Shown: positions 1 through 64,000 of the stretch, in pieces
Position numbering within the stretch: the first letter of the stretch is position 1
Layout: the number at the start of each line of letters is the position of its first letter
DNA from: Bryobacterales bacterium
GTDB taxonomy: Bacteria; Acidobacteriota; Terriglobia; Bryobacterales; UBA6623
DNA length: 64,000 bases
Direction of reading: 5' to 3'
Assembly: GCA_965214655.1 (NCBI GenBank)
Contig: OZ243965.1
Location: 2,916,048-2,980,047, forward strand
The notes under the pieces: generated by a model
Told to the model about the DNA's origin: nothing
Database searches by the model: none
Seen by the model: only the letters and a program-made list of their open reading frames with translations
Translations under genes and position numbers: made by a program

Positions 1-1
1 G

Positions 2-400
2 GGAATCGCTGCAAGCCGCATCGAAACGCGGGTTCTCGGCGCGCCGGCGGACAAAGAGCGCTATAATGCAAGCAATCGGGGGACTCTCGACTGGGACCGC
101 GTGCCGAAACCGCTGCGTTTGAGAAACTGGCGTCCGGGCGACCGTTACAGGCCGGCGGGCCGGACTGCCGCGAAGAAGCTCCAACAGTTTTTCCAGGAGA
201 GCCGCATCCATTCCTGGAGACGGGCGGAATGGCCGGTGATCGCAGCAGCCGCGGAAGGCGGGGGGAATGAGGTCATCGTCTGGGCCCGCGCTTTCGGAGC
301 CGCCGCCGAATTCGCGGCCGGAGCGAAGAGCCGCAATCGGCTGTCCATTCGGGAGATCGGCCCCGCGGACGGAGAAAAAGGTATCGAACTGCCGCATTGA
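2..400 (+). CDS. tilS: tRNA(Ile)-lysidine synthetase, C-terminal fragment (5' end lies outside the window)
   Basis: Frame 2 is open from base 2, so the GTG at 101 is internal. The C-terminal motif LRLRNWRPGDRYRPAGR..KKLQQFFQESRIHSWRRAEWPVI matches the TilS substrate-binding C-domain pattern (R-x-W-x-PGDR..P.G...KLK.LF.E..IP). It sits directly upstream of ftsH, the conserved tilS-ftsH order. Confidence 0.6.
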   Translation, partial: GIAASRIETRVLGAPADKERYNASNRGTLDWDRVPKPLRLRNWRPGDRYRPAGRTAAKKLQQFFQESRIHSWRRAEWPVIAAAAEGGGNEVIVWARAFGAAAEFAAGAKSRNRLSIREIGPADGEKGIELPH

Positions 401-443
401 AGCGTCTATTCATTAGGGACGCGAGTCAGGGGAATCGAACATC

Positions 444-2360
<1,917 letters not shown>

Positions 2361-2384
2361 GGCGGCCTCTGCTAAATTACAGGC

Positions 2385-2612
2385 ATGACTTTGGAACTCA
2401 TCAGCATTCTGGTGGCTATGGCGGGCGGGTTGACTGCGGTCGCAGGGTTGATCCTGGCCGGCCAAAAAGAAACGCGGGCGCATCTGCGGCGAATCGAAGC
2501 ACAGCAAGGCGAGATGCGGGAAGATGTCTCACAACTCCGCGAGCGCATGGCCCGCCTCGAGGGACTGCTCGAGGGTTTGCGGGAGTCGGTTGCGGCAAGA
2601 GCGCGGACGTAA
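2385..2612 (+). CDS. small membrane-anchored coiled-coil protein (paralog 1 of 3), function unknown
   Basis: 75 aa. N-terminal hydrophobic helix ELISILVAMAGGLTAVAGLILAG followed by a heptad-like charged helix ending RMARLEGLLEGLRES. It shares MT.E..SIL...AGLIL.GQ...LRR...LR...RL..LE with the ORFs at 3656-3907 and 3972-4235. It starts 25 nt after the ftsH stop. Confidence 0.6.
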   Translation: MTLELISILVAMAGGLTAVAGLILAGQKETRAHLRRIEAQQGEMREDVSQLRERMARLEGLLEGLRESVAARART

Positions 2613-2643
2613 GAGGGCAGTCTTCTCCCGCGCCGGGGTCGCT

Positions 2644-3627
2644 TCAAGTTATCGGCGAAACGAAGCCGTCCGGCTTGACGGCCAGAATCGAACAGCGAAT
2701 CTTTGAAAAAACGCGCTCCGCGGTGCTGCCGATCAGCATCCCGGCAACGCCGCCGCGGGCGACGCTGCCCATCACGATCAGATCGCTGCGGTTGTTGCGC
2801 GTGAACTCGGCAATGACGCGCGCCGGGTCTCCTTGGAGCAGACGCATCTGCTCCTTCTTCACGCGGCCGCCGAACGATTCCACGAAACCGTCGAATTGCT
2901 CGCGGGCTTTTTCGCGCACTGCGGCCCGGTAGCTCGCGACCGTCCGTTCGGAAAGCCCCCCGCGTCCGCCCAGGACGTCGGCGCCGAACGCCTGCCAGAC
3001 GTGCAAAACGCTCAACTCGGCTCCTTCGATGTCGGCCAACAGCGCGGCGATTTCCACGATCTTGCGGTTCAGCGCGCGGCCGGTTTCTTCGTCGACGAAC
3101 GGGTCGACCGCGGCAACGATGCGCCGCAAGCCGCCGCGCCGCGAAGGCTTCTCGATCCAAACCGGCGCCGGACACATCCGCAACAGCTTCATCGCGGTGG
3201 ACCCGAACAAGGAAGTGAGTCCTCCGGCCTCGGCCGTCTTCATCACGAGGTCGAATGGCGACTGCCGCGCGGCGCGGATCACTTCCATGTACGGCTTGCC
3301 GTAGCGCACCGCCAAGGTTACCGCCAAGCCTTCGGCGATGAGCGGCGCGGCCGTTTCCTTCAGATGGTCTTGCGTCTCGGCTTGGAACGCTTCCGCCAGG
3401 TCCTCGTGAGCGCCGACCGACTGCCGCAGCAGCAGCGGCAATTCCTCCGCGACGGCCAGCAGCGTCAGACCGGCGCCGCAGCGCCGCGCCAGCGCCGCAG
3501 CGCGGTCGAGCGCCGCATGCTTGGCGTTGCGGGTCGTAACGTAGACGAGAATTTTTCGGAAGCCCATTGCGGCCATCGTTCTCATGGTACTCCCCGCCAC
3601 GATTGCGGGGAGCCGCGGTTCAGGCAA
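2644..3627 (-). CDS. universal stress protein, tandem UspA domains
   Basis: Two USP modules. The first runs KILVYV...LTLLAV...DLVMKTAE..GSTAMKLLRMCPAPVWI. The second runs RRIVAAVDP...LSVLHVW...DLIVMGSVARGGVAGMLIGSTAERVFSKIRCSILAVKP. The start is uncertain: in-frame Met codons at 3627, 3585, 3576 and 3567. Confidence 0.85.
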   Translation of the reverse strand: MPEPRLPAIVAGSTMRTMAAMGFRKILVYVTTRNAKHAALDRAAALARRCGAGLTLLAVAEELPLLLRQSVGAHEDLAEAFQAETQDHLKETAAPLIAEGLAVTLAVRYGKPYMEVIRAARQSPFDLVMKTAEAGGLTSLFGSTAMKLLRMCPAPVWIEKPSRRGGLRRIVAAVDPFVDEETGRALNRKIVEIAALLADIEGAELSVLHVWQAFGADVLGGRGGLSERTVASYRAAVREKAREQFDGFVESFGGRVKKEQMRLLQGDPARVIAEFTRNNRSDLIVMGSVARGGVAGMLIGSTAERVFSKIRCSILAVKPDGFVSPIT

Positions 3628-3655
3628 CGCCCTCGGATGCGCGGCAGCCGAGGGC

Positions 3656-3907
3656 TCAGTCGCCGCGCTCGGCGGACTCGACCAACGAAGGGCGGTTGAA
3701 GAGGGCTGTCGAAACCACCTCTTCCAGACGCGACAGGCGGGCGTCCAGACCGCTCACCTCGCGGCGCAGATCGCTGAACTCGGCTTGTAGTTGCTCCATA
3801 TCCCGCCGCAGTTCCCGCTGATTCGCCCGCATCTGACGTTGGCCGTTCAGGATCAGCCCCGCCAATGCAATGCCCACCCCCAGAATGCTGAATATCTCGG
3901 GGGTCAT
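3656..3907 (-). CDS. small membrane-anchored coiled-coil protein (paralog 2 of 3)
   Basis: 83 aa: MTPEIFSILGVGIALAGLILNG (TM) plus the charged coiled coil RELRRDMEQLQAEFSDLRREVSGLDARLSRLEEVV. Near-identical at the DNA level to the copy at 3972-4235. It lies 28 nt upstream of the longest USP ORF on the same strand. Confidence 0.65.
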   Translation of the reverse strand: MTPEIFSILGVGIALAGLILNGQRQMRANQRELRRDMEQLQAEFSDLRREVSGLDARLSRLEEVVSTALFNRPSLVESAERGD

Positions 3908-3971
3908 GCTCTCATTGTACGCGCCTCCCTGATTCGAGAGAGACGGCTGCGCAGCAACCGAACAGAGATGC

Positions 3972-4235
3972 TCAGCCGCCGCGCTCGGCGGACTCGACCA
4001 ACGAAGGGCGGTTGAAGAGGGCTGTCGAAACTACCCCTTCCAGACGCGACAGGCGGGCGTCCAGACCGCTCACCTCGCGGCGCAGATCGGCAAAATCGGC
4101 TGTCAACTTATCCGCGCGGGAGATCGTCTCCGCTCGCAATTGCTCCATATCCCGCCGCAGTTGCCGCTGACCGTTCAGGATTATCCCGGCCAATGCAATG
4201 CCGACCCCCAGGATGCTGAAGATCTCAGGCGTCAT
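3972..4235 (-). CDS. small membrane-anchored coiled-coil protein (paralog 3 of 3)
   Basis: I trimmed the track ORF 3972-4298 to the ATG at 4235 (MTPEIFSILGVGIALAGIILNG...), which aligns with the start of paralog 2. The C-terminal 40 aa are almost identical to paralog 2 (ADLRREVSGLDARLSRLEGVVSTALFNRPSLVESAERG). Confidence 0.65.
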   Translation of the reverse strand: MTPEIFSILGVGIALAGIILNGQRQLRRDMEQLRAETISRADKLTADFADLRREVSGLDARLSRLEGVVSTALFNRPSLVESAERGG

Positions 4236-4295
4236 GACCCCATTGTACAGGTTTCCCGGGTTCGCGGAGCCGGAGCGGAGCGGCCCGCGAACATG

Positions 4296-4326
4296 CAAAA
4301 AGCCCCGCCGGGTATCCGGCGGGGCT
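4296..4326 (-). terminator. intrinsic terminator downstream of the TonB-dependent receptor gene
   Basis: Perfect 10-bp stem gccccgccgg (4302-4311) / ccggcggggc (4316-4325) with a 4-nt loop. An A-run at 4297-4301 on the plus strand reads as a U-run after the hairpin on the minus-strand transcript. It lies about 35 nt after the receptor stop codon. Confidence 0.6.
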
Positions 4327-4358
4327 TTCGGGTTGTTCCGTTCGAGAACGGCGGGGTT

Positions 4359-7300
4359 TTAGAAGCGCCAGCGCAGACCCAACTGGATCTGGCGCGGAGC
4401 GACGCTCTGGCGTGTGATCGTGTTGGTGTTGCCGCGCTGCAAGCGCTCTTCGGGTAGAGCGAAGTTGACTGTGTTGGGCATGTTGAAGAATTCCGTGCGG
4501 AATTCAACCGCGTGCCGCTCGTTGACCCGAAACTCCTTCTGGACGGCGATGTCGATGGAAACGATGCCGTCGGCGTCGGTGATGTAGGCGCCGGCGCTGC
4601 CGAAGGTGTACTGCTGCGGTATCTCGAACGCGCTTTCGTTGAACCAGGCGTCCGGCGTTTTCGACCCCGCGTTGGGATCGCCGGCCAAGTTCGGACGCTG
4701 GCGCGAGCGGCCGGTGTTGGCGACATCCCTGTTGAGGCGAACGTTGACCGGAGGGCCGGTCTCGAAGCGGGTAATGCCCTCAAGCGACCAGCCTCCGAGA
4801 ATGGCGTCGGCGGCTCCACTGATATCGGAACCGAACTGCCGCCCGCGGCCGAAAGGCAACTCATAGACGTAGGCGAAGTTGAAGACCTGGCGGGTGTCCC
4901 AGCTCGAGCGCGAGTAGTCGAGATGGCGGTTGAAGGGATCCTGCACCTTGACCTCGGCCAGCGAAGACTGACCGTCGAGGGCCTTCTGCCACGTGTAGTT
5001 CATGTTGAACTGCAAGCCCCTGCTGAAACGCTTGAGCAACTTGACCTGCAAGGCGTTGTAGGAGCCGTTGTACTGGTTCGAGCCGCCGTCGAGGTCGCCG
5101 AAGCTGGGCAGCAGGCGGCGCGGCTGCACGTCGCCCGGGCCCGGCCGCAGCGCGTTGTTGAACGGCGAGTAGCCGATCTGCTTGCGGCTGCCGGAACCGA
5201 CGTAACCGACGTCGAGGGTCATGTCGTCCATGACTTGGCGCTGGATGGTGAAGTTCCACTGCATCGAGTAGGGCGAGCGGTTGGTCGGCTGCTGCGGCCA
5301 GCCGCCGATCGCCGCGGTCGAGGAAAACGGCGGGCCTTCGTCGGTGATCGGGAAGTCGGGCACGGCGCCGCGATTCGGGCTGAACACCTGTTGCACGGTG
5401 AAGGGCCAGAACTTGCGCAGATCCTGCAACTCCTGCACGAAGGTCGAGTTGTAGAAGATGCCGAAACCGCTGCGCAAGACCGTCTTGTCGTTGAGGCGGT
5501 AAGCGATGCCCAAGCGCGGCGCGAAGTCGTTCCTGTCGGAGCCGACCAGGGCGCGGCCCCAACCGCCTATGTTGGGCGGCAGGCCGGTCTGGAACGTATC
5601 CAGGGGCGCCGGCACGCGGCCGTCCGGAGGCGCGGGCTGCGGATTCTCGGCCGCCCACATCAGCGTCCCGAAGTATTCGCCGTTGGTGGGGTCGCGGCGC
5701 ACCCACAGGTTGCCCAGACGGTCGGTGGTGTCGTAGGGGCGGCTGCCGAACTGATACATCAGACCGAGGTTGACGGTCAGCTTCTGGCTGACGCGCCAGT
5801 CGTCCTGCACATGGGCGATCGTGAAGTGCCCGATGCCGTTGGTCAGCGTGTTGCCCTGGCCGCGGCGGATTTCAGTCGGATAGCCCAGCAATGCGTCGGC
5901 CATCGGAAAACCGGTAATCTGCCCGTTGAAATTGGCGTTGCCGTTCATCGGGTTCGTCGTATTGGTGTAGAAGCGGCGGCGGTGATACTGGCCGCCGACC
6001 TTGAAGTTGTGCCTGCCCTTGACGAACGAGAGATTCTGAGAAAACTGGTAAACCTCGTCGCCGGTAACCGTGCCCCCGCCCTGGCCGGCGCGGTAGGCGC
6101 CGAAGGCGATGCTGACCAGCGGATCCTGGAAGACGTCGCGCTGGTACATGCGCAATCCGGTCTGGTCGAGGAAGTCGCCGCGGGTCAGGCCGGACGAGAT
6201 TTCGGTGATGCTGGGGTTGTCGGGCTGGTTGGCGCCGAAGGTGGTCGTCAAGACGGTCGTCGCGCCGAACACGTGGTTCCAGGTTCCGCCGTAGTTGAAA
6301 ACGTCGAACCCGCTGTTCCGGCTGAAAAGCGGATTGGCGTCGGGCCGGGCGAGATCCGCGTTCTGGTTGCTGAAGCGGAAGAAAAACGTGTCGTTGGCGT
6401 CCATGTTGTAATCCCAGCGCCAGTGGAGCTGGTCGCGGTCGTTCGTTCGCTTGCGGTTGTTCACGTAGTTGTTGGTATCGCGGGGCAGGTTCGGGCCGTC
6501 GGGGTTGGTCAAGCGGACCGCGGTGGGGACCGTCGGAATCTGCTGCGCCATGGGGATCGTGTTGTTGGGAAACGGGTCGCCCGTAAAGGGATCGCTGATA
6601 GTATCCGTGACGCGCGAGAAGTCACCCTGGCGGAAGTCGGCCGGCGGCGTCGAGAACAGGGTGGTGTTGCCGCGGCGGAGGCGGAACGATTCCCACGAAA
6701 CGAACCAGAACATCTTGTCGCTGAGGCCGGGGATCGGGCCGCCGACCGCGGCGCCGAACTGGTTGAGGTTGAACGGAACCTTCGGCTGCTCGTTGCGGTT
6801 GGCGAAGAACTCGTTGGCGTCGAGGTTGTCGTTGCGCAGGAACTCATAGACGGTGCCGTGAATCTCGTTGGTGCCGGACTTGAGCACCATGCTGACGTTC
6901 GCGCCGGCCGAGCGGGCGAACTCCGAGCCGGTGTTGGTGGCGACCTTGAACTCCTGGATGGCGTCCATCGGCGGCGAGATGCCCGGCGAGTTCATCATCT
7001 GCATGTTGGAGTCGACGCCGTCGAGGGTGTAGTTGTTGTCCTGCGGCCTCCCGCCGTTGACGGAATACAGTTGCGTGCCCGATTCGAGGGTGCCGCGCGA
7101 CTGGCTGCGGCGGCGCGAGCTGGTGCCGGGCATGAGCAGGATCAACTTGGTGAAGTTGCGCTGGTTGACGGGCAGGCGCTGCAATTCTCTCTCGTTGACG
7201 ACGCCGCCGACGGACGCTTCCTGCGTCTGCATGATCGGCGCGGCGCCGGTGACCTCGATGGTCTCGGTCACTTCGCCGAGCTCCATGACGAAGTCGACTT

Positions 7301-7619
7301 CGAGCACGTCGGCGACCTGCAGGACGACGTCGTCACGGACCTGGGTTTTGAATCCGGCCGATTCGGCCCTGACAGTGTAGGCTGCCGGGTTCAGCGGGAA
7401 CACGCGGAACTGGCCGGCTTCGTTGGACTCGACGACGCGCTCGATCCCCGTGCCCTGGTGGGTCACGGTAATCGACGCGCCGGGAATCGCCGCGCCCGAC
7501 GGGTCGGTGACGTCGCCGACGATCGTGGCCTGGGTCTGCGCCAACGCGCCCGACGGCGCAAACAGCAGCAGGCCCAAAACAGTCAGGGCAAATCCGCCCA
7601 TCCTGGAAACGTTCTTCAT
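4359..7619 (-). CDS. TonB-dependent receptor with N-terminal carboxypeptidase-regulatory-like domain
   Basis: 1086 aa. Signal peptide ending ALAQ, then TIVGDVTDPSGAAIPGASITVTHQGTGIERVVESNEAGQFRVFPLNPAAYTVRAESAGFKT, the CarboxypepD_reg pattern typical of acidobacterial TBDRs. A plug region follows, then a long beta-barrel ending with the aromatic terminus ...LGLRWRF. Confidence 0.9.
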   Translation of the reverse strand: MKNVSRMGGFALTVLGLLLFAPSGALAQTQATIVGDVTDPSGAAIPGASITVTHQGTGIERVVESNEAGQFRVFPLNPAAYTVRAESAGFKTQVRDDVVLQVADVLEVDFVMELGEVTETIEVTGAAPIMQTQEASVGGVVNERELQRLPVNQRNFTKLILLMPGTSSRRRSQSRGTLESGTQLYSVNGGRPQDNNYTLDGVDSNMQMMNSPGISPPMDAIQEFKVATNTGSEFARSAGANVSMVLKSGTNEIHGTVYEFLRNDNLDANEFFANRNEQPKVPFNLNQFGAAVGGPIPGLSDKMFWFVSWESFRLRRGNTTLFSTPPADFRQGDFSRVTDTISDPFTGDPFPNNTIPMAQQIPTVPTAVRLTNPDGPNLPRDTNNYVNNRKRTNDRDQLHWRWDYNMDANDTFFFRFSNQNADLARPDANPLFSRNSGFDVFNYGGTWNHVFGATTVLTTTFGANQPDNPSITEISSGLTRGDFLDQTGLRMYQRDVFQDPLVSIAFGAYRAGQGGGTVTGDEVYQFSQNLSFVKGRHNFKVGGQYHRRRFYTNTTNPMNGNANFNGQITGFPMADALLGYPTEIRRGQGNTLTNGIGHFTIAHVQDDWRVSQKLTVNLGLMYQFGSRPYDTTDRLGNLWVRRDPTNGEYFGTLMWAAENPQPAPPDGRVPAPLDTFQTGLPPNIGGWGRALVGSDRNDFAPRLGIAYRLNDKTVLRSGFGIFYNSTFVQELQDLRKFWPFTVQQVFSPNRGAVPDFPITDEGPPFSSTAAIGGWPQQPTNRSPYSMQWNFTIQRQVMDDMTLDVGYVGSGSRKQIGYSPFNNALRPGPGDVQPRRLLPSFGDLDGGSNQYNGSYNALQVKLLKRFSRGLQFNMNYTWQKALDGQSSLAEVKVQDPFNRHLDYSRSSWDTRQVFNFAYVYELPFGRGRQFGSDISGAADAILGGWSLEGITRFETGPPVNVRLNRDVANTGRSRQRPNLAGDPNAGSKTPDAWFNESAFEIPQQYTFGSAGAYITDADGIVSIDIAVQKEFRVNERHAVEFRTEFFNMPNTVNFALPEERLQRGNTNTITRQSVAPRQIQLGLRWRF

Positions 7620-7765
7620 GGTTTCGATCCTCCTGAAACTTCTGTCCGTTCAATGCGAGACACAGACTGCGCCACGATACCGAGCGAGACGGGAGCGGGC
7701 GCACAACCCCAGCGAAACAGACGCTTCCTAATATACCGCATTTGGATGTAAAGTGTCAATAAGCC

Positions 7766-9508
7766 TTGCCGTTTTTGTTTTTTTTGCTCTTTGCCGCCGC
7801 TGCTTCGCCCGCGGGCGCGCAGGGCGTGGCCAGCTCGGGCTCGAAGCCGGCGCCCGCCGTCAAAGCCTCGGGGCTGCCCTGGGACGCGCAATTCACCGAC
7901 ATCGCCGCCGCGGCGGGCCTCGACCTGCGCTTCACCTACGGCGGCGAGACCGCGAAAAACTACATCATCGAGTCGAACGGCTCGGGCGCCGCGTTTCTCG
8001 ACTATGACGGGGACGGCCGCCTCGATATCTTTCTGGTGAACGGCTCGACGCTCGAAGGCTTCGCGGACGGCCCCGCGCCGACCAATCGGCTCTACCGCAA
8101 CCGCGGCGGCGCGCAGTTCGAAGACGCGACGGCGGCCGCGGGCCTGGCGCGTTCCGGATGGGGCAGCGCGGTCTGCGCCGGCGATTACGACAACGACGGC
8201 GCGCTCGACCTGTTCGTCGCCTACTGGGGGCCGGACGCGCTCTACCGCAACGACGGCGAGGGGCGCTTCGAGGAAGTCGCCGCCTCTGCCGGCGTCGCCG
8301 GAGGCGCCAAGCAGTGGAGCTCCGGCTGCGCGTTCGTCGATTACGACCGCGACGGCCTGCTCGACCTGCTGGTGACGCAGTACCAGCAGTTCGACCCGGC
8401 GACGGCGCCCCCTCCGGGGAAAGCCTCGAACTGCGAATGGAAGGGGATGCCGGTTTACTGCGGCCCGCGCGGGCTGCCTTTCGGCAACGTAACCCTGTAC
8501 CGCAACGAAGGCGACGGGACGTTCCGAGACGTCAGCGCGGCCTCCGGCGTGCGCGGCGTCGAAAACTATTACGCCTTTACGGCGGCCGCGGCGGATTTCG
8601 ACGGCGACGGCCGGCAGGACATCTACATCGCCTGCGATTCGACCCCCAGCATCTTTTTTCTTAACAACGGCGACGGCACGTTCACCGATTTCGCCACCGA
8701 AACCGGGCTGGCCTTCAACGAGCACGGCTTCGAGCAGGGCGGCATGGGCGTCGGCGTCGGCGACTTCGACCGCGACGGCCGGCTGGACCTGATCAAGACG
8801 AACTTCGCGGGCGATTATCCCAACGTCTATCACCAGCAGGAGGGCGGCTTTTTCGAAGACATCGTGGTGCGCGCGGGCCTGGCGGTCAATCCGCAATACG
8901 TCGGCTGGGGCGTCGAATACGTCGATCTGGACAACGACGGCCTGCAGGACGTTTTCCAGGTCAACGGGCACGTTTACCCCGAGCTCGACCGGCAGTCGAA
9001 GATCAACGAAACGTACAAGCAATCGAATCTGGTTTACCGCAACCTGGGGGACGGGCGCTTCGAGGACGTAACCGCCCTCAGCGGCACGGGGCTGAAGATC
9101 GAAAAATCGAGCCGCGGGGCGGCCTTCGGGGATTTCGACGACGACGGGGACATGGACGTAGTGGTGATGAACATGGGCGATACGGCGTCGCTGCTGCGCA
9201 ACGATCTCGACAACGGGAACCATTGGACAAGAATCGCGCTGCAGGGCACGAAATCGAACCGGGCGGCGATTGGCGCAACCGTGACGATCGAGGCCGGGGG
9301 CGCGCGCCAGACCGAGGCCGTGCTGAGCCAGTCGAGCTACGTTTCGCACAACGATCTGCGCGTGCACTTCGGCCTGGGCGCGGCCGAGCGAGTCGACGGC
9401 ATCGCGGTGCGCTGGCCGTCCGGGGACGTCGAGGAGTTTCCCGGAGCGGCGGGAGGCCGCACGCTGCTGCTCGTGGAAGGCTCCGGAGAGGTTGCGGCCT
9501 TGCCATGA
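7766..9508 (+). CDS. FG-GAP/VCBS repeat protein with C-terminal ASPIC/UnbV domain (CRTAC1-like)
   Basis: TTG start; the in-frame stop at 7760-7762 excludes a longer ORF. Short signal peptide. Repeated D.DGDG..D motifs (DYDGDGRLDIF, DYDNDGALDLF, DYDRDGLLDLL, DFDGDGRQDIY, DFDRDGRLDLI, DLDNDGLQDVF, DFDDDGDMDVV). C-terminal UnbV_ASPIC-like NHWTRIALQGTKSNRAAIGATVTIEAGG..QSSYVSHNDLRVHFGLG. Confidence 0.88.
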   Translation: MPFLFFLLFAAAASPAGAQGVASSGSKPAPAVKASGLPWDAQFTDIAAAAGLDLRFTYGGETAKNYIIESNGSGAAFLDYDGDGRLDIFLVNGSTLEGFADGPAPTNRLYRNRGGAQFEDATAAAGLARSGWGSAVCAGDYDNDGALDLFVAYWGPDALYRNDGEGRFEEVAASAGVAGGAKQWSSGCAFVDYDRDGLLDLLVTQYQQFDPATAPPPGKASNCEWKGMPVYCGPRGLPFGNVTLYRNEGDGTFRDVSAASGVRGVENYYAFTAAAADFDGDGRQDIYIACDSTPSIFFLNNGDGTFTDFATETGLAFNEHGFEQGGMGVGVGDFDRDGRLDLIKTNFAGDYPNVYHQQEGGFFEDIVVRAGLAVNPQYVGWGVEYVDLDNDGLQDVFQVNGHVYPELDRQSKINETYKQSNLVYRNLGDGRFEDVTALSGTGLKIEKSSRGAAFGDFDDDGDMDVVVMNMGDTASLLRNDLDNGNHWTRIALQGTKSNRAAIGATVTIEAGGARQTEAVLSQSSYVSHNDLRVHFGLGAAERVDGIAVRWPSGDVEEFPGAAGGRTLLLVEGSGEVAALP

Positions 9509-10575
9509 CGGCGCGCGCGGGCAGATGCGCGGCCGGCGGCGCTCTTCTGGCGCTGCTCCTTCCGGCGCTGCCGGCCCAGAACGTCGACGCTCTGCTCGCC
9601 GAGGAGAGATCCCCGGCCGCGCTCGCCGACGCCGGGCGGGAGCTCGCCGGCCGGGGCCGGGTGGAAGACGCCGCGAAGCTCTGGCTCAAGGCGGCGGAAC
9701 TGGCGCCGGATTACTTCCCGGCGCTTTTCAACCTGGGTTTCATGCACTACTCGGGCGGGCGCCCGCAAGAGGCGGCGGGCTGGCTGGCCAAGGCCGCCGC
9801 GGCCGGCCCGCGCGACTTCAACGCGCACTATCTGCTGGGGCTGGCGCAGCGGGAAAACGGCAGGCGCGAGGCGGCGCTGCGCGCTTGGCGCGAGGCGCTG
9901 GCGATCCGTCCCGACCACTTCAAGCTGATGCAGGCGATGGCGGTCGAATACGGGAAAGGCCGCTACCACAAAGAAGCCGCCGAGCTTTCGCGCCGGGCGC
10001 TCGACCTGCAGCCCGAGAACGAAAACCTCTACTACCTCGCGCTGAGCGCCTACCAACAGGCGGGCGATTACGACAGCGGCTTGAAGCTCGCCGCGCGCGC
10101 CGCCGCGAAGTATCCGCGCTCGGCGCGCGCCAATTTCGAGTACGCCTGGCACCTGCAAAGGGACGGGCGCTTCGACGAAGGGCTGCCGTTGCTGCGCAGG
10201 GCGATGGCGCTCGACCCCGGCTACGAAGAGCCGCTGTTTTTCTACGGAGATTGGCTGGTCAAGCAGGCGCGGCACGAAGAAGCGCTGGAATTCCTCGAAA
10301 AAGCCGTCGCCGCGCGCGGCGATTACATCGCGGCGCGGATGAGCCTGGCGCGGGCGCTGATGGGGCTCAGGCGCTGGGAGCGCGCCATCGAGGCCCTCAA
10401 CGAAGCGGCGCGCATCGAGCCGCGCCACCCGCAGCCGCGCCTGCTGCTTTCGCAGGCGTACTTCCGCCTCGGCGAGCGCAAGAGAGCAAGCGCCGAGAAA
10501 GAGCTCTCGCTGCGGCTGCGCCGGCAAAATCCAACCTTTCTCGAAGCGGCGCAAACGCGCCCCTTCCCCGACTGA
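9505..10575 (+). CDS. TPR repeat protein (secreted)
   Basis: I trimmed the track ORF 9223-10575 to the ATG at 9505, which overlaps the upstream stop as ATGA. Signal-like [25 protein letters not shown], then multiple TPR-like units (A..W..A....P......N LG......G....A). The 5' extension of the track ORF is Arg/Gly-rich shadow sequence inside the previous gene. Confidence 0.8.
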
Positions 10576-10618
10576 CCGCATTTCCCTTACGCTGGAAAGG
10601 CGCGCCCCGGCACGACTC

Positions 10619-11320
10619 ATGCAGCTCTCGGTGGTGATTCCGGTTTACAACGAGGCGGCGACGATTCGCGAAATCGTCAGCCGCGTGCAGGCCGTGGACA
10701 TGTCGAAAGAACTGATCCTGGTCGACGATTTTTCGACGGACGGCTCCCGAGAAGCGCTGGCGGAGATCGCCGCGCAAGCGGACAATGTCAAAGTCTTCTT
10801 TCACGAACGCAATTGCGGCAAGGGCCGGGCGCTGCGCACCGGTTTCGATCATGCCGCGGGCGACTTCGTCATCGTGCAGGACGCCGATCTCGAATACGAT
10901 CCGCAAGACTACCCCAAGCTGCTGCATCCCCTGCTCTCGGGAAAAGCGGACGTTGTCTTCGGTTCCCGCTTCCTGACGACGGAACAGCACCGCGTCCTGT
11001 ACTTCTGGCATTCGGTGGGCAACCGTTTTCTGACGCTGCTCTCGAACATGACGACGAATCTGAACCTGACGGACATGGAGACGTGCTATAAAGTCTTCCG
11101 GCGCGAGTTGATCCAGTCCATCGAGCTTGAAGAAGACCGCTTCGGTTTCGAGCCGGAAATTACTTCCAGGATCGCCAAGGCCGGCGCTCGCGTTTACGAG
11201 GTAGGCGTTTCCTACCACGGACGCACTTACGACGAGGGAAAGAAGATCGGCGTGAAGGACGGTTTCCGGTCGTTGTGGTGCATTCTGAAGTACCGTCTGA
11301 AGCCGCTCAGGAGGAAGTAG
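10619..11320 (+). CDS. family 2 glycosyltransferase (polyprenol-phosphate sugar synthase-like)
   Basis: 233 aa. [14 protein letters not shown]...[12 protein letters not shown]...[11 protein letters not shown] is the GT2 signature (DxD/ DAD). Confidence 0.88.
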
Positions 11321-11322
11321 AT

Positions 11323-12177
11323 TTGTTGCCGCGGGTCGCCGGCCTCGTTGCGGTTGCGCTCTCGGCGGCGTTCGCCGCGGAACGGAACGAACAGACGCCG
11401 GAAGTCGGCGAAATCGTCAAGCGGGCGTTTCTCCGCGAGCAAGCCAACGAAGCCGCGGCCCGCCGCTACGCCTTTCACTTTCGCGAAGAACGGCGCAGCC
11501 TCGACCGCGAAGGGAAGATCAGGAGCGCGGAGTCGAAAACTTTCGACGTGACTTTTCTTTTCGGCGAGGAGCACGAACGGTTGATCGCCGTCAACGACAG
11601 GCCGCTCGACCCGCGCAAAGACGCCGGGGAACAGCGCGGCCTCGAGCGGCGCATCGCCAAAATAGAGCGGCTGACGCCGGCGCAGCGCCGCAAGCGGGCC
11701 GAGAAAATCGAGCGCGAACGCGAGGAAGAACGCGCCCAGACAGCCGAGTTGCGCCACCTCTTCGCGTTCAGCCTCGCCGGCGAAGAGACCGTGGATGGCA
11801 CGGCAACCTGGGTGATTCGCGCCGAGCCCCGCCCGGAATATCGATCGAAGCATCCGCGCGCCGGGTTTCTGCAGAAAGTACGCGGCGCGTTCTGGATCGC
11901 CAAGGAAGATTACGGTTGGGTCAAGCTCGAGGCCGAAACTCTCGACGCCGCCCCGTTCGGCATGTTTCTGTTGCGGCTGGCCAAGGGTTCGACGTTCAGC
12001 ATACGGCGCAAGAAGCTGGCGGAAGGCGCGTGGGTGAAAGAGAGCTTCCGCATGCGCGCCGACGTGCGCGCGGGCCTGCTGCTCACGCTGCGCCGCGAAA
12101 TCCTCGGCAGCTACGGCAACTACCGGAAATTCTCTGGGGAAGCGGAGACGACAGTGGCCGGCAATCCCCCGCCGTAG
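11323..12177 (+). CDS. hypothetical secreted protein
   Basis: In-frame TTG at 11323, 8 nt after the RBS aggagg (11309-11314) and just after the GT2 stop. Signal-like LLPRVAGLVAVALSAAFA. The remainder is coherent non-repetitive sequence (..GTATWVIRAEPRPEY..FWIAKEDYGWVKLEAE..). Family not recognised with certainty; possibly a LolA-like fold. Confidence 0.6.
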   Translation: MLPRVAGLVAVALSAAFAAERNEQTPEVGEIVKRAFLREQANEAAARRYAFHFREERRSLDREGKIRSAESKTFDVTFLFGEEHERLIAVNDRPLDPRKDAGEQRGLERRIAKIERLTPAQRRKRAEKIEREREEERAQTAELRHLFAFSLAGEETVDGTATWVIRAEPRPEYRSKHPRAGFLQKVRGAFWIAKEDYGWVKLEAETLDAAPFGMFLLRLAKGSTFSIRRKKLAEGAWVKESFRMRADVRAGLLLTLRREILGSYGNYRKFSGEAETTVAGNPPP

Positions 12178-12265
12178 GCGTAATTGACTCGGCGGAGGCA
12201 AGGGTTTATGCTCATGGTGAAGGAACTCGGGCCGGCAACCCGGGTAAGACATAAAGGTTAAGGAT

Positions 12266-12493
12266 ATGGGTAAGGAGAATACATTTTCGCTTCCGTTCGA
12301 TGAAGCTGCTTACAAGCACATCAGTAAGCTTAAGGAAGAAGACCCCAGATACAACACTTTGGGAGATGTCGTCAGCGACTCGCTCAGAATTCAGGATGCC
12401 CTACGATTCGAAGAGAAACGGGGATTCGACCAGATCCTGGTGCGCAATTCCCGGACGCGCGAGATAAGGATTCTGGACTTCCCAGGCAGATAG
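12266..12493 (+). CDS. small hypothetical protein, possible ribbon-helix-helix fold
   Basis: 75 aa in a local low-GC islet with A/T-ending codons, unlike its neighbours. The N-terminus TFSLPFDEAAYKHISKLKEEDPRYNTLGDVVSDSLRIQDAL fits a beta-strand/helix/helix (CopG/Arc-like) pattern. aagga lies just upstream of the ATG. Confidence 0.45.
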   Translation: MGKENTFSLPFDEAAYKHISKLKEEDPRYNTLGDVVSDSLRIQDALRFEEKRGFDQILVRNSRTREIRILDFPGR

Positions 12494-12554
12494 GGCCGCC
12501 GGCAAGCAGTCGAACGCGGTCAGGAGAGCGTGGAAGTCGATTGCGAGCGCTGCA

Positions 12555-12863
12555 ATGAGCGAGTCCAACAACAACCGCCCCCAAGCAGGCAGCCTGCCGG
12601 ATTTGGGCAAAGTTTCCTGGAAGGACAGCGACCACAATTCCAGGGAATACCGAGACAAAGCGACCCGGAGCCTCGCCGGTTGGTTCGTATTGGTTTTCGT
12701 TGCTGTTATTGCGGCTCAGTACGCGCTGGTGACCTGGTTCACGTTTGCCCACAATGATGACGGGCTGGTCCACGTCGAAAAGGTGTTCAGCGCCGTGCTG
12801 CCGGTTGTGTCCGGGTTGGTGGGCGCGGCGGCAACGTACTATTTCACCAGGGAACGGATTTAG
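12555..12863 (+). CDS. small membrane protein (two predicted TM helices), function unknown
   Basis: 102 aa. Polar N-terminus, then the hydrophobic helices WFVLVFVAVIAAQYALVTWFTF and VFSAVLPVVSGLVGAAATYYF. Intermediate GC. No clear RBS. Confidence 0.45.
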   Translation: MSESNNNRPQAGSLPDLGKVSWKDSDHNSREYRDKATRSLAGWFVLVFVAVIAAQYALVTWFTFAHNDDGLVHVEKVFSAVLPVVSGLVGAAATYYFTRERI

Positions 12864-12926
12864 CCTTTGTCGCCGCCCGCCGGGGCTGCGCGACTCCATG
12901 CTCCCCAGCGGTTATTCTGGAACTTC

Positions 12927-15143
12927 ATGAAGCTCGATTGGTTCGACAGACGACCGATCGCCATCGTGCTCGCGGTAACGGCTCTTTTTTACTGGAAGCT
13001 GTTATTCTCCAACCAGTTCACGTTTCTCGATTCGCCCGATCACGTCTATCAAATCCTGCCCTGGTATCAGGTGCAGGCGGCGCAATGGAACGAGGGCGAG
13101 TTCCCGCTGTGGGACCCTTACGTTTGGGCGGGCCAAACGCTGGTCGGGCAGATGCAGCCCGGGGCGATGTTTCCGCTGAACTGGCCGCTGTTCCTGGCGC
13201 CGCTCAAAGACGGCTTTATCAACCTCAAATTCGTTCACTGGCATTACGCCGCGATGCACCTGCTCGCGGCGCTGTTCATGTACGGGCTGTTGCGCGAGTT
13301 GGGGCGCAGCCGGTATGCCTCGGTTTTCGGCGGCGTCGCTTTCGCTTGCAGCGGCTACATCGGCGGGGTGGCCTGGCCGCAGATGTTGCACGGCGCGATC
13401 TGGCTGCCGTTGGTTTTCCTGCTGTTCCATCGAGTCGAGCGCGCGCAGTCGGGCGCGGAACGCTTGCCGTACGCCATGCTCTGCGGCGGCGCGATCGGAC
13501 TTGCTCTGCTCAGCGGCCATCACCAAGCCCCCATTTTCATGTTGCTCGGCCTTACGGGATTGTTTCTGTTCTTCGCCTGGCGGCGGCGGGCTTCCCGCGC
13601 CTGCCTCTTCCGCTGGGGCGGCTGGTATTTCGTGATCGCGGCAACCGCATTTCTGGCGGCCGCGATGCAGTTGCTGCCGATGCTCGAATACGCCGAGCGG
13701 TCGGTTCGCTGGGTCGGCGCGGACAATCCGGTCGGCATCGACGACAAGACGCCCTATTACGTGATGCATGAGTGGCGCGCCCAGCCGATTACGTGGCTCG
13801 GCGCGGTCGTTCCCGGCCTGAATCTCAACGTCAACGGTTTCGTTGGATTCGCCTGCCTGGGGCTGGCCGTTGTGGGGGCCGCCCTCGCCTGGAAGCAACG
13901 CTGGGCGCCCGTATACGCCGTGTTGGGCCTCGCCGCGCTGAGCTATTCCTCCGCGCACCTGTCTGTTTTGCACGGATGGGCGTACGCCTTCGCGCCGTTC
14001 GCGGACAAGGCGCGCAGCGCTTCCCACGCCATTTATATCTGGCAGTTCGCGCTGTTCGTCCTGGCCGCTCACGGAATCGACCGGCTGCTCGAAGCAGGGC
14101 CGGACGATGCGGACTGCGCGCGCTGGGCGGCGCGCGCGCAAAGGGTCTCGCTCGGCTTCGGCGCCGTATTCCTGGCGATCCTCTACGTTCGGGCCGCCGA
14201 CGGAAAAATGGACCTCGTCCCGGGCGATCAGTTCGCGATGGCGGCCGTATCGGCGTTTCTCTTCGCCGCTCTGCTCCAGGCTTGGCGGCGGTCTTCTCTG
14301 GGAACGACCGCGCTGAAAACGGCCCTGCTGCTTTTGATGGTCCACGAGACGTTCTCCGTGCAGATCTGGCATATCAAGCCCCGGGACGACCGCAATCAGA
14401 TCAAGTTCTTGACGGAACTGCAAGAGTTCGGGGGAGTTTACCGGTTTCTCCAGAAACAGGAGAGGCCCTTCAGGGCGGAGTTGCGTCATGACCGCGCGAT
14501 GAGCTTGTCCGCCTGGTACGGCGTCGAGGCTTCCGACGGCTATACCGCATCGCTGACGCACGATATCCGCGCGTTCATGGGCGCCTGGCCGTCCTACGAT
14601 GAGGGCCGGTTGCGGCTGAACACGAAATACACGGTTGCGCAGAAACCGGCGCGGGACGGCCAGGTCGAGGTTTACGCCGACCCGCATACCTCCTGGCGGG
14701 TTTACCTCAATCCCGATCACGGCCCGCGGGCGTGGCTGGAGCACACGGCGGACAACATCGAGACAGGCGCTGCAGGCGGCTTCGCCCCCGGCGGCTGCGG
14801 CGGCGCCGGCAGCATCGAGTACACGCTCGTCTCGGCCCAAGCGGTGCGGGTCCGCGCCACCGCTCCCTGCGCTGCGTATCTGGTCGTCGCCGACCCCTAT
14901 TATCCCGGTTGGACGGCGACGAACCGCGGCAAGCCGACGCCGATCCTGCGCGCTTACGGGGGCGTGCGGGCGGTGATGCTGCCCGCAGGAGAAAATCTCG
15001 TGGAATTCGCGTACCGCCCGCGCAGCGTCCATGCCGGCGCAATCCTCAGCGGCATCGGGTTTTTGCTGTGCTGCGGGGCGGCGGGCATGCTGGCGCGGCG
15101 GCGCTTGAAGCGCCGCGCGGCCGGCGCTACGATGAAAGAGTAG
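12927..15143 (+). CDS. YfhO-like polytopic membrane glycosyltransferase (GT-C type)
   Basis: Trimmed to the ATG at 12927 ([17 protein letters not shown]...). At least 10 hydrophobic helices. The early motif is typical of YfhO ([43 protein letters not shown]), as is the C-terminal [43 protein letters not shown]. Confidence 0.8.
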
Positions 15144-15219
15144 ACCCTGGACGGCTGCTTGCCGGCAGGGAACGGTTGCGCAGCGGCCTGAGGACAGGCC
15201 GGCGGGTTCGGAGAGCGCC

Positions 15220-16104
15220 ATGTATCTGACAGATGAATTCCGCTTGAAGGTCGGCTTGGCCGAGCAGCTCAAGGGCGGCGTCATCATGGACGTCACCAAC
15301 GCCGAGCAGGCGAGGATTGCGCAAAACGCCGGCGCGGCCGCCGTCATGGCGCTGGAGCGCGTCCCGGCCGACATCCGCAAGGAGGGCGGCGTAGCGCGCA
15401 TGGCCAACGTCTCCGTCATCCGCGAAATCATGGAAACGGTCACCATTCCAGTCATGGCCAAGGCGCGCATCGGCCATTTCGCCGAGGCGATAGTGCTGGA
15501 AGCGCTGCACGTGGACTACATCGACGAAAGCGAGGTGCTCACCCCCGCCGACGAAGAGCATCACATCGACAAGCGCGGCTTCAAGACGCCCTTCGTCTGC
15601 GGCGCGCGGAATCTGGGCGAGGCGCTGCGGCGCATCGGCGAGGGGGCGGCGATGATCCGCACCAAGGGCGAAGCGGGCTCGGGCAACATCGTCGAGGCCG
15701 TGCGGCACATGCGCGCCATCCAAAGGGAAATCAAGCAGCTCACGGTGAAGGGCAAAGACGAACTGCCCGCGGCGGCCAAGGAACTGCAAGCGCCGCTCGA
15801 GCTCGTCGAGTGGACGGCCGCGCACGGCGGGCTGCCGGTTCCGAATTTTTCCGCCGGGGGCATCGCCACGCCCGCGGACGCCGCGCTGGTGATGAGTCTC
15901 GGCGCCGAGGCGGCGTTCGTCGGCTCGGGCATCTTCAAGTCCGCGGACCCGGAACGGCGCGCCGCCGCGGTGGTCAAGGCGACCACGTTTTACAGCGATC
16001 CCGACAAGCTGCTCGAAGCCTGCGCGGATCTCGGCGAACCCATGCCGGGGCTGGAAATCGACAAGATCGCCGCGCACGACCTGCTGCAGACCCGCGGCTG
16101 GTAG
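15220..16104 (+). CDS. pdxS: pyridoxal 5'-phosphate synthase, lyase subunit
   Basis: 294 aa. [43 protein letters not shown] and full-length PdxS/SNZ similarity. Confidence 0.97.
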
Positions 16105-16131
16105 CCAGCGGCGACGGCGCGGCATTCCGCC

Positions 16132-16743
16132 ATGAAAATCGGAGTTTTGGCTCTGCAGGGCGACTTCGAGGCTCACGGAGATCGTCTGGCCGATCTCGGC
16201 GCGCAGCCGGTCGAAGTGCGCTACGCCCGGCAACTCGACGCAATCGACGGCCTCATCCTGCCCGGCGGCGAAAGCACCGTGAACCTGCTGCTGCTGGAAG
16301 GTGAGGGACTGTGGGCGCCGCTGCGCCGGTTCGCCGCGGAAAAACCCGTTTTGGGCACTTGCGCCGGCGCGATCCTGCTCGCGCGCGAGGTTGCCGGCCC
16401 GTCGCAGCGTTCGCTGGGCGCGATGGATTTTACAGTCGAGCGCAACGCCTACGGCAGGCAGATCGACAGCTCGATCCGGCGGGTCGAGCCCGAGCCCGCG
16501 TTTAGCGAGCGGACGCGGCCCGGCGCGCTCGAGGCGGTGCTCATCCGGGCGCCCATCGTCCGCTCCGTCGGCCCGCAAGTCGAAGTCCTGATCCGCGACG
16601 GAAAAGACCCCCTCCTGCTGGAGCAAGGCCGGCGTCTGGCCGCGACCTTCCATGCCGAGCTGACGGACGACACGCGCGTCCACGAGCTCTTTCTGGCCAA
16701 AGTCGGGCGTCCCCGAGAGCCGGCCGCCGCGCCGCCCGCGTGA
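16132..16743 (+). CDS. pdxT: pyridoxal 5'-phosphate synthase, glutaminase subunit
   Basis: MKIGVLALQGDFEAH...LILPGGESTV...GTCAG..LLA; class I glutamine amidotransferase lying directly after pdxS. Confidence 0.93.
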   Translation: MKIGVLALQGDFEAHGDRLADLGAQPVEVRYARQLDAIDGLILPGGESTVNLLLLEGEGLWAPLRRFAAEKPVLGTCAGAILLAREVAGPSQRSLGAMDFTVERNAYGRQIDSSIRRVEPEPAFSERTRPGALEAVLIRAPIVRSVGPQVEVLIRDGKDPLLLEQGRRLAATFHAELTDDTRVHELFLAKVGRPREPAAAPPA

Positions 16744-16781
16744 CTTTCGCTGCGGGCTTGTCTGTTAAGATACGCACGGGG

Positions 16782-17012
16782 ATGCCGTTTCTGCGCTCGC
16801 TGATCGGACACGCCTTGCGCCAGGCGGCGAACAACCCGCGCGTCCGCGAGACGGCGAAGCAGGTTTTCGAAGACGAAGTGAAGCCGGCGGCCAAGGACGC
16901 CTGGCAGAAAGCGAAGCCCGAAGTCGAGGCGGCCAAAGACAAGGCCGTGCAGCGCGCCGCCCGCTTTGCGGCCCGGGTCAAGAAGGAACTCGACGAAAGA
17001 ACGTCGAGATGA
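16782..17012 (+). CDS. small hypothetical protein (amphipathic, Lys/Ala-rich)
   Basis: ATG at 16782; the track ORF starts at a GTG at 16740 that overlaps the pdxT stop. The sequence MPFLRSLIGHALRQAANNPRVRETAKQVFEDEVKPAAKDAWQKAKPEVEAAKDKA.. looks helical. No family recognised. Confidence 0.4.
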   Translation: MPFLRSLIGHALRQAANNPRVRETAKQVFEDEVKPAAKDAWQKAKPEVEAAKDKAVQRAARFAARVKKELDERTSR

Positions 17013-17037
17013 CCGCCGCCGGGCAGTTCGAGGGGCC

Positions 17038-18114
17038 ATGATTTCTCGCCGCAAGCTGTTTGCCGGCGCAGCTGCTTCCTCCGCGGTTGCTTCTTCCGCG
17101 CAGCGCCCGCGCTTCATCGCCGTATCGTCGAGCAACGGCCTGGCCTGCACGGCCAAGGCCGTGGAGACGATGCAGGCGGGCGGGGACACGCTCGACGCCG
17201 CCATTGCCGGCGTCACCATCCAGGAGCTCGACCCCGAGGATACGAGCGTGGGTTACGGCGGCCTGCCCAATGAAGAAGGCGACGTCGAGCTCGATGCCTG
17301 CGTGATGCACGGCCCTACCCGGCGCTGCGGCGCGGTGGCCTCGATGCGCGGGATCAAGACCCCTTCGCGGATCGCCAAGCTGGTCATGGAGCGGAGCGAT
17401 CACGTCATGCTGGTCGGCGAGGGCGCGACCCGGTTCGCCGAGGCGCACGGCTATCGGGTGGAAAGCCTGCTCACCGACAAAGCGCGTCTGGCCTGGCTGG
17501 CGTGGAAAGAGTCGCTCGGCGGAGACTGGGGCCCCGGCCTCGATGCGCCTCCGGGCGGCGCTGCCGGCAGAGCGCTTCTGGAGCGCATCCCCGGCGCCCG
17601 GCCCGACTGGCTCGCCTGGGCCCGCCAGGCGGCGGCCCATCCGCCGACGGGCACGATCACCTGTCTCACGCTCAACGACAGGGGCGAAATGTCGGGCTGC
17701 ACGACCACAAGCGGCCTGGCCTGGAAAATCCCCGGCCGCGTCGGCGACTCGCCGATTATCGGCGCGGGGGTTTACTGCGATCAGGATGTCGGCGCCGCCG
17801 GCTCGACCGGCCGCGGCGAGGAAAACATCCGCGTCTGCGGGACGCACACGGTGGTCGAAAACATGCGCTGCGGCATGGAGCCTGCCGCAGCCTGCCGCGA
17901 TGCGCTGCGCCGTGTGGCGCGGAACTACGACGACGACCGCAGCCGGCTGGGCGCGATCGGGCTGTCGTTCTACGCACTCAGAAAAGACGGCGCATACGCC
18001 GGCGCATCGCTCTGGGACCGCGCGCGCAGCGGCTCCCGGCGGCGCTCGCAATTTACCGTCAACACCGGCGGCGAAAGCCGCACGGAAGACAGCTCCGCTC
18101 TGTTCGAGCGCTAA
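17038..18114 (+). CDS. N4-(beta-N-acetylglucosaminyl)-L-asparaginase / isoaspartyl peptidase family (Ntn hydrolase, asparaginase_2)
   Basis: Trimmed to the ATG at 17038. Tat-like signal MISRRKLFAGAAASSAVA. VGYGGLPNEEGDVELDACVM, the autoproteolysis region GTITCL, and SGLAWKIPGRVGDSPIIGAGVYCD..GAAGSTGRGEENIR are typical of glycosylasparaginases. Confidence 0.85.
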   Translation: MISRRKLFAGAAASSAVASSAQRPRFIAVSSSNGLACTAKAVETMQAGGDTLDAAIAGVTIQELDPEDTSVGYGGLPNEEGDVELDACVMHGPTRRCGAVASMRGIKTPSRIAKLVMERSDHVMLVGEGATRFAEAHGYRVESLLTDKARLAWLAWKESLGGDWGPGLDAPPGGAAGRALLERIPGARPDWLAWARQAAAHPPTGTITCLTLNDRGEMSGCTTTSGLAWKIPGRVGDSPIIGAGVYCDQDVGAAGSTGRGEENIRVCGTHTVVENMRCGMEPAAACRDALRRVARNYDDDRSRLGAIGLSFYALRKDGAYAGASLWDRARSGSRRRSQFTVNTGGESRTEDSSALFER

Positions 18115-18509
18115 TAGTCCGCGGGGAAAGTCGGGCAAGCGTCGTTACGCGCCCGGGGAAGCGGTGCAAGCAGCGGGCGGAGGCGTGCCTGAGCCGGTGG
18201 CCGATAAGGGCTATCCCGGCGCGCAGCCTTGGGGAGCCGGCATCGCGGCCTGACCACGCCGCCTTGCTCGCCACCTTGCTCAAACTTCTCCATCCCCTCG
18301 AAAAAAGGGACTTGCAGCACGGACTTGTCTCTCGTTGGACAAGACCTGGACCATACTGAAGCGTTCGATAATGCGCTATGCTTGCGAATGCGGCGGCGGT
18401 TCACGCCGCTTGCAGCAAACCTGTGAATCTGCCGTTGCCGCGCAGACGCCGCGTACAACGCACGTACACGAAAAAACCCGCATATTCACAGGAATGGGAG
18501 AACTCACGG

Positions 18510-19466
18510 ATGAACACCGGCCGCATTTTGATCACTGGTTCGGAGGGATTGGTCGGCACAGCCCTTCGCGCGGCGCTTGCAACTGCGGGGTGGACGATTG
18601 CAGGTCTGGATTTGCGGGGTTCGCGCGGCGAAGCGGGCGACGTGCGGGACAGGGAGCGCGTCCGCGCCGCGGCCGCGGGCTGCGACGGCATCGTCCATCT
18701 GGCGGCAGTCTCCCGTGTCGTGTGGGGCGAGCGCGATCCGCAGACCTGCTGGGAGACCAACGTCAACGGGTTGCGCAACGTCATCGAGGCGGCGGAGCGC
18801 GCGGCGCAGCAACCGTGGCTCCTTTTCTCCAGCAGCCGCGAGGTCTATGGGCAGCCCGATAGATTGCCCGTCGCCGAGGATGCCCCGTTGCGGCCCGTCA
18901 ATATCTATGGGCGCTCGAAAGCCGAGGGCGAGCGGCTCGCGCAGGCAGCCCGAAGCCGTGGCTTGCGGGCTGCGGTCGTCAGGCTTTCCAATGTCTATGG
19001 GAGTCCGCGCGACCATGCGGACCGCGTTGTCCCGGCGTTTGCCCGAGCCGCCGCGCAGGCCGGCGTCCTGCACGTGGAAGGCGCGGGACATACCTTCGAC
19101 TTCACCCACCTCGACGACGCGATTCGCGGCATCGTTGCGTTCATAGGCGTGTTGGCGAATGAGCCGCCGCCGCCGATACATTTGCTCACCGGACGGCCGT
19201 ACACGCTGGGTCAACTGGCGGCGCTGGCGGTGGAGATCGCCGGTACGGAGGCGCTCATTCGCGAGGAAACGCCGCGTTCGTTCGACGTATCCCACTTCCA
19301 CGGCGACCCGGCGCGGGCTCGGAAACTGCTCGGCTGGGCGCCGCGCGTGGATATCCGGCAGGGCCTCGAGCGCCTGATCGGCGATTTCCGCGCCGAACCC
19401 GGCGCTGCCGAAGATACGCGCGCCGCGCCGTACGGAAACGGTATGGCGGCATCGGAGAGTCACTGA
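18510..19466 (+). CDS. NAD-dependent epimerase/dehydratase (SDR family)
   Basis: Trimmed to the ATG at 18510, with gggag about 10 nt upstream. ILITGSEGLVGTAL (GxxGxxG Rossmann) and the catalytic YGRSK. 318 aa. Confidence 0.88.
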   Translation: MNTGRILITGSEGLVGTALRAALATAGWTIAGLDLRGSRGEAGDVRDRERVRAAAAGCDGIVHLAAVSRVVWGERDPQTCWETNVNGLRNVIEAAERAAQQPWLLFSSSREVYGQPDRLPVAEDAPLRPVNIYGRSKAEGERLAQAARSRGLRAAVVRLSNVYGSPRDHADRVVPAFARAAAQAGVLHVEGAGHTFDFTHLDDAIRGIVAFIGVLANEPPPPIHLLTGRPYTLGQLAALAVEIAGTEALIREETPRSFDVSHFHGDPARARKLLGWAPRVDIRQGLERLIGDFRAEPGAAEDTRAAPYGNGMAASESH

Positions 19467-19808
19467 TCGAGACCGAGGATTGGGGCAAGATCCATACTGC
19501 AACCGGATCGAGGAGAAGAGAAACAGAAGATACGGCGCCGCGGGGACGGTCCCCGCTTCGCCGCTCAGACCAGGATACGGATTCTGCATGCCCGCCGGCT
19601 TGCCTTCAGCGTTGAGCGGGGCGCCTTCCATAGAAAGGAGCCGGCTAATGCCGTTCCCGATTACGGGCGGGTTCCAGAATCGTTTTCCTTATCGGGCTAT
19701 GCAAAATCGGGTTTCGCCGTCAAGATGCGCGGTTCGGCCGTTCGGCCGGAGGAAATCGAGCGCGGCGGTCCGGGCAGGTTGACGCATCCCCTGTCATAGA
19801 CTGGATGC

Positions 19809-21560
19809 ATGGATTTAGCGGAGGATGCAGCCCGCCTCGAGCCTTCCTCCAAGGATACTCCCGTCGTTGTTGCGTTCATTCAGTCCAAGGAAGCCAAGCG
19901 GCCCGCAAGCGAAGTGCGGCAGCGCGCGCTCGCATGGTTTACGGATTGCTTGAGCATCGCTCTGCCTGCGGACGCCCGGTTCGGGAAAGACGTCAAGATC
20001 AAGGACGGAAACCGCCTTTTCCTCTCGACGTCCTCCGCTGCGGAGGATCAAGATATCTGGGCCTGCCGATTGAGCGATCCCATCGAGACGGGCGCGCAAA
20101 GCCGTCTGATTATGGAATCGGTCGTATGCTCTGCCGGCGGGCGCGTCACCCGCCTCGGTTTCCGGCTGCTGGCCGACACGCCGGACGGGGAATCCCCGCT
20201 GTTGTCGAGCGAACAGAGGTTGGCGGCGCCGCTTGCCTCTCTTTGCGACCTTTATTGCACGGTCGCGGAATCTTCTCCGCAATGCCGGATTGTCCGCTCG
20301 CAGAAGCAAGCCGACGATCTGGTCTCCGACCTGCTCGACCCGCGGAGGAATCGACCCATTATCGTATTGAGCACGCGGGGAAGGGCTGAGCGGGCCTCGG
20401 CGACAACCCTCGATTCCGCCGATCTGGCGAAAGCTGTCAACGGCCTTGCCCAAGTTTGCGTCGTGACGGCGCGCCAGACGTTTCAGTTGATGCATGGGAT
20501 AGGCAAACGCCTGGCGGTGTTCGATGGAGCGGTCCGGATGTACCTGCCCGGCCTGAAAAAAGATTCCGAACCTGCCCGTCACCGACTGCATCGCATGGAG
20601 GGCCGGCCGAGCGTGGAGCGGGCCGAGCGGATACGCTTCGCTCTCCAGCAACTGGCGGCCGAAGAGAGCAGCAGCCGCTATAGAGCGCAAGGCGGCGAGT
20701 GGTCGTATGCGCATGAGGCGGTTCGGAAGCAAGCGGCCGCGCTCGAAAGTCCGCCCGTTTGGTTGAGCGGGGAAGATTCCCGCGCGGAGGATCCGCCGGC
20801 GTCCGCGGGAAAAGAGCCGGAAAGTGCGCAACCGTTGCGGCAGACGACGCTCTCCCGACTCACTGCGCGCCTCTCGGTCGTCCTCGAAAGCGCGGGCGCT
20901 TTGTTCGGCAGGCGCGGGCTCCGCGCGGGAACGGAAATCGACGAGATACGCGGCAGGCTGGAGGTTGCGAACCGCGAGTTGGAAGAGTCCGCTGCCTTGC
21001 GGAAACGTCTCGAGGGCAAGCTCGAAGAGGCGCGCCGGAAGTTCCGGAAGCTCGAAAAAAGCCACAGGAGCGCCAAGAAGAAGTTGTGGCGGGCAACCGA
21101 AAAGCTCCGCGAGCTCGAGGGCGAATTGGCTGCGCTGCGGCCGCTGCCGCAATCGTGGGAGCGCATTGTTGCCTGGTGCGACGCGGATCTCCGCGGCAAG
21201 GCGATGCTTGCCCAGGCTGTCAGAAAGGCTCTTCCGCACGCGCAGTTCGAGAACGTGGAAACGGCTGCAAGAGGTCTGCGCTGGCTGGCGAACGAATACA
21301 GAGACTGCCGCATGAACGGAAGAGGAGACGATCTGCGAGGGCCGATTCCGGGCTTGGGCGGCGTTCGCAACGAACGCTGCGGCGCGGACAGCTTTCCGTT
21401 CGATTGGCAGGGCAGGCGCCGCACGGTCGAGTGGCATCTGAGGAAAGGCAACTCGCGCGATCCGCGGCATTGCCTGCGCATCTATTATTTTTGGGACGCG
21501 GCTCTGAAACAGGTTGTGGTTGCGTCGATGCCCGCACACAGGTCTTCTTCGTCGAGTTGA
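19809..21560 (+). CDS. large orphan protein with central coiled coil, function unknown
   Basis: 583 aa, coherent non-repetitive translation. Codon usage is visibly less GC3-biased than in neighbours (many gat, tta, gca, ttt, caa, gta, tct codons). A coiled-coil stretch EIDEIRGRLEVANRELEESAALRKRLEGKLEEARRKFRKLEKSHRSAKKKLWRATEKLRELEGELAALR lies at about 20935-21150. No Walker motif or other signature recognised. Confidence 0.65.
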   Translation: MDLAEDAARLEPSSKDTPVVVAFIQSKEAKRPASEVRQRALAWFTDCLSIALPADARFGKDVKIKDGNRLFLSTSSAAEDQDIWACRLSDPIETGAQSRLIMESVVCSAGGRVTRLGFRLLADTPDGESPLLSSEQRLAAPLASLCDLYCTVAESSPQCRIVRSQKQADDLVSDLLDPRRNRPIIVLSTRGRAERASATTLDSADLAKAVNGLAQVCVVTARQTFQLMHGIGKRLAVFDGAVRMYLPGLKKDSEPARHRLHRMEGRPSVERAERIRFALQQLAAEESSSRYRAQGGEWSYAHEAVRKQAAALESPPVWLSGEDSRAEDPPASAGKEPESAQPLRQTTLSRLTARLSVVLESAGALFGRRGLRAGTEIDEIRGRLEVANRELEESAALRKRLEGKLEEARRKFRKLEKSHRSAKKKLWRATEKLRELEGELAALRPLPQSWERIVAWCDADLRGKAMLAQAVRKALPHAQFENVETAARGLRWLANEYRDCRMNGRGDDLRGPIPGLGGVRNERCGADSFPFDWQGRRRTVEWHLRKGNSRDPRHCLRIYYFWDAALKQVVVASMPAHRSSSSS

Positions 21561-21621
21561 TGCCGCTGCCGGCATCCTGTGCGGATCGGGGCTTGTGCGG
21601 GCGGCTATACTTACAGCGAAG

Positions 21622-23625
21622 ATGATTCCGCGGGCGCTCGCGCTGCTGTTCTGGATGATGCCGGCCCTGTCGGCGGAGGTTGTCGGCATGCGCGTTCTGG
21701 AGCGGTCGCCGGTGCTGAACGGCGCCGCGTTCGGCGAGACCGGCTCCTACGAGCGGGTGATTGCGCAGGCGCGTTTCGAGGTCGATCCCGATGCCGCGGC
21801 CAACGCAGCCGTTGCCGATCTCAAGGCGGCGCCGCGGAACGCGCAAGGGCGCGTCGCGTTCTCCGCGGACGTTTTCATCCTCAAGCCGAGCGAACCGGAG
21901 CGGGGGTCGGGAACGATCCTGCTGGAAGTGTCGAACCGCGGCGGCAAGGGCTTGCTGCGCTTCAACCGCGCCGAGAGACCGGGGTCGCGCGATCCGCGGT
22001 CTGCGGAGGATTTCGGCGACGGTTTCCTTTTCAAGCGGGGCTATACGCTCGTCTGGGTGGGCTGGCAGTTCGATCTCGTGGAGCGGGAGGGCGCTTTGCG
22101 CCTGGAGGCGCCCCTCGCCCGGGGAGTGGAAGGTTGGACCCGCTCGCACTTCAGCCCGTCGACGCCGGCGGCGAGCTTCTCCGTTGCCGGACGCGGGCAC
22201 AGGCCCTATCCGGCCGCGGATTTGGCGGCCCCCGGCGCCAAGCTCATTGTCAGGGATTATCCCGACGGACCGGGCCGCGAGATTCCGCGCAAGCGCTGGC
22301 GGTTTCTGGATGCGCAGACGGTGGCGCTCGATGGAGGCTTCGCCGCGGGAAAGACCTACGACATCGTTTACCGCGCCAAAAATCCCGGGATTGCCGGTCT
22401 GGGCGCGGCGGCGATCCGCGATTTCGTTTCCCTGCTGAAGTTCGGCAGCGAGCGGGATCTGGGGGAATGGGGCAAGCTCCACGCCGATCTCGAGCATGCG
22501 CTCGCCTTCGGTTCCTCGCAAAGCGGGCGTTTTCTGCGCGCGTTCCTGTATGAGGGCTTCAATGCCGATGAGCGCGGGCGCCGCGTTTTCGACGGCGTCT
22601 GGCCGCATATCGCCGGCGCCGCGCGGGGGAGCTTCACCCACCGCTTCGCCCAGCCGACCCGTCAAGACCCCTATTACACGGTCGAAATATTCCCCTTCCG
22701 CGACTTGCCGGACAGAGATGCGCGCACCGCAGAAAGCGGCGGAATCCTTGTCCGCGCCGAAAAAGACAGCGTAACGCCGAAAGTCTTCTATACGCTGACG
22801 TCGAGCGAATACTGGAACCGCTCGGCCTCTCTGCTGCATACGACGCTGGACGGGAAAGCGGATGCGCCGTTGGCGGGATCGACGCGGGCGTACTATTTTG
22901 CCGGGGCGCAGCACGGTTCCGGGTCCGTGCCTCCGAGAGTTTCTGCGCAGTTGGCCTACCCGTTGAACGCTAATTCGTATGCGCCGCTGCTCAGAGCGCT
23001 CCTCGTCGGGTTGGAGGAATGGGTGACAAAAGGCCGCGAGCCGCCCCCGTCGAAGTATCCGGCTGCCGGCGAATTGACCGAGCTTGAGGGCTTGCGCTTC
23101 CCGAAACTTCCCGGCCCGGGGCCGCCGGGGCGTCAGCGCCAGGCGATGCGGCTCGACTTCGGGCCGGAGTTTCGGCGGAAAGGAATCATCGCCTTCCAAC
23201 CGCCCCGCGTGGTCGGCCCGCCGTATCCGGCCCGGCTTCCCCGGCTCGATCGAGACGGCAATGAATTGGGCGGCATCCGCCTGCCCGCGGTCGCTGCGCC
23301 CCTGGCGACGTTCACGGGCTGGAATCGGTTCCGGGAAAGCGTGTCCGCCGCGGACCACAACCCCGGAAACGCCGGCGCCACGATCCCCTTCGCCTGGACC
23401 AAGGCCGAACGCCTGAAGCGGGGCGATGCGCGGCTTTCGGTCGAGGAGCGTTACGCGGACCGCGAAGCGTACCGCAGGCAAGCCGCGGCGGCTGCCCGGG
23501 CGCTCGTTGGCGAGGGCTATTTGTTGGCGGAGGACGCCCCGATTGCGGCCGCGCACGCTCTTGCGCTGTGGGACTACCTGGAGAACGCCGCGGCCGGCCG
23601 CAACGGCGGAGGGAATGGCGAATGA
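21622..23625 (+). CDS. secreted hypothetical protein, alpha/beta-hydrolase-domain-like family
   Basis: Trimmed to the ATG at 21622 (MIPRALALLFWMMPALSAE signal). GTILLEVSNRGGKGLLRFN...DFGDGFLFKRGYTLVWVGWQFD resembles the conserved N-terminal region of the uncharacterised 'alpha/beta hydrolase domain-containing' family. This is recognition from memory only. Confidence 0.6.
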   Translation: MIPRALALLFWMMPALSAEVVGMRVLERSPVLNGAAFGETGSYERVIAQARFEVDPDAAANAAVADLKAAPRNAQGRVAFSADVFILKPSEPERGSGTILLEVSNRGGKGLLRFNRAERPGSRDPRSAEDFGDGFLFKRGYTLVWVGWQFDLVEREGALRLEAPLARGVEGWTRSHFSPSTPAASFSVAGRGHRPYPAADLAAPGAKLIVRDYPDGPGREIPRKRWRFLDAQTVALDGGFAAGKTYDIVYRAKNPGIAGLGAAAIRDFVSLLKFGSERDLGEWGKLHADLEHALAFGSSQSGRFLRAFLYEGFNADERGRRVFDGVWPHIAGAARGSFTHRFAQPTRQDPYYTVEIFPFRDLPDRDARTAESGGILVRAEKDSVTPKVFYTLTSSEYWNRSASLLHTTLDGKADAPLAGSTRAYYFAGAQHGSGSVPPRVSAQLAYPLNANSYAPLLRALLVGLEEWVTKGREPPPSKYPAAGELTELEGLRFPKLPGPGPPGRQRQAMRLDFGPEFRRKGIIAFQPPRVVGPPYPARLPRLDRDGNELGGIRLPAVAAPLATFTGWNRFRESVSAADHNPGNAGATIPFAWTKAERLKRGDARLSVEERYADREAYRRQAAAAARALVGEGYLLAEDAPIAAAHALALWDYLENAAAGRNGGGNGE

Positions 23626-24986
23626 AACCGATCGCGATGATTCTGCCGGCGCTGCTCGCCGCCTTTGCGTATGCCGCGCCGCCTCATCTGGTGATCTTTC
23701 TGGCCGACGACCTCGGGGGGCTGGACACGTCCGTTTACGGCTCCGCAGACGCGCGCACGCCCAACCTCGAGCGCTTGGCGGCGATGGGCATGACCTTCGA
23801 GAACGCCTTCGTGGCCTCGCCGGCCTGCGCGCCGAGCCGGGCGGCGCTGCTGACCGGACTGATGCCGGCGCGCAACGGAGCCGAGGCGAACCATACCTAC
23901 CCCAAACAGGGCGTTCCGTTCCTGACCGCCGCGCTGAAACGCCTGGGTTACGAAATCGCCTCCTTCGGCAAAGTCGCCCACGGCGAGAACAAGCCCGAAT
24001 ACGGGTTCGACCACTATTCCCGACCGCGCGTGAACCTCGCGGATCATGCCGCCGAATACTTCGCGCAGCGCCGCTCCGCCGCTCCTCTCTGCCTGCTGGT
24101 CGGGGACCGCCGGCCCCACGTGCCCTGGACCGCGGAGAACGTCTACGACCCGGACGAGGTCGGCCTGCCCCCGTATTTCATCGACTCGCGCGAAACCCGC
24201 GAGCACCGCGCGCGCTACTTCTCGGATATCACGGGCCTCGACGAAGAGTTGGGCAAGATCATGGACCTGGCTCAAAAGAGGCTGGGCGAAAACATCGTCT
24301 TCGTATTCAGCAGCGATCACGGCGGGCAGTGGCCGTTCGGCAAGTGGAACCTCTACGACGCCGGCATTCGCGTGCCGCTGATCGTGGCCTGGCCGGGGAA
24401 AATCGAACCGGGCGCGCGCACCGGCGCCTTGGTGAGCTGGGTCGATATCTTGCCGACGCTGATCGATTTGGCCGGCGGAGAAGCGCCGAAGAATGCGGAC
24501 GGGCGTTCGTTTGCCGGCGTTCTCCGCGGCCAAAGCCCGGACCATCGATCGCAAATTTTCACGACGCACAGCGGCGACGGCGTCTACAACGTTTACCCCA
24601 TCCGCAGCATCCGCACCGAACGGTTCAAATACATCCGCAATCTCCTGCCCGGCCACTACCACACGAATCATTCGGACATCCTGCGCAAGGACGGCGCGGG
24701 CGCATACTGGCATTCCTGGGACAAGGCGGCGGAGGCCGACCCCGAGGCGGCCCGGATCGTCGGCCGCTATTACGCGCGGCCGGCCGAGGAGCTCTACGAT
24801 CTTCAAGCCGACCCTCTGGAACAAAACAACCTCGCGGCGCATGCGGATTACGCGGAGCGGTTGCACGATCTGAGTGGGCGGCTCGATCGCTGGATGGAGG
24901 AGCAAGACGATCGGCAGACGGTATTCAACACTCCCTACCCGGCGTCGGGGCCGAAGCCGACGGCGGAAACCGTCGGCCGAAAATAA
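23622..24986 (+). CDS. sulfatase (formylglycine-dependent, arylsulfatase family)
   Basis: ATG at 23622 overlaps the upstream stop (ATGA). Signal peptide MKPIAMILPALLAAFAYA. LADDLGGLD....TPNLERLAAMGMTFENAFVASPACAPSRAALLTGL contains the C-x-P-x-R FGly motif. Confidence 0.92.
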   Translation: MKPIAMILPALLAAFAYAAPPHLVIFLADDLGGLDTSVYGSADARTPNLERLAAMGMTFENAFVASPACAPSRAALLTGLMPARNGAEANHTYPKQGVPFLTAALKRLGYEIASFGKVAHGENKPEYGFDHYSRPRVNLADHAAEYFAQRRSAAPLCLLVGDRRPHVPWTAENVYDPDEVGLPPYFIDSRETREHRARYFSDITGLDEELGKIMDLAQKRLGENIVFVFSSDHGGQWPFGKWNLYDAGIRVPLIVAWPGKIEPGARTGALVSWVDILPTLIDLAGGEAPKNADGRSFAGVLRGQSPDHRSQIFTTHSGDGVYNVYPIRSIRTERFKYIRNLLPGHYHTNHSDILRKDGAGAYWHSWDKAAEADPEAARIVGRYYARPAEELYDLQADPLEQNNLAAHADYAERLHDLSGRLDRWMEEQDDRQTVFNTPYPASGPKPTAETVGRK

Positions 24987-25045
24987 GGTCTCAGGTTGCT
25001 TGCCGCCGGCGGCCAATGTGATACCGTGATACCGGGTTTGGCGCG

Positions 25046-26380
25046 ATGACGAAGAATTGGCGGATTTCCCGGCGGACGATGCTGCGCGGCATGGGCGCGG
25101 CAATGGCTTTGCCGCTGCTCGATATCATGGAGCCCGCAGCCCAGGGCGCGGCGCGGCTGTCCGCCGCCCTGCCGCCCCGGCGCTTGGCCTGCGTCTTTCA
25201 GCCCAACGGCGTTTTCCCTCCGGCCTGGAACGTCGAGGGCGCAGGCCGCAATTGGAAGCTCTCGCCCATTCTCGAGCCGCTGGCGCCGGTCAAGAGCGAG
25301 ATCACTTACGTCTCGGGTCTTTGTTCCAAGGTCAAAGGCCACGTCCGCGCGACCTCGTCGTTTCTGACCGGCGCGCCGCTCGACATGACGGCCAGTTCGT
25401 CGTCGGTCGTCGACCCCGACATCGGCATCTCGCTCGACCAGTTGGCCGCCGAAAAGCTGGGCGGCGAGACGAAGCTGCGCTCCATCGAGCTGGGCACCGA
25501 GCCGCCGCGCTCGGGCGGCGAGAGCGGCTTGGCCATTTCGTTCGCCTCGACCGTTTCCTGGCGGCGCGGCGGCGGCAAGGTCGATCCGGAAATCAATCCC
25601 CAGGCAGCCTTCGACCGTTTGTTCGCGGAGACCCGCAAAACCCGGCAGCAGCTTCTCGACGACCGCAGCCTGCTTGACCGTGTGCTGGAAGAAGCGCGCG
25701 CCCTGCGCAAAAAGGCGAGCGGCAACGACCGCCGCAAGCTCGACGAGTACTTGAGCGCGGTGCGCGACGTGGAAAAACGCATCCAGGATTCGCTCCATGA
25801 GCCGCAAGAGGCCAAGTGGAGTCCTCCGACCGGCCCCAAGTTGGTTCGCCCCCAGGACGCTCTGCCCCAACGCCGCGACGAGCACTTGCGGACGATGATC
25901 GATCTGCTGGTTCTCGGTCTCTGGACCGATGCGACGCGCGTCGCCACCCTGATGACGGCGCACGGCTTCAGCCGCCAGAACTTCAGCTTCCTGGAAGGCG
26001 TCCAAGGCGACCACCATACGCTCTCGCACCATAAGTTCGACGAGACGCTGACCGTCCCTTACACGAAGGTGAGCCGCTGGTACATCTCCATGTTCGCCTA
26101 CATGCTGGAGAAAATGCGGGCGGTCGACGACGGCAACGGATCGACCCTGCTCGACAACTCGATCGTGCTCTACGGATCGGGCCTCAAAGACGGTAACAAG
26201 CACATTACGACCGACCTGCCGATTCTGCTGGCCGGCCGCGGCCGGGGCGCGCTGGAGCCCGGCGGCCGCATCGACCTGGAAGAAACTCCGCTCGCCAATC
26301 TCCATCTGACCCTGGCCAACAAGATGGGCCTGGGCATCGAGCGCTTCAGTAACAGCAGCGGCGAAATCGGCGTCCTGTAA
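25046..26380 (+). CDS. DUF1552 domain-containing protein (Tat signal)
   Basis: MTKNWRISRRTMLRGMGAAMALPLLD is the characteristic DUF1552 N-terminus. ...SHHKFDE.. and LYGSGLKDGNKHITTDLPILLAG.. are also typical. Confidence 0.85.
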   Translation: MTKNWRISRRTMLRGMGAAMALPLLDIMEPAAQGAARLSAALPPRRLACVFQPNGVFPPAWNVEGAGRNWKLSPILEPLAPVKSEITYVSGLCSKVKGHVRATSSFLTGAPLDMTASSSSVVDPDIGISLDQLAAEKLGGETKLRSIELGTEPPRSGGESGLAISFASTVSWRRGGGKVDPEINPQAAFDRLFAETRKTRQQLLDDRSLLDRVLEEARALRKKASGNDRRKLDEYLSAVRDVEKRIQDSLHEPQEAKWSPPTGPKLVRPQDALPQRRDEHLRTMIDLLVLGLWTDATRVATLMTAHGFSRQNFSFLEGVQGDHHTLSHHKFDETLTVPYTKVSRWYISMFAYMLEKMRAVDDGNGSTLLDNSIVLYGSGLKDGNKHITTDLPILLAGRGRGALEPGGRIDLEETPLANLHLTLANKMGLGIERFSNSSGEIGVL

Positions 26381-26395
26381 CGCCAGCGGCTCGCT

Positions 26396-27250
26396 TCAGG
26401 CGTAAAGCCAGCCGGGGTAGCGCTGCGTCACGGGCCCGGTTTTTCTGCCGACGGCATGGATGCAGGCATCGCGGAGCTGCGTCGAGAAGCCTTCCCGAAG
26501 TAAGAGCTCTCGGGCCGCGCCGTGGTCTTCGCCGATCTCGAAGCCGTAGGGGCCGGTTTCCAGCCGCTCGACAACGAACCCCGCAGCCTCGAACAGCTTG
26601 CGCACTTCCTCGGGCGTGTACTCGCGGGCGTGCCGCGGCTCTACCGTATTGCCGCCCTTGAGGGCCGTGTATTGAGAATACAATCCCGGGTGATCGCCGC
26701 GCAGGACTGCCGCGACGGAGCGCAGGGCGCAGATATTCGGCGTGCTCAGCACCAGGCGGCCGCCCAGCCGCAGGATGCGGTTGATTTCCGCCGCCATGTG
26801 CATGGGGTCTTCCGCGAGATGCTCCAGCAACTCGCAGCAAACGACGGCGGCAAAGCGGCCGTCGGCATAGGGGTAGCGGTCGCGCTCGGCGTTGAAGAGG
26901 TCGATAGAACAGGAAAACGACGCCCCTGTCGTCGAGTTCACGGTCTTGGCGTCGGTCTCGCCGAGCGGCCCGAGATAGCAGCCGCGAACTTCGTTGTAGT
27001 CGAGGACGTTCTTCAGAGCCGGGGTGATTTGCATGTAGGCGCCCATTTCGAGCACGCTGTCGCCGGCGCCGCCCGGCGGGGTGATTTCGAGCGTTCGGAC
27101 CATGCGCTCGATATGCTCTTTTGCATATTCGAGGCCGTCGGGGGATTCCGCGCAGAAGCTGAGGATGTATTCGGCAAGCGCGGGAGTCGGAGCGTCCGAC
27201 AGCCGGATGCGGCGGCGGAAGCCTCTCAGAAATCGCTTCAAGCTTGCCAT
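26396..27250 (-). CDS. class I SAM-dependent methyltransferase
   Basis: Trimmed to the ATG at 27250 (MASLKRFLRG...). VLEMGAYMQ.., FAAVVCCELLEHLAEDPMHMAAEINRILRLGGRLVLSTPN is a Methyltransf_11-like motif set. The 5' extension of the track ORF would run into the next gene. Confidence 0.75.
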   Translation of the reverse strand: MASLKRFLRGFRRRIRLSDAPTPALAEYILSFCAESPDGLEYAKEHIERMVRTLEITPPGGAGDSVLEMGAYMQITPALKNVLDYNEVRGCYLGPLGETDAKTVNSTTGASFSCSIDLFNAERDRYPYADGRFAAVVCCELLEHLAEDPMHMAAEINRILRLGGRLVLSTPNICALRSVAAVLRGDHPGLYSQYTALKGGNTVEPRHAREYTPEEVRKLFEAAGFVVERLETGPYGFEIGEDHGAARELLLREGFSTQLRDACIHAVGRKTGPVTQRYPGWLYA

Positions 27251-27305
27251 GACGCCGACTCTCAAGACTGTCAGAGAGGCGAACGAACAAGCAACCCGCG
27301 CGCCG

Positions 27306-28349
27306 CTACAAGCTGCCGATAATCCTTTCGCCCATCTCGGCGGTCGAAAGCTCCCCGCCGATATCCCGCGTTCGATTGTGCGGGTTGCGCAAAGTTTTCG
27401 CCACGGCGCAGCGGACGGCATGGCCCTCTGCTTCGCGCCCCAGCCAGTCCAGCATCATCGCCGCCGAAAGAACCGCCGCGATCGGATTGGCGGCGCCCTG
27501 CCCGGCGATATCCGGCGCCGAGCCGTGAGACGGTTGGAAAACCGCATGGCGCTCTCCGATGTCGGCCGAAGGGGCCATGCCCATCCCGCCGGCGATTCCC
27601 GCCGCCAGGTCGGACAGAATGTCGCCGAACATGTTCTCCGTAACGATCACGTCGAACGCCTGCGGGCGCTGCACCAGGTACAACGCCGCGGCGTCGACAT
27701 AGACGCGTTCCGCCTCGATATCCGGGTATTCGGCCGCAACCTCATCGAAGACCGCCCGGAAATAGGCCATCGCCGGCAAAACGTTCGCCTTGTCGACGAG
27801 CGTCACTTTCCTGCGCCGCCGCCGCGCCTCCTCGAACGCCGCGCGGGCAATCCGCTGCGCGCCCTTGCGCGAGATGCGCATGGCGTTGGCGACCCATTCC
27901 GCTTGCGGGTCGCAATCGGCGTTGCGGTCCCAAAAAAGCCCTTCGGTGTTTTCTCGAACGATCAGGAGATCGATATCGCCCGCTCCGTATCCTTGCAACG
28001 GCGTCAGCGATTGGTGATAAAGCCGAATCGGACGCAGCCCTTTATAGAGATCGAGCTTTTCCCGCAAATCGAGCTGGGGCGACATCTCGACGCCGTCCGC
28101 GCGGCGCACCTCCGGCAGCCCCATCGCCCCCAGCAGAATCGCGTCGTACGCTCGAACCGCTTGCAACGTCTCCTGCGGCAGAGGGTCGCCGGACAGCAGA
28201 TATTCGCCCGCGCCCGCCGAAAACTCATCGAAGCAAAACACCAAATCGTCGGACTGCGCTTCGAGCGCTTGCAGCGTCTTGACCGCCTCGGCGGTCACCT
28301 CTCGGCCGATGCCGTCCCCCGGCAACAGCGCAATCCGCAATTGACTCAT
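27306..28349 (-). CDS. isocitrate/isopropylmalate dehydrogenase family enzyme (3-isopropylmalate or tartrate/D-malate dehydrogenase-like)
   Basis: 347 aa. [50 protein letters not shown] and [15 protein letters not shown] are family signatures. It is not in a leu operon context, so the substrate is left open. Confidence 0.88.
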
Positions 28350-28375
28350 GATTCCGCCTAAACTAGCAGGGTAAT

Positions 28376-29227
28376 ATGACAGGCATGAATAACGCGGTCG
28401 GGGGGCTGGACATCGACCGGGCCGTCGCCGAATTGTCCACGGGCCGGGGGTATTTGCTGTTCGAGAACTTCTTCCCCGGAGAGCTGATCGACGAGGCGCG
28501 CCGGCTGACCTATCGACTGGCGGGCAGCGAGCCCGTCCGCACGTCGCACTTTCACGGCGACGAAAGCGAAACCGCCCAAAAGCGCGTCTGGAATCTTCCG
28601 GCCAAGGGCGAAGCGTTTCGCCGCCTGTGTTCGGACGAGCGCGTCCTGCAGATCATGGCTCCGCTGCTCGGCGACGATCTCATGCTGAGCTCGTTCGCGG
28701 CCAACATTCTCTACCCCGGCGCCCCGGCGCAAGAGTGCCACGTGGACTATCCCTACTGGGACCTGCATGCCCGCAACCGCTGGCCGCGCACGCTGAACGC
28801 GAGTTTCTTCCTGGCCGTCGAAACGGTCGTCACGCTGGACGATTTCACCGTAGAGAACGGCGCGACGGCCATTGTCCCGGGCAGCCAGAAACTCGCCGCA
28901 TGGCCCGACTCCGAGCGCTTCGCCGCCGAAAGCATCCGTCTCGCGACTCCCGCCGGTTCGCTGTTCCTGTTTCCCGCTCTGCTCTGGCACGCCGGCCAGG
29001 CCAACCGCTCGCGGGGCTCCCGCGCCGCCTTGCTGGGATCGTACGCCTGCAAATCCATCAAGCCCATCGAAGACTGGAGCCGCTGCATCGACCCCGACGA
29101 GGCAAAAGGCTACGGCGGCCGCATGCGCGCGCTGCTCGGCCTCGATTACGCCTACCCCGCCGTGATGGACGCGCTGCCGGCGCGCAGCTCCGAAGGCAGG
29201 CGCAGCCGAAAAGCGATCAACGATTAG
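28376..29227 (+). CDS. phytanoyl-CoA dioxygenase (PhyH) family Fe(II)/2-oxoglutarate oxygenase
   Basis: 283 aa. HVDYPYWD (the H-x-D facial triad) and the distal ..LWHAGQANRS.. His/Arg, characteristic of PhyH-family enzymes. Confidence 0.8.
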   Translation: MTGMNNAVGGLDIDRAVAELSTGRGYLLFENFFPGELIDEARRLTYRLAGSEPVRTSHFHGDESETAQKRVWNLPAKGEAFRRLCSDERVLQIMAPLLGDDLMLSSFAANILYPGAPAQECHVDYPYWDLHARNRWPRTLNASFFLAVETVVTLDDFTVENGATAIVPGSQKLAAWPDSERFAAESIRLATPAGSLFLFPALLWHAGQANRSRGSRAALLGSYACKSIKPIEDWSRCIDPDEAKGYGGRMRALLGLDYAYPAVMDALPARSSEGRRSRKAIND

Positions 29228-29269
29228 TTTTTTCTTGCCGGCCGATCGTTCGTGCTAAGCTTGAACCTC

Positions 29270-29887
29270 ATGAGTTATTTCAGAACATTGGGACTGGCGT
29301 TTGTTTTGAGTCTGTGCGCGGCGGCCGCGCCGCCCGCCAATCTCCGGGCCAACTCCCAATCGCAGATCAGGCAAAACGAACGCGCCGACGCCGACCGCCT
29401 CTCGCGGATGGCCGACGACGACATGGTCGCGCGTTGGGCGCGTCTGAAGCTGCTCGTGCCGGTGCCTGCACGGACCAGCGATTATTATCTCCACAGCCTT
29501 GCGCAGCAAAGGCGGTATCTGCGGCCTTGGGCGAAGCTTTTTCTGGATCGGCTGAGCCGGCAGTTCCGCACTCGATTCGGAAAGCCGATGCGGGTCACCA
29601 GTCTGCTGCGCACCGTCAGCTATCAGAACAGCCTCCGCAGGCGCAACGCGAACGCCGCTCCGGCTACCGGCCCCAAAGCCTCGTCGCACCTGACCGGCGC
29701 CTGCCTCGACATCTCCAAAAAGGGGATGACCCGATCGCAGCAAAGCTGGGTGCGCAACGTCCTGATGTCGCTGCACAACAAGAACTATCTCTTCGCGGTG
29801 GAAGAGTTCTACCAGCCCGTTTTCCACATCATGGTTCACCGCAGTTATGAGGACTACGTAGCCCGCAGACTGGCGGCGGCGAAGTGA
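29270..29887 (+). CDS. secreted hypothetical protein, DUF5715 / VanY-M15-peptidase-like
   Basis: ATG at 29270 gives the signal peptide MSYFRTLGLAFVLSLCAAAA; the track ORF starts at a GTG at 29252. VTSLLRTVSYQNSL...SSHLTGACLDISKKGM resembles the LAS/M15-like core of DUF5715 proteins (recognition from memory). Confidence 0.55.
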   Translation: MSYFRTLGLAFVLSLCAAAAPPANLRANSQSQIRQNERADADRLSRMADDDMVARWARLKLLVPVPARTSDYYLHSLAQQRRYLRPWAKLFLDRLSRQFRTRFGKPMRVTSLLRTVSYQNSLRRRNANAAPATGPKASSHLTGACLDISKKGMTRSQQSWVRNVLMSLHNKNYLFAVEEFYQPVFHIMVHRSYEDYVARRLAAAK

Positions 29888-29912
29888 CGCGGGCCGCCGC
29901 GCTGTTTCCCAG

Positions 29913-31196
29913 GTGAAAGACAGGTTTTCTCCGTCCGTCGCCGCGACGGCGCAAGCGCTCGGCGCGGGCGAGACCGACCCGCTGAAGCTGCTCGCAAGCG
30001 CCCTGCGTTCGATCCGCGGGCGCGAGGCCGAGGTCCGCGCGTGGAGCCATATCGACGGCGACGGCGCCCGCGAACGCGCGGGCAGGCTGACTGCGGAGTT
30101 GCGGCAATCCGGCGCGCGCAGCGGACTCCACGGCGTTCCTTTCGCCGTCAAGGATATTTTCGACACTGCGGACATGCCGACCGAATGGGGCTCGCCTCTC
30201 TGCAAGGGGCGCGTCCCGGCGAAAGACTGCGCCCTCGCCGCCAGGCTGCGGGAGATCGGCGCGGTGCTCGTCGGCAAGACGCATACGACGGCTTTCGCCT
30301 ACTATGACGCCGCTCCCACGCGGAATCCGCACGATCCGGCCCGCACTCCGGGGGGATCTTCCAGCGGCTCGGCCGCGGCGGTCGCCTGCGGCATGGTTCC
30401 CCTGGCGGTCGGCAGCCAGACGCAAGGCTCGGTGCTGCGTCCGGCCTCGTTCTGCGGCGTCGTCGGATTCAAGCCGACGTTCGGGAAACTGCCGCTCGCA
30501 GGCGTCATGCCGTTCGCGCCGACCCTCGATCACGCGGGGCTGTTCACTGCCGACGCGGCGGACATGCAGGCGGTTTGGCGGGCGTTGGGCTTTCCGGCGC
30601 AGTCCGCCCCGTGCGGCGCCGTCACGGCTATCGCCTGGCCGCCGCCCTGCGACCCGGCGGCCGAGCTCGATGCGTCGATGCGCAACACCTTGGAGGCGGC
30701 GCTGCGCGCCATCGCAAACGCCGGGATCGAGATGCGGCGAATACCCCGCCCGAGCTTTTTCGATGTTCTGCCGGCGGCGCTGAGGACGGTCATGTGCTAC
30801 GAGGCCGCGCAGCAGCACGGCGGCTTGTTCCGGGCGCACGGCGTCAAAGTCGGCGAGAAGCTCGCCTCGCTTCTGGACGAAGGGCTGAAAATTGCCGCCG
30901 GGGACTATCGCGCCGCCCTCGCGGCGCTGCATGCCTCGCGGGCCGCGTTCGCGCGATGGACGGCCGACCATCCCATCGTCGCTACGCCCGCCGCGCTCGG
31001 CCCCGCGCCCAGGGGGCTCGCCTCGACCGGCGACCCGCGGGCCAACGCGCCTTTCACCGCGCTCGGCGCGCCTGCAATCTCCATTCCTATGGGCAAGTCG
31101 CCGGACGGCCTCCCCTTGGGCCTGCAACTGGCGGCGGCGGCCGGCGAAGAGAGCCGCCTGTTGAGCACGGCCCGCGCCGTGGAGCAACTGCTCTGA
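29913..31196 (+). CDS. amidase (amidase-signature family, GatA-like)
   Basis: GTG start, 427 aa. GVPFAVKDIFD and GGSSSGSAAAVACGMVPLAVGSQTQGSVLRPASFCGVVGFKPTFG form the amidase signature with the Ser-cisSer-Lys triad region. Confidence 0.92.
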   Translation: MKDRFSPSVAATAQALGAGETDPLKLLASALRSIRGREAEVRAWSHIDGDGARERAGRLTAELRQSGARSGLHGVPFAVKDIFDTADMPTEWGSPLCKGRVPAKDCALAARLREIGAVLVGKTHTTAFAYYDAAPTRNPHDPARTPGGSSSGSAAAVACGMVPLAVGSQTQGSVLRPASFCGVVGFKPTFGKLPLAGVMPFAPTLDHAGLFTADAADMQAVWRALGFPAQSAPCGAVTAIAWPPPCDPAAELDASMRNTLEAALRAIANAGIEMRRIPRPSFFDVLPAALRTVMCYEAAQQHGGLFRAHGVKVGEKLASLLDEGLKIAAGDYRAALAALHASRAAFARWTADHPIVATPAALGPAPRGLASTGDPRANAPFTALGAPAISIPMGKSPDGLPLGLQLAAAAGEESRLLSTARAVEQLL

Positions 31197-31254
31197 CTCG
31201 CCGCTTCGAGCGCCGCCGCCGTGCTAACCTCTAGCAAGCCCTCCTGTTTTCGGC

Positions 31255-32637
31255 ATGCGTATTCTGATCGCCGGAGGCGGCCAAGGCGCCGCCCTCATTG
31301 CCGGACGCCTGATTCGCGAAGGCAACGAAGTCACCATCGTCGAGAAAGACCCCGAGCGCTGCCACCAGCTCGAGGACTTCCTGGACGCCAAAGTCGTCCG
31401 CGGCAGCGCCGGCAGCATCCGCACGCTGGAGCAGGCCGGTCTCGCCGGCGCCGAGATGCTGATCGCCGACACCGATTCGGACGAGATCAACTTGCTCTGC
31501 TGCATGATCGCGCAGACCGATTCCAACGTAAAGGTCAAGGTCGCCCGCGTGCGCACGCACGAGTTTCAGCAATGGGAGCGCATCGGCCGGGAAATGAGCT
31601 TGCGGATCGACCGCATCATTCACCCCGAGACCGAAATCATGGAGCGCATCAAGCGCGTCGTTCATGTCCCGGGGGTCTCGGACATCCTCGATTTCGCGGA
31701 CGGCGAAATCAAGCTCTTCGGCATGAACGTCGAGATCGACAGTTGGTTCGCGGGGAAAACCGTAGTCGAGCTCGATCAAGCCCATCCTCCGCCCGACTGC
31801 CTCATCGCGATGATCTTCCGCGGCCGGCAGGTGATTATCCCGCACGGAGCGCAGCGCCTCGAGCCCGGCGATCACATCTACATCTGCACGACGCGCCAAA
31901 ACCTCGATGCCGTGCTGGAGTTCATGGGCATCAAGAAGCAGAAGTCGATCGACCGCGTATTCATCGTCGGCGGCAAGCAAGTCGGCATATGGGTAGCCGA
32001 AGAGCTTGAACAGCAGGGAGTTCAGGTCAAGTTGATCGAGCGCGACCAGCGGCGCTGCAACATGATTTCCACGATGCTCGACAAGACCGTCGTCGTTCAC
32101 GGCGACGGCACCGACCAAGGCACGCTCGAAGAAGAGAACGTCGAGGGGGTCGATGCGTTCCTGGCGCTCACCAACGATGACGAAGACAACATCATCGCCT
32201 CGCTGCTCGCCCGCCGCCTTGGCGCACAGAAAGTCGTTGCCTTGATCAACCGCCTCAACTATCTGCCCCTGGTGCAGCGCCTGGGCATCAACACCTCCGT
32301 CAGCCAGCGCCTCACGGTGGTCGACCTGGTGCTGCAATACGTCCGCAAAGGCCGCGTGTTGTCGGTGACGACCTTCCGCGAAGAGGAAGCCGAGGCGATC
32401 GAATTGATCGCCGCGCCGGGCGCCAAGTTCGTGGGCAAGAAGCTGCGCGACGTGCGCTTCCCGCGGGGCGCGATCGTCGGAGCCATCGCGCGCCGGGACG
32501 GCCGCGTGTGCGTCCCGCGCGGAAACGTTGCCATCGAGGCCGGCGACCGGGTCATCTTCTTCACGCTCGAAAGCATCGTCCCCGAACTCGAATCCGCATT
32601 CTTGGTCGAACCCGCCGACAGGAAAGGCGTTCTGTGA
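31255..32637 (+). CDS. trkA: Trk potassium uptake system, NAD-binding peripheral subunit
   Basis: 460 aa with two RCK/TrkA-N + TrkA-C repeats. MRILIAGGGQGAALIAGRL..GNEVTIVEKD and IVGGKQVGIWVAEEL. Confidence 0.93.
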   Translation: MRILIAGGGQGAALIAGRLIREGNEVTIVEKDPERCHQLEDFLDAKVVRGSAGSIRTLEQAGLAGAEMLIADTDSDEINLLCCMIAQTDSNVKVKVARVRTHEFQQWERIGREMSLRIDRIIHPETEIMERIKRVVHVPGVSDILDFADGEIKLFGMNVEIDSWFAGKTVVELDQAHPPPDCLIAMIFRGRQVIIPHGAQRLEPGDHIYICTTRQNLDAVLEFMGIKKQKSIDRVFIVGGKQVGIWVAEELEQQGVQVKLIERDQRRCNMISTMLDKTVVVHGDGTDQGTLEEENVEGVDAFLALTNDDEDNIIASLLARRLGAQKVVALINRLNYLPLVQRLGINTSVSQRLTVVDLVLQYVRKGRVLSVTTFREEEAEAIELIAAPGAKFVGKKLRDVRFPRGAIVGAIARRDGRVCVPRGNVAIEAGDRVIFFTLESIVPELESAFLVEPADRKGVL

Positions 32638-34085
32638 TCCACTGGTCCGCCCTCGGACTCGTTTTCGGGCATTTTCTTCTCGCCTTCGCCGCGGCGATGG
32701 GGTTTCCCGTCGTCTATTCTCTGGCCACGGACCGGGCCGATCTCACCGCGCTGGCGCTTGCCTTGACCTGCACCGCGGCCTGCGGCGCATTCCTTCGCTT
32801 CGGCTGCCGCGGCCGCAACCGCGAGCTGAGCCGGCGCGAGGGCCTGCTGCTTGTCGTCGTCACCTGGTTCGGCGCATCGTTCTTCGGCTGCCTGCCGTAT
32901 GCATTTTCGCCTTATTTCCACAGCTTTACCGACGCCTGGTTCGAATCCGTCTCGGGATTCACAACGACCGGCGCGACCGTCCTGAATGAAGTCGAGGCGT
33001 TGTCGCCTCCTATCCAGCTTTGGCGCTGCTTTTCCCATTGGCTGGGCGGCATGGGCATCGTCGTTCTCGTAGTCGCCATCCTGCCGCTGGTCGGCCACGG
33101 CGGCATGCACCTCTATCGCGCGGAGTTTTCCGGGGCGAAGTCGGTAAAGCTCAAGCCGCGCATCGCCGAGACCGCGGCGTCGTTGTGGAAAATCTACCTG
33201 GCGTTGACTTTGGCCGAGTACGTCGTCCTGCTGGGCCTCGGCATGACCCATTTCGAGGCCGTTACCCATGCGTTCTCGACGATGGGCACGGGCGGATTTT
33301 CAACGCGCACCGCCAGCATCGCCGGCTTCGAAAGTCCGCTGATCGAGTACGTCGTCATTGTCTTCATGTTGCTGGCCGGCATCAGTCTCATCCAGCAGTA
33401 CCGGTTGTGGGTCGAGAGGAGTCCGGGCAGCGTGCTGCACGATTTCGAGGTGCGGCTGTATCTCACTCTGGTTGCGGTGGCGTCCGGGCTGATCGGCTGC
33501 ATTCTTTACTTCGACGGAGGGTACGGACTCGAGCAAGCCTTCCGCGGGGCGTTGTTTCAGGTTGCCTCGATCACGACGACGACCGGCTTCGTCACCGAAA
33601 ATTTCGAAGCGTGGCGCCCGTTGCCGCAACTCATTCTATTGGCGCTCATGTTTGTCGGAGGCTGCACGGGCTCGACGGCCGGAGGCATGAAGATCGCTCG
33701 CCTGGCGCTTCTGGGCAAGGTCGTCGACCGCGAGTTCAAGCGGATCGTCGAACGCCGCGGCGTCTTCGCCGTAAGAGTCGGCGGCGGCGTAGCGCCCGAA
33801 TCCGCCGTTCAGGGCCTGCTCAATCTTGTTTATCTGGCCTTCGTGGTGAACTTTTTCTCCTGTTTGGCGATGGCCGCGCTCGGAGTGGACATATTGACTT
33901 CGATCGCCGCCGTAGCGGCCTCGATGTTCAACATCGGCCCGGGTTTCGGCAACGTCGGCCCCTTGGAAAACTACGCCGCCCTGCCGGCCCTTGCCAAGTG
34001 GGTGCTGAGTTTCGACATGATCGCCGGCCGACTCGAGTTCTACACCGTTCTCGTCATCCTCACTCCCTGGTTCTGGCGCAAGTGA
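32634..34085 (+). CDS. trkH: Trk potassium uptake system, membrane subunit
   Basis: In-frame GTG at 32634 overlaps the trkA stop (GTGA). Polytopic membrane protein with selectivity-filter-like segments SGFTTTGATV, MGTGGFS, TTTGFV and GCTGSTAGGMK. Confidence 0.92.
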   Translation: MIHWSALGLVFGHFLLAFAAAMGFPVVYSLATDRADLTALALALTCTAACGAFLRFGCRGRNRELSRREGLLLVVVTWFGASFFGCLPYAFSPYFHSFTDAWFESVSGFTTTGATVLNEVEALSPPIQLWRCFSHWLGGMGIVVLVVAILPLVGHGGMHLYRAEFSGAKSVKLKPRIAETAASLWKIYLALTLAEYVVLLGLGMTHFEAVTHAFSTMGTGGFSTRTASIAGFESPLIEYVVIVFMLLAGISLIQQYRLWVERSPGSVLHDFEVRLYLTLVAVASGLIGCILYFDGGYGLEQAFRGALFQVASITTTTGFVTENFEAWRPLPQLILLALMFVGGCTGSTAGGMKIARLALLGKVVDREFKRIVERRGVFAVRVGGGVAPESAVQGLLNLVYLAFVVNFFSCLAMAALGVDILTSIAAVAASMFNIGPGFGNVGPLENYAALPALAKWVLSFDMIAGRLEFYTVLVILTPWFWRK

Positions 34086-34221
34086 ACGCTGCGGGCGCGG
34101 CGTTTTCAACCCGCTCGGCATGGCGCCTTGCCCGCCGCGCCGGCCCCGCAGGATAACCTCAGCCCATAAACCTGCGTCATTACATGCAGGCGGAATTCCT
34201 TCCGGCGCGAGAGGACCGAGA

Positions 34222-35487
34222 ATGGCGAATTCGATATTGAGCAGGCCTTGGGTGCGGTGGGTGTTGATGGTCGTGTTGGGCGCGGTCGCCTCGTTCGCCG
34301 CCTTGAATCTTTACGAGCCGCCGGCACCGGCGATCCCCACCGCGCGGGTCGAGCGCCGCGATTTCTTGCGCACCGTCCGCGCCCGCGGTGAGCTCAAGAG
34401 CGCCGAATCCGTCCAGATCACGGCGCCGCAAACGCCCGATTTGAAGATTGTTCAACTCGCTGAGAACGGCAAGCCGATCGAGGCCGGAGACGTCGTCGTC
34501 AGATTCGACGAATCCGCGCAGGAAGACACATTGATTCTGCGCGAAACGAACGTCAGGCAGGTCGACAGCGAAATCAAGCAAGCCACGGCTCAACACTCCA
34601 TCACCGACGAGCGCAACGCGATGGAGATCATGCAGGCGCAATACAATCTCGAGCGCGCCGAGCTGGAGGCGAGCAAGCAGGAGATACTCGCCGAGATCGA
34701 GGCGGAAAAAGCCAAGATCGACGTGGAAATCAACGAGGGCGAGTTGAACAAGGCTGAAACCAACGAAGAGGCCAGCAACATTTCCCAACAAGCCGACCTT
34801 GCCCGTCTGGAAGAGCGGCGCAGCAAGGCTCTGCGCGATCTGGAGTTGTCCCGCCGTTACCTCGGCAGCATGGTGCTGCGGGCGCCCATCGGCGGGATCG
34901 TCCATATCCTTTCCAACAATCGGGCGCAGGGGTCGTTCGGAACCGCGCGCCCGCCGTTTCAAGAAGGCGATACCGTTTGGACGGGCGCGCCCATCGCCGA
35001 AATTCCCGATCTCGAGTCCTTGCGGGTGGAATTCCGCGTCGAGGAAATCGATCGCGGACGCGTCGCCGAAGCACAAGAAACGCGTGTCCGCGTGGACGCC
35101 GTTCCCGACGTGGTGCTCACCGGGAAAGTAACCTGGCTGAGTCCGATCGCAACGCTTGTGTTCAGCCGTCTGCCCCCGGAGAAGAATTTCCCGGCGCACA
35201 CGGCTCTCGACAAGATCGATGACCGCCTGCGGCCGGGCATGAGCGCGACGGTTGAAATCGTGGTGCAGCGCCTGCCGGACGTGCTGGTCATTCCGGCCAA
35301 AGCCTCGACGCAGATCGACGGCAGGCCTACGGTATTCGTCAAGGACGGCGCCGGCTACCGGCGGGTAAGGATCGAGGTCGCAGCGAGTAACGGCGCTGAC
35401 ATCGTTGTCGCCTCGGGTCTCGACGAGGGCGAAGTGATCGCGCTCGAAAACCCCGAGTTGACCGCGGCCAAGGGCCGCACAACCTGA
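34222..35487 (+). CDS. efflux transporter periplasmic adaptor (HlyD/MacA family), copy 1
   Basis: Trimmed to the ATG at 34222 (MANSILSRPWVRWVLMVVLGAV membrane anchor). Lipoyl/barrel-sandwich segments, a long alpha-hairpin (34560-34830), LRAPIGGIV.. and the C-terminal beta-barrel. Confidence 0.88.
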   Translation: MANSILSRPWVRWVLMVVLGAVASFAALNLYEPPAPAIPTARVERRDFLRTVRARGELKSAESVQITAPQTPDLKIVQLAENGKPIEAGDVVVRFDESAQEDTLILRETNVRQVDSEIKQATAQHSITDERNAMEIMQAQYNLERAELEASKQEILAEIEAEKAKIDVEINEGELNKAETNEEASNISQQADLARLEERRSKALRDLELSRRYLGSMVLRAPIGGIVHILSNNRAQGSFGTARPPFQEGDTVWTGAPIAEIPDLESLRVEFRVEEIDRGRVAEAQETRVRVDAVPDVVLTGKVTWLSPIATLVFSRLPPEKNFPAHTALDKIDDRLRPGMSATVEIVVQRLPDVLVIPAKASTQIDGRPTVFVKDGAGYRRVRIEVAASNGADIVVASGLDEGEVIALENPELTAAKGRTT

Positions 35488-35507
35488 TCGACCGAGGGGT
35501 ATAGGTC

Positions 35508-37460
35508 ATGAACAAGATGCTCATCCGATTAGCCGTTCTGCTCGCTGTTATCGGCATGGTCGCCGGCGGTTACTACCTGGTCCAACAGATTCCCGAGGAC
35601 GAATCGACGATCGTGCTCGCGGAGGTCAAACGCGGCGACCTGGTTGTCAAGACGTTTTTGCGGGGAGAGTTGCGCGCCGTGCGCTCGCTGACGTTGACCG
35701 CGCCGAACATCGGCACGCAGTCCCAGATCACGCAGTTGGCGCCGGCCGGGGCGCTGGCCAATCGCGGCAATCTCATTTTCGAGCTTGACGATTCCGAGCG
35801 GGTGGCGGCGCTGGAAGACAGCCTGCTGGAGGTCGAAAAAATCCAGGAAGACCTCAAGAAGGCGGAGACCGAGCTCGATATCCGCAAAAGCCAGGACGAA
35901 GTCGAGATCGTCCGCGCCAATTTCCAGGTGCGCCGCGCCGAGCTTGAGGTTCGCCGCAACGAGTTGATCTCGGAAATCGACGCCCGCAAGAATATTTTGA
36001 CCTTGGAAGAGACGCGCAGACGCAAGCAAAAGCTCGAAGAAGACATCAAGAACCGCTTGCAGCAGCGCGAAGCCGAGCTTGCCGTTTTGCGCGAGCAGCT
36101 CAATAAGGCGCAACTCGACGTGGACCGCGACAAGCGGCGCATCGAGCAGTCCCGCGTGCTGGCGCCCATGACGGGATTGGTCTCGGTGCTGCAAAACCGC
36201 TCCGGCGGCCGCGGCGGCTTCGGACAATCGACGCCCGACATTCGGGAAGGCGATCAGATCCCGGCGGGGATGTCGGTGGCGCAATTGCTCGATCTGTCCG
36301 AGATGGAGCTCGTGACCAAAGTCGAGGAAGTCGAGCGCGCCAACCTCAAGGAAGGCCAGACCGTGGTGATCCGCCTCGACGCCTTGCCCGGCAAGACGGT
36401 CGAAGGCAAGATCGAACGCTTGGGCAACACGGCATCGACCAACATCTTCGCGGGCGAAGCGACCAAGAAATTCGAGTGCGTGATCTCGATCGACATGAGC
36501 CAGTTGCTCAGCCACGTCGGCGCTGACGGGGAGCGCATCGAACGCATCATGGCGACGGCGCGCGCAAATGCGGCTACCGGCTACGGTTCGTCCGGCGGCG
36601 GGCAGGGCGGCGGCGGCAACCGTCAGGCGCAAGGCGGGCAGGGCGGCCGACAACAGGCTCAGGGCGGCGGCGGGCAGCGCGGGCAGGGCGGCGGCGGCAA
36701 CCGTCAGGCGCAAGGCGGGCAGGGCGGCCGGCAACAGGCTCAGGGCGGCGGCGGTCAAGGCGGCCGCCGCGGCGGATTCGATCCGGCGGCCATGCTCAGC
36801 CGGCTTCCGGAAGACGCCCGCAAGAAGGCGGAAGCGCTGCTCAAAGGCCGCGGGCCGCAAGAATTGAGCAACGAGGAACGCCAGCAGTTTCGGCAAATCA
36901 TGCAGGCTGCGTTTCAACGCGGCGGCGGACAGGGCGGCGGCAGAGGCGGCGCGGGCGGCGGCGGCTTCGCTCCTCCCGGGGGCGGCGGATTCGGCGCGGG
37001 CGGCGGACGCGGCGGAGCGCCCGCCGCGCCGAGCGGTCCGACTTCCAGCGGGTCGGAATTCAGCGCCGAGCAGCGCCAGGCGGCCATATTGCCGCGCCCG
37101 CCGGAAGAGGGTTCGGATGTCGATATCCTCCTGCGCCCCGGGCTTCTGGCCGACGCCGAAGTGATCGTCGAAAGCATTCCCGACACGCTGTATATTCCTT
37201 TCCAGGCAGTGTTCGAAGACGGGTCGCAATCCATCGTCTACGTGCTGGAAGGCGGCAGCCTGCGCCCGCGGCGAGTCTCGCTCGGCAAGCGCTCGGAATC
37301 GCAAATAGCCGTAATCGAGGGACTCGAAGAAGATGAAAGGATCGCCTTGCAAGCTCCCGGCAGCGCACCGGGCGCGGCTCGCAAAGCCGAGGAAAAATCC
37401 TCCGGCCCGTCTCTTCCCAGCGGCGGCGGACTCGGCGGCGGCGGGAGACGAGGCGGCTGA
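35508..37460 (+). CDS. efflux transporter periplasmic adaptor (HlyD/MacA family), copy 2, with a Gly/Gln-rich low-complexity insertion
   Basis: 650 aa. N-terminal anchor, AEVKRGDLV.., an alpha-hairpin and VLAPMTGLV.. as in MacA. About 160 aa of G/Q/R-rich sequence then lies between the beta-barrel and the membrane-proximal segment (...LADAEVIVESIPDTLYIPFQAV..VYVLEGG..RPRRVSLGKRSESQIAVIEGLEEDERIAL). Confidence 0.85.
   Translation: MNKMLIRLAVLLAVIGMVAGGYYLVQQIPEDESTIVLAEVKRGDLVVKTFLRGELRAVRSLTLTAPNIGTQSQITQLAPAGALANRGNLIFELDDSERVAALEDSLLEVEKIQEDLKKAETELDIRKSQDEVEIVRANFQVRRAELEVRRNELISEIDARKNILTLEETRRRKQKLEEDIKNRLQQREAELAVLREQLNKAQLDVDRDKRRIEQSRVLAPMTGLVSVLQNRSGGRGGFGQSTPDIREGDQIPAGMSVAQLLDLSEMELVTKVEEVERANLKEGQTVVIRLDALPGKTVEGKIERLGNTASTNIFAGEATKKFECVISIDMSQLLSHVGADGERIERIMATARANAATGYGSSGGGQGGGGNRQAQGGQGGRQQAQGGGGQRGQGGGGNRQAQGGQGGRQQAQGGGGQGGRRGGFDPAAMLSRLPEDARKKAEALLKGRGPQELSNEERQQFRQIMQAAFQRGGGQGGGRGGAGGGGFAPPGGGGFGAGGGRGGAPAAPSGPTSSGSEFSAEQRQAAILPRPPEEGSDVDILLRPGLLADAEVIVESIPDTLYIPFQAVFEDGSQSIVYVLEGGSLRPRRVSLGKRSESQIAVIEGLEEDERIALQAPGSAPGAARKAEEKSSGPSLPSGGGLGGGGRRGG
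36600..36761 (+). repeat. 2 x 81-nt near-perfect tandem repeat inside the adaptor gene (encodes 27-aa GQGGGGNRQAQGGQGGRQQAQGGGGQ(R/G) units)
   Basis: 36600-36680 and 36681-36761 differ only at one internal base and in the last ~8 nt. They are in frame with the CDS. Confidence 0.9.
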
Positions 37461-37463
37461 GCG

Positions 37464-38717
37464 ATGACTATCCCCAACATGCTGCCCGAGCTCTTCATGG
37501 GGCTGGGCAGCCTCCTTGCCCACAAGCTGCGCTCGCTGCTGACGATGCTGGGCATGATCTTCGGCGTCGGCGCGGTGGTCGCGATGCTTTCGATCACCGA
37601 GGGCGCGCAGCAGGAGATGATCCGCTATATCGATCTGCTCGGCGTCAACAATATCGTCGTGGAAGCCAACGAGGCCGTCGACCGCGACACGCTGTTGTCC
37701 GTCCGACAAATTTCCCCGGGGCTCACCTTCCGCGACGCCAGGGCGATCACGGCGAACGCCCCCAACATCGCCCAACTGTCCCCGCGCAAAATCTTCCAGC
37801 CGACGAGCATTCTGCCGCGCACCGAAGCCGACCTGCCGCAGCTTCTCGGCGTGCTGCCGAACTACACCGAAATCTACAATCTGACCCTTCTCGAAGGCCG
37901 GTTTTTCGATGAGCAAGAGAACTTGCGCTCCTCGCCCGTCTGCGTCTTGGGAGAGCGGGCCAAGATCAACCTGCTCGGCTACGGCGCCGCGGTCGGCAAA
38001 TACGTCAAGGTCAATGAAGTCTGGCTGCGCGTGATCGGCGTCATGGCGCCCCAGGCGACCGCCGAGTCCGGCGTCGAAGGACTGGAAACCGACGACCGCA
38101 ATAATCTGATTCTCGCGCCGCTCAACTCGGTGATGCGCCGCTTCGAGGACAACAACAGCTATCTCAAAGACGAGATCGACGGCATCTTCATCCGCGTCAA
38201 TTCGGATTCGGATCCGATTGAAACTTCCCAGATCGTGCGCGCGATCTTGAACGCCACGCACAATGCCGCCAGCGATTTCTCGGTGCTGGTGCCGGCCGAT
38301 CTGCTCGCTCAGCGCGAACAGCAGCAGCTTGTCTTTCAGGTCGTCATGATCTGCATCGCCGGCATTTCGCTGCTGGTCGGCGGCATCGGAATCATGAACA
38401 TCATGCTCGCCACGGTGCTGGAGCGCACGCGGGAGATCGGCATCCGCCGCGCTATCGGCGCCCGCCAGCGCGACATCGTCAGACAGTTCCTGATCGAAGC
38501 GGTGCTCATCTCCATCCTGGGCGGCGTCATCGGCATCGCGGCCGGATTCGGCGGCTCGAAAATGATTGCCGCCATCGCCGGCTGGGCGACTGTCGTGACG
38601 GCTTTGTCGATCGTCGTTTCGTTTGGCGTGTCGGTATTTATCGGCCTGCTGTTCGGGATTTACCCGGCGGTGCAAGCGGCCAAGCTCGATCCCATTGAGG
38701 CCATTCGTTATGAGTAA
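37464..38717 (+). CDS. MacB-type ABC transporter permease (MacB_PCD + FtsX domains), no fused or adjacent ATPase
   Basis: 417 aa. HKLRSLLTMLGMIFGVGAVVAMLSI (TM1), a large periplasmic domain, and the C-terminal FtsX core LERTREIGIRRAIGARQRDIVRQFLIEAVLISILGGVIGI. Confidence 0.9.
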   Translation: MTIPNMLPELFMGLGSLLAHKLRSLLTMLGMIFGVGAVVAMLSITEGAQQEMIRYIDLLGVNNIVVEANEAVDRDTLLSVRQISPGLTFRDARAITANAPNIAQLSPRKIFQPTSILPRTEADLPQLLGVLPNYTEIYNLTLLEGRFFDEQENLRSSPVCVLGERAKINLLGYGAAVGKYVKVNEVWLRVIGVMAPQATAESGVEGLETDDRNNLILAPLNSVMRRFEDNNSYLKDEIDGIFIRVNSDSDPIETSQIVRAILNATHNAASDFSVLVPADLLAQREQQQLVFQVVMICIAGISLLVGGIGIMNIMLATVLERTREIGIRRAIGARQRDIVRQFLIEAVLISILGGVIGIAAGFGGSKMIAAIAGWATVVTALSIVVSFGVSVFIGLLFGIYPAVQAAKLDPIEAIRYE

Positions 38718-40380
38718 CCGCTCGAAAAAATTCACCCGTCGAACGATTGGATGCGTTGCCGCGCTCGCGTCGATGACCGCGGCGCCGCTCTCGGCGCAGT
38801 TCCATACTTTTCCCGACGGCACATACTTTCGAGAGCAGTGGCAGTCCGCGCCCTACGGCGTCGAGATCGAGGCCGTGGCGAACCTCCAGGACTTCGTCGT
38901 CGACGACAAGCTCGAGCTTTCGTTGCGCGCCTACCTCGAGCTTGTCATGGTCAACCATACCGACGTGCAGATCCAGAAGTTGGCGGTGCTCGAGGGCGAA
39001 AACGCCGTCCAAAGCGCGATGAGCCCGTTCGATCCGAATCTCACATTGAACTTCAACACCAACCGCAGCACCAACCCCTCGCAAGACGTGCTGCAGGGCG
39101 GCGACGTCGTCAGCACCCTGCGGCAGAACGGCGGTTTCACCTACAGACAGACGCTCGATACCGGCACGAATTATCAGGTCAGCTTCACGGGCGTCAAGAA
39201 TTCGAGCAGCAGCACGTTTCGGACCTTCAACCCCTCGATTCAAGACACTCTGCAGTTCAATCTCACCCAACCACTGCTGCGCAACCGCGGCCGCCGCATT
39301 CAGCGGATTCCGATCTTGATCGCCAACTCGCGGTTCGACATGACCAGGGCTCAGGTGCTGCAACGCGTGATCGGCATCGTCGCCCAGGCCGAGAGCCTCT
39401 ACTGGCAAGTGGTGTCCAACCGCGAGAACCTCAACGTGCAGGAAAACAACCTCGAACTGCGCCGCAAGTTCCTCGAACGCTCGCAGCGCGAGCTGGAGCT
39501 CGGCGCGATCTCGCCGCTCGATATCTATCAGCCGGAACAGAACTTCGCCACCGCTCAGGTCGGCGTGACGCGCGCGCGCTTCCGCCTGCAGCAGGCCGAA
39601 GACCGCGTCCGCAGGCAGATCGGCGCGGATCTGCATCCGGATATCCGCAATCTGCCTCTTGTCCTCACCGAGTCGGCCGAGCCGCCCGCCTACGTGCCGG
39701 CGTTCGAGCCCGAAGAAACCATTGCCAAGGCGCTGCAAATGCGGCCGGAAATCCAGCAGAGAAGGCTCGATCTCAAGATCGACGACTATTCGATCAAGCG
39801 CGATACGAACGCACTGCGCCCCGATCTTTCTCTGACGGCCTCTTACCGAGCCACCGGCCTGGGCGGCAACCTGTTCGAAACGTCGCTGCTCGGCGGAACC
39901 GCGGGCAACTTCGTTCCCGGCGGCGTCGGCGATGCTCTCGACCAGTTGTTTCAATTTCGATTCCCGACCTACACCGCCGGTCTGACGCTGCAGCTCCCGC
40001 TGCGCAATCGGCGCGCGGCGGCGAACTTGTCCAACAGCGTCATTTCCAAGAAGCGCAACCTCTACAACCTGCGCTCGCTCGAACAGGAGATACGCCTGGC
40101 GGTGCTCAATGCGATCGCCGGCGTCGAGCTCAGCAAGGCCGCGATGCAACAGGCTGCGGTCGCGCTCGATTTCTCGCGCAAGCGTCTCGATGCCGAGCAG
40201 AAGAAGTACGACCTCGGCGTCAACACCGCCTTCATCGTCCTCGACGCGCAAGACGACTTGGTGCAAAGCGAGGCCGATCTGCTGCAAGAAGCGATCGGCT
40301 ACCGCCAGGCCATGGTTACCCTGCTGCAGTCGACAGGCGAGTTGTTGGCAGCCCGCGGCATTCAACTGAACTACAACTGA
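38710..40380 (+). CDS. TolC-family outer membrane efflux protein
   Basis: The ATG at 38710 overlaps the permease 3' end by 8 nt. Signal peptide ..AALASMTAAPLSAQ. Two OEP repeats with the typical L.L..A...A...N.D..... and coiled-coil segments. Confidence 0.88.
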   Translation: MSNRSKKFTRRTIGCVAALASMTAAPLSAQFHTFPDGTYFREQWQSAPYGVEIEAVANLQDFVVDDKLELSLRAYLELVMVNHTDVQIQKLAVLEGENAVQSAMSPFDPNLTLNFNTNRSTNPSQDVLQGGDVVSTLRQNGGFTYRQTLDTGTNYQVSFTGVKNSSSSTFRTFNPSIQDTLQFNLTQPLLRNRGRRIQRIPILIANSRFDMTRAQVLQRVIGIVAQAESLYWQVVSNRENLNVQENNLELRRKFLERSQRELELGAISPLDIYQPEQNFATAQVGVTRARFRLQQAEDRVRRQIGADLHPDIRNLPLVLTESAEPPAYVPAFEPEETIAKALQMRPEIQQRRLDLKIDDYSIKRDTNALRPDLSLTASYRATGLGGNLFETSLLGGTAGNFVPGGVGDALDQLFQFRFPTYTAGLTLQLPLRNRRAAANLSNSVISKKRNLYNLRSLEQEIRLAVLNAIAGVELSKAAMQQAAVALDFSRKRLDAEQKKYDLGVNTAFIVLDAQDDLVQSEADLLQEAIGYRQAMVTLLQSTGELLAARGIQLNYN

Positions 40381-40396
40381 GGCGTAAGCAGTCCGC

Positions 40397-41596
40397 CTAC
40401 GCTTTGCCGTACCGGAGCAGCCCCGTCGAATCTTTCGGGGGATGCGCGCGGACCGCTTCTTCGCGCGGCTCGGTTCCCCAGCCCGGGCGGTCGGGGATCG
40501 CCAGGCAGCCGTCCTCGATCGGCGGGGCATGCGTGAACAGATCGTCGTCCCAGGGGATGCGGTCGATGTCGATTTCCATGATGCGCAGATTGGGAACGGC
40601 GGCGGCGAAGTGCGCGTTCATCATCGAGCAGAGGTGGCCGTAGAAATTGTGCGGGGCGACATTGACCTCGTAAGCTTCGGCGCAGGAAGCGCATTTCATT
40701 GCTTGCCAGACGCCGTTCCAAACCGCGTCGATGATCGCCGCGTCGACCGCCTCCTGCTCGAAGTAGGGCAAGAAGCTGCGCAACCCCATCAAGGTCTCGC
40801 AGCCGCTGATCGGGTGCGCACTCTGCCGGCGGATGTGCGCCATCGCGCGGGGGTTGCGCGTGTCGATCTCGACCCAGAAGATGTCGAGATCGCGAATCTC
40901 GCGCAGGATCTGCAGATACCCCTCCGTCGAGCAGTTGAAGTTCAGGTCGAGCAGAATATCGATCTCCGGGCCGGCGCCCGCGCGCATCGCTTCGAGGTGC
41001 GCCCGGATGTTCCGCAGCACCTTGCGGTCGACGTTGCGGGCCGGCTCGAAAGGCGTGCCGAAGCCGGGCCGCCAGCCCCTGACCCCGCCGTCTTCATAGA
41101 GGAAAACGTTGGTTTTCAGCGCCGTGAAGCCGCGCTCGCGGACCTCGGCGGCGATCGCCCGCACCCCGTCGAGATCGGTAATCGCGGGTTTGTAGTATTG
41201 GGGATGATTGATGCGCCATGTAGCGCAGTGTGACCAATACAGGCGGATGCGGTCGCGGATTTTTCCGCCGAGCAGCTCGTAGCAGGGAACGCCCAGGGCT
41301 TTCGCCTTGGCGTCCAGCAATGCATTCTCGATCGCGCCGAGGGCTTCGCCCACGACGCCCCCGGCCGCGGGCCGCGTGGCGCAGAACAGGTCGACGTAGA
41401 TGCGCTCGTGCTCCCCAACCGGGCAACCGACCACTCGCTCGGCCAGCTTCTCGATCGCCGCGCTGACTCCCGGCGAGCCGAACCCTTCGTCGAATTCGCT
41501 CCAGCCGACAATGCCGTTCTCGGCGGTAAGCTTGACGAAATGGTAATTGCGCCATCCGGCATCGCAGTGCAGGGTTTCAAGCGCTCGAACTTTCAT
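40397..41596 (-). CDS. enolase-superfamily enzyme (mandelate racemase / galactonate-mannonate dehydratase-like)
   Basis: 399 aa. MKVRALETLHCDAGWRNYHFVKLTAENGIVGWSEFDEGFG (capping domain), a TIM-barrel part with ..ILLDLNFN.., FWVEID and ..PISGCETL.. as metal-ligand regions. Confidence 0.82.
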   Translation of the reverse strand: MKVRALETLHCDAGWRNYHFVKLTAENGIVGWSEFDEGFGSPGVSAAIEKLAERVVGCPVGEHERIYVDLFCATRPAAGGVVGEALGAIENALLDAKAKALGVPCYELLGGKIRDRIRLYWSHCATWRINHPQYYKPAITDLDGVRAIAAEVRERGFTALKTNVFLYEDGGVRGWRPGFGTPFEPARNVDRKVLRNIRAHLEAMRAGAGPEIDILLDLNFNCSTEGYLQILREIRDLDIFWVEIDTRNPRAMAHIRRQSAHPISGCETLMGLRSFLPYFEQEAVDAAIIDAVWNGVWQAMKCASCAEAYEVNVAPHNFYGHLCSMMNAHFAAAVPNLRIMEIDIDRIPWDDDLFTHAPPIEDGCLAIPDRPGWGTEPREEAVRAHPPKDSTGLLRYGKA

Positions 41597-41787
41597 TGAG
41601 GGGTTTCACCGTCCGCGGCAAAAGTCATGCAGGCGGCGTTACGCGCCCTGGGGCCGATGCAGGATCAGGCAAGCGCTGAGGAAACTCGGCGCCGCCCGCA
41701 GCGCTTGCCCCGCGGACTGTTATCGTAGCGCAGCGTTTCGATGCTTGGATATCGCTGCGCTTGCTGTTACCATGCGGAGTTTCAACG

Positions 41788-42705
41788 ATGGCGGGGCGCA
41801 TTCTCAAAGGCAACGCAATTCGCGATCGGATTCTTGTGGACCTGGGCGGCGAAATCGCGCTTTTGTCGCAGCAAGGGATCCGTCCGGGGCTGGCCGCCGT
41901 GCTGGTGGGCGATGACCCGGCATCGCGGATTTATGTCGGCAACAAAATAGAGGCTTGCCGGCGAATCGGACTTTTTTCGGAAACCATCCGCCTGCCGGCG
42001 TCGGCGGCGACCGATGAAATTCTGGCTGTAGTGGACGAGTTGAACGAGCGCGGCGACGTGGACGGCATCCTGGTCCAACTGCCTCTGCCCGATCACGTTG
42101 CCGAGCATAAGGTTCTGTGCGCGGTTCGCCCTGAAAAAGACGTCGACGGCTTTCACCCGATGAACGTCGGCAAGCTCGCGAGCGGGCAGCCGGCGCTTGC
42201 GCCGTGCACGCCGGCCGGGCTGATCGAGATTCTCAAGCGCAGCGAGATCCCCATCTCCGGAAAGAACGCCGTCATCGTCGGCCGCAGCAACATCGTAGGC
42301 AAGCCCGCCGCCCTGCTGCTGCTTGCCGAGAACGCCACGGTGACGATCTGCCACTCGCGCACGAACGATCTTGCCGCAGTCTGCCGCACGGCGGACATTC
42401 TCGTGGCCGCGGCCGGCAAGCCGGCAATGCTTACGCGGGACTTCATCCGCCCCGGAGCGGCGGTGCTCGACGTCGGCATTAACCGCGTAACCGACCCGGC
42501 CGCCGCAGCGGAGATATTCGCCGGCAGTCCGCAGCGTCTGGCGCGGTTCCGCGAGAAGGGCGCGGCCGTCGTGGGCGACGTCCACCCGGAGCACGTGCGC
42601 GAGACAGCCGGAGCTTACACTCCCGTTCCCGGCGGCGTGGGTCCGCTGACGATCGCCATGTTGATGGTCAACACGGTCAAGGCCGCGCGGCTCCGCCGCG
42701 GCTGA
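41788..42705 (+). CDS. folD: bifunctional 5,10-methylenetetrahydrofolate dehydrogenase / methenyl-THF cyclohydrolase
   Basis: Trimmed to the ATG at 41788 (MAGRILKGNAI..). LAAVLVGDDPASRIYVGNKIEACRRIG, DGILVQLPLP, VIVGRSNIVGKPAALLL and PVPGGVGPLTIAML. Confidence 0.95.
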   Translation: MAGRILKGNAIRDRILVDLGGEIALLSQQGIRPGLAAVLVGDDPASRIYVGNKIEACRRIGLFSETIRLPASAATDEILAVVDELNERGDVDGILVQLPLPDHVAEHKVLCAVRPEKDVDGFHPMNVGKLASGQPALAPCTPAGLIEILKRSEIPISGKNAVIVGRSNIVGKPAALLLLAENATVTICHSRTNDLAAVCRTADILVAAAGKPAMLTRDFIRPGAAVLDVGINRVTDPAAAAEIFAGSPQRLARFREKGAAVVGDVHPEHVRETAGAYTPVPGGVGPLTIAMLMVNTVKAARLRRG

Positions 42706-42732
42706 CCCGCGGAGCGGCGCTTATACTGAGGC

Positions 42733-44022
42733 GTGCATCTCCGCCGCAGGACGTTTTTGCTGGGGCTGGGCGCATTCGCCCAAGCGGCGGCCTGGGAGCG
42801 CGAGCCGCGCGAAACCTACGCCCGCCGGAGAAAGGTTCTCGCAGAGTCAGTCGGGGACGGTCTGATCGTCGTGCTCGGCTACGACGAATACGAAGGCCAA
42901 TCCGGGCAATCGAGCTTCCGCCAGGAAAGCCACTTCTATTACCTCACCGGACACAACGAGCCCGGCGCCGCCCTGGCCGTCGCTCCCGAACGGGGGCGGC
43001 AGCCGTACAGGGAAATTCTGTTCCTCCCCGAAAACGACGAGCACGCCTCGAAATGGCTCGGCCCGAGACTCGGCGTCGAGGACGCGGAAGAGTTGGGCGT
43101 CGATGAAGTCCTGCCCCGCTCCGAGTTGGAGTCCCGGGCGCGCACGTTGTTGAAAGACCGCAAGAGGCTCTACGGCTTGCTGCCGGGCGGCCCCGGCCGC
43201 GACCGCAACGCCGCGGAACGCCTGCTTGCGCGCCTGCAAGACCTGTGCCGCCGCAAGGACGTCCGCGACGTCCGCGACCATCTTGCGCGTCAACGCGCAA
43301 TCAAGTCCGCAGACGAAATCGAGACGATTCAAAAAGCCGTCGACGCCTCGATCGAAGGGCACTTGGCCGCATGGAAGACGATCCGCCCCGGCGTTACCGA
43401 GCAACAAGTGGCCGGCGCCATGGTCGGAGCGACGCTGACCGCCGGCTGCGAACGCATGGCCTATCCGCCGATCGTCGGCAGCGGACTGAATTCGACGATT
43501 CTGCATTACGACCGCAACGATGCGGCGCTTGCCGCCGGCGGCGTCGTGCTTATGGATGTCGGCGGAGAATACAGCCGCTACGCGGCCGACGTCACCCGTA
43601 CGGTTCCGGTCAGCGGCGCGTTCAGCGACCGCCAACGCAAGATATACGATCTCGTCCTGGGCGCCCAGAAGCAGGCTCTTGCCGCGGTCAAGCCCGGAGC
43701 GCGGCTCTACTCGCGCGTCCCCGGCGGCCTCACCCGCATCGTCGAGCGCTATTTCGAGCGCCATGGCGAGCCGGGCATCGGCTCGAAGTTTACGCACGGC
43801 CTCGGCCATCACGTCGGCCTGGACGTTCACGATCCCCATCCGCCGGACGACGAGCTGCGGCGCGGCATGGTGCTGACGATCGAGCCCGGCCTCTACTTGT
43901 CCGACGAGGGGTTCGGCATCCGCATCGAAGATATGGCGGTTGTCACCGGCGACGGTTGCCGGGTAATGACCGGCCGCCTGCCCAAGGAAGCCGACGCCGT
44001 CGAGGCGGCCATGGCCGCATAA
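42733..44022 (+). CDS. pepP: Xaa-Pro aminopeptidase (M24B family)
   Basis: GTG start, signal-like N-terminus, N-terminal AMP_N region (FRQESHFYYLTG). The pita-bread catalytic domain has DVGGEYSRYAADVTRT, HGLGHHVGLDVHD and TIEPG..IRIED as metal ligands. Confidence 0.88.
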   Translation: MHLRRRTFLLGLGAFAQAAAWEREPRETYARRRKVLAESVGDGLIVVLGYDEYEGQSGQSSFRQESHFYYLTGHNEPGAALAVAPERGRQPYREILFLPENDEHASKWLGPRLGVEDAEELGVDEVLPRSELESRARTLLKDRKRLYGLLPGGPGRDRNAAERLLARLQDLCRRKDVRDVRDHLARQRAIKSADEIETIQKAVDASIEGHLAAWKTIRPGVTEQQVAGAMVGATLTAGCERMAYPPIVGSGLNSTILHYDRNDAALAAGGVVLMDVGGEYSRYAADVTRTVPVSGAFSDRQRKIYDLVLGAQKQALAAVKPGARLYSRVPGGLTRIVERYFERHGEPGIGSKFTHGLGHHVGLDVHDPHPPDDELRRGMVLTIEPGLYLSDEGFGIRIEDMAVVTGDGCRVMTGRLPKEADAVEAAMAA

Positions 44023-44046
44023 CGGCCTCCGCCGCTCACGGATCTC

Positions 44047-45726
44047 TCACGGACAGGCGGGCGTGCCGCCGTTCGAGACGCCGTAGAATTTCCCGCTCGG
44101 GCCGCACCATTCGCGTCGAAACAGCCGGAACAGACGCTGTTGGGGAGAGGGCGCATACTCCATCACGGCCCCTTGCCTGCGCAAAGCCGCGGTCAAGGCG
44201 CGCACATCGATCTGCTGAACCGGCAGATCCGCGTCGACCGCCATCTTCGCCGCGACGCCGGCCGCCTGGCCGATGATCATGTACTGGGGCTCCATGCGCA
44301 GCGACGAGTAAGCTACGTGAGAGGCCGAGAACGCTACCGGCACGAGCAGGTTCACGGCTTCGCTCCGCTGGGGCAGCATCACCCGGTAAGGAATTTGATA
44401 AGGCTCGACCGGAACCTGCATGTCGCCTTCGTTTTCGGCAAATCCGCGCGCGTTCACAATCCGCTGGATGTTGTGGGAGTCGCTGTTGTACGAGCCCATG
44501 CCGATCGGATCGGGCTTCGTGCGCTCGCTCTGCAAGTCTTTCTGGGTGACGACGAACTCACCGACCATGCGCCTGGCCTCTCGAATGTACATCTGGTGAG
44601 GCCAATGCGCGGTATCCGCGTACTCGTCGCGGGGCAGCCCCCATTCGTTCACTTCGCTCTGCAGCGGCTGAGGAACCCGCGGGTCGTTCGCCAGAAAGTA
44701 AAAAAAGCCTTGGACGTACTCCACGTGGTCCTGCCGAATTGCCGCCTTGCGGGCGTAGTCCGCCTCGGGATACTGCCAACTGCCGCCGATATGGTCGGTC
44801 GAGAACGCCCCGTGATTGTTGATGTCGGCCTTTTGGTTGGGGATGTAGTCCGGCTTCATCACGTCGGACATGACCGGCGGCCGTCCCGTTTGCCGCTCCA
44901 AACCGGCAAGCAGCCGCGCCAGGAGCTCATAGCGTTCGGGGCGGTAGTTGCGCGGTTTCGGCCAGGGGAGCCGATTCCTGGGGTCGCGCGAGGCAATCAC
45001 GCGGAAGTTGTAGGCCTGCACTTTCCTGTCCGCGGAACCGGGCTTCGCCGCGAGCTTTCCGTGTACGTGCGGCAGCAGCTTTTCCGCAAAGTCGTACGGA
45101 TCGACATCCACTGCAAACTGGTGTTTCGGCGTTCTGCCGCGCACCCCGGCGAGCGATTCTCCGTATTCGTCCGCGCCTTCGCGCCCCCAGGCGTAGGAGA
45201 CTCCGGCCTGGGCCATCAGCTCGCCTTCGTAGGAGCAGTCGGCGAAAATTTTCCCGGCAAAGACATCTCCCCGCTCGGTTGCGATCGATGCAATGCGCGC
45301 ATCCGTTTTCGTGACGCCGCCGCGCTCGCGGAGGCGCTGCCGGAAGCGCACGTCCACTCCCGCCTGGGAGAGCATCTCCAGAAGCACCGCCTCGGCTACA
45401 TGCGGCTCGAACGCCCAAGCCGTATCGCCGCGCACGCGCCGCACGTTGTAGCGGATGCCGACCCGCCAGGCGAACTCCAGAGCGTAGCCGCCGATGACCT
45501 CGCGCTTGCCGATGTCCGACCAGCTCAGCCCGCCCGTCACCATGCCGCCAACGTGGTTTCCGGGTTCGAGCAGCACGGTGTCGAGCCCCTCGCGCGCGCC
45601 GCTGACGGCGGTGATTACGCCGCCCGCCGTTCCGCCGTAGACGACCAGATCGAACTGCTCGGCCGCGCCGAGCGAAAAGCTCCCGGCGAAGGCCAGGAGC
45701 GCCGCTGGAACAGCGGTGCGCCTCAT
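44047..45726 (-). CDS. secreted FAD-dependent oxidoreductase (FAD_oxidored family)
   Basis: Signal peptide MRRTAVPAALLAFAGSFSLGAA, then the dinucleotide-binding motif DLVVYGGTAGGVITAVSGAREG. 559 aa, typical of the family often annotated as xanthan-lyase-like. Confidence 0.8.
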   Translation of the reverse strand: MRRTAVPAALLAFAGSFSLGAAEQFDLVVYGGTAGGVITAVSGAREGLDTVLLEPGNHVGGMVTGGLSWSDIGKREVIGGYALEFAWRVGIRYNVRRVRGDTAWAFEPHVAEAVLLEMLSQAGVDVRFRQRLRERGGVTKTDARIASIATERGDVFAGKIFADCSYEGELMAQAGVSYAWGREGADEYGESLAGVRGRTPKHQFAVDVDPYDFAEKLLPHVHGKLAAKPGSADRKVQAYNFRVIASRDPRNRLPWPKPRNYRPERYELLARLLAGLERQTGRPPVMSDVMKPDYIPNQKADINNHGAFSTDHIGGSWQYPEADYARKAAIRQDHVEYVQGFFYFLANDPRVPQPLQSEVNEWGLPRDEYADTAHWPHQMYIREARRMVGEFVVTQKDLQSERTKPDPIGMGSYNSDSHNIQRIVNARGFAENEGDMQVPVEPYQIPYRVMLPQRSEAVNLLVPVAFSASHVAYSSLRMEPQYMIIGQAAGVAAKMAVDADLPVQQIDVRALTAALRRQGAVMEYAPSPQQRLFRLFRREWCGPSGKFYGVSNGGTPACP

Positions 45727-45785
45727 GCGCCTATTGTAAGATCGAGATCGACTTTCGATTCCGGCACCGCGGCTGTTATCGTGGA

Positions 45786-46577
45786 ATGATTCCTCTTTTG
45801 CGCCCTATGGATGAATTCCTTGGCCGAGCGCTTCCGCTCCGCAGCAAGCGGAAAGGCAACGGAGCCGGCATAAGTCTCATTGCCGCAGCAGCGGCCTTCA
45901 TTGCGCCGGCGTTGCTGCTTTTTCCCTCTCCCGGGTTCGGCCGGACCTGCGAGCGCAATCCGTCTCAGGCGCAGCGGTTTATCGAGAAGCGCCGGAGCGC
46001 GCCGGTCATGAGCGCCGTATATGCCGACTGGCTCACCCGCCCCGAGCGCGACAGCGAGGAACAGCCCGACCGCGTTGTCTCGGCGCTGAAAATCCCCCAA
46101 GGCGCCGTTGTCGTCGATCTTGGCGCAGGAGTCGGCTATTTTACGTGGCGGCTCGCCAAGCAGGTCGGCCCTGCGGGCAAAGTCATTGCCGTCGATATCC
46201 AGCAAAGAATGCTCGATCTTCTGGCCCGGAACCTGGCCGAGCGCGGCCTTGAGAACGTCGAAACGGTTTTGGGCACGGAAGAAGACCCCCGCCTGCCCGA
46301 GAGCCGGGCCGATCTCGTTCTCATGGTCGACGTCTATCACGAGCTTGCCTATCCGCTGAAAACGATGGAGCGGATCCGCCGCTCGTTGAAACCCGACGGC
46401 CGCTTGGTGCTGGTCGAGTACCGCAAGGAAGACCCCACGATTCCGATTCAGCCGCTGCACAAAATGACCGTCGACGAGGTGCGGGCGGAAATCGAGCCGC
46501 TCGGATTCCGCTTTCATGAGTTGCTGAGCTTCCTGCCCACGCAGCACATCGTCGTCTTCAAGCCGTGCAATCCCTGA
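45786..46577 (+). CDS. class I SAM-dependent methyltransferase with N-terminal hydrophobic segment
   Basis: VVDLGAGVGYFTWRLAKQVGPAGKVIAVDIQ (motif I/II), ..DLVLMVDVYHEL.., LKPDGRLVLVEY. The start is uncertain (alternative Met codons downstream). Confidence 0.8.
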   Translation: MIPLLRPMDEFLGRALPLRSKRKGNGAGISLIAAAAAFIAPALLLFPSPGFGRTCERNPSQAQRFIEKRRSAPVMSAVYADWLTRPERDSEEQPDRVVSALKIPQGAVVVDLGAGVGYFTWRLAKQVGPAGKVIAVDIQQRMLDLLARNLAERGLENVETVLGTEEDPRLPESRADLVLMVDVYHELAYPLKTMERIRRSLKPDGRLVLVEYRKEDPTIPIQPLHKMTVDEVRAEIEPLGFRFHELLSFLPTQHIVVFKPCNP

Positions 46578-46626
46578 CGCCGCCCGCGGCGCCTCCCGGA
46601 TGAGCGGCGGGGAGCGCAGGCGGAGC

Positions 46627-49600
46627 TCAAGCTCCGGCGCGGTCGGGGTCGCTGCCGTACCACACCAGCAGAATCCACCGCGAGCAGTTGTCGAGCAGCA
46701 CGTAATAGGTCGGCAGCACGACCAAGGTCAACAGCGTCGACGCCATCAGGCCGCCCATTACGGTCCGCGCCAGCGGAAAATATTTCATCTCGAACAAGCC
46801 GCCGCTACCCCAGGCGAGCGGAATCAGTCCGACGATCGTCGTCGCCGCAGTCATCGTGATCGGCCGCAGCCTTTCCGCGCAGCCGCGAAGAATCGCTTCC
46901 CGGCGCTCGATTCCGGCGCGGCGCAGGTTGTTGATGTGATCGATCAGCACGATTCCGTTGTTGACGACGATGCCGACGAGCACGATCATGCCGATCCAGG
47001 CCATCATATTGAACGGCGTGCTCGTGGCGAGTAGGAAAAGAGCGACCCCGACCACCGCGAAGGGCATGGACAACATGATCGCGAACGGGTGGAAGATCGA
47101 CTCGAACAGCGCCGCCATCACGAAATAGACCATGACCAGAGAGAGCATCAGGTTGAACACGAACTGAGCTTCTTCCTGGTCGTTCTGCTGCGTCCAGAAA
47201 CTGTAGGTCCAACCGTAGCCGGGCGGATACGCCAGCGAGTCCAGAACCTCCTGCATGGCTTTCCGCCCTTCGTCGATCTTCTGGCCGGTAAAAACGGCCT
47301 GGACATAGGTATAGGTGCGCCGGTCTTCGCGCCGAATTCTGCCGGGAACCTTTTCGAGGCTGAAATCCGCGACTTGCTCCAACGTAATCTGCCTTCCATT
47401 GGGGCCGCTGCCGACGATCACCGCCTTGAGATCTTCGATGCTCTGCATGTCCGCCGGATGGAGTCCGATCCACATTTCGGTCTCGCCGTCCGCGGTGCGG
47501 AACCCTCTCATGCGGGCGGCCCGCACCGTCATGCCGAGCACTTGGCTCACCGTCTCGGCGGAAATATCGTATTTGCGGGCCACTGCGCGGTTCATCCGTA
47601 TCTGCACTTCGCGGCGCGCGTCCTCAAGTCCGGCGTAGACCTCGCCGAACTGGTCCAGGGCCATGAGCCTCTTCCTGGCCTCGGCCGCCAGCCCGCGCAG
47701 CACGACAGGGTCGTCGCCGTAGATATTCGCGCCCACCCACGATTCGCTCTGAGCGCCTTCTTGCCGTCCGGGCTTGATCTCGGCGCCGGGGATCACCGGC
47801 AGGCCCTCGTCGATCTTCTTCCGGATATCGGGCATCTCCGCCGCCGAGATTACGTTCTTGTCGAAATAAACGCGGGTCGAGGCTTGGTTGTTGGAGTAAG
47901 TCGTCATCGTCGACTTGATCTTGAATGCATCCTGGTTCGCCAGCAGGAAAGCTTCGACCGGACGCACGTAGTCGGCCGCGATCTTGGCGTAGTGGTAGTT
48001 TTCCGAAAAGTCGTAATTGATCCGCAATTCGCTCAATTCCTGGGCGTCGGGCGTGGTGTCTGGAACGACCTCTGTCAGCAGATAAATCGCGCCGGCCAGC
48101 ACGGCGGGCACCATGAGCAGGCCGGTGAGCTTGGGCCAACGCAAATGCCAACCCACCCAGGCGACATATTTCTCGGTGATGTCCGCGCGGCCCCGCCCGC
48201 CGGGGCCGCCGCGAACGATCCTCGCCGCCAGCCGCGCAGGCGCCGCCAGCGCGTTCGTCAAGGCCGCCTCGAAACGGGAGCGCCGGTTGACATCGATATC
48301 CAAAAACCGCGAGAGCGCCAGCGGAATCAAGGTCAGAGAGATGAACAGCGAGCAGGACAGCGCGAATATGATCGACAGACCGACGTGTCCGAGCAAGACC
48401 GAGTTCTGGCTTTCGGAATCGAGCAGCAGCGGCACAAAGATGATCATCGATGTCGCCGTGGCCGCAATTACGGCCATCGTTACCTCGCCGGCGCCGATCA
48501 CCGCGGCGTCCTTCCGCGCGTCGCCCCTTTCGAGCTTCTGGAAAATGGACTCCAGCACGACGACGGCGTTATCGACCAGCATGCCCGCGGCCAACATCAG
48601 ACCCATCATCGAAAGCGTGTTCAACGTCTTCCCGTTCATGTACAGAAAGCCGATGGCGGCAACGATGGAAAAGGGAATCGCCGAGCCGATGACGAGACTG
48701 GCGTTCAGCCGCCGCAGGAAGAGAAACAGCACCAGAACCGAGAGCACGGAGCCGATGACGCCGGCCTTCAGCAGCTCCACGAGCCCCTTGTAAATTTCGT
48801 CGCCGGCATTGTGCCACCACATGACTTCCAGACCCTCGAGCGCCGGATCGGCCTTCCATTCCTCGGCGAGCGCCATGATTGCGTTGACGGTATCGACGGT
48901 ATTCGCTTCCGACGTTCGTTGCACCCAGAATCCTACGGCGAATTCGCCGTTCAAAAGACGCCCGTAATCGCGGTCCCGTTCGTCGTAGCGGATGTCGGCG
49001 ACGTCGCTCAGGACGAGTCCCGCGAATTGACGGGAAAGTCGCGCAGATCCTCCAACGAGGTCATGCTTCCCTTGGCCACGGCGGCATAGCGCATGCCGCC
49101 GTCTTCCATCCGGCCGAGCGAGACGTTCAGATTCGAGCCGTCCAGCGCGCGGAACAGGCGGCCGACGTCGACCCGGTAGCGTTTGAGGTCGTCGAGGCGC
49201 AGATAGATGTCCACCTGCTTGCGGTCGGTTCCGTAAAACTCGACGTTTCCCACTCCGCGGATACGTTCCAGGGGCTTCTGGATCTTGGCGTCGAGGAATT
49301 CGTAGTCTCCGCGCAGATCGCGTTTCGCGGAGATCGACCCCTCGACGATCGGGATCTCGTCGGTGTTGAAGTTGCGCACGTGGATCAGTCGCAGATCGCT
49401 GGGAAGGTCTCCGCGGATGCGGTCGATTTTCTCGCGGATTTCGGCGCGCAAGATCTCGACGTCGGCCGACATGCCGCAAAAAATTTCGATCTGGACGGAA
49501 TCCTCGCCGGTCCAGGAGCTCATCCGCTTGACCCCGGGGATGGTCGCCAGCACTTCTTCCACGGGTTTCGTAATCGACTCGAGTATCTGTTCCGGGGTGG

Positions 49601-49799
49601 CGTTGGGGTACGAAGCCCACACGAAAAGCACCGGCGCGTCCAATCGCGGGATCAGGAGCAGGGGAATCTTGGCCAGGGAGATCACTCCCATCAGCACGAT
49701 GGTCACGAAGATCATGCAGATCGTGACGGGCCTGCGGATGGAGAAAGCCGCCAGCTTGCGGCCGCCGGCATCGGCGCTTTGGTTGACCGGAGCGCTCAA
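46627..49799 (-). pseudogene. RND efflux pump (AcrB/MdtC-like) interrupted by a single-base frameshift near 49019-49021
   Basis: The N-terminal 263 aa (track ORF 49008-49799: FSIRRPVTICMIFVTIVLMGVISL...SLEDLRDFPVNSRDSS*) and the remainder (46627 to ~49030: ..LVLSDVADIRYDERDRDYGRLLNGEFAVGFWVQ...) lie in adjacent frames. One extra C in the run at 49019-49021 would give ..FPVNSRGLVLSDVADI.., the expected contiguous RND sequence. The first ~200 aa of track ORF 46627-49620 are Arg/Pro-rich shadow. This could instead be an assembly error. Confidence 0.7.
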
Positions 49800-49811
49800 T
49801 GAATCCTCCTG

Positions 49812-52800
49812 CTAATCGCCGTCGGAGACGGCGCCTTCGAGGCGTCCGTCGAATGTTTCGACCGCGGCCGGCAATGCCGCGCGGTCGGCCGGAACGACCG
49901 CGCGGCGGTCGAAAACGTCGTAAACGACAGGGATCAGGATCAAAGTCAACAACGTGGAGAACGTGAGCCCGCCCATGACGGCGATGGCCATCGGCGCCCG
50001 CACTTCATCGCCTTCGCCCCATCCCAGCGCCATCGGGGCCAACCCGAGCACCGTTGTCAGCGTCGTCATCAGAATCGGCCGCAAGCGGGTCTGCGCCGCT
50101 TCGATCAACGCCTCGCGCTTGCTGCGGCCGGCGCGCCTGAGTTGATTCGTGTAGTCGATCAGAACGATAGCGTTGTTCACGACGATTCCGGCCAGGACGA
50201 TGACGCCCAGCAGAACCACCACGCTCACCGCAGTGCCCGTCAGCGCCAGCATGAACACCACGCCGACCAGCGCCAGGGGCAGCGTGAAAAGAATGATGAA
50301 CGGATGAATCAACGATTCGAACTGAGAGGCCATCACCAGATACACCAAAAATATCGCCAGGCCGAGAGCGAACATCAAGCTGTTGTAGGATGCTTCGAAT
50401 TCTTCGTTTTGGCCGCCCAGGGCGACGGTCGTGTTCAGCGGCAGGCGGTCGGCGATCTCGGCGAGTGCGGCGCGGATTTCCGCGGACACGCCCGTCAGGT
50501 CGCGGCCGGCGATGCTCGCGCTGACGACTGCGGCCCGCTGCGATCGAATGCGGCGGATTTCGCTGGGGCCGCGCGCGATCGAAACGTCGGCCACCTGCCT
50601 CAAGCGGATCGGCACGAATGCTTCGCGGGCGCCGTTGCCGGCCGCGGGATTCCCGCCGCCCGCCGCTTGCTCCCCATTGTTTCTTGCCGCGCCGTTCTGC
50701 GCGCCGGCGCCGGAAGGGCTGTCCACGATCAAATCGCGAAGGTCCGAAACCGCGTCGCGGTCTTGTTCGCCCGCTCGAACGACGATGTCGATCTGCCTGT
50801 CTCCCTGACGGTAGCGGGAAGCCAAATCGCCGCGGATCTTGTTGCGCAGCAGTGCGGCGACTTGACTTTCCTCGAGGCCGAGCCGGCTCATGCGGAAGCG
50901 GTCGAAGCGGATTTGAACCTCGGGGCTGCCCAAGCGGGTCGAAGTTTGAATATCGTAAAGTCCTTCGATGCGCTCCAGCCTTTCGGCTACCAGATTCGCA
51001 GCCGCGCGCTGGTCTTCCACCTCGTAGGTAAAGATCTCTACTTCCACCGGCGTCTTGAAGCTGAACAGCGTCGGACGGCTGAACCGATGGCTCACTTCGG
51101 GGAATCCGGCCAGTTGCTCGCGAATGCCTCGGATCGTCCGGGCTTCCAACTCCTGGGACCCGCTCGAGCCCGAGACGAAATCCACGAAGCGCCTGAAGTA
51201 GCGCTCTGCTTTCCCCAGCGGGTCAAGACCCTCGAGACGCGCGGAGGGCTTTTCCATGACCACGTGCAGAGTGCCGATATTCTCTTCCAGCGTCCCCGAC
51301 GCGAACTGATTTTTCTGACTGCCGCCGACGCTCGAGAATACTTCCGCTACGCCGGGGTAGCGCCGGACGCTTTCTTCCAGTTCGAGCAAGACGGCGTCGG
51401 TTGCTTCGAGCGGCTTGCCCTCCGGCAGGCGGACTTCGAAGGAAAACTCCCCTTGGGTAAGCGGCGGAATCAACTCGCCTCCCAGGAAGCCGGAGGCGCC
51501 CGCCGCCAACGCGACCGCCGCGGCGACCGTTGCCGAAACCGCTGTTTTGTGGTTCAGCGACTTCTCCAGCCAATGGGGATAGGCTGCGGACAACCGCTCG
51601 AACGTTCGGTCGAACCAGTTCAGGAAGGGTCCCAGGATGCGGGCGGCGGCCCGTCCGCAAAAACGCAGGCAGCGGCGGATATCGCGCAAGACGATTCGCG
51701 GAGTCGCCAGCAACCCGAAACGAACCCCGCGGGCGAGCGATCCCCGCAGGCCGGACTGCGGGGCTGCGCTTATCTGTTGCCGTTCCGTATCGAACAACTC
51801 CTGTGTCTTGATCTCGAAGGCCAGCAACATCGGAATGAAGGTCAGCGCCACGGCCAGCGAAGCCAACAGGGAATAGGTGATGGTCAACGCCTGGTCGGTG
51901 AAGAGTTGCCCGGCAATGCCCTCGACAAAGACCAGCGGCAGAAAAACGGCCACCGTCGTCAGCGTCGAAGCGGTCACCGCCATGCCCACCTCGCGCGTCC
52001 CCCGATAGACCGTTTCGGCGAGACCTGCGCCCGGTTTGCGATGGCGGTACACGGACTCGAGCACGACGATCGAGTTGTCCACCAGCATCCCCACTCCAAG
52101 CGCAACGCCGCCGAGGGACATGATGTTCAAGCTGATGCCCGTCTGGTACATCAGCGCAAACGTCGCCATGATCGAAATCGGGATGGCCGCTCCGATAATC
52201 AGCGTGCTGCGCAGGTGGCGCAAGAATACGAAAAGCACGAATGTGGCGAGTATTCCGCCGAACAGGGCCGCTTGCAAAACGTTGCCGATGCTCTGGGAGA
52301 TGAAGTCCGCCTGATCGAACACCACCGCCGTTTCGACCGCTTTCGGGAATGTGCTCTCCTTGCGAATCCGATCGAGCCGCTCGCGGACGGCCTCGGCGAC
52401 GGCGACGGTGTTGGCGTCGCCTTCTTTATAGACCGCCATCTCGACGCTTTCGTTGCCGCCATAGCGGGCGATGATGTCGCGGTCTTTCGAGCCGCGCCAC
52501 ACGCGGGCGACGTCCTGGAGCAAGATCTGCCGCCCGCCGGTATCCTGCACGACAATCCGGCGAATGTCCTCTACCGTCCGGAATTCGTTGAGCATGCGGA
52601 CGTTGTAATTGGCTTCGAGATCGTAAAGGCTGCCGCCGGCCTGGTTCAGATTTTCGTCCTGGAGAATGGACGTGACCGTCGTAATGGGAATGCCCAACTC
52701 GGCCAGCCGTTTCTCGTCGACCTCGATGCGGATCTGCTCTTCGCGCCCGCCGGTCACCTTGACCGCAGCCACGCCGTCGAGCGCCTCGATGCGTTTTTTG

Positions 52801-53273
52801 AGGTCGCGCTCGGCGATGTCCCGCAACCGGGCCAGACTCAACTTGCCGTGAACCTGAATGCGCTGGATCGGGTCGTTCGAAGGGTCGAAGCGCAGGATGA
52901 CCGGTTTCTCGACGTCCCGCGGCAACTCCACGAAGTCGATCTTTTCGCGCACCTCCATGCCCGCAAGGTCCATGTCGGTATCCCAGACGAACTCCAGAAC
53001 GATCTCCGATTGTCCGGGCCGCGAGGTGGAGCTGATGCGGTTCAGGCCCGAAACGACCGCGACCGTCTCTTCCAACGGCCGCGTAATCAATGTCTCGATC
53101 TCCTCCGGCGCCGCGTCCTCGTAATCGGTTTGGACCGTAATCGACGGATAGGAGATATCCGGCAGCAGATTCACCGTCAAGCGGTCGAGCGAGACGGCTC
53201 CGAACAACAGGACCGCCACGACGACCATGAACACGCTTACGGGCCGGTTGATGGCGGTGCGGACGGTGTTCAT
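49812..53273 (-). CDS. RND efflux pump (AcrB/MdtB-like), enlarged (1153 aa)
   Basis: MNTVRTAINRPVSVFMVVVAVLLFGAVSL.., 12-TM architecture, GVGMLVDNSIVVLES and VLAGIVVNNAIVLIDY are conserved TM4/TM10 regions. Extra segments include a G/A/N-rich stretch. Confidence 0.93.
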   Translation of the reverse strand: MNTVRTAINRPVSVFMVVVAVLLFGAVSLDRLTVNLLPDISYPSITVQTDYEDAAPEEIETLITRPLEETVAVVSGLNRISSTSRPGQSEIVLEFVWDTDMDLAGMEVREKIDFVELPRDVEKPVILRFDPSNDPIQRIQVHGKLSLARLRDIAERDLKKRIEALDGVAAVKVTGGREEQIRIEVDEKRLAELGIPITTVTSILQDENLNQAGGSLYDLEANYNVRMLNEFRTVEDIRRIVVQDTGGRQILLQDVARVWRGSKDRDIIARYGGNESVEMAVYKEGDANTVAVAEAVRERLDRIRKESTFPKAVETAVVFDQADFISQSIGNVLQAALFGGILATFVLFVFLRHLRSTLIIGAAIPISIMATFALMYQTGISLNIMSLGGVALGVGMLVDNSIVVLESVYRHRKPGAGLAETVYRGTREVGMAVTASTLTTVAVFLPLVFVEGIAGQLFTDQALTITYSLLASLAVALTFIPMLLAFEIKTQELFDTERQQISAAPQSGLRGSLARGVRFGLLATPRIVLRDIRRCLRFCGRAAARILGPFLNWFDRTFERLSAAYPHWLEKSLNHKTAVSATVAAAVALAAGASGFLGGELIPPLTQGEFSFEVRLPEGKPLEATDAVLLELEESVRRYPGVAEVFSSVGGSQKNQFASGTLEENIGTLHVVMEKPSARLEGLDPLGKAERYFRRFVDFVSGSSGSQELEARTIRGIREQLAGFPEVSHRFSRPTLFSFKTPVEVEIFTYEVEDQRAAANLVAERLERIEGLYDIQTSTRLGSPEVQIRFDRFRMSRLGLEESQVAALLRNKIRGDLASRYRQGDRQIDIVVRAGEQDRDAVSDLRDLIVDSPSGAGAQNGAARNNGEQAAGGGNPAAGNGAREAFVPIRLRQVADVSIARGPSEIRRIRSQRAAVVSASIAGRDLTGVSAEIRAALAEIADRLPLNTTVALGGQNEEFEASYNSLMFALGLAIFLVYLVMASQFESLIHPFIILFTLPLALVGVVFMLALTGTAVSVVVLLGVIVLAGIVVNNAIVLIDYTNQLRRAGRSKREALIEAAQTRLRPILMTTLTTVLGLAPMALGWGEGDEVRAPMAIAVMGGLTFSTLLTLILIPVVYDVFDRRAVVPADRAALPAAVETFDGRLEGAVSDGD

Positions 53274-53285
53274 TCGGGTTGGCTC

Positions 53286-54503
53286 CTAGCCCTCGATCGC
53301 GCGGGTCTTGTCGCCGTCCTTGAGGTTGCCCTGGCCCGCGGTCACGACGCGGTCGCCGGCATCGACGCCGGCGAGGACTTCATAAGCCGTGTCGTCCTGA
53401 TAACCCAACTCGACGGCGCGCCGCTCGGCTGTGTTGCCGTTTTCGACGAACACAAAAGTCCCGCCGTCTTCTTCGACCACCGCTTGCTTGGGAATCAACA
53501 CGACGTCGCTGTGGGTATCCGTCTCGATCTGCACCATGACGAATGCGCCCGGGCGGAATTGCGAACCCGACGGACGCAACTCGGTGGTCACCTTGACGGT
53601 GCCGGTCGCGTCGTCGACGACGGGGCTGACGCGCACAACGCGGCCGGCGACCTCTTCGCCGTCCGCCGCGCCCAGCCGAATGACGGCCTTTTGATTGGGC
53701 CGCACCCGCTGCGAGTCCTGCTCGGCCAAATGAACATCGGCGAACAGAGGCGTAAACACCCCGATTTCGAACAGCTTGTCGGAGTTGCGCACCGTTTGGC
53801 CCAACTCGACGGTTCGTTCCGTCACGCGGCACGAAAAGGGCGCGACGATTCGCGTGCGCGAGATCATCAGCTTGACCTTGCGTATCTCGGACTCCAGTTC
53901 CTCGATACGATGTTTCTGTTCCCGAACCGTCGCCTCTTCGACTCGACGGTCGTGCAGCAACTCGTCGAGTCGATGCCGCATGGCGATGACCTCGGTATCG
54001 CTCACGAGGCCCTCGGCGAGCGCTTCTTCGTTCCGTTCGAGCTCGGCGCGCTGATTCCTGATCTGCGTTTGCGCTTTTTCGAGGCGGATTTCGGCCGATT
54101 CGCGTTGAGCCTTCGTCTGCGCCAAGCGCTGCTGCGCAAGCGCCAGATCGATCTGCAAGTCGCGGTCGTCAAGGCTTGCGAGCAGATGTCCCTCCTGGAC
54201 GAAGTCGCCTTCTTCCGCGGCCACCGAGCGGACAACGCCGTCCGCCTGGCTGGCGATCTCGACCTCGCGCATGGCCCGCAGATTTGCCGTCGAGACCAGC
54301 AAGTCGGAGATCGCGCCGCGCACCGCCTCTTGAATCGCGACCGGAATCGCAGCGTCGTCCGCGCTCTCTTCCCCGTTTTTGGTTTTCGCTTGGGCAGACG
54401 CGGCTTCCGGGCCGTAATTCCGCCAACCGTAATATCCGCCGGCGCCCAGAACGGCCAAAACCAGCAGGAACAGATATGCTTTGGCGCGATCGCTCATTCG
54501 CAT
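53286..54503 (-). CDS. RND efflux periplasmic adaptor (MFP/HlyD family)
   Basis: Trimmed to the ATG at 54503 (alternative at 54497): MRMSDRAKAYLFLLVLAVLGAG anchor, barrel-sandwich, alpha-hairpin (54000-54200), ..IVAPFSCRV.., C-terminal beta-barrel. It lies directly upstream of the two RND genes. Confidence 0.88.
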   Translation of the reverse strand: MRMSDRAKAYLFLLVLAVLGAGGYYGWRNYGPEAASAQAKTKNGEESADDAAIPVAIQEAVRGAISDLLVSTANLRAMREVEIASQADGVVRSVAAEEGDFVQEGHLLASLDDRDLQIDLALAQQRLAQTKAQRESAEIRLEKAQTQIRNQRAELERNEEALAEGLVSDTEVIAMRHRLDELLHDRRVEEATVREQKHRIEELESEIRKVKLMISRTRIVAPFSCRVTERTVELGQTVRNSDKLFEIGVFTPLFADVHLAEQDSQRVRPNQKAVIRLGAADGEEVAGRVVRVSPVVDDATGTVKVTTELRPSGSQFRPGAFVMVQIETDTHSDVVLIPKQAVVEEDGGTFVFVENGNTAERRAVELGYQDDTAYEVLAGVDAGDRVVTAGQGNLKDGDKTRAIEG

Positions 54504-54702
54504 GCTTCTCCCTTTGCCCGGGCGCGCGCTTCGCGGCGCCTGACTTAAACTACGTAAAAAAACCGCTGCTTGTTCCCCGCAAAATGGCCGGGACGCCAAT
54601 ATCGACGCTTCCTACTCTCAGTTTGACGCAACCGCGCCCGATTTGTGTTTCAAGAGATTTTCAGGGAAGCGGCAGCGCGGCAAGAGCGCCGAGCGGACGG
54701 CT

Positions 54703-55395
54703 CTAAACGGCCAACAGACTGCGAAAAGGCTCTCTCCGCGAGACCGCGGTCAAATCCGGGTCTTTGCGCGCCAGTATCCGATTCTGCGGGTCGATCCGAA
54801 TCGACTTCCTCAGCGCTTCGAAAGCTCCGTGCGCGTCGCCTGTCAATACCTTCAAAACCGAGAGCGCGTAAAGGACGTGCGCGGCGTTGCGGTCTATCCT
54901 CAGGGCCTTCTTCAAATACGTTTCGGCCTCCTTGAGCCGCCCGTCGTTGATGAGTTGCACCGCGTAGTTGTAAAACTCTTCGACTGTCTTCAGGCGGGGT
55001 CTCGCGCGCGCGGATTGCTCTTCGCAGATGCGCAAATAAACGCCCGCACGATGACTCAAGCCCACGTTGGGGCCGTCCACAACCCTCTCGAACCGTATCC
55101 GAGCCAGACCGAACTTGCGGTTCTGGAAAAGTTGAACCGCCTTGCCGAACTGCGCCTCCTGTCTTTCTTCGGCCTCGCGCGCGGCGCTTATTTCTACTCC
55201 GGGGGCCGCGGACGCCGCTGCGTTTCCCGCTCCTGCCGCGGCTTTCTTCGCTCTTTTGCCGGCGGCCTTCGCGGCAATCTTCCGCGATCGTTTCCGGGCC
55301 GGCGCCGTCCCCGCTTCCGCGGTCGTTTGCGCGGCCTGCCGCAGGGCCTGTTCGGCTGTCGCGGGAACGGCTTTTTCGTCCGCTTTCTTCTGCAC
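54703..55395 (-). CDS. hypothetical protein: Lys/Ala-rich basic N-terminus plus TPR-like C-terminal half
   Basis: GTG start, 230 aa. The N-terminus ARKRSRKIAAKAAGKRAKKAAAGAG is histone-H1/AlgP-like low complexity. The C-terminal half has TPR-like units (YNYAVQLINDGRLKEAETYLKKALRIDRNAAHVLYALSVLKVLTGDAHGAFEALRKSIRIDP). Confidence 0.6.
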   Translation of the reverse strand: MQKKADEKAVPATAEQALRQAAQTTAEAGTAPARKRSRKIAAKAAGKRAKKAAAGAGNAAASAAPGVEISAAREAEERQEAQFGKAVQLFQNRKFGLARIRFERVVDGPNVGLSHRAGVYLRICEEQSARARPRLKTVEEFYNYAVQLINDGRLKEAETYLKKALRIDRNAAHVLYALSVLKVLTGDAHGAFEALRKSIRIDPQNRILARKDPDLTAVSRREPFRSLLAV

Positions 55396-55732
55396 GGGGA
55401 GGCTAGCCTCTCTTCGCCATATCTGCGGGCCGCCGAATGCGGCGACCGCTCGAGACCGACGGCCGATCCGCGCCGCTCGAGCGCCGCCGGGAGCGACGGA
55501 CTGCTTTATAGCAGATTTGGATGAAGCCGGGCAACCAGCCGCTCGGCTGCACGGACATTCGCATTGCTGCGGCGCGGGGCTTGAATTGCGGCGGCTCGCT
55601 GTTTCGAGCGGTCGCGGAAGCCCGGCGTCCGCGCGCCGCTGGCGAGCCGCGCATCGCTTACGATAGAAAGCCGCCGTTTGCGTTCGCGCTTGCCGCGGCG
55701 GCCGGCGGCGTTTTCCGGGGAGTGCAGGGTAA

Positions 55733-56521
55733 GTGCCGGAATTGATTCTCGACCCGGCCGGGGCATTGTTCCAGCGGATCGCCCGCGCTGTCGGCGAGCA
55801 GCGGGTTCTTTTTTTCGCCGGGCTTCCCGGCTCGGGGAAAAGTCTCCTGCTGCAGCAGGCGGTTCTGTTGGCGGGCCGCGCCGGGCGCTTCGTTCACCTC
55901 CTGCAATGGGACGTCACCCGCGCGGCTTTCGAGACCAAGGAGAATCTGAGGCGCTATCCGCAGGTCGGCGGAGTCACGCACATTGCCGTTCGGCGCGCCG
56001 TCGGCCGCTGGGTCCGCCAAGGGGTTGCCGCATGGCACGCGGCGGCGCCTCCGCGCGGCCTGCTGATCGGCGAGGCGCCTGTCCTGGGCAATCGGCTGGT
56101 CGAGCTGGTCGCGCCCGCGCCGGACGCGGTCGAGCCTTTGTTATCGGGCGGGCAAGCGTTGTTTCTAATCCCGGTTCCCTCGCCGGATGTCCGCCGGGCC
56201 ATCGAAGAGGCGCGCGCGAAAACCGCGCGGCGGCCGGCGCACGAACGTGAGAAAGCGGACGCGCCCCCCGATGTTCTGCGGCGCCTTTACCGCGAAGCGC
56301 AGCTTGAAGCCGGCCGGCGCGGAATCGCCGTCCCGGCCGGCGGCGGCTACAACCCGGATGTCTACGCGCAGGTATTTCAGTCCTTGTTGAAAGAGCGCAA
56401 CCACGAGGTGTTGGCGGTCGATGAAGTGCTTCCCGTTACGGGCTCGGTTTACGATCTGGATTCGATTGCCGGCGAATTGGCCGCGGACGCCGCGGCGGCG
56501 GCGCGGTTCTTGCCGGATTAG
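55733..56521 (+). CDS. uncharacterised P-loop NTPase
   Basis: GTG start, 262 aa. Walker A FFAGLPGSGKSLL near the N-terminus and a possible Walker B LLIGEAP. No closer family recognised. Confidence 0.6.
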   Translation: MPELILDPAGALFQRIARAVGEQRVLFFAGLPGSGKSLLLQQAVLLAGRAGRFVHLLQWDVTRAAFETKENLRRYPQVGGVTHIAVRRAVGRWVRQGVAAWHAAAPPRGLLIGEAPVLGNRLVELVAPAPDAVEPLLSGGQALFLIPVPSPDVRRAIEEARAKTARRPAHEREKADAPPDVLRRLYREAQLEAGRRGIAVPAGGGYNPDVYAQVFQSLLKERNHEVLAVDEVLPVTGSVYDLDSIAGELAADAAAAARFLPD

Positions 56522-56958
56522 TTGGGGCGCGCCGCGGGCCCGGAGCTTCGAAACTCGTCGCCGATGCGGCGGCGTCCGGCGAATCCGTCGTTGATGCGGT
56601 GCCACCATTCGATCTTCGGCTCGCCCAGCTTCCAGCACAGATAGATCTCGTCTCCGCCGAGCAGGGCGGGGAAGTCGAGCAGGCCGATATCGAGGTCTTT
56701 GACCACGCAGCCGGTGCTCTGAATTTCCTCGATGGCGCCCTCGATCGATTTCACCAGAGAAGCGCGCTCGGACTTGCGGCGCGCGGCGCGGACGAGGTTG
56801 ATCTCGCTGCCGCCGGCCATGCTGATCCGCGCCGAGATCTCTTGAAACTCGGCGTCGATCGCCGCCAACTCGGCCTTTGAATTGATGGCCGACTCCAATC
56901 GGGAGCGCACCGCCGGCAGCAACTCTTCGGCTTCGCTCAACGTGAAATAGCGAGGCAT
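56518..56958 (-). CDS. DUF2203 domain-containing protein
   Basis: 146 aa. MPRYFTLSEAEELLPAVRSRLE.. and ..GCVVKDLDIGLLDFPALLGGDEIYLCWKLGEPKIEWWH are characteristic of DUF2203. Confidence 0.8.
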   Translation of the reverse strand: MPRYFTLSEAEELLPAVRSRLESAINSKAELAAIDAEFQEISARISMAGGSEINLVRAARRKSERASLVKSIEGAIEEIQSTGCVVKDLDIGLLDFPALLGGDEIYLCWKLGEPKIEWWHRINDGFAGRRRIGDEFRSSGPAARPN

Positions 56959-57059
56959 GAAATCAAGTCGGCCGGCCGCGCTCGAAACCGCTTTCGACGC
57001 ATATGCTACCCCTACTATAGCAGTGTGTTTTGGGGACGAACCGAGAACGGGAATCGGCG

Positions 57060-57815
57060 ATGTTGGATGAAGCGTTCCGGCTGATTCACACGGGGATTCC
57101 CCGGGAAGCTCCGGGCAGCGACGCGAGCACGCGGCGGGCGCTGGAGCTTTTGCCGGATTTGCCGCCGGCGCCCCGCGTGCTCGATTTGGGCTGCGGGCCG
57201 GGCAGGCAGACGCTGGCCCTCGCCGCCGCGCTGGAAGGTTCGCGCATAACTGCGGTGGACATCCATCGGCCTTATCTCGATCGCTTGCAGCGGGCGGCTG
57301 CCGCTCTGGGATGGGACGACCGCATCGCAGTCGAAAAGGCTTCGATGGACAAGCTGAGCTTTGCGCCGGGTTCCGCGGATCTGATATGGGCCGAAGGGTC
57401 GGCCTATTGCATTGGCGTGGAAGCCGCGCTGGAGCTCTGGCGCCCGCTGCTTGCGCAGGGCGGGCTGCTGGGGTTTACCGAGTTGACTTGGCTCGCGGAC
57501 GAGCGGCCTCCGCAGGCTGCGGCGTTCTGGGCGGAAGCCTACCCCGCGATGACCGATCTCGCGGGCAATACGGCTCGTTTGACCGCCGCGGGCTATGCCG
57601 CGTTGCATGCGTTCGCGCTGCCCCCGAGCGACTGGTGGGACGAGTATTTCACGCCCCTGCTCGAGCGCGTCGCATTCCTGCGGGCGAACGCGCCCCGGCA
57701 TGTCGATCTTGCTCCGGCGATCGCCGCAACCGAGCGGGAAGTCGAGCTGTACCGCCGGTACGGCGGGTCCTTCGGTTATGTGTTTTACTTGGCGCGCCGC
57801 GCCGCAGCCGGCTGA
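57060..57815 (+). CDS. class I SAM-dependent methyltransferase
   Basis: ATG at 57060; the track ORF starts at a TTG at 57030. RVLDLGCGPGRQTLALA (motif I), ITAVDI.., DLIWAEGSAY. Confidence 0.82.
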   Translation: MLDEAFRLIHTGIPREAPGSDASTRRALELLPDLPPAPRVLDLGCGPGRQTLALAAALEGSRITAVDIHRPYLDRLQRAAAALGWDDRIAVEKASMDKLSFAPGSADLIWAEGSAYCIGVEAALELWRPLLAQGGLLGFTELTWLADERPPQAAAFWAEAYPAMTDLAGNTARLTAAGYAALHAFALPPSDWWDEYFTPLLERVAFLRANAPRHVDLAPAIAATEREVELYRRYGGSFGYVFYLARRAAAG

Positions 57816-57829
57816 CCGGGCGGCGGCCT

Positions 57830-58546
57830 TCAATCGAGGGGGCTCGGGCCTTCCAGCGCGGCCTGCATGGTTTGCCGCACGCGCGCGATCAGCTCTTGCC
57901 GGTCGTCCTCGCGCAGGTCTTTGGTTTCTATCGGCGGGTGGAAGACAAGCGCCATGCGGCCGGGCCGGACCGCGAGTTTTCCCTTGGGCATGAGCTTTTC
58001 GGCGCCGTGAACGGTCACCGGCACGACCGGAACGCCGGCTTCTATGGCCATGGAGAACGGTCCGGGCCGGAAGGGCAGCAGGCGTCCGTCGGGACTGCGC
58101 GTGCCTTCCGGGAAGACCATGAGGCCGATGCCTGTGCGCAGAGTCCTGACGCCTTCCGCCATAGCGTGCTTGCGCGAATCGCGGGCTTTGCGATCGACAT
58201 AGATGAAGCCTCCAAGCCCCATCACGTAACCGAGCAGCGGGATGCGCGAAAGCTCTTTTTTGAGAATGACGGCGATGCGCGGCAAAACCGCGAACAACGC
58301 GGGCGGCTCCACGTTGCTGACGTGGTTGGCTACGAACAGCGACGTAGGGCGCCGGAAGGCATGCTCGAGGTTCACGACCCGCAGGCGGACTCCGGCGAGC
58401 CGCAGCCCGAGCAGACATCCTTGCCGGGCAACCCAATAGATCGGACGGATATTGCCCGTCGCCCAGGTCAGCGGGACGAACACAAGCGTTGCCGCGGCAA
58501 CGTAAATCGTCAGGAAAGGGAAGGCCAGGTAGTACGAGCGCCACAT
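57830..58546 (-). CDS. plsC: 1-acyl-sn-glycerol-3-phosphate acyltransferase
   Basis: Trimmed to the ATG at 58546 (MWRSYYLAFPFLTIYVAAATLVF TM). Acyltransferase blocks FVANHVSNVE (H-x4-D/E), ..FIYVDR.. and VFPEGTRS. Confidence 0.85.
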   Translation of the reverse strand: MWRSYYLAFPFLTIYVAAATLVFVPLTWATGNIRPIYWVARQGCLLGLRLAGVRLRVVNLEHAFRRPTSLFVANHVSNVEPPALFAVLPRIAVILKKELSRIPLLGYVMGLGGFIYVDRKARDSRKHAMAEGVRTLRTGIGLMVFPEGTRSPDGRLLPFRPGPFSMAIEAGVPVVPVTVHGAEKLMPKGKLAVRPGRMALVFHPPIETKDLREDDRQELIARVRQTMQAALEGPSPLD

Positions 58547-58746
58547 CGGCTCGAACCATTTTGCGGTTCCGGCCCCATGCGCCGCAACCCGCCGCCGCGC
58601 CGCGGGCGATCTCCAGACGCCTGGAAACGCAGCGCGGGGAGAGCGGCCGGGAATTCGCAACTCATTGGGAGCGCTAACTTTAATTGCAAATGGTATGCTG
58701 ATTGCCAAGTGCGCGCGAGCCGTCAGGCAAGCGGCGCCAAGCGCCC

Positions 58747-60243
58747 ATGTGCGCCCTGATGATGCAGCAGAGGACCGGATTGGAGCTTCGCCAGAAGCCC
58801 ATCCTCACCCAGAGTCTGCGGCAGCTTGTCGAGTTGCTGGCGCTCAATCGGTTGGAGTTGCGCGCGAAAATCGACCGCGAGCTCGAGGAAAACCCGGTTC
58901 TTGAATCGGCCGAGGAAGCGGGCGTCGCTACGTTTCCGGACGGGGAGCCGCCGGCGCCGGAGTGGGCTTCGGAAACTGGCGAAGGCGCCTCCGGCGAGGC
59001 TGACGGAAACGCCCTGGAAGATATCGACCTGGAGAAATTTTACGAAGATTATTTCGACGCCGCGCCGAACGGGCGGTCCCTCGAATCCGTCGAGAGACCT
59101 TCGCCCGAGTTGTTTTTGGCCGCTCCGACGACGCTGAGCGATCATCTGCTGCGGCAATTGAGTCTGAGGCCGATTGCGCAGGATGTCCGCCGCGCCGCCG
59201 AGTCGATCATCGGCAACCTGTCGGGCGACGGCTATTTGTCTGCCTCTCTCGAAGAGGTTGCCCGCGCGGCGGATGGAAATCTTGCCGCGGCCGAACGGGC
59301 TTTGCGCCTGGTGCAGGGATTCGACCCGCCCGGCGTTGCCGCCCGGAGCTTGCGCGAGTGCCTGCTGCTTCAGTTGCAAGCGGCGGGGAAAAGGGATTGT
59401 CCCGCGTTCGACATTCTGCTCGACTGCTTCGAGATGCTGGAGCGGGGGGAAACGGCGCGGATTGTCGAAGCGCTGCGTTCCACCGAGCGAGAAGTCCGGC
59501 GGGCAATGAAGACGATTCGGTCATTGGATCCGCGCCCCGGACAGCGCTATCGGCAAACGCAAAATCACTATGTCGAGCCCGACGTTTGCTTTGTCGAGAC
59601 GGCGGGGGGATTCCGCGCCGTTCTCAATGAAGAGGGGCTGCCCGAGCTTCGCGTAAACCGCGGCTACTTGCGCATGCTCGCACGCGGCAAGTCCGACAAG
59701 GATGTCCGCAGCTACGTCAGGGAGCGTTACAATTCGGCGTTTCGGCTGCTGCGCAACATCGAGCAGCGCCGGCAGACGATTCGGCGGACGTGCGAGGCGA
59801 TCGCCCGGCGCCAGGGCGCATTCCTCGCCAACGGGCCGGACTCCCTGCGGCCGATGATGATCAAGGATGTCGCCGAGGAAATCGGCGTTCACCCGTCGAC
59901 GGTCAGCCGCGCCGCGGCCAACAAATACGCGCATACGCCGCACGGCGTCTACGCATTGCGGTCTTTTTTCTCGGAGAACGTTCAGGGGCCGGCGGGCGCG
60001 GCGATGCCGCTGGCGTTGCTCAAGCGCAAGGTCAAGCAAATCATCGCGGCCGAAGACCCGGAAAAGCCGTTGACGGACGATGCTCTCAGCAAAATCCTGA
60101 GGGATGGCGGGATTCACGCGGCGAGGCGCACGGTGGCGAAATACCGAGAGGATTTGGGCATCCCCTCTACCCACAAGCGCCGCCGCAAGCATGCGGCGAA
60201 AGTTTGGGAAAATAGGAACGGCAGGCAGAAAAGGAGCGCATGA
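58747..60243 (+). CDS. rpoN: RNA polymerase sigma-54 factor
   Basis: Start at Met 58747 or 58759. Region I L.L.QKPILTQSLRQLVELLAL, an acidic region II, the core-binding region, an HTH and the RpoN box ARRTVAKYRE. Confidence 0.93.
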   Translation: MCALMMQQRTGLELRQKPILTQSLRQLVELLALNRLELRAKIDRELEENPVLESAEEAGVATFPDGEPPAPEWASETGEGASGEADGNALEDIDLEKFYEDYFDAAPNGRSLESVERPSPELFLAAPTTLSDHLLRQLSLRPIAQDVRRAAESIIGNLSGDGYLSASLEEVARAADGNLAAAERALRLVQGFDPPGVAARSLRECLLLQLQAAGKRDCPAFDILLDCFEMLERGETARIVEALRSTEREVRRAMKTIRSLDPRPGQRYRQTQNHYVEPDVCFVETAGGFRAVLNEEGLPELRVNRGYLRMLARGKSDKDVRSYVRERYNSAFRLLRNIEQRRQTIRRTCEAIARRQGAFLANGPDSLRPMMIKDVAEEIGVHPSTVSRAAANKYAHTPHGVYALRSFFSENVQGPAGAAMPLALLKRKVKQIIAAEDPEKPLTDDALSKILRDGGIHAARRTVAKYREDLGIPSTHKRRRKHAAKVWENRNGRQKRSA

Positions 60244-60815
60244 GAGTTCATTACACGGGCCGCAAAACGGAATTGGCCGCAGGAGAGCGGGCGAAGCTGC
60301 AAAGGAAGTTCGATAAAATTCACCGCGTCTTGAACCGTCGATCCGATTTGGAGGCGCATGTCACTCTCTCGCGGCAGCGCCACTTGTGCGAAGCGGAAGT
60401 GACCCTTCGCGCTCTGCGCCATACGCTTGTGGTGACGCACGCGGCCGTCGCGCCGTTCGGCGCGCTGCATGGAGCTCTGGAAAAGTTGGAGAAACAGGCC
60501 GTTCGCAATAAGCACAAGATCATCGATACGCACCGTCCCGGCAGGCAGCGCGATCGTCCGGCGGCAGTGGTCGCGGAATCCATCAGCGGCCTTGAAGAAG
60601 AGCTCGGCCGCGCGCCCGTCGAAGAGTTGCCCCGGGCGCAGCCGATCATTCGTTCGAACAGCCTCGCGCCCAAGCCGCTGACTGCGGAAGGCGCCGCGCT
60701 CGCGCTCGAGGTCAGCGGACGCGACCACATTTCTTACCGCGATGCCGACAGCGGCCGAGTGCATGTCTTGCTGCGCCGCAGAGACGGCTCGCTGGAGCTG
60801 ATCGAGGCCGAGTAG
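60240..60815 (+). CDS. hpf: ribosome hibernation promoting factor (long HPF / sigma-54 modulation protein)
   Basis: The ATG overlaps the rpoN stop (ATGA), with RBS aaaggag 5 nt upstream. MRVHYTGRKTELAAGERAKLQRKFDKI.. is the RaiA/HPF N-domain. The C-terminal dimerisation domain ..ISYRDADSGRVHVLLRRRDGSLELIE is also present. Confidence 0.9.
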   Translation: MRVHYTGRKTELAAGERAKLQRKFDKIHRVLNRRSDLEAHVTLSRQRHLCEAEVTLRALRHTLVVTHAAVAPFGALHGALEKLEKQAVRNKHKIIDTHRPGRQRDRPAAVVAESISGLEEELGRAPVEELPRAQPIIRSNSLAPKPLTAEGAALALEVSGRDHISYRDADSGRVHVLLRRRDGSLELIEAE

Positions 60816-60819
60816 CTCC

Positions 60820-61716
60820 GTGCCTTACGACGCAGAGTCCGCGGCGGGGAATCCGCTCGAAGACGTGCGCCTGGTGGTCATCACCGGTCTGAGCGGCTCG
60901 GGGAAGGGCACCGTCCTCAATGTATTCGAGGACATGGGCTTCTATACGGTCGATAATCTTCCGGTCAACTTGATCCCGACGTTCACCGACCTTTGCCGCG
61001 CTTCGGCCGAGATCTCGCGGGCGGCCCTGGTCATCGATATCCGCGACAGAGTGGGGCTGAGCCGGTTTCCGCAAATTTACAGCCGGACCGCGGCTGAGAT
61101 CCCCGCGCAGCTTATCTTTCTGGAAGCGATGGACGACGTGCTGCAGCGCCGGTTCAGCGAAACGCGGCGCCCGCACCCTATCGGCGGCTCCACGGTGCAG
61201 GAGAGCATTGCCGAAGAACGCGAGATGTTGGGCGCGGTCCGACAACTGGCGGACATTACCATCGACAGCTCGCGGCACACCATTCACGAATTACGACAAA
61301 AGATTCGAACGCTGTTCGAGAAAGTCGATACGGAGCCGGCGATGCGCATAACGGTGGGCAGCTTCGGTTTCAAACACGGCGTTCCCACCGATGCCGATCT
61401 GCTTTTCGACGTGCGCTTCTTGCCGAACCCGCATTACGAGCCGGGCTGCCGTTACCTGACCGGCAAAGATCGTCAGGTAGCGGATTTCGTGGCGAAGTTT
61501 CCCCAAACGCAGGAGTTCATTGCGCGGGCGGCGGAGATGATCTCTTTTCTTTTGCCGCACTACATCGGTGAAGGGAAGAGCTATATCTCGATCTACTTCG
61601 GCTGCACGGGCGGCCGTCACCGCGCGGTTTTCATCGCCGAGACCATCGCCGGGCATTTAACGCGGGGCGGCCGCGGCGTGAAGATCTATCACCGCGACAT
61701 CGAAAAAAATATCTGA
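60820..61716 (+). CDS. rapZ: RNase adapter protein RapZ (P-loop, YhbJ family)
   Basis: GTG start. VVITGLSGSGKGTVLNVFEDMGFYTVDNLP, FGFKHGVP..ADLLFDVRFLPNPHY, GCTGGRHRAV. Confidence 0.93.
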   Translation: MPYDAESAAGNPLEDVRLVVITGLSGSGKGTVLNVFEDMGFYTVDNLPVNLIPTFTDLCRASAEISRAALVIDIRDRVGLSRFPQIYSRTAAEIPAQLIFLEAMDDVLQRRFSETRRPHPIGGSTVQESIAEEREMLGAVRQLADITIDSSRHTIHELRQKIRTLFEKVDTEPAMRITVGSFGFKHGVPTDADLLFDVRFLPNPHYEPGCRYLTGKDRQVADFVAKFPQTQEFIARAAEMISFLLPHYIGEGKSYISIYFGCTGGRHRAVFIAETIAGHLTRGGRGVKIYHRDIEKNI

Positions 61717-61734
61717 CGCGGCGCGCTTCGACCC

Positions 61735-62199
61735 CTACTCTTCCTTGATCTCGGCGCTGATGGCAATATCGATCGCGCCTCTGACGCTCATGGCCGCAGG
61801 GCATTTCACCGGGTGCGTGTCCAGCGCGCGCTGCGCCCGGTCGCGGGTTCCCGCGGGAATCTTGAGGTGGTAGCGGACCCGGATGCGGGTGATGCGCATG
61901 ATGCCGTCGACATTTTCGACGTCGCCTTCGACCTCGCTCCAAACCTTGTCGGGATGATTCGGAATCTTGCGGACTGCCAGGGCCCCTGACAGAGTGCCGG
62001 TCAGTCAACCGCCGACCGCAGCGACGATATGGTCGAGAGTCGCCGGCAGGTCTCTGGCGGGCTCCATGCCGTAGAAGCGCTTGATGCCGCCGTGAACTCC
62101 GAATACCAGCGGTTCCTCGAAGCCTTCGATGTACGCGCGGCGCTCCGGGGGCTTGTCTTGGTAAAGCTTGATGCGGGAAGTGTGGACCGGTTCGCTCAT
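61735..62199 (-). CDS. OsmC/Ohr-family peroxiredoxin-like protein with an in-frame TGA at the conserved Cys position (candidate selenoprotein, or a nonsense pseudogene)
   Basis: The frame is continuous from the ATG at 62199 to the TAG at 61735-61737 (155 codons) except for the TGA at 62005-62007 (codon 65). Translation: ..PATLDHIVAAVGG[TGA]LTGTLSGALAVRKI...RAQRALDTHPVKCPAAMSV... This matches the OsmC pattern (p.ell.AalagC....l ... CPv), with the TGA in place of the first conserved Cys. Confidence 0.7.
61974..61992 (-). promoter_or_regulatory. bSECIS-like hairpin 12 nt downstream of the in-frame UGA
   Basis: The minus-strand RNA reads UGA CUGACCGGCACU [CUGUCAGG GGC CCUGGCAG] UCC. The stem is 8 bp (7 Watson-Crick plus one U-G) with a G-rich apical loop (GGC, or GGGCC if the closing pair opens). 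The loop starts about 20 nt after the UGA. Confidence 0.5.
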
Positions 62200-62232
62200 A
62201 GCACCATTCTAGTCGTTTTGTCGGCCGGCAAT

Positions 62233-62943
62233 TCAAGCACGTAGCCGTTTCCGGCCGGAGCGGTTCAGCCAGCGCGGCAGAGCGGCGATGCTTGCCAAGA
62301 CCGCGGCGGGTTCGTAGCGCGCGAAGGCTGCTGCCGGAGTCGTTCCGCTGAGCACGGCGGCGAAAGGAATCTCCGCTCGACGGGCGGTTTCCGCGTCCGT
62401 AACGCTGTCGCCGACATAAAGGACCGCTTCGCGGAGCTGCCGCATGCTGTCCGCCGCGGCGAGCAGGCCCTCCGGCGAAGGCTTGAACTCGGTTACGTCG
62501 TCGCCTCCAACGACCGCCTCGAATCTTCCCCTCAGCCCGTCGCGTTCCAGAACGTCTTCGATGCGGCAGCGGAATTTGGTCGACACGATTCCCAGGCGCA
62601 GCCCTTGCAGCCGCAAGACCCGCAGCGTCTCGGGCACGAACGGGAAGATGGTTGTCCGCTCGACCATGATCTTGTCCGAAAGCTCTCGGAAATGGCGGCG
62701 AAATTCCTGAGCGCGCGAGCGCCGCCCCTCGCCGGCCAGGCGGACGAGAGTTTCCGGCAGCGAAAGACCGATGGTCGCGCGGACGGCGTCTGCGCTGACC
62801 GGAGCAAGCTCCATCCGTTCGAACGCATGGGCTACACAGGCGATTACGGCGGACGATGAGTCCGCGAGAGTATAGTCGAAGTCGAATACGACCGCCGAGG
62901 GCAATTTCCATTGTCCGCGATCCGCCGGCTCGTAGCGTCTCAC
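62233..62943 (-). CDS. HAD-superfamily hydrolase (phosphoglycolate phosphatase-like, subfamily IA)
   Basis: GTG start at 62943 (alternative at 62961). Only the 3' third of the track ORF 62233-63369 is protein-like. VVFDFDYTLADS (DxDxT motif I), ..IVSTK.. (motif II), YVGDSVTDAETARRA (motif IV). Confidence 0.82.
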   Translation of the reverse strand: MRRYEPADRGQWKLPSAVVFDFDYTLADSSSAVIACVAHAFERMELAPVSADAVRATIGLSLPETLVRLAGEGRRSRAQEFRRHFRELSDKIMVERTTIFPFVPETLRVLRLQGLRLGIVSTKFRCRIEDVLERDGLRGRFEAVVGGDDVTEFKPSPEGLLAAADSMRQLREAVLYVGDSVTDAETARRAEIPFAAVLSGTTPAAAFARYEPAAVLASIAALPRWLNRSGRKRLRA

Positions 62944-62980
62944 ATCTATCTGAACCGGCACATGCCCTAGACTGAAGCAG

Positions 62981-63928
62981 GTGACGTTTCTCCGTTTTTC
63001 GCCCAGGACACTGTTGATCGCGGCCGTCACGCTTGAGGTAGCCGGCGGCCTCTTGATTGTTTTTTCGCTTCCCGCAGGGGGCGCGGCGATGTGGCTGGGC
63101 ATTGCTCTGATTGCAGTCGGCTCGCTGGCGATGCGCAGCGTCCTCGGCCGCATGGACGCCGAGCGGAAACGGGCGCCCGATGCCCCGGCCGCAACCGCCG
63201 CCGGGGCGGAAGATATCGAGTCGGAATTGAAAAAGCCCGCGCCGCGCGCCGTGAAGTTGACGGCGCGGGGCAATCTCGTCGCCGCTGTGTGGTTGGCGGT
63301 AACGGCGCCGGCGGGCGTGCTGGCTTGGCGGCACTTCAACCGCTTGCCGCCGCCGCGGATGAAGTCCATGCTGGCCTCCGAGGGAGAGTCGGCCGCCGCG
63401 GTAATTCACCGCAAGCAGACATTCGCGGTCGAGGGCGGGGGGGCGCGGCATGCGATCGGGTACAACTTCAACGATGAGTCGGGCGCCTCCATTCGCTCAA
63501 GCGTAACCGTGCCGCGCGCCCTGTTCGACTCCCTTGCGCAAGGAGAGCGTCTCGAGGTGGTCTACTTTCCGCCCGACCCGTCGATCCACTACCTTCCCGA
63601 GATTACGTCGCCGGTGACGACGCGCGTAGTCTGGTTGGCGTTGGGGATTCTGGCCGCCGCCGCGCTGCTCGCCAATGCGCAGCGGCGGACGCATAAAAAG
63701 CTCGTCGCCGAAGGGCGCGCCGTTTGCGGATTCGTCGCCGGCGTGCGGCGCCGGGGCGGCGTCCGCTCGTTTCTGGTGAACTACGACGTTGGCGGAGAGC
63801 GCCGCACCGTTGGCGCTTCGGAGCGCAACGCCGGACTCGAAAACGGGCAGACGGCGACCGTGCTCTACGACCCCCGCCGAGCCGACCGGGCGGTTGTCTA
63901 CAGGTTGGCGCTCTACCGCGCGAAATAG
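62981..63928 (+). CDS. membrane protein with two DUF3592-like modules
   Basis: GTG start. TM helices at LLIAAVTLEVAGGLLIVF, AAMWLGIALIAVGSLA, LVAAVWLAVTAPAGVLAW and VVWLALGILAAAALLA. Each pair is followed by a beta-rich module ending ..GERLEVVYFPPDPSI.. and ..GQTATVLYDPRRADRAVV.., the DUF3592 pattern. Confidence 0.65.
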   Translation: MTFLRFSPRTLLIAAVTLEVAGGLLIVFSLPAGGAAMWLGIALIAVGSLAMRSVLGRMDAERKRAPDAPAATAAGAEDIESELKKPAPRAVKLTARGNLVAAVWLAVTAPAGVLAWRHFNRLPPPRMKSMLASEGESAAAVIHRKQTFAVEGGGARHAIGYNFNDESGASIRSSVTVPRALFDSLAQGERLEVVYFPPDPSIHYLPEITSPVTTRVVWLALGILAAAALLANAQRRTHKKLVAEGRAVCGFVAGVRRRGGVRSFLVNYDVGGERRTVGASERNAGLENGQTATVLYDPRRADRAVVYRLALYRAK

Positions 63929-63937
63929 CCGGCCGCC

Positions 63938-63972
63938 GGGCCCGCAGCCTGCCGCATCGAGGCTGCGGGCCC
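63938..63972 (+). terminator. possible terminator hairpin (12-bp perfect stem, no U-tract)
   Basis: gggcccgcagcc (63938-63949) / ggctgcgggccc (63961-63972) with an 11-nt loop, 10 nt after the stop codon. There is no downstream T-run, so function as an intrinsic terminator is uncertain. Confidence 0.3.
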
Positions 63973-64000
63973 GGCGCCGTGTGCGTCCGAGGTTCAGTTG

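Follow-up and report, generated by a model that had tools for sequence, protein, structure and literature searches.

An in-frame UGA at the catalytic cysteine position of an OsmC/Ohr-fold gene from a Bryobacterales bacterium very probably encodes selenocysteine

Results

Gene structure and open reading frames

The window (the whole stretch of DNA analysed here, 64,000 nucleotides) carries on its minus strand a gene for an OsmC/Ohr-fold protein in which a TGA codon stands in frame at the position of the catalytic cysteine. The features of this locus are as follows.

61735..62199, minus strand: candidate Sec-OsmC-like gene, complete; 64 codons, UGA (proposed Sec65), 89 codons and TAG; OsmC/Ohr-fold protein of 154 residues
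62197..62199, minus strand: start codon ATG; homologues begin at the equivalent Met
62005..62007, minus strand: in-frame TGA at the peroxidatic-Cys position, proposed to be read as Sec (residue 65)
61975..62010, minus strand: stretch of synonymous constraint that takes in the UGA and the hairpin, running from codon -1 (GGT) through codon +10 (GCA)
61974..61992, minus strand: SECIS-like hairpin; 5' arm CUGUCAGG (61992-61985), triloop GGC (61984-61982), 3' arm CCUGGCAG (61981-61974)
61801..61803, minus strand: Cys133 codon TGC, presumed resolving Cys, in the motif KCPAAMS; aligns with Cys125 (GCPVSQ) of E. coli OsmC
61735-61737, minus strand: stop codon TAG; 154 sense positions from the ATG

Direct reading and translation confirmed that this minus-strand frame is interrupted solely by one TGA (62007-62005), and no additional stops or frameshifts were present 3' of it. 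The peptide obtained by direct translation at the TGA was ...LDHIVAAVGG*LTGTLSGALAVRK..., followed further on by ...THPVKCPAAMS..., so that the flanks AAVGG*LTGTL and the second Cys in HPVKCPAAMS picked out in the sequence-only reading were both seen. With the TGA read as Sec, the peptide across residue 65 is ...HIVAAVGG-U-LTGTLSGALAVR. The architecture of 64+1+89 codons was common to 59 of 92 unique homologous genes.

The ORF listing cuts the gene into a 64-aa ORF (62005..62199) and a 54-aa ORF (61735..61899), and a 606-aa ORF (61631..63451) occupies a different frame. The 606-aa ORF had GC1/2/3 values of 0.75/0.65/0.54 and an Arg-rich nonsense translation, whereas the two OsmC halves gave values of 0.69/0.42/0.78 and 0.65/0.46/0.80, resembling those of genes with domain support in this window, whose G+C content is 64%. 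These values bear out the earlier suggestion that the 606-aa ORF is a shadow ORF.

The same fragmentation was found in public records, as had been predicted. When relatives were sought among 5.8 billion predicted proteins, three types were recovered: full-length proteins with Cys at the TGA column, full-length proteins with W at this column, and approximately one hundred fragments that either stop exactly at ...AAVGG, ...AATAG or ...AATAA or start just past the column. NCBI, ENA and JGI records give the family as pieces of 64 aa and of 89 aa or 54 aa, or else place W at the TGA. The DNA encoding one of the W forms (P0001) has TGA at this codon, and the recorded protein is not obtained under translation table 11, indicating that the W-bearing proteins are gene-caller artefacts.

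Genomic context and selenocysteine machinery

The gene and rpoN-hpf-rapZ (58702-61713, plus strand) point towards each other, and a HAD-hydrolase ORF on the same strand as the gene ends 33 nt upstream of its ATG. The rapZ/hpf neighbourhood is kept in sponge-associated Acidobacteria MAGs with 82% identity, but neighbours were wholly different in other lineages and no conserved reductant gene was found near the Sec-OsmC-like loci. As the neighbours differ outside Bryobacterales-like genomes, neither an operon partner nor a reductant can be proposed from context. Another in-frame TGA junction in the window (37458-37460) was considered as a selenoprotein candidate and rejected; it separates two ordinary genes of HlyD type and MacB type.

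Pfam scans of approximately 50 ORFs of the 64-kb window detected no selA, selB or selD, and ARAGORN detected no tRNA-Sec or any other tRNA gene either there or in the DNA flanking related loci. A tblastn search of the window and all related loci with reconstructed query sequences for E. coli SelA, SelB and SelD likewise found nothing. Use of Sec in this lineage has literature backing only at the level of the phylum: three selenoprotein families were recorded for Acidobacteria in a 2006 survey (PMC1794560), and Occallatibacter riparius is recorded as a Sec user with three selenoprotein genes (PMC12013277).

Fold and catalytic positions

With Cys put in for Sec, the window protein matched Pfam OsmC (PF02566) over residues 55-147 with 42.6 bits (cut-off 27.5). 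It fell below threshold for OsmC proper (TIGR03562, 19.8 bits against a cut-off of 85.8) and had no match to Ohr (TIGR03561). An AF2 model of the natural Cys homologue P0020, which is 50% identical to the window protein, had a pLDDT of 93, and when this model was compared with the PDB by Foldseek the top matches were all OsmC, Ohr or OsmC-like, with E-values down to 2.6e-9. The fold of the P0020 model was alike to that of E. coli OsmC and bacterial Ohr (1QWI, 1NYE, 1UKK and 6EB4; Foldseek probability 1.00, TM 0.6-0.75). The window protein differs from these two-Cys proteins in the proposed Sec in place of the peroxidatic Cys and in its sequence identity to them of just ~10-17%. These data place the window protein in the OsmC/Ohr fold family.

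A family profile was aligned to 1QWI, 1NYE and 1UKK. The TGA column fell on Cys59 of E. coli OsmC (1QWI numbering), which is the Cys of AAHA(A/G)CF in the E. coli and T. thermophilus OsmC proteins, and Cys133 fell on Cys125. The catalytic positions therefore correspond, Sec65 to Cys59 and Cys133 to Cys125, and the UGA is located on the catalytic Cys column, in agreement with the placement first made by eye on the conserved OsmC/Ohr Cys. We take Cys59 and Cys125 of E. coli OsmC to be the peroxidatic and resolving cysteines, respectively. Cys133 was almost invariant across the family alignment. By analogy with OsmC and Ohr, the window protein is predicted to have hydroperoxide reductase (peroxidase) activity.

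Conservation of the in-frame TGA and selection on the coding sequence

When species were scanned with a single genome for each, 581 relatives were found and 80 new loci were kept, which with four earlier ones made 84. TGA was present at the column in every one of the motif-matched loci (80/80). The TGA-bearing loci came from Bryobacterales, other Acidobacteriota, Methylomirabilota/Rokubacteria, Deltaproteobacteria, Thermodesulfobacteriota, Marinimicrobia and a MAG labelled Cytophagia. Identity to the window protein reached 92% in the best Bryobacterales match, and the relative OY282420.1 is 92% identical.

The search for Cys-containing relatives that the sequence-only reading had recommended was also productive. 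TGT or TGC was found at the TGA column in 12 metagenomic homologues (L085-L096), and Cys at this column in the database proteins P0005, P0020, P0026 and P0027. These Cys orthologues, together with P0008, share their length, architecture and motifs (…GSCLTGTLAGALEA…) with the window protein, to which they are 44-55% identical, and differ from it in having TGT or TGC in place of the TGA. Identity to some Sec forms is higher, up to 78%; the Sec forms L099-L102 were 69-78% identical to the Cys forms L085-L096. The UGA is thus conserved across phyla and has Cys at the same column in homologues.

Comparison of the window gene with close relatives gave dN/dS values of 0.05-0.17 for the part 3' of the TGA, with the 5' part in the same range. 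Downstream of the TGA the gene is therefore under purifying selection of the type that acts on translated sequence.

The hairpin downstream of the TGA

In bacterial SECIS elements such as that of E. coli fdhF, a minimal upper helix lies approximately 11 nt 3' of the UGA and a G of the apical loop is contacted by SelB. An 8-bp hairpin 12 nt after the TGA with G in its loop had been proposed for the window gene; its placement was upheld and synonymous change over it is suppressed, but its folding energy proved not to be exceptional. After a spacer of 12 nt the helix is formed by nt 16-23 and 27-34. Numbered from the U of the UGA, the loop occupies +24 to +26, as it also does in 30 unique relatives carrying the hairpin. 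Like the fdhF SECIS, this hairpin lies directly 3' of the UGA within the ORF and has a small loop beginning with G, although it has no bulged U and its triloop is GGC rather than GGUC.

Folded alone, the hairpin is an 8-bp helix of -11.0 kcal/mol. Against dinucleotide shuffles its folding energy was not above chance, with z-scores of -0.18 (61 nt), -0.66 (47 nt) and -1.4 (the 26-nt hairpin), and synonymous-codon shuffles of 79 sequences gave a mean z of -0.39, with the 68 Sec and 11 Cys forms alike. A competing fold was more stable (-16 kcal/mol); in it the same 3' arm is taken up by nt +2 to +11, part of the UGA included. Since total MFE carried no signal, synonymous-site diversity and a position-constrained hairpin statistic were used instead.

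Rfam returned no matches for the whole window at the gathering threshold and only chance matches (E > 0.3) for 61900-62060 at a permissive threshold, and it appears that Rfam has no model capturing this element. The codons of the peptide LxGALA are inherently self-complementary, and several Cys forms keep a similar hairpin.

RNA-level constraint and hairpin designs across the family

Synonymous diversity was measured in a Sec clade of 44 unique sequences with 70-92% amino-acid identity to the window protein. Synonymous heterozygosity was 0.198 over codons +1 to +11 and 0.476 in the remainder of the gene (Mann-Whitney p = 6e-5), and the codons for Ser +6, Leu +9 and Ala +10 showed zero synonymous variation in all 44 sequences. 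Several codons fixed in the constrained stretch are rare ones, making up 5% (GGT), 6% (ACT), 2.2% (TCA) and 6.5% (GCA) of their families in the genome. No such reduction was seen in the Cys clade, in which the same codons gave 0.409 and the rest of the gene 0.254; the Cys orthologues are thus without synonymous constraint after the TGT or TGC codon. These data demonstrate RNA-level constraint on the hairpin stretch that is seen in the Sec clade only, and it is this constraint on synonymous sites, rather than folding energy or Rfam, that supports the hairpin.

The position-constrained search admitted helices of at least 5 bp whose loops were 3-9 nt long, began between +19 and +36 and had G in the first two positions. 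A qualifying hairpin was present in all 68 unique Sec sequences, with a mean of -11.5 kcal/mol compared with -5.8 kcal/mol for synonymous shuffles, and was weak or absent in 3 of 10 Cys forms. Loops in the 68 Sec sequences started between +19 and +30, mostly at +24 (GGC) or +30 (GGC or GGA). In the +30 design, which belongs to a sister clade, 99.3% of cells were paired, two pairs were altered on both sides (A-U with G-C; C-G with U-A), and the covariation score was reached by none of 500 shuffles. As the register of the hairpin differs among clades, the family has several designs and no single covarying structure runs across it.

Relation to the published OsmC-like selenoprotein

The statement in the sequence-only reading that Sec-containing OsmC-like proteins had been reported from metagenomic surveys was correct; the surveys are those of the Sargasso Sea and GOS. 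Three Sargasso sequences assigned to COG1765, with the motif UxxT, were described in 2005 (Zhang, Fomenko and Gladyshev; PMC1088965), and OsmC-like selenoproteins form a single entry in the family lists of 2022 and 2026. The published representative AACY01145085, taken from the supplement of the 2005 paper, scored 157.4 bits on the NCBIfam model NF041052 ('OsmC-related (seleno)protein'). Against the cut-off of 95 bits for this model the window protein scored 15.1 and the Cys form P0005 28.1, and P0001 had no match, which places the window gene outside the NF041052 family.

Several properties are nevertheless held in common. Both proteins belong to the superfamily PF02566, the Sec positions on helix 1 are homologous with the Sec columns aligned by BLASTP, and the Sargasso family and the window clade each have a second Cys near the C-terminus and Cys-containing homologues. 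The Sargasso SECIS has a helix of 17-23/27-33 and a loop at 24-26 (GUA), a geometry matched by the window hairpin, in which G is likewise first in the triloop. The differences are substantial. Identity between the two proteins is just 31% over 83 residues with 23% gaps; the redox motif is GG-U-L-T-G-T in the window protein, with Gly at +3 so that UxxT is not matched, compared with GF-U-L-L-T in the Sargasso protein; the second Cys lies in KCPAAMS rather than QGCFAEN; and the N-terminal part of the window protein is ~17 residues longer. The Sargasso family also comes from low-GC marine plankton, and the window clade from Acidobacteriota, Methylomirabilota and others. Judged from these sequence comparisons, the window gene is placed in a sister clade to the published OsmC-like selenoprotein within the same superfamily. 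No description of the window clade was found in the papers and published family lists consulted.

Discussion

The interpretation of this locus as a candidate Sec-containing OsmC gene is supported by conservation of the TGA, by Cys homologues, by selection 3' of the TGA and by synonymous constraint. We therefore conclude with high confidence that the window gene is a real selenoprotein gene, with Sec at the peroxidatic position of a 154-residue OsmC/Ohr-fold protein; most of the remaining doubt concerns the Sec machinery.

Three other explanations were weighed. That TGA ends 17 of the 32 domain-supported genes in the window, and so has not been reassigned genome-wide, counts against the one that survives best, in which the UGA is read through or recoded without selenium, either by near-cognate insertion of Trp or Cys or by a lineage-specific reassignment of UGA. 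Such decoding would fit the full-length database versions with W at the column and the lack of any Sec-machinery gene within the 64-kb window, but the W forms are produced by gene callers, homologues have their redox-active Cys at the column, as is classical for Sec/Cys pairs, and the constrained hairpin has the geometry of a published SECIS. We consider this explanation very improbable.

The gene could also be truly split, with translation stopping at the TGA and restarting so that products of 64 aa and 89 aa assemble an OsmC-like fold without its catalytic residue. TGAATG occurs at this site in many lineages and gene callers open a second ORF at that ATG; however, Cys homologues also have Met at this position (GGCMMGTL in P0026), so that it is an ordinary Leu/Met position, and in the window gene and all of its clade the TGA is followed by CTG, with the first in-frame ATG 35 codons on. 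Splitting would moreover cost the protein its active-site residue even though uninterrupted Cys orthologues exist, and re-initiation does not predict synonymous constraint directly 3' of the TGA when, as in this clade, that site lacks a start codon, all of which makes a split gene very unlikely. Finally, an accidental TGA in a once Cys-encoding OsmC gene, through a nonsense mutation or an error of sequencing or assembly, is effectively refuted, for although a frameshift near 49,012 interrupts an RND-transporter gene of the window, indicating that disrupted genes do occur in this assembly or genome, the TGA recurs in all 80 motif-matched loci from independent assemblies and phyla, an independent 990-bp ENA contig carries an identical 64-aa N-terminal half with a stop at the same position, and the downstream part is free of stops and frameshifts with dN/dS of ~0.1.

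If UGA65 is decoded as Sec, the hairpin 12 nt 3' of it would recruit SelB carrying Sec-tRNA(Sec), with Sec inserted in place of termination. The hairpin, rather than the longer alternative fold, is presumably the functional element. Once the UGA has entered the A site, the ribosome would have opened nt +2 to +11, thereby melting the competing fold and freeing the 3' arm to form the hairpin. In the mature protein, by analogy with OsmC and Ohr, the selenolate of Sec65 in helix 1 would attack a hydroperoxide, forming a selenenic acid that Cys133 would resolve to a selenenylsulfide, and a thiol or dihydrolipoyl donor would reduce the selenenylsulfide in turn. In this scheme SelB binding, selenium incorporation, peroxidase activity and the reductant are inferred.

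Understanding of Sec decoding is unchanged by these findings, and since Sec-OsmC-like proteins have been known as a kind since 2005 the presence of one here will not surprise a specialist. The clade is useful in other respects: it is large, it is systematically mis-annotated, and it contains a Sec-versus-Cys control for selection at the RNA level. All records seen for the family are wrong, showing an N-terminal stub, a C-terminal fragment named 'OsmC family protein' or a spurious Trp, and selenoproteomes of Acidobacteriota and Methylomirabilota are under-counted as a result. A curated model of the clade would mend annotation in hundreds of species genomes.

Whether the clade amounts to a second selenoprotein family of the OsmC superfamily, absent from curated models and from the published family lists consulted, is a question on which we are evenly divided. 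Such a family may be characterized by proteins of ~155 aa that share a long N-terminal beta region and the motif GG-U-[LM]-T-G-T, and may comprise 581 or more relatives at the species level, mainly in Acidobacteriota and Methylomirabilota of soils and sediments. The SECIS of the family may have been remodelled into four or five registers or more, and Sec and Cys forms may have been exchanged between close relatives with up to 78% identity. If this is true, the clade would provide a natural series for the study of SECIS turnover within a constrained coding sequence. The family is in any case a compact example of an RNA signal that lies within the codons for a conserved helix and evolves together with them, in which the Cys relatives serve as internal controls. 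For the organisms themselves, the sequence evidence indicates a probable selenium-dependent hydroperoxide defence in abundant soil bacteria.

RNA structure around the UGA codon

Nucleotides 61971-62009 (minus strand), which include the UGA codon of the OsmC-fold gene, can adopt an alternative fold of -16 kcal/mol that competes with the SECIS-like hairpin. In this fold the 3' arm of the hairpin pairs with nucleotides +2 to +11 (GACUG.CCGG), and the CG of codon +12 pairs with the GU located directly 5' of the UGA. The T of the GGT codon preceding the UGA is nearly invariant (heterozygosity 0.05), a feature left unexplained by the simple hairpin; this T may contribute to a lower stem or reflect a context effect on UGA decoding.

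Sec and Cys forms and gene copies

Amino acid identity between metagenomic Cys forms (L085-L096) and Sec forms (L099-L102) reached up to 78%. Several of the Cys forms retained the +30 hairpin, the sister-clade design, in a weakened state with GU pairs replacing GC, which suggests that Cys took the place of Sec recently and that the SECIS is now decaying. In one Bryobacterales MAG the gene was present on two different large contigs, at loci L015 (CBDCOA010000003.1) and L016 (CBDCOA010000002.1), with no difference across the 70 nt compared from the TGA; the gene may be truly duplicated in this MAG, or the assembly may be redundant.

Genomic neighbourhood

An RND (AcrB-type) transporter gene at 46630-49811 (minus strand) is divided over two frames by a frameshift near 49,012, which makes it a pseudogene unless the frameshift is an assembly error. 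Adjoining it on the upstream side is an intact AcrB-type gene, with an HlyD-type gene next to that. Elsewhere in the window, the HAD domain of a hydrolase begins only at residue 172 of its frame, and the N-terminal part of this frame overlaps an ORF on the opposite strand; both starts are putative.

49011-49811, minus strand: 5' piece of the split transporter, ACR_tran positions 2-249
46630-50004, minus strand: ORF with the 3' piece, ACR_tran positions 254-1020 from ORF residue 331 on
49815-53285: intact AcrB-type gene
53289-54611: HlyD-type gene
62236-63405, minus strand: stop-to-stop frame with HAD hydrolase, 390 codons
62954-63925, plus strand: ORF that resembles coding sequence in composition and matches DUF3592 weakly

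At loci L001, L002 and L004 from sponge-associated Acidobacteria MAGs, a small bacterial-microcompartment cluster (241-2218) lies about 8 kb upstream of the orthologue. It opens with a class II aldolase gene, after which come one BMC gene and three genes for EutN/CcmL shell proteins.

Tryptophan in database entries

Thirteen full-length family members in the public protein collection (P0001-P0004, P0007, P0011, P0013, P0015, P0017, P0019, P0022, P0023 and P0025) have Trp recorded at the Sec column; the DNA locus cited with the Trp-form entries is L119 (181-648). For P0001 the DNA has TGA at the column where the protein record has Trp, and its Trp is therefore the product of a gene call made on a short contig under a TGA=Trp code. 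Active-site alignments could be misled by such Trp-bearing entries.
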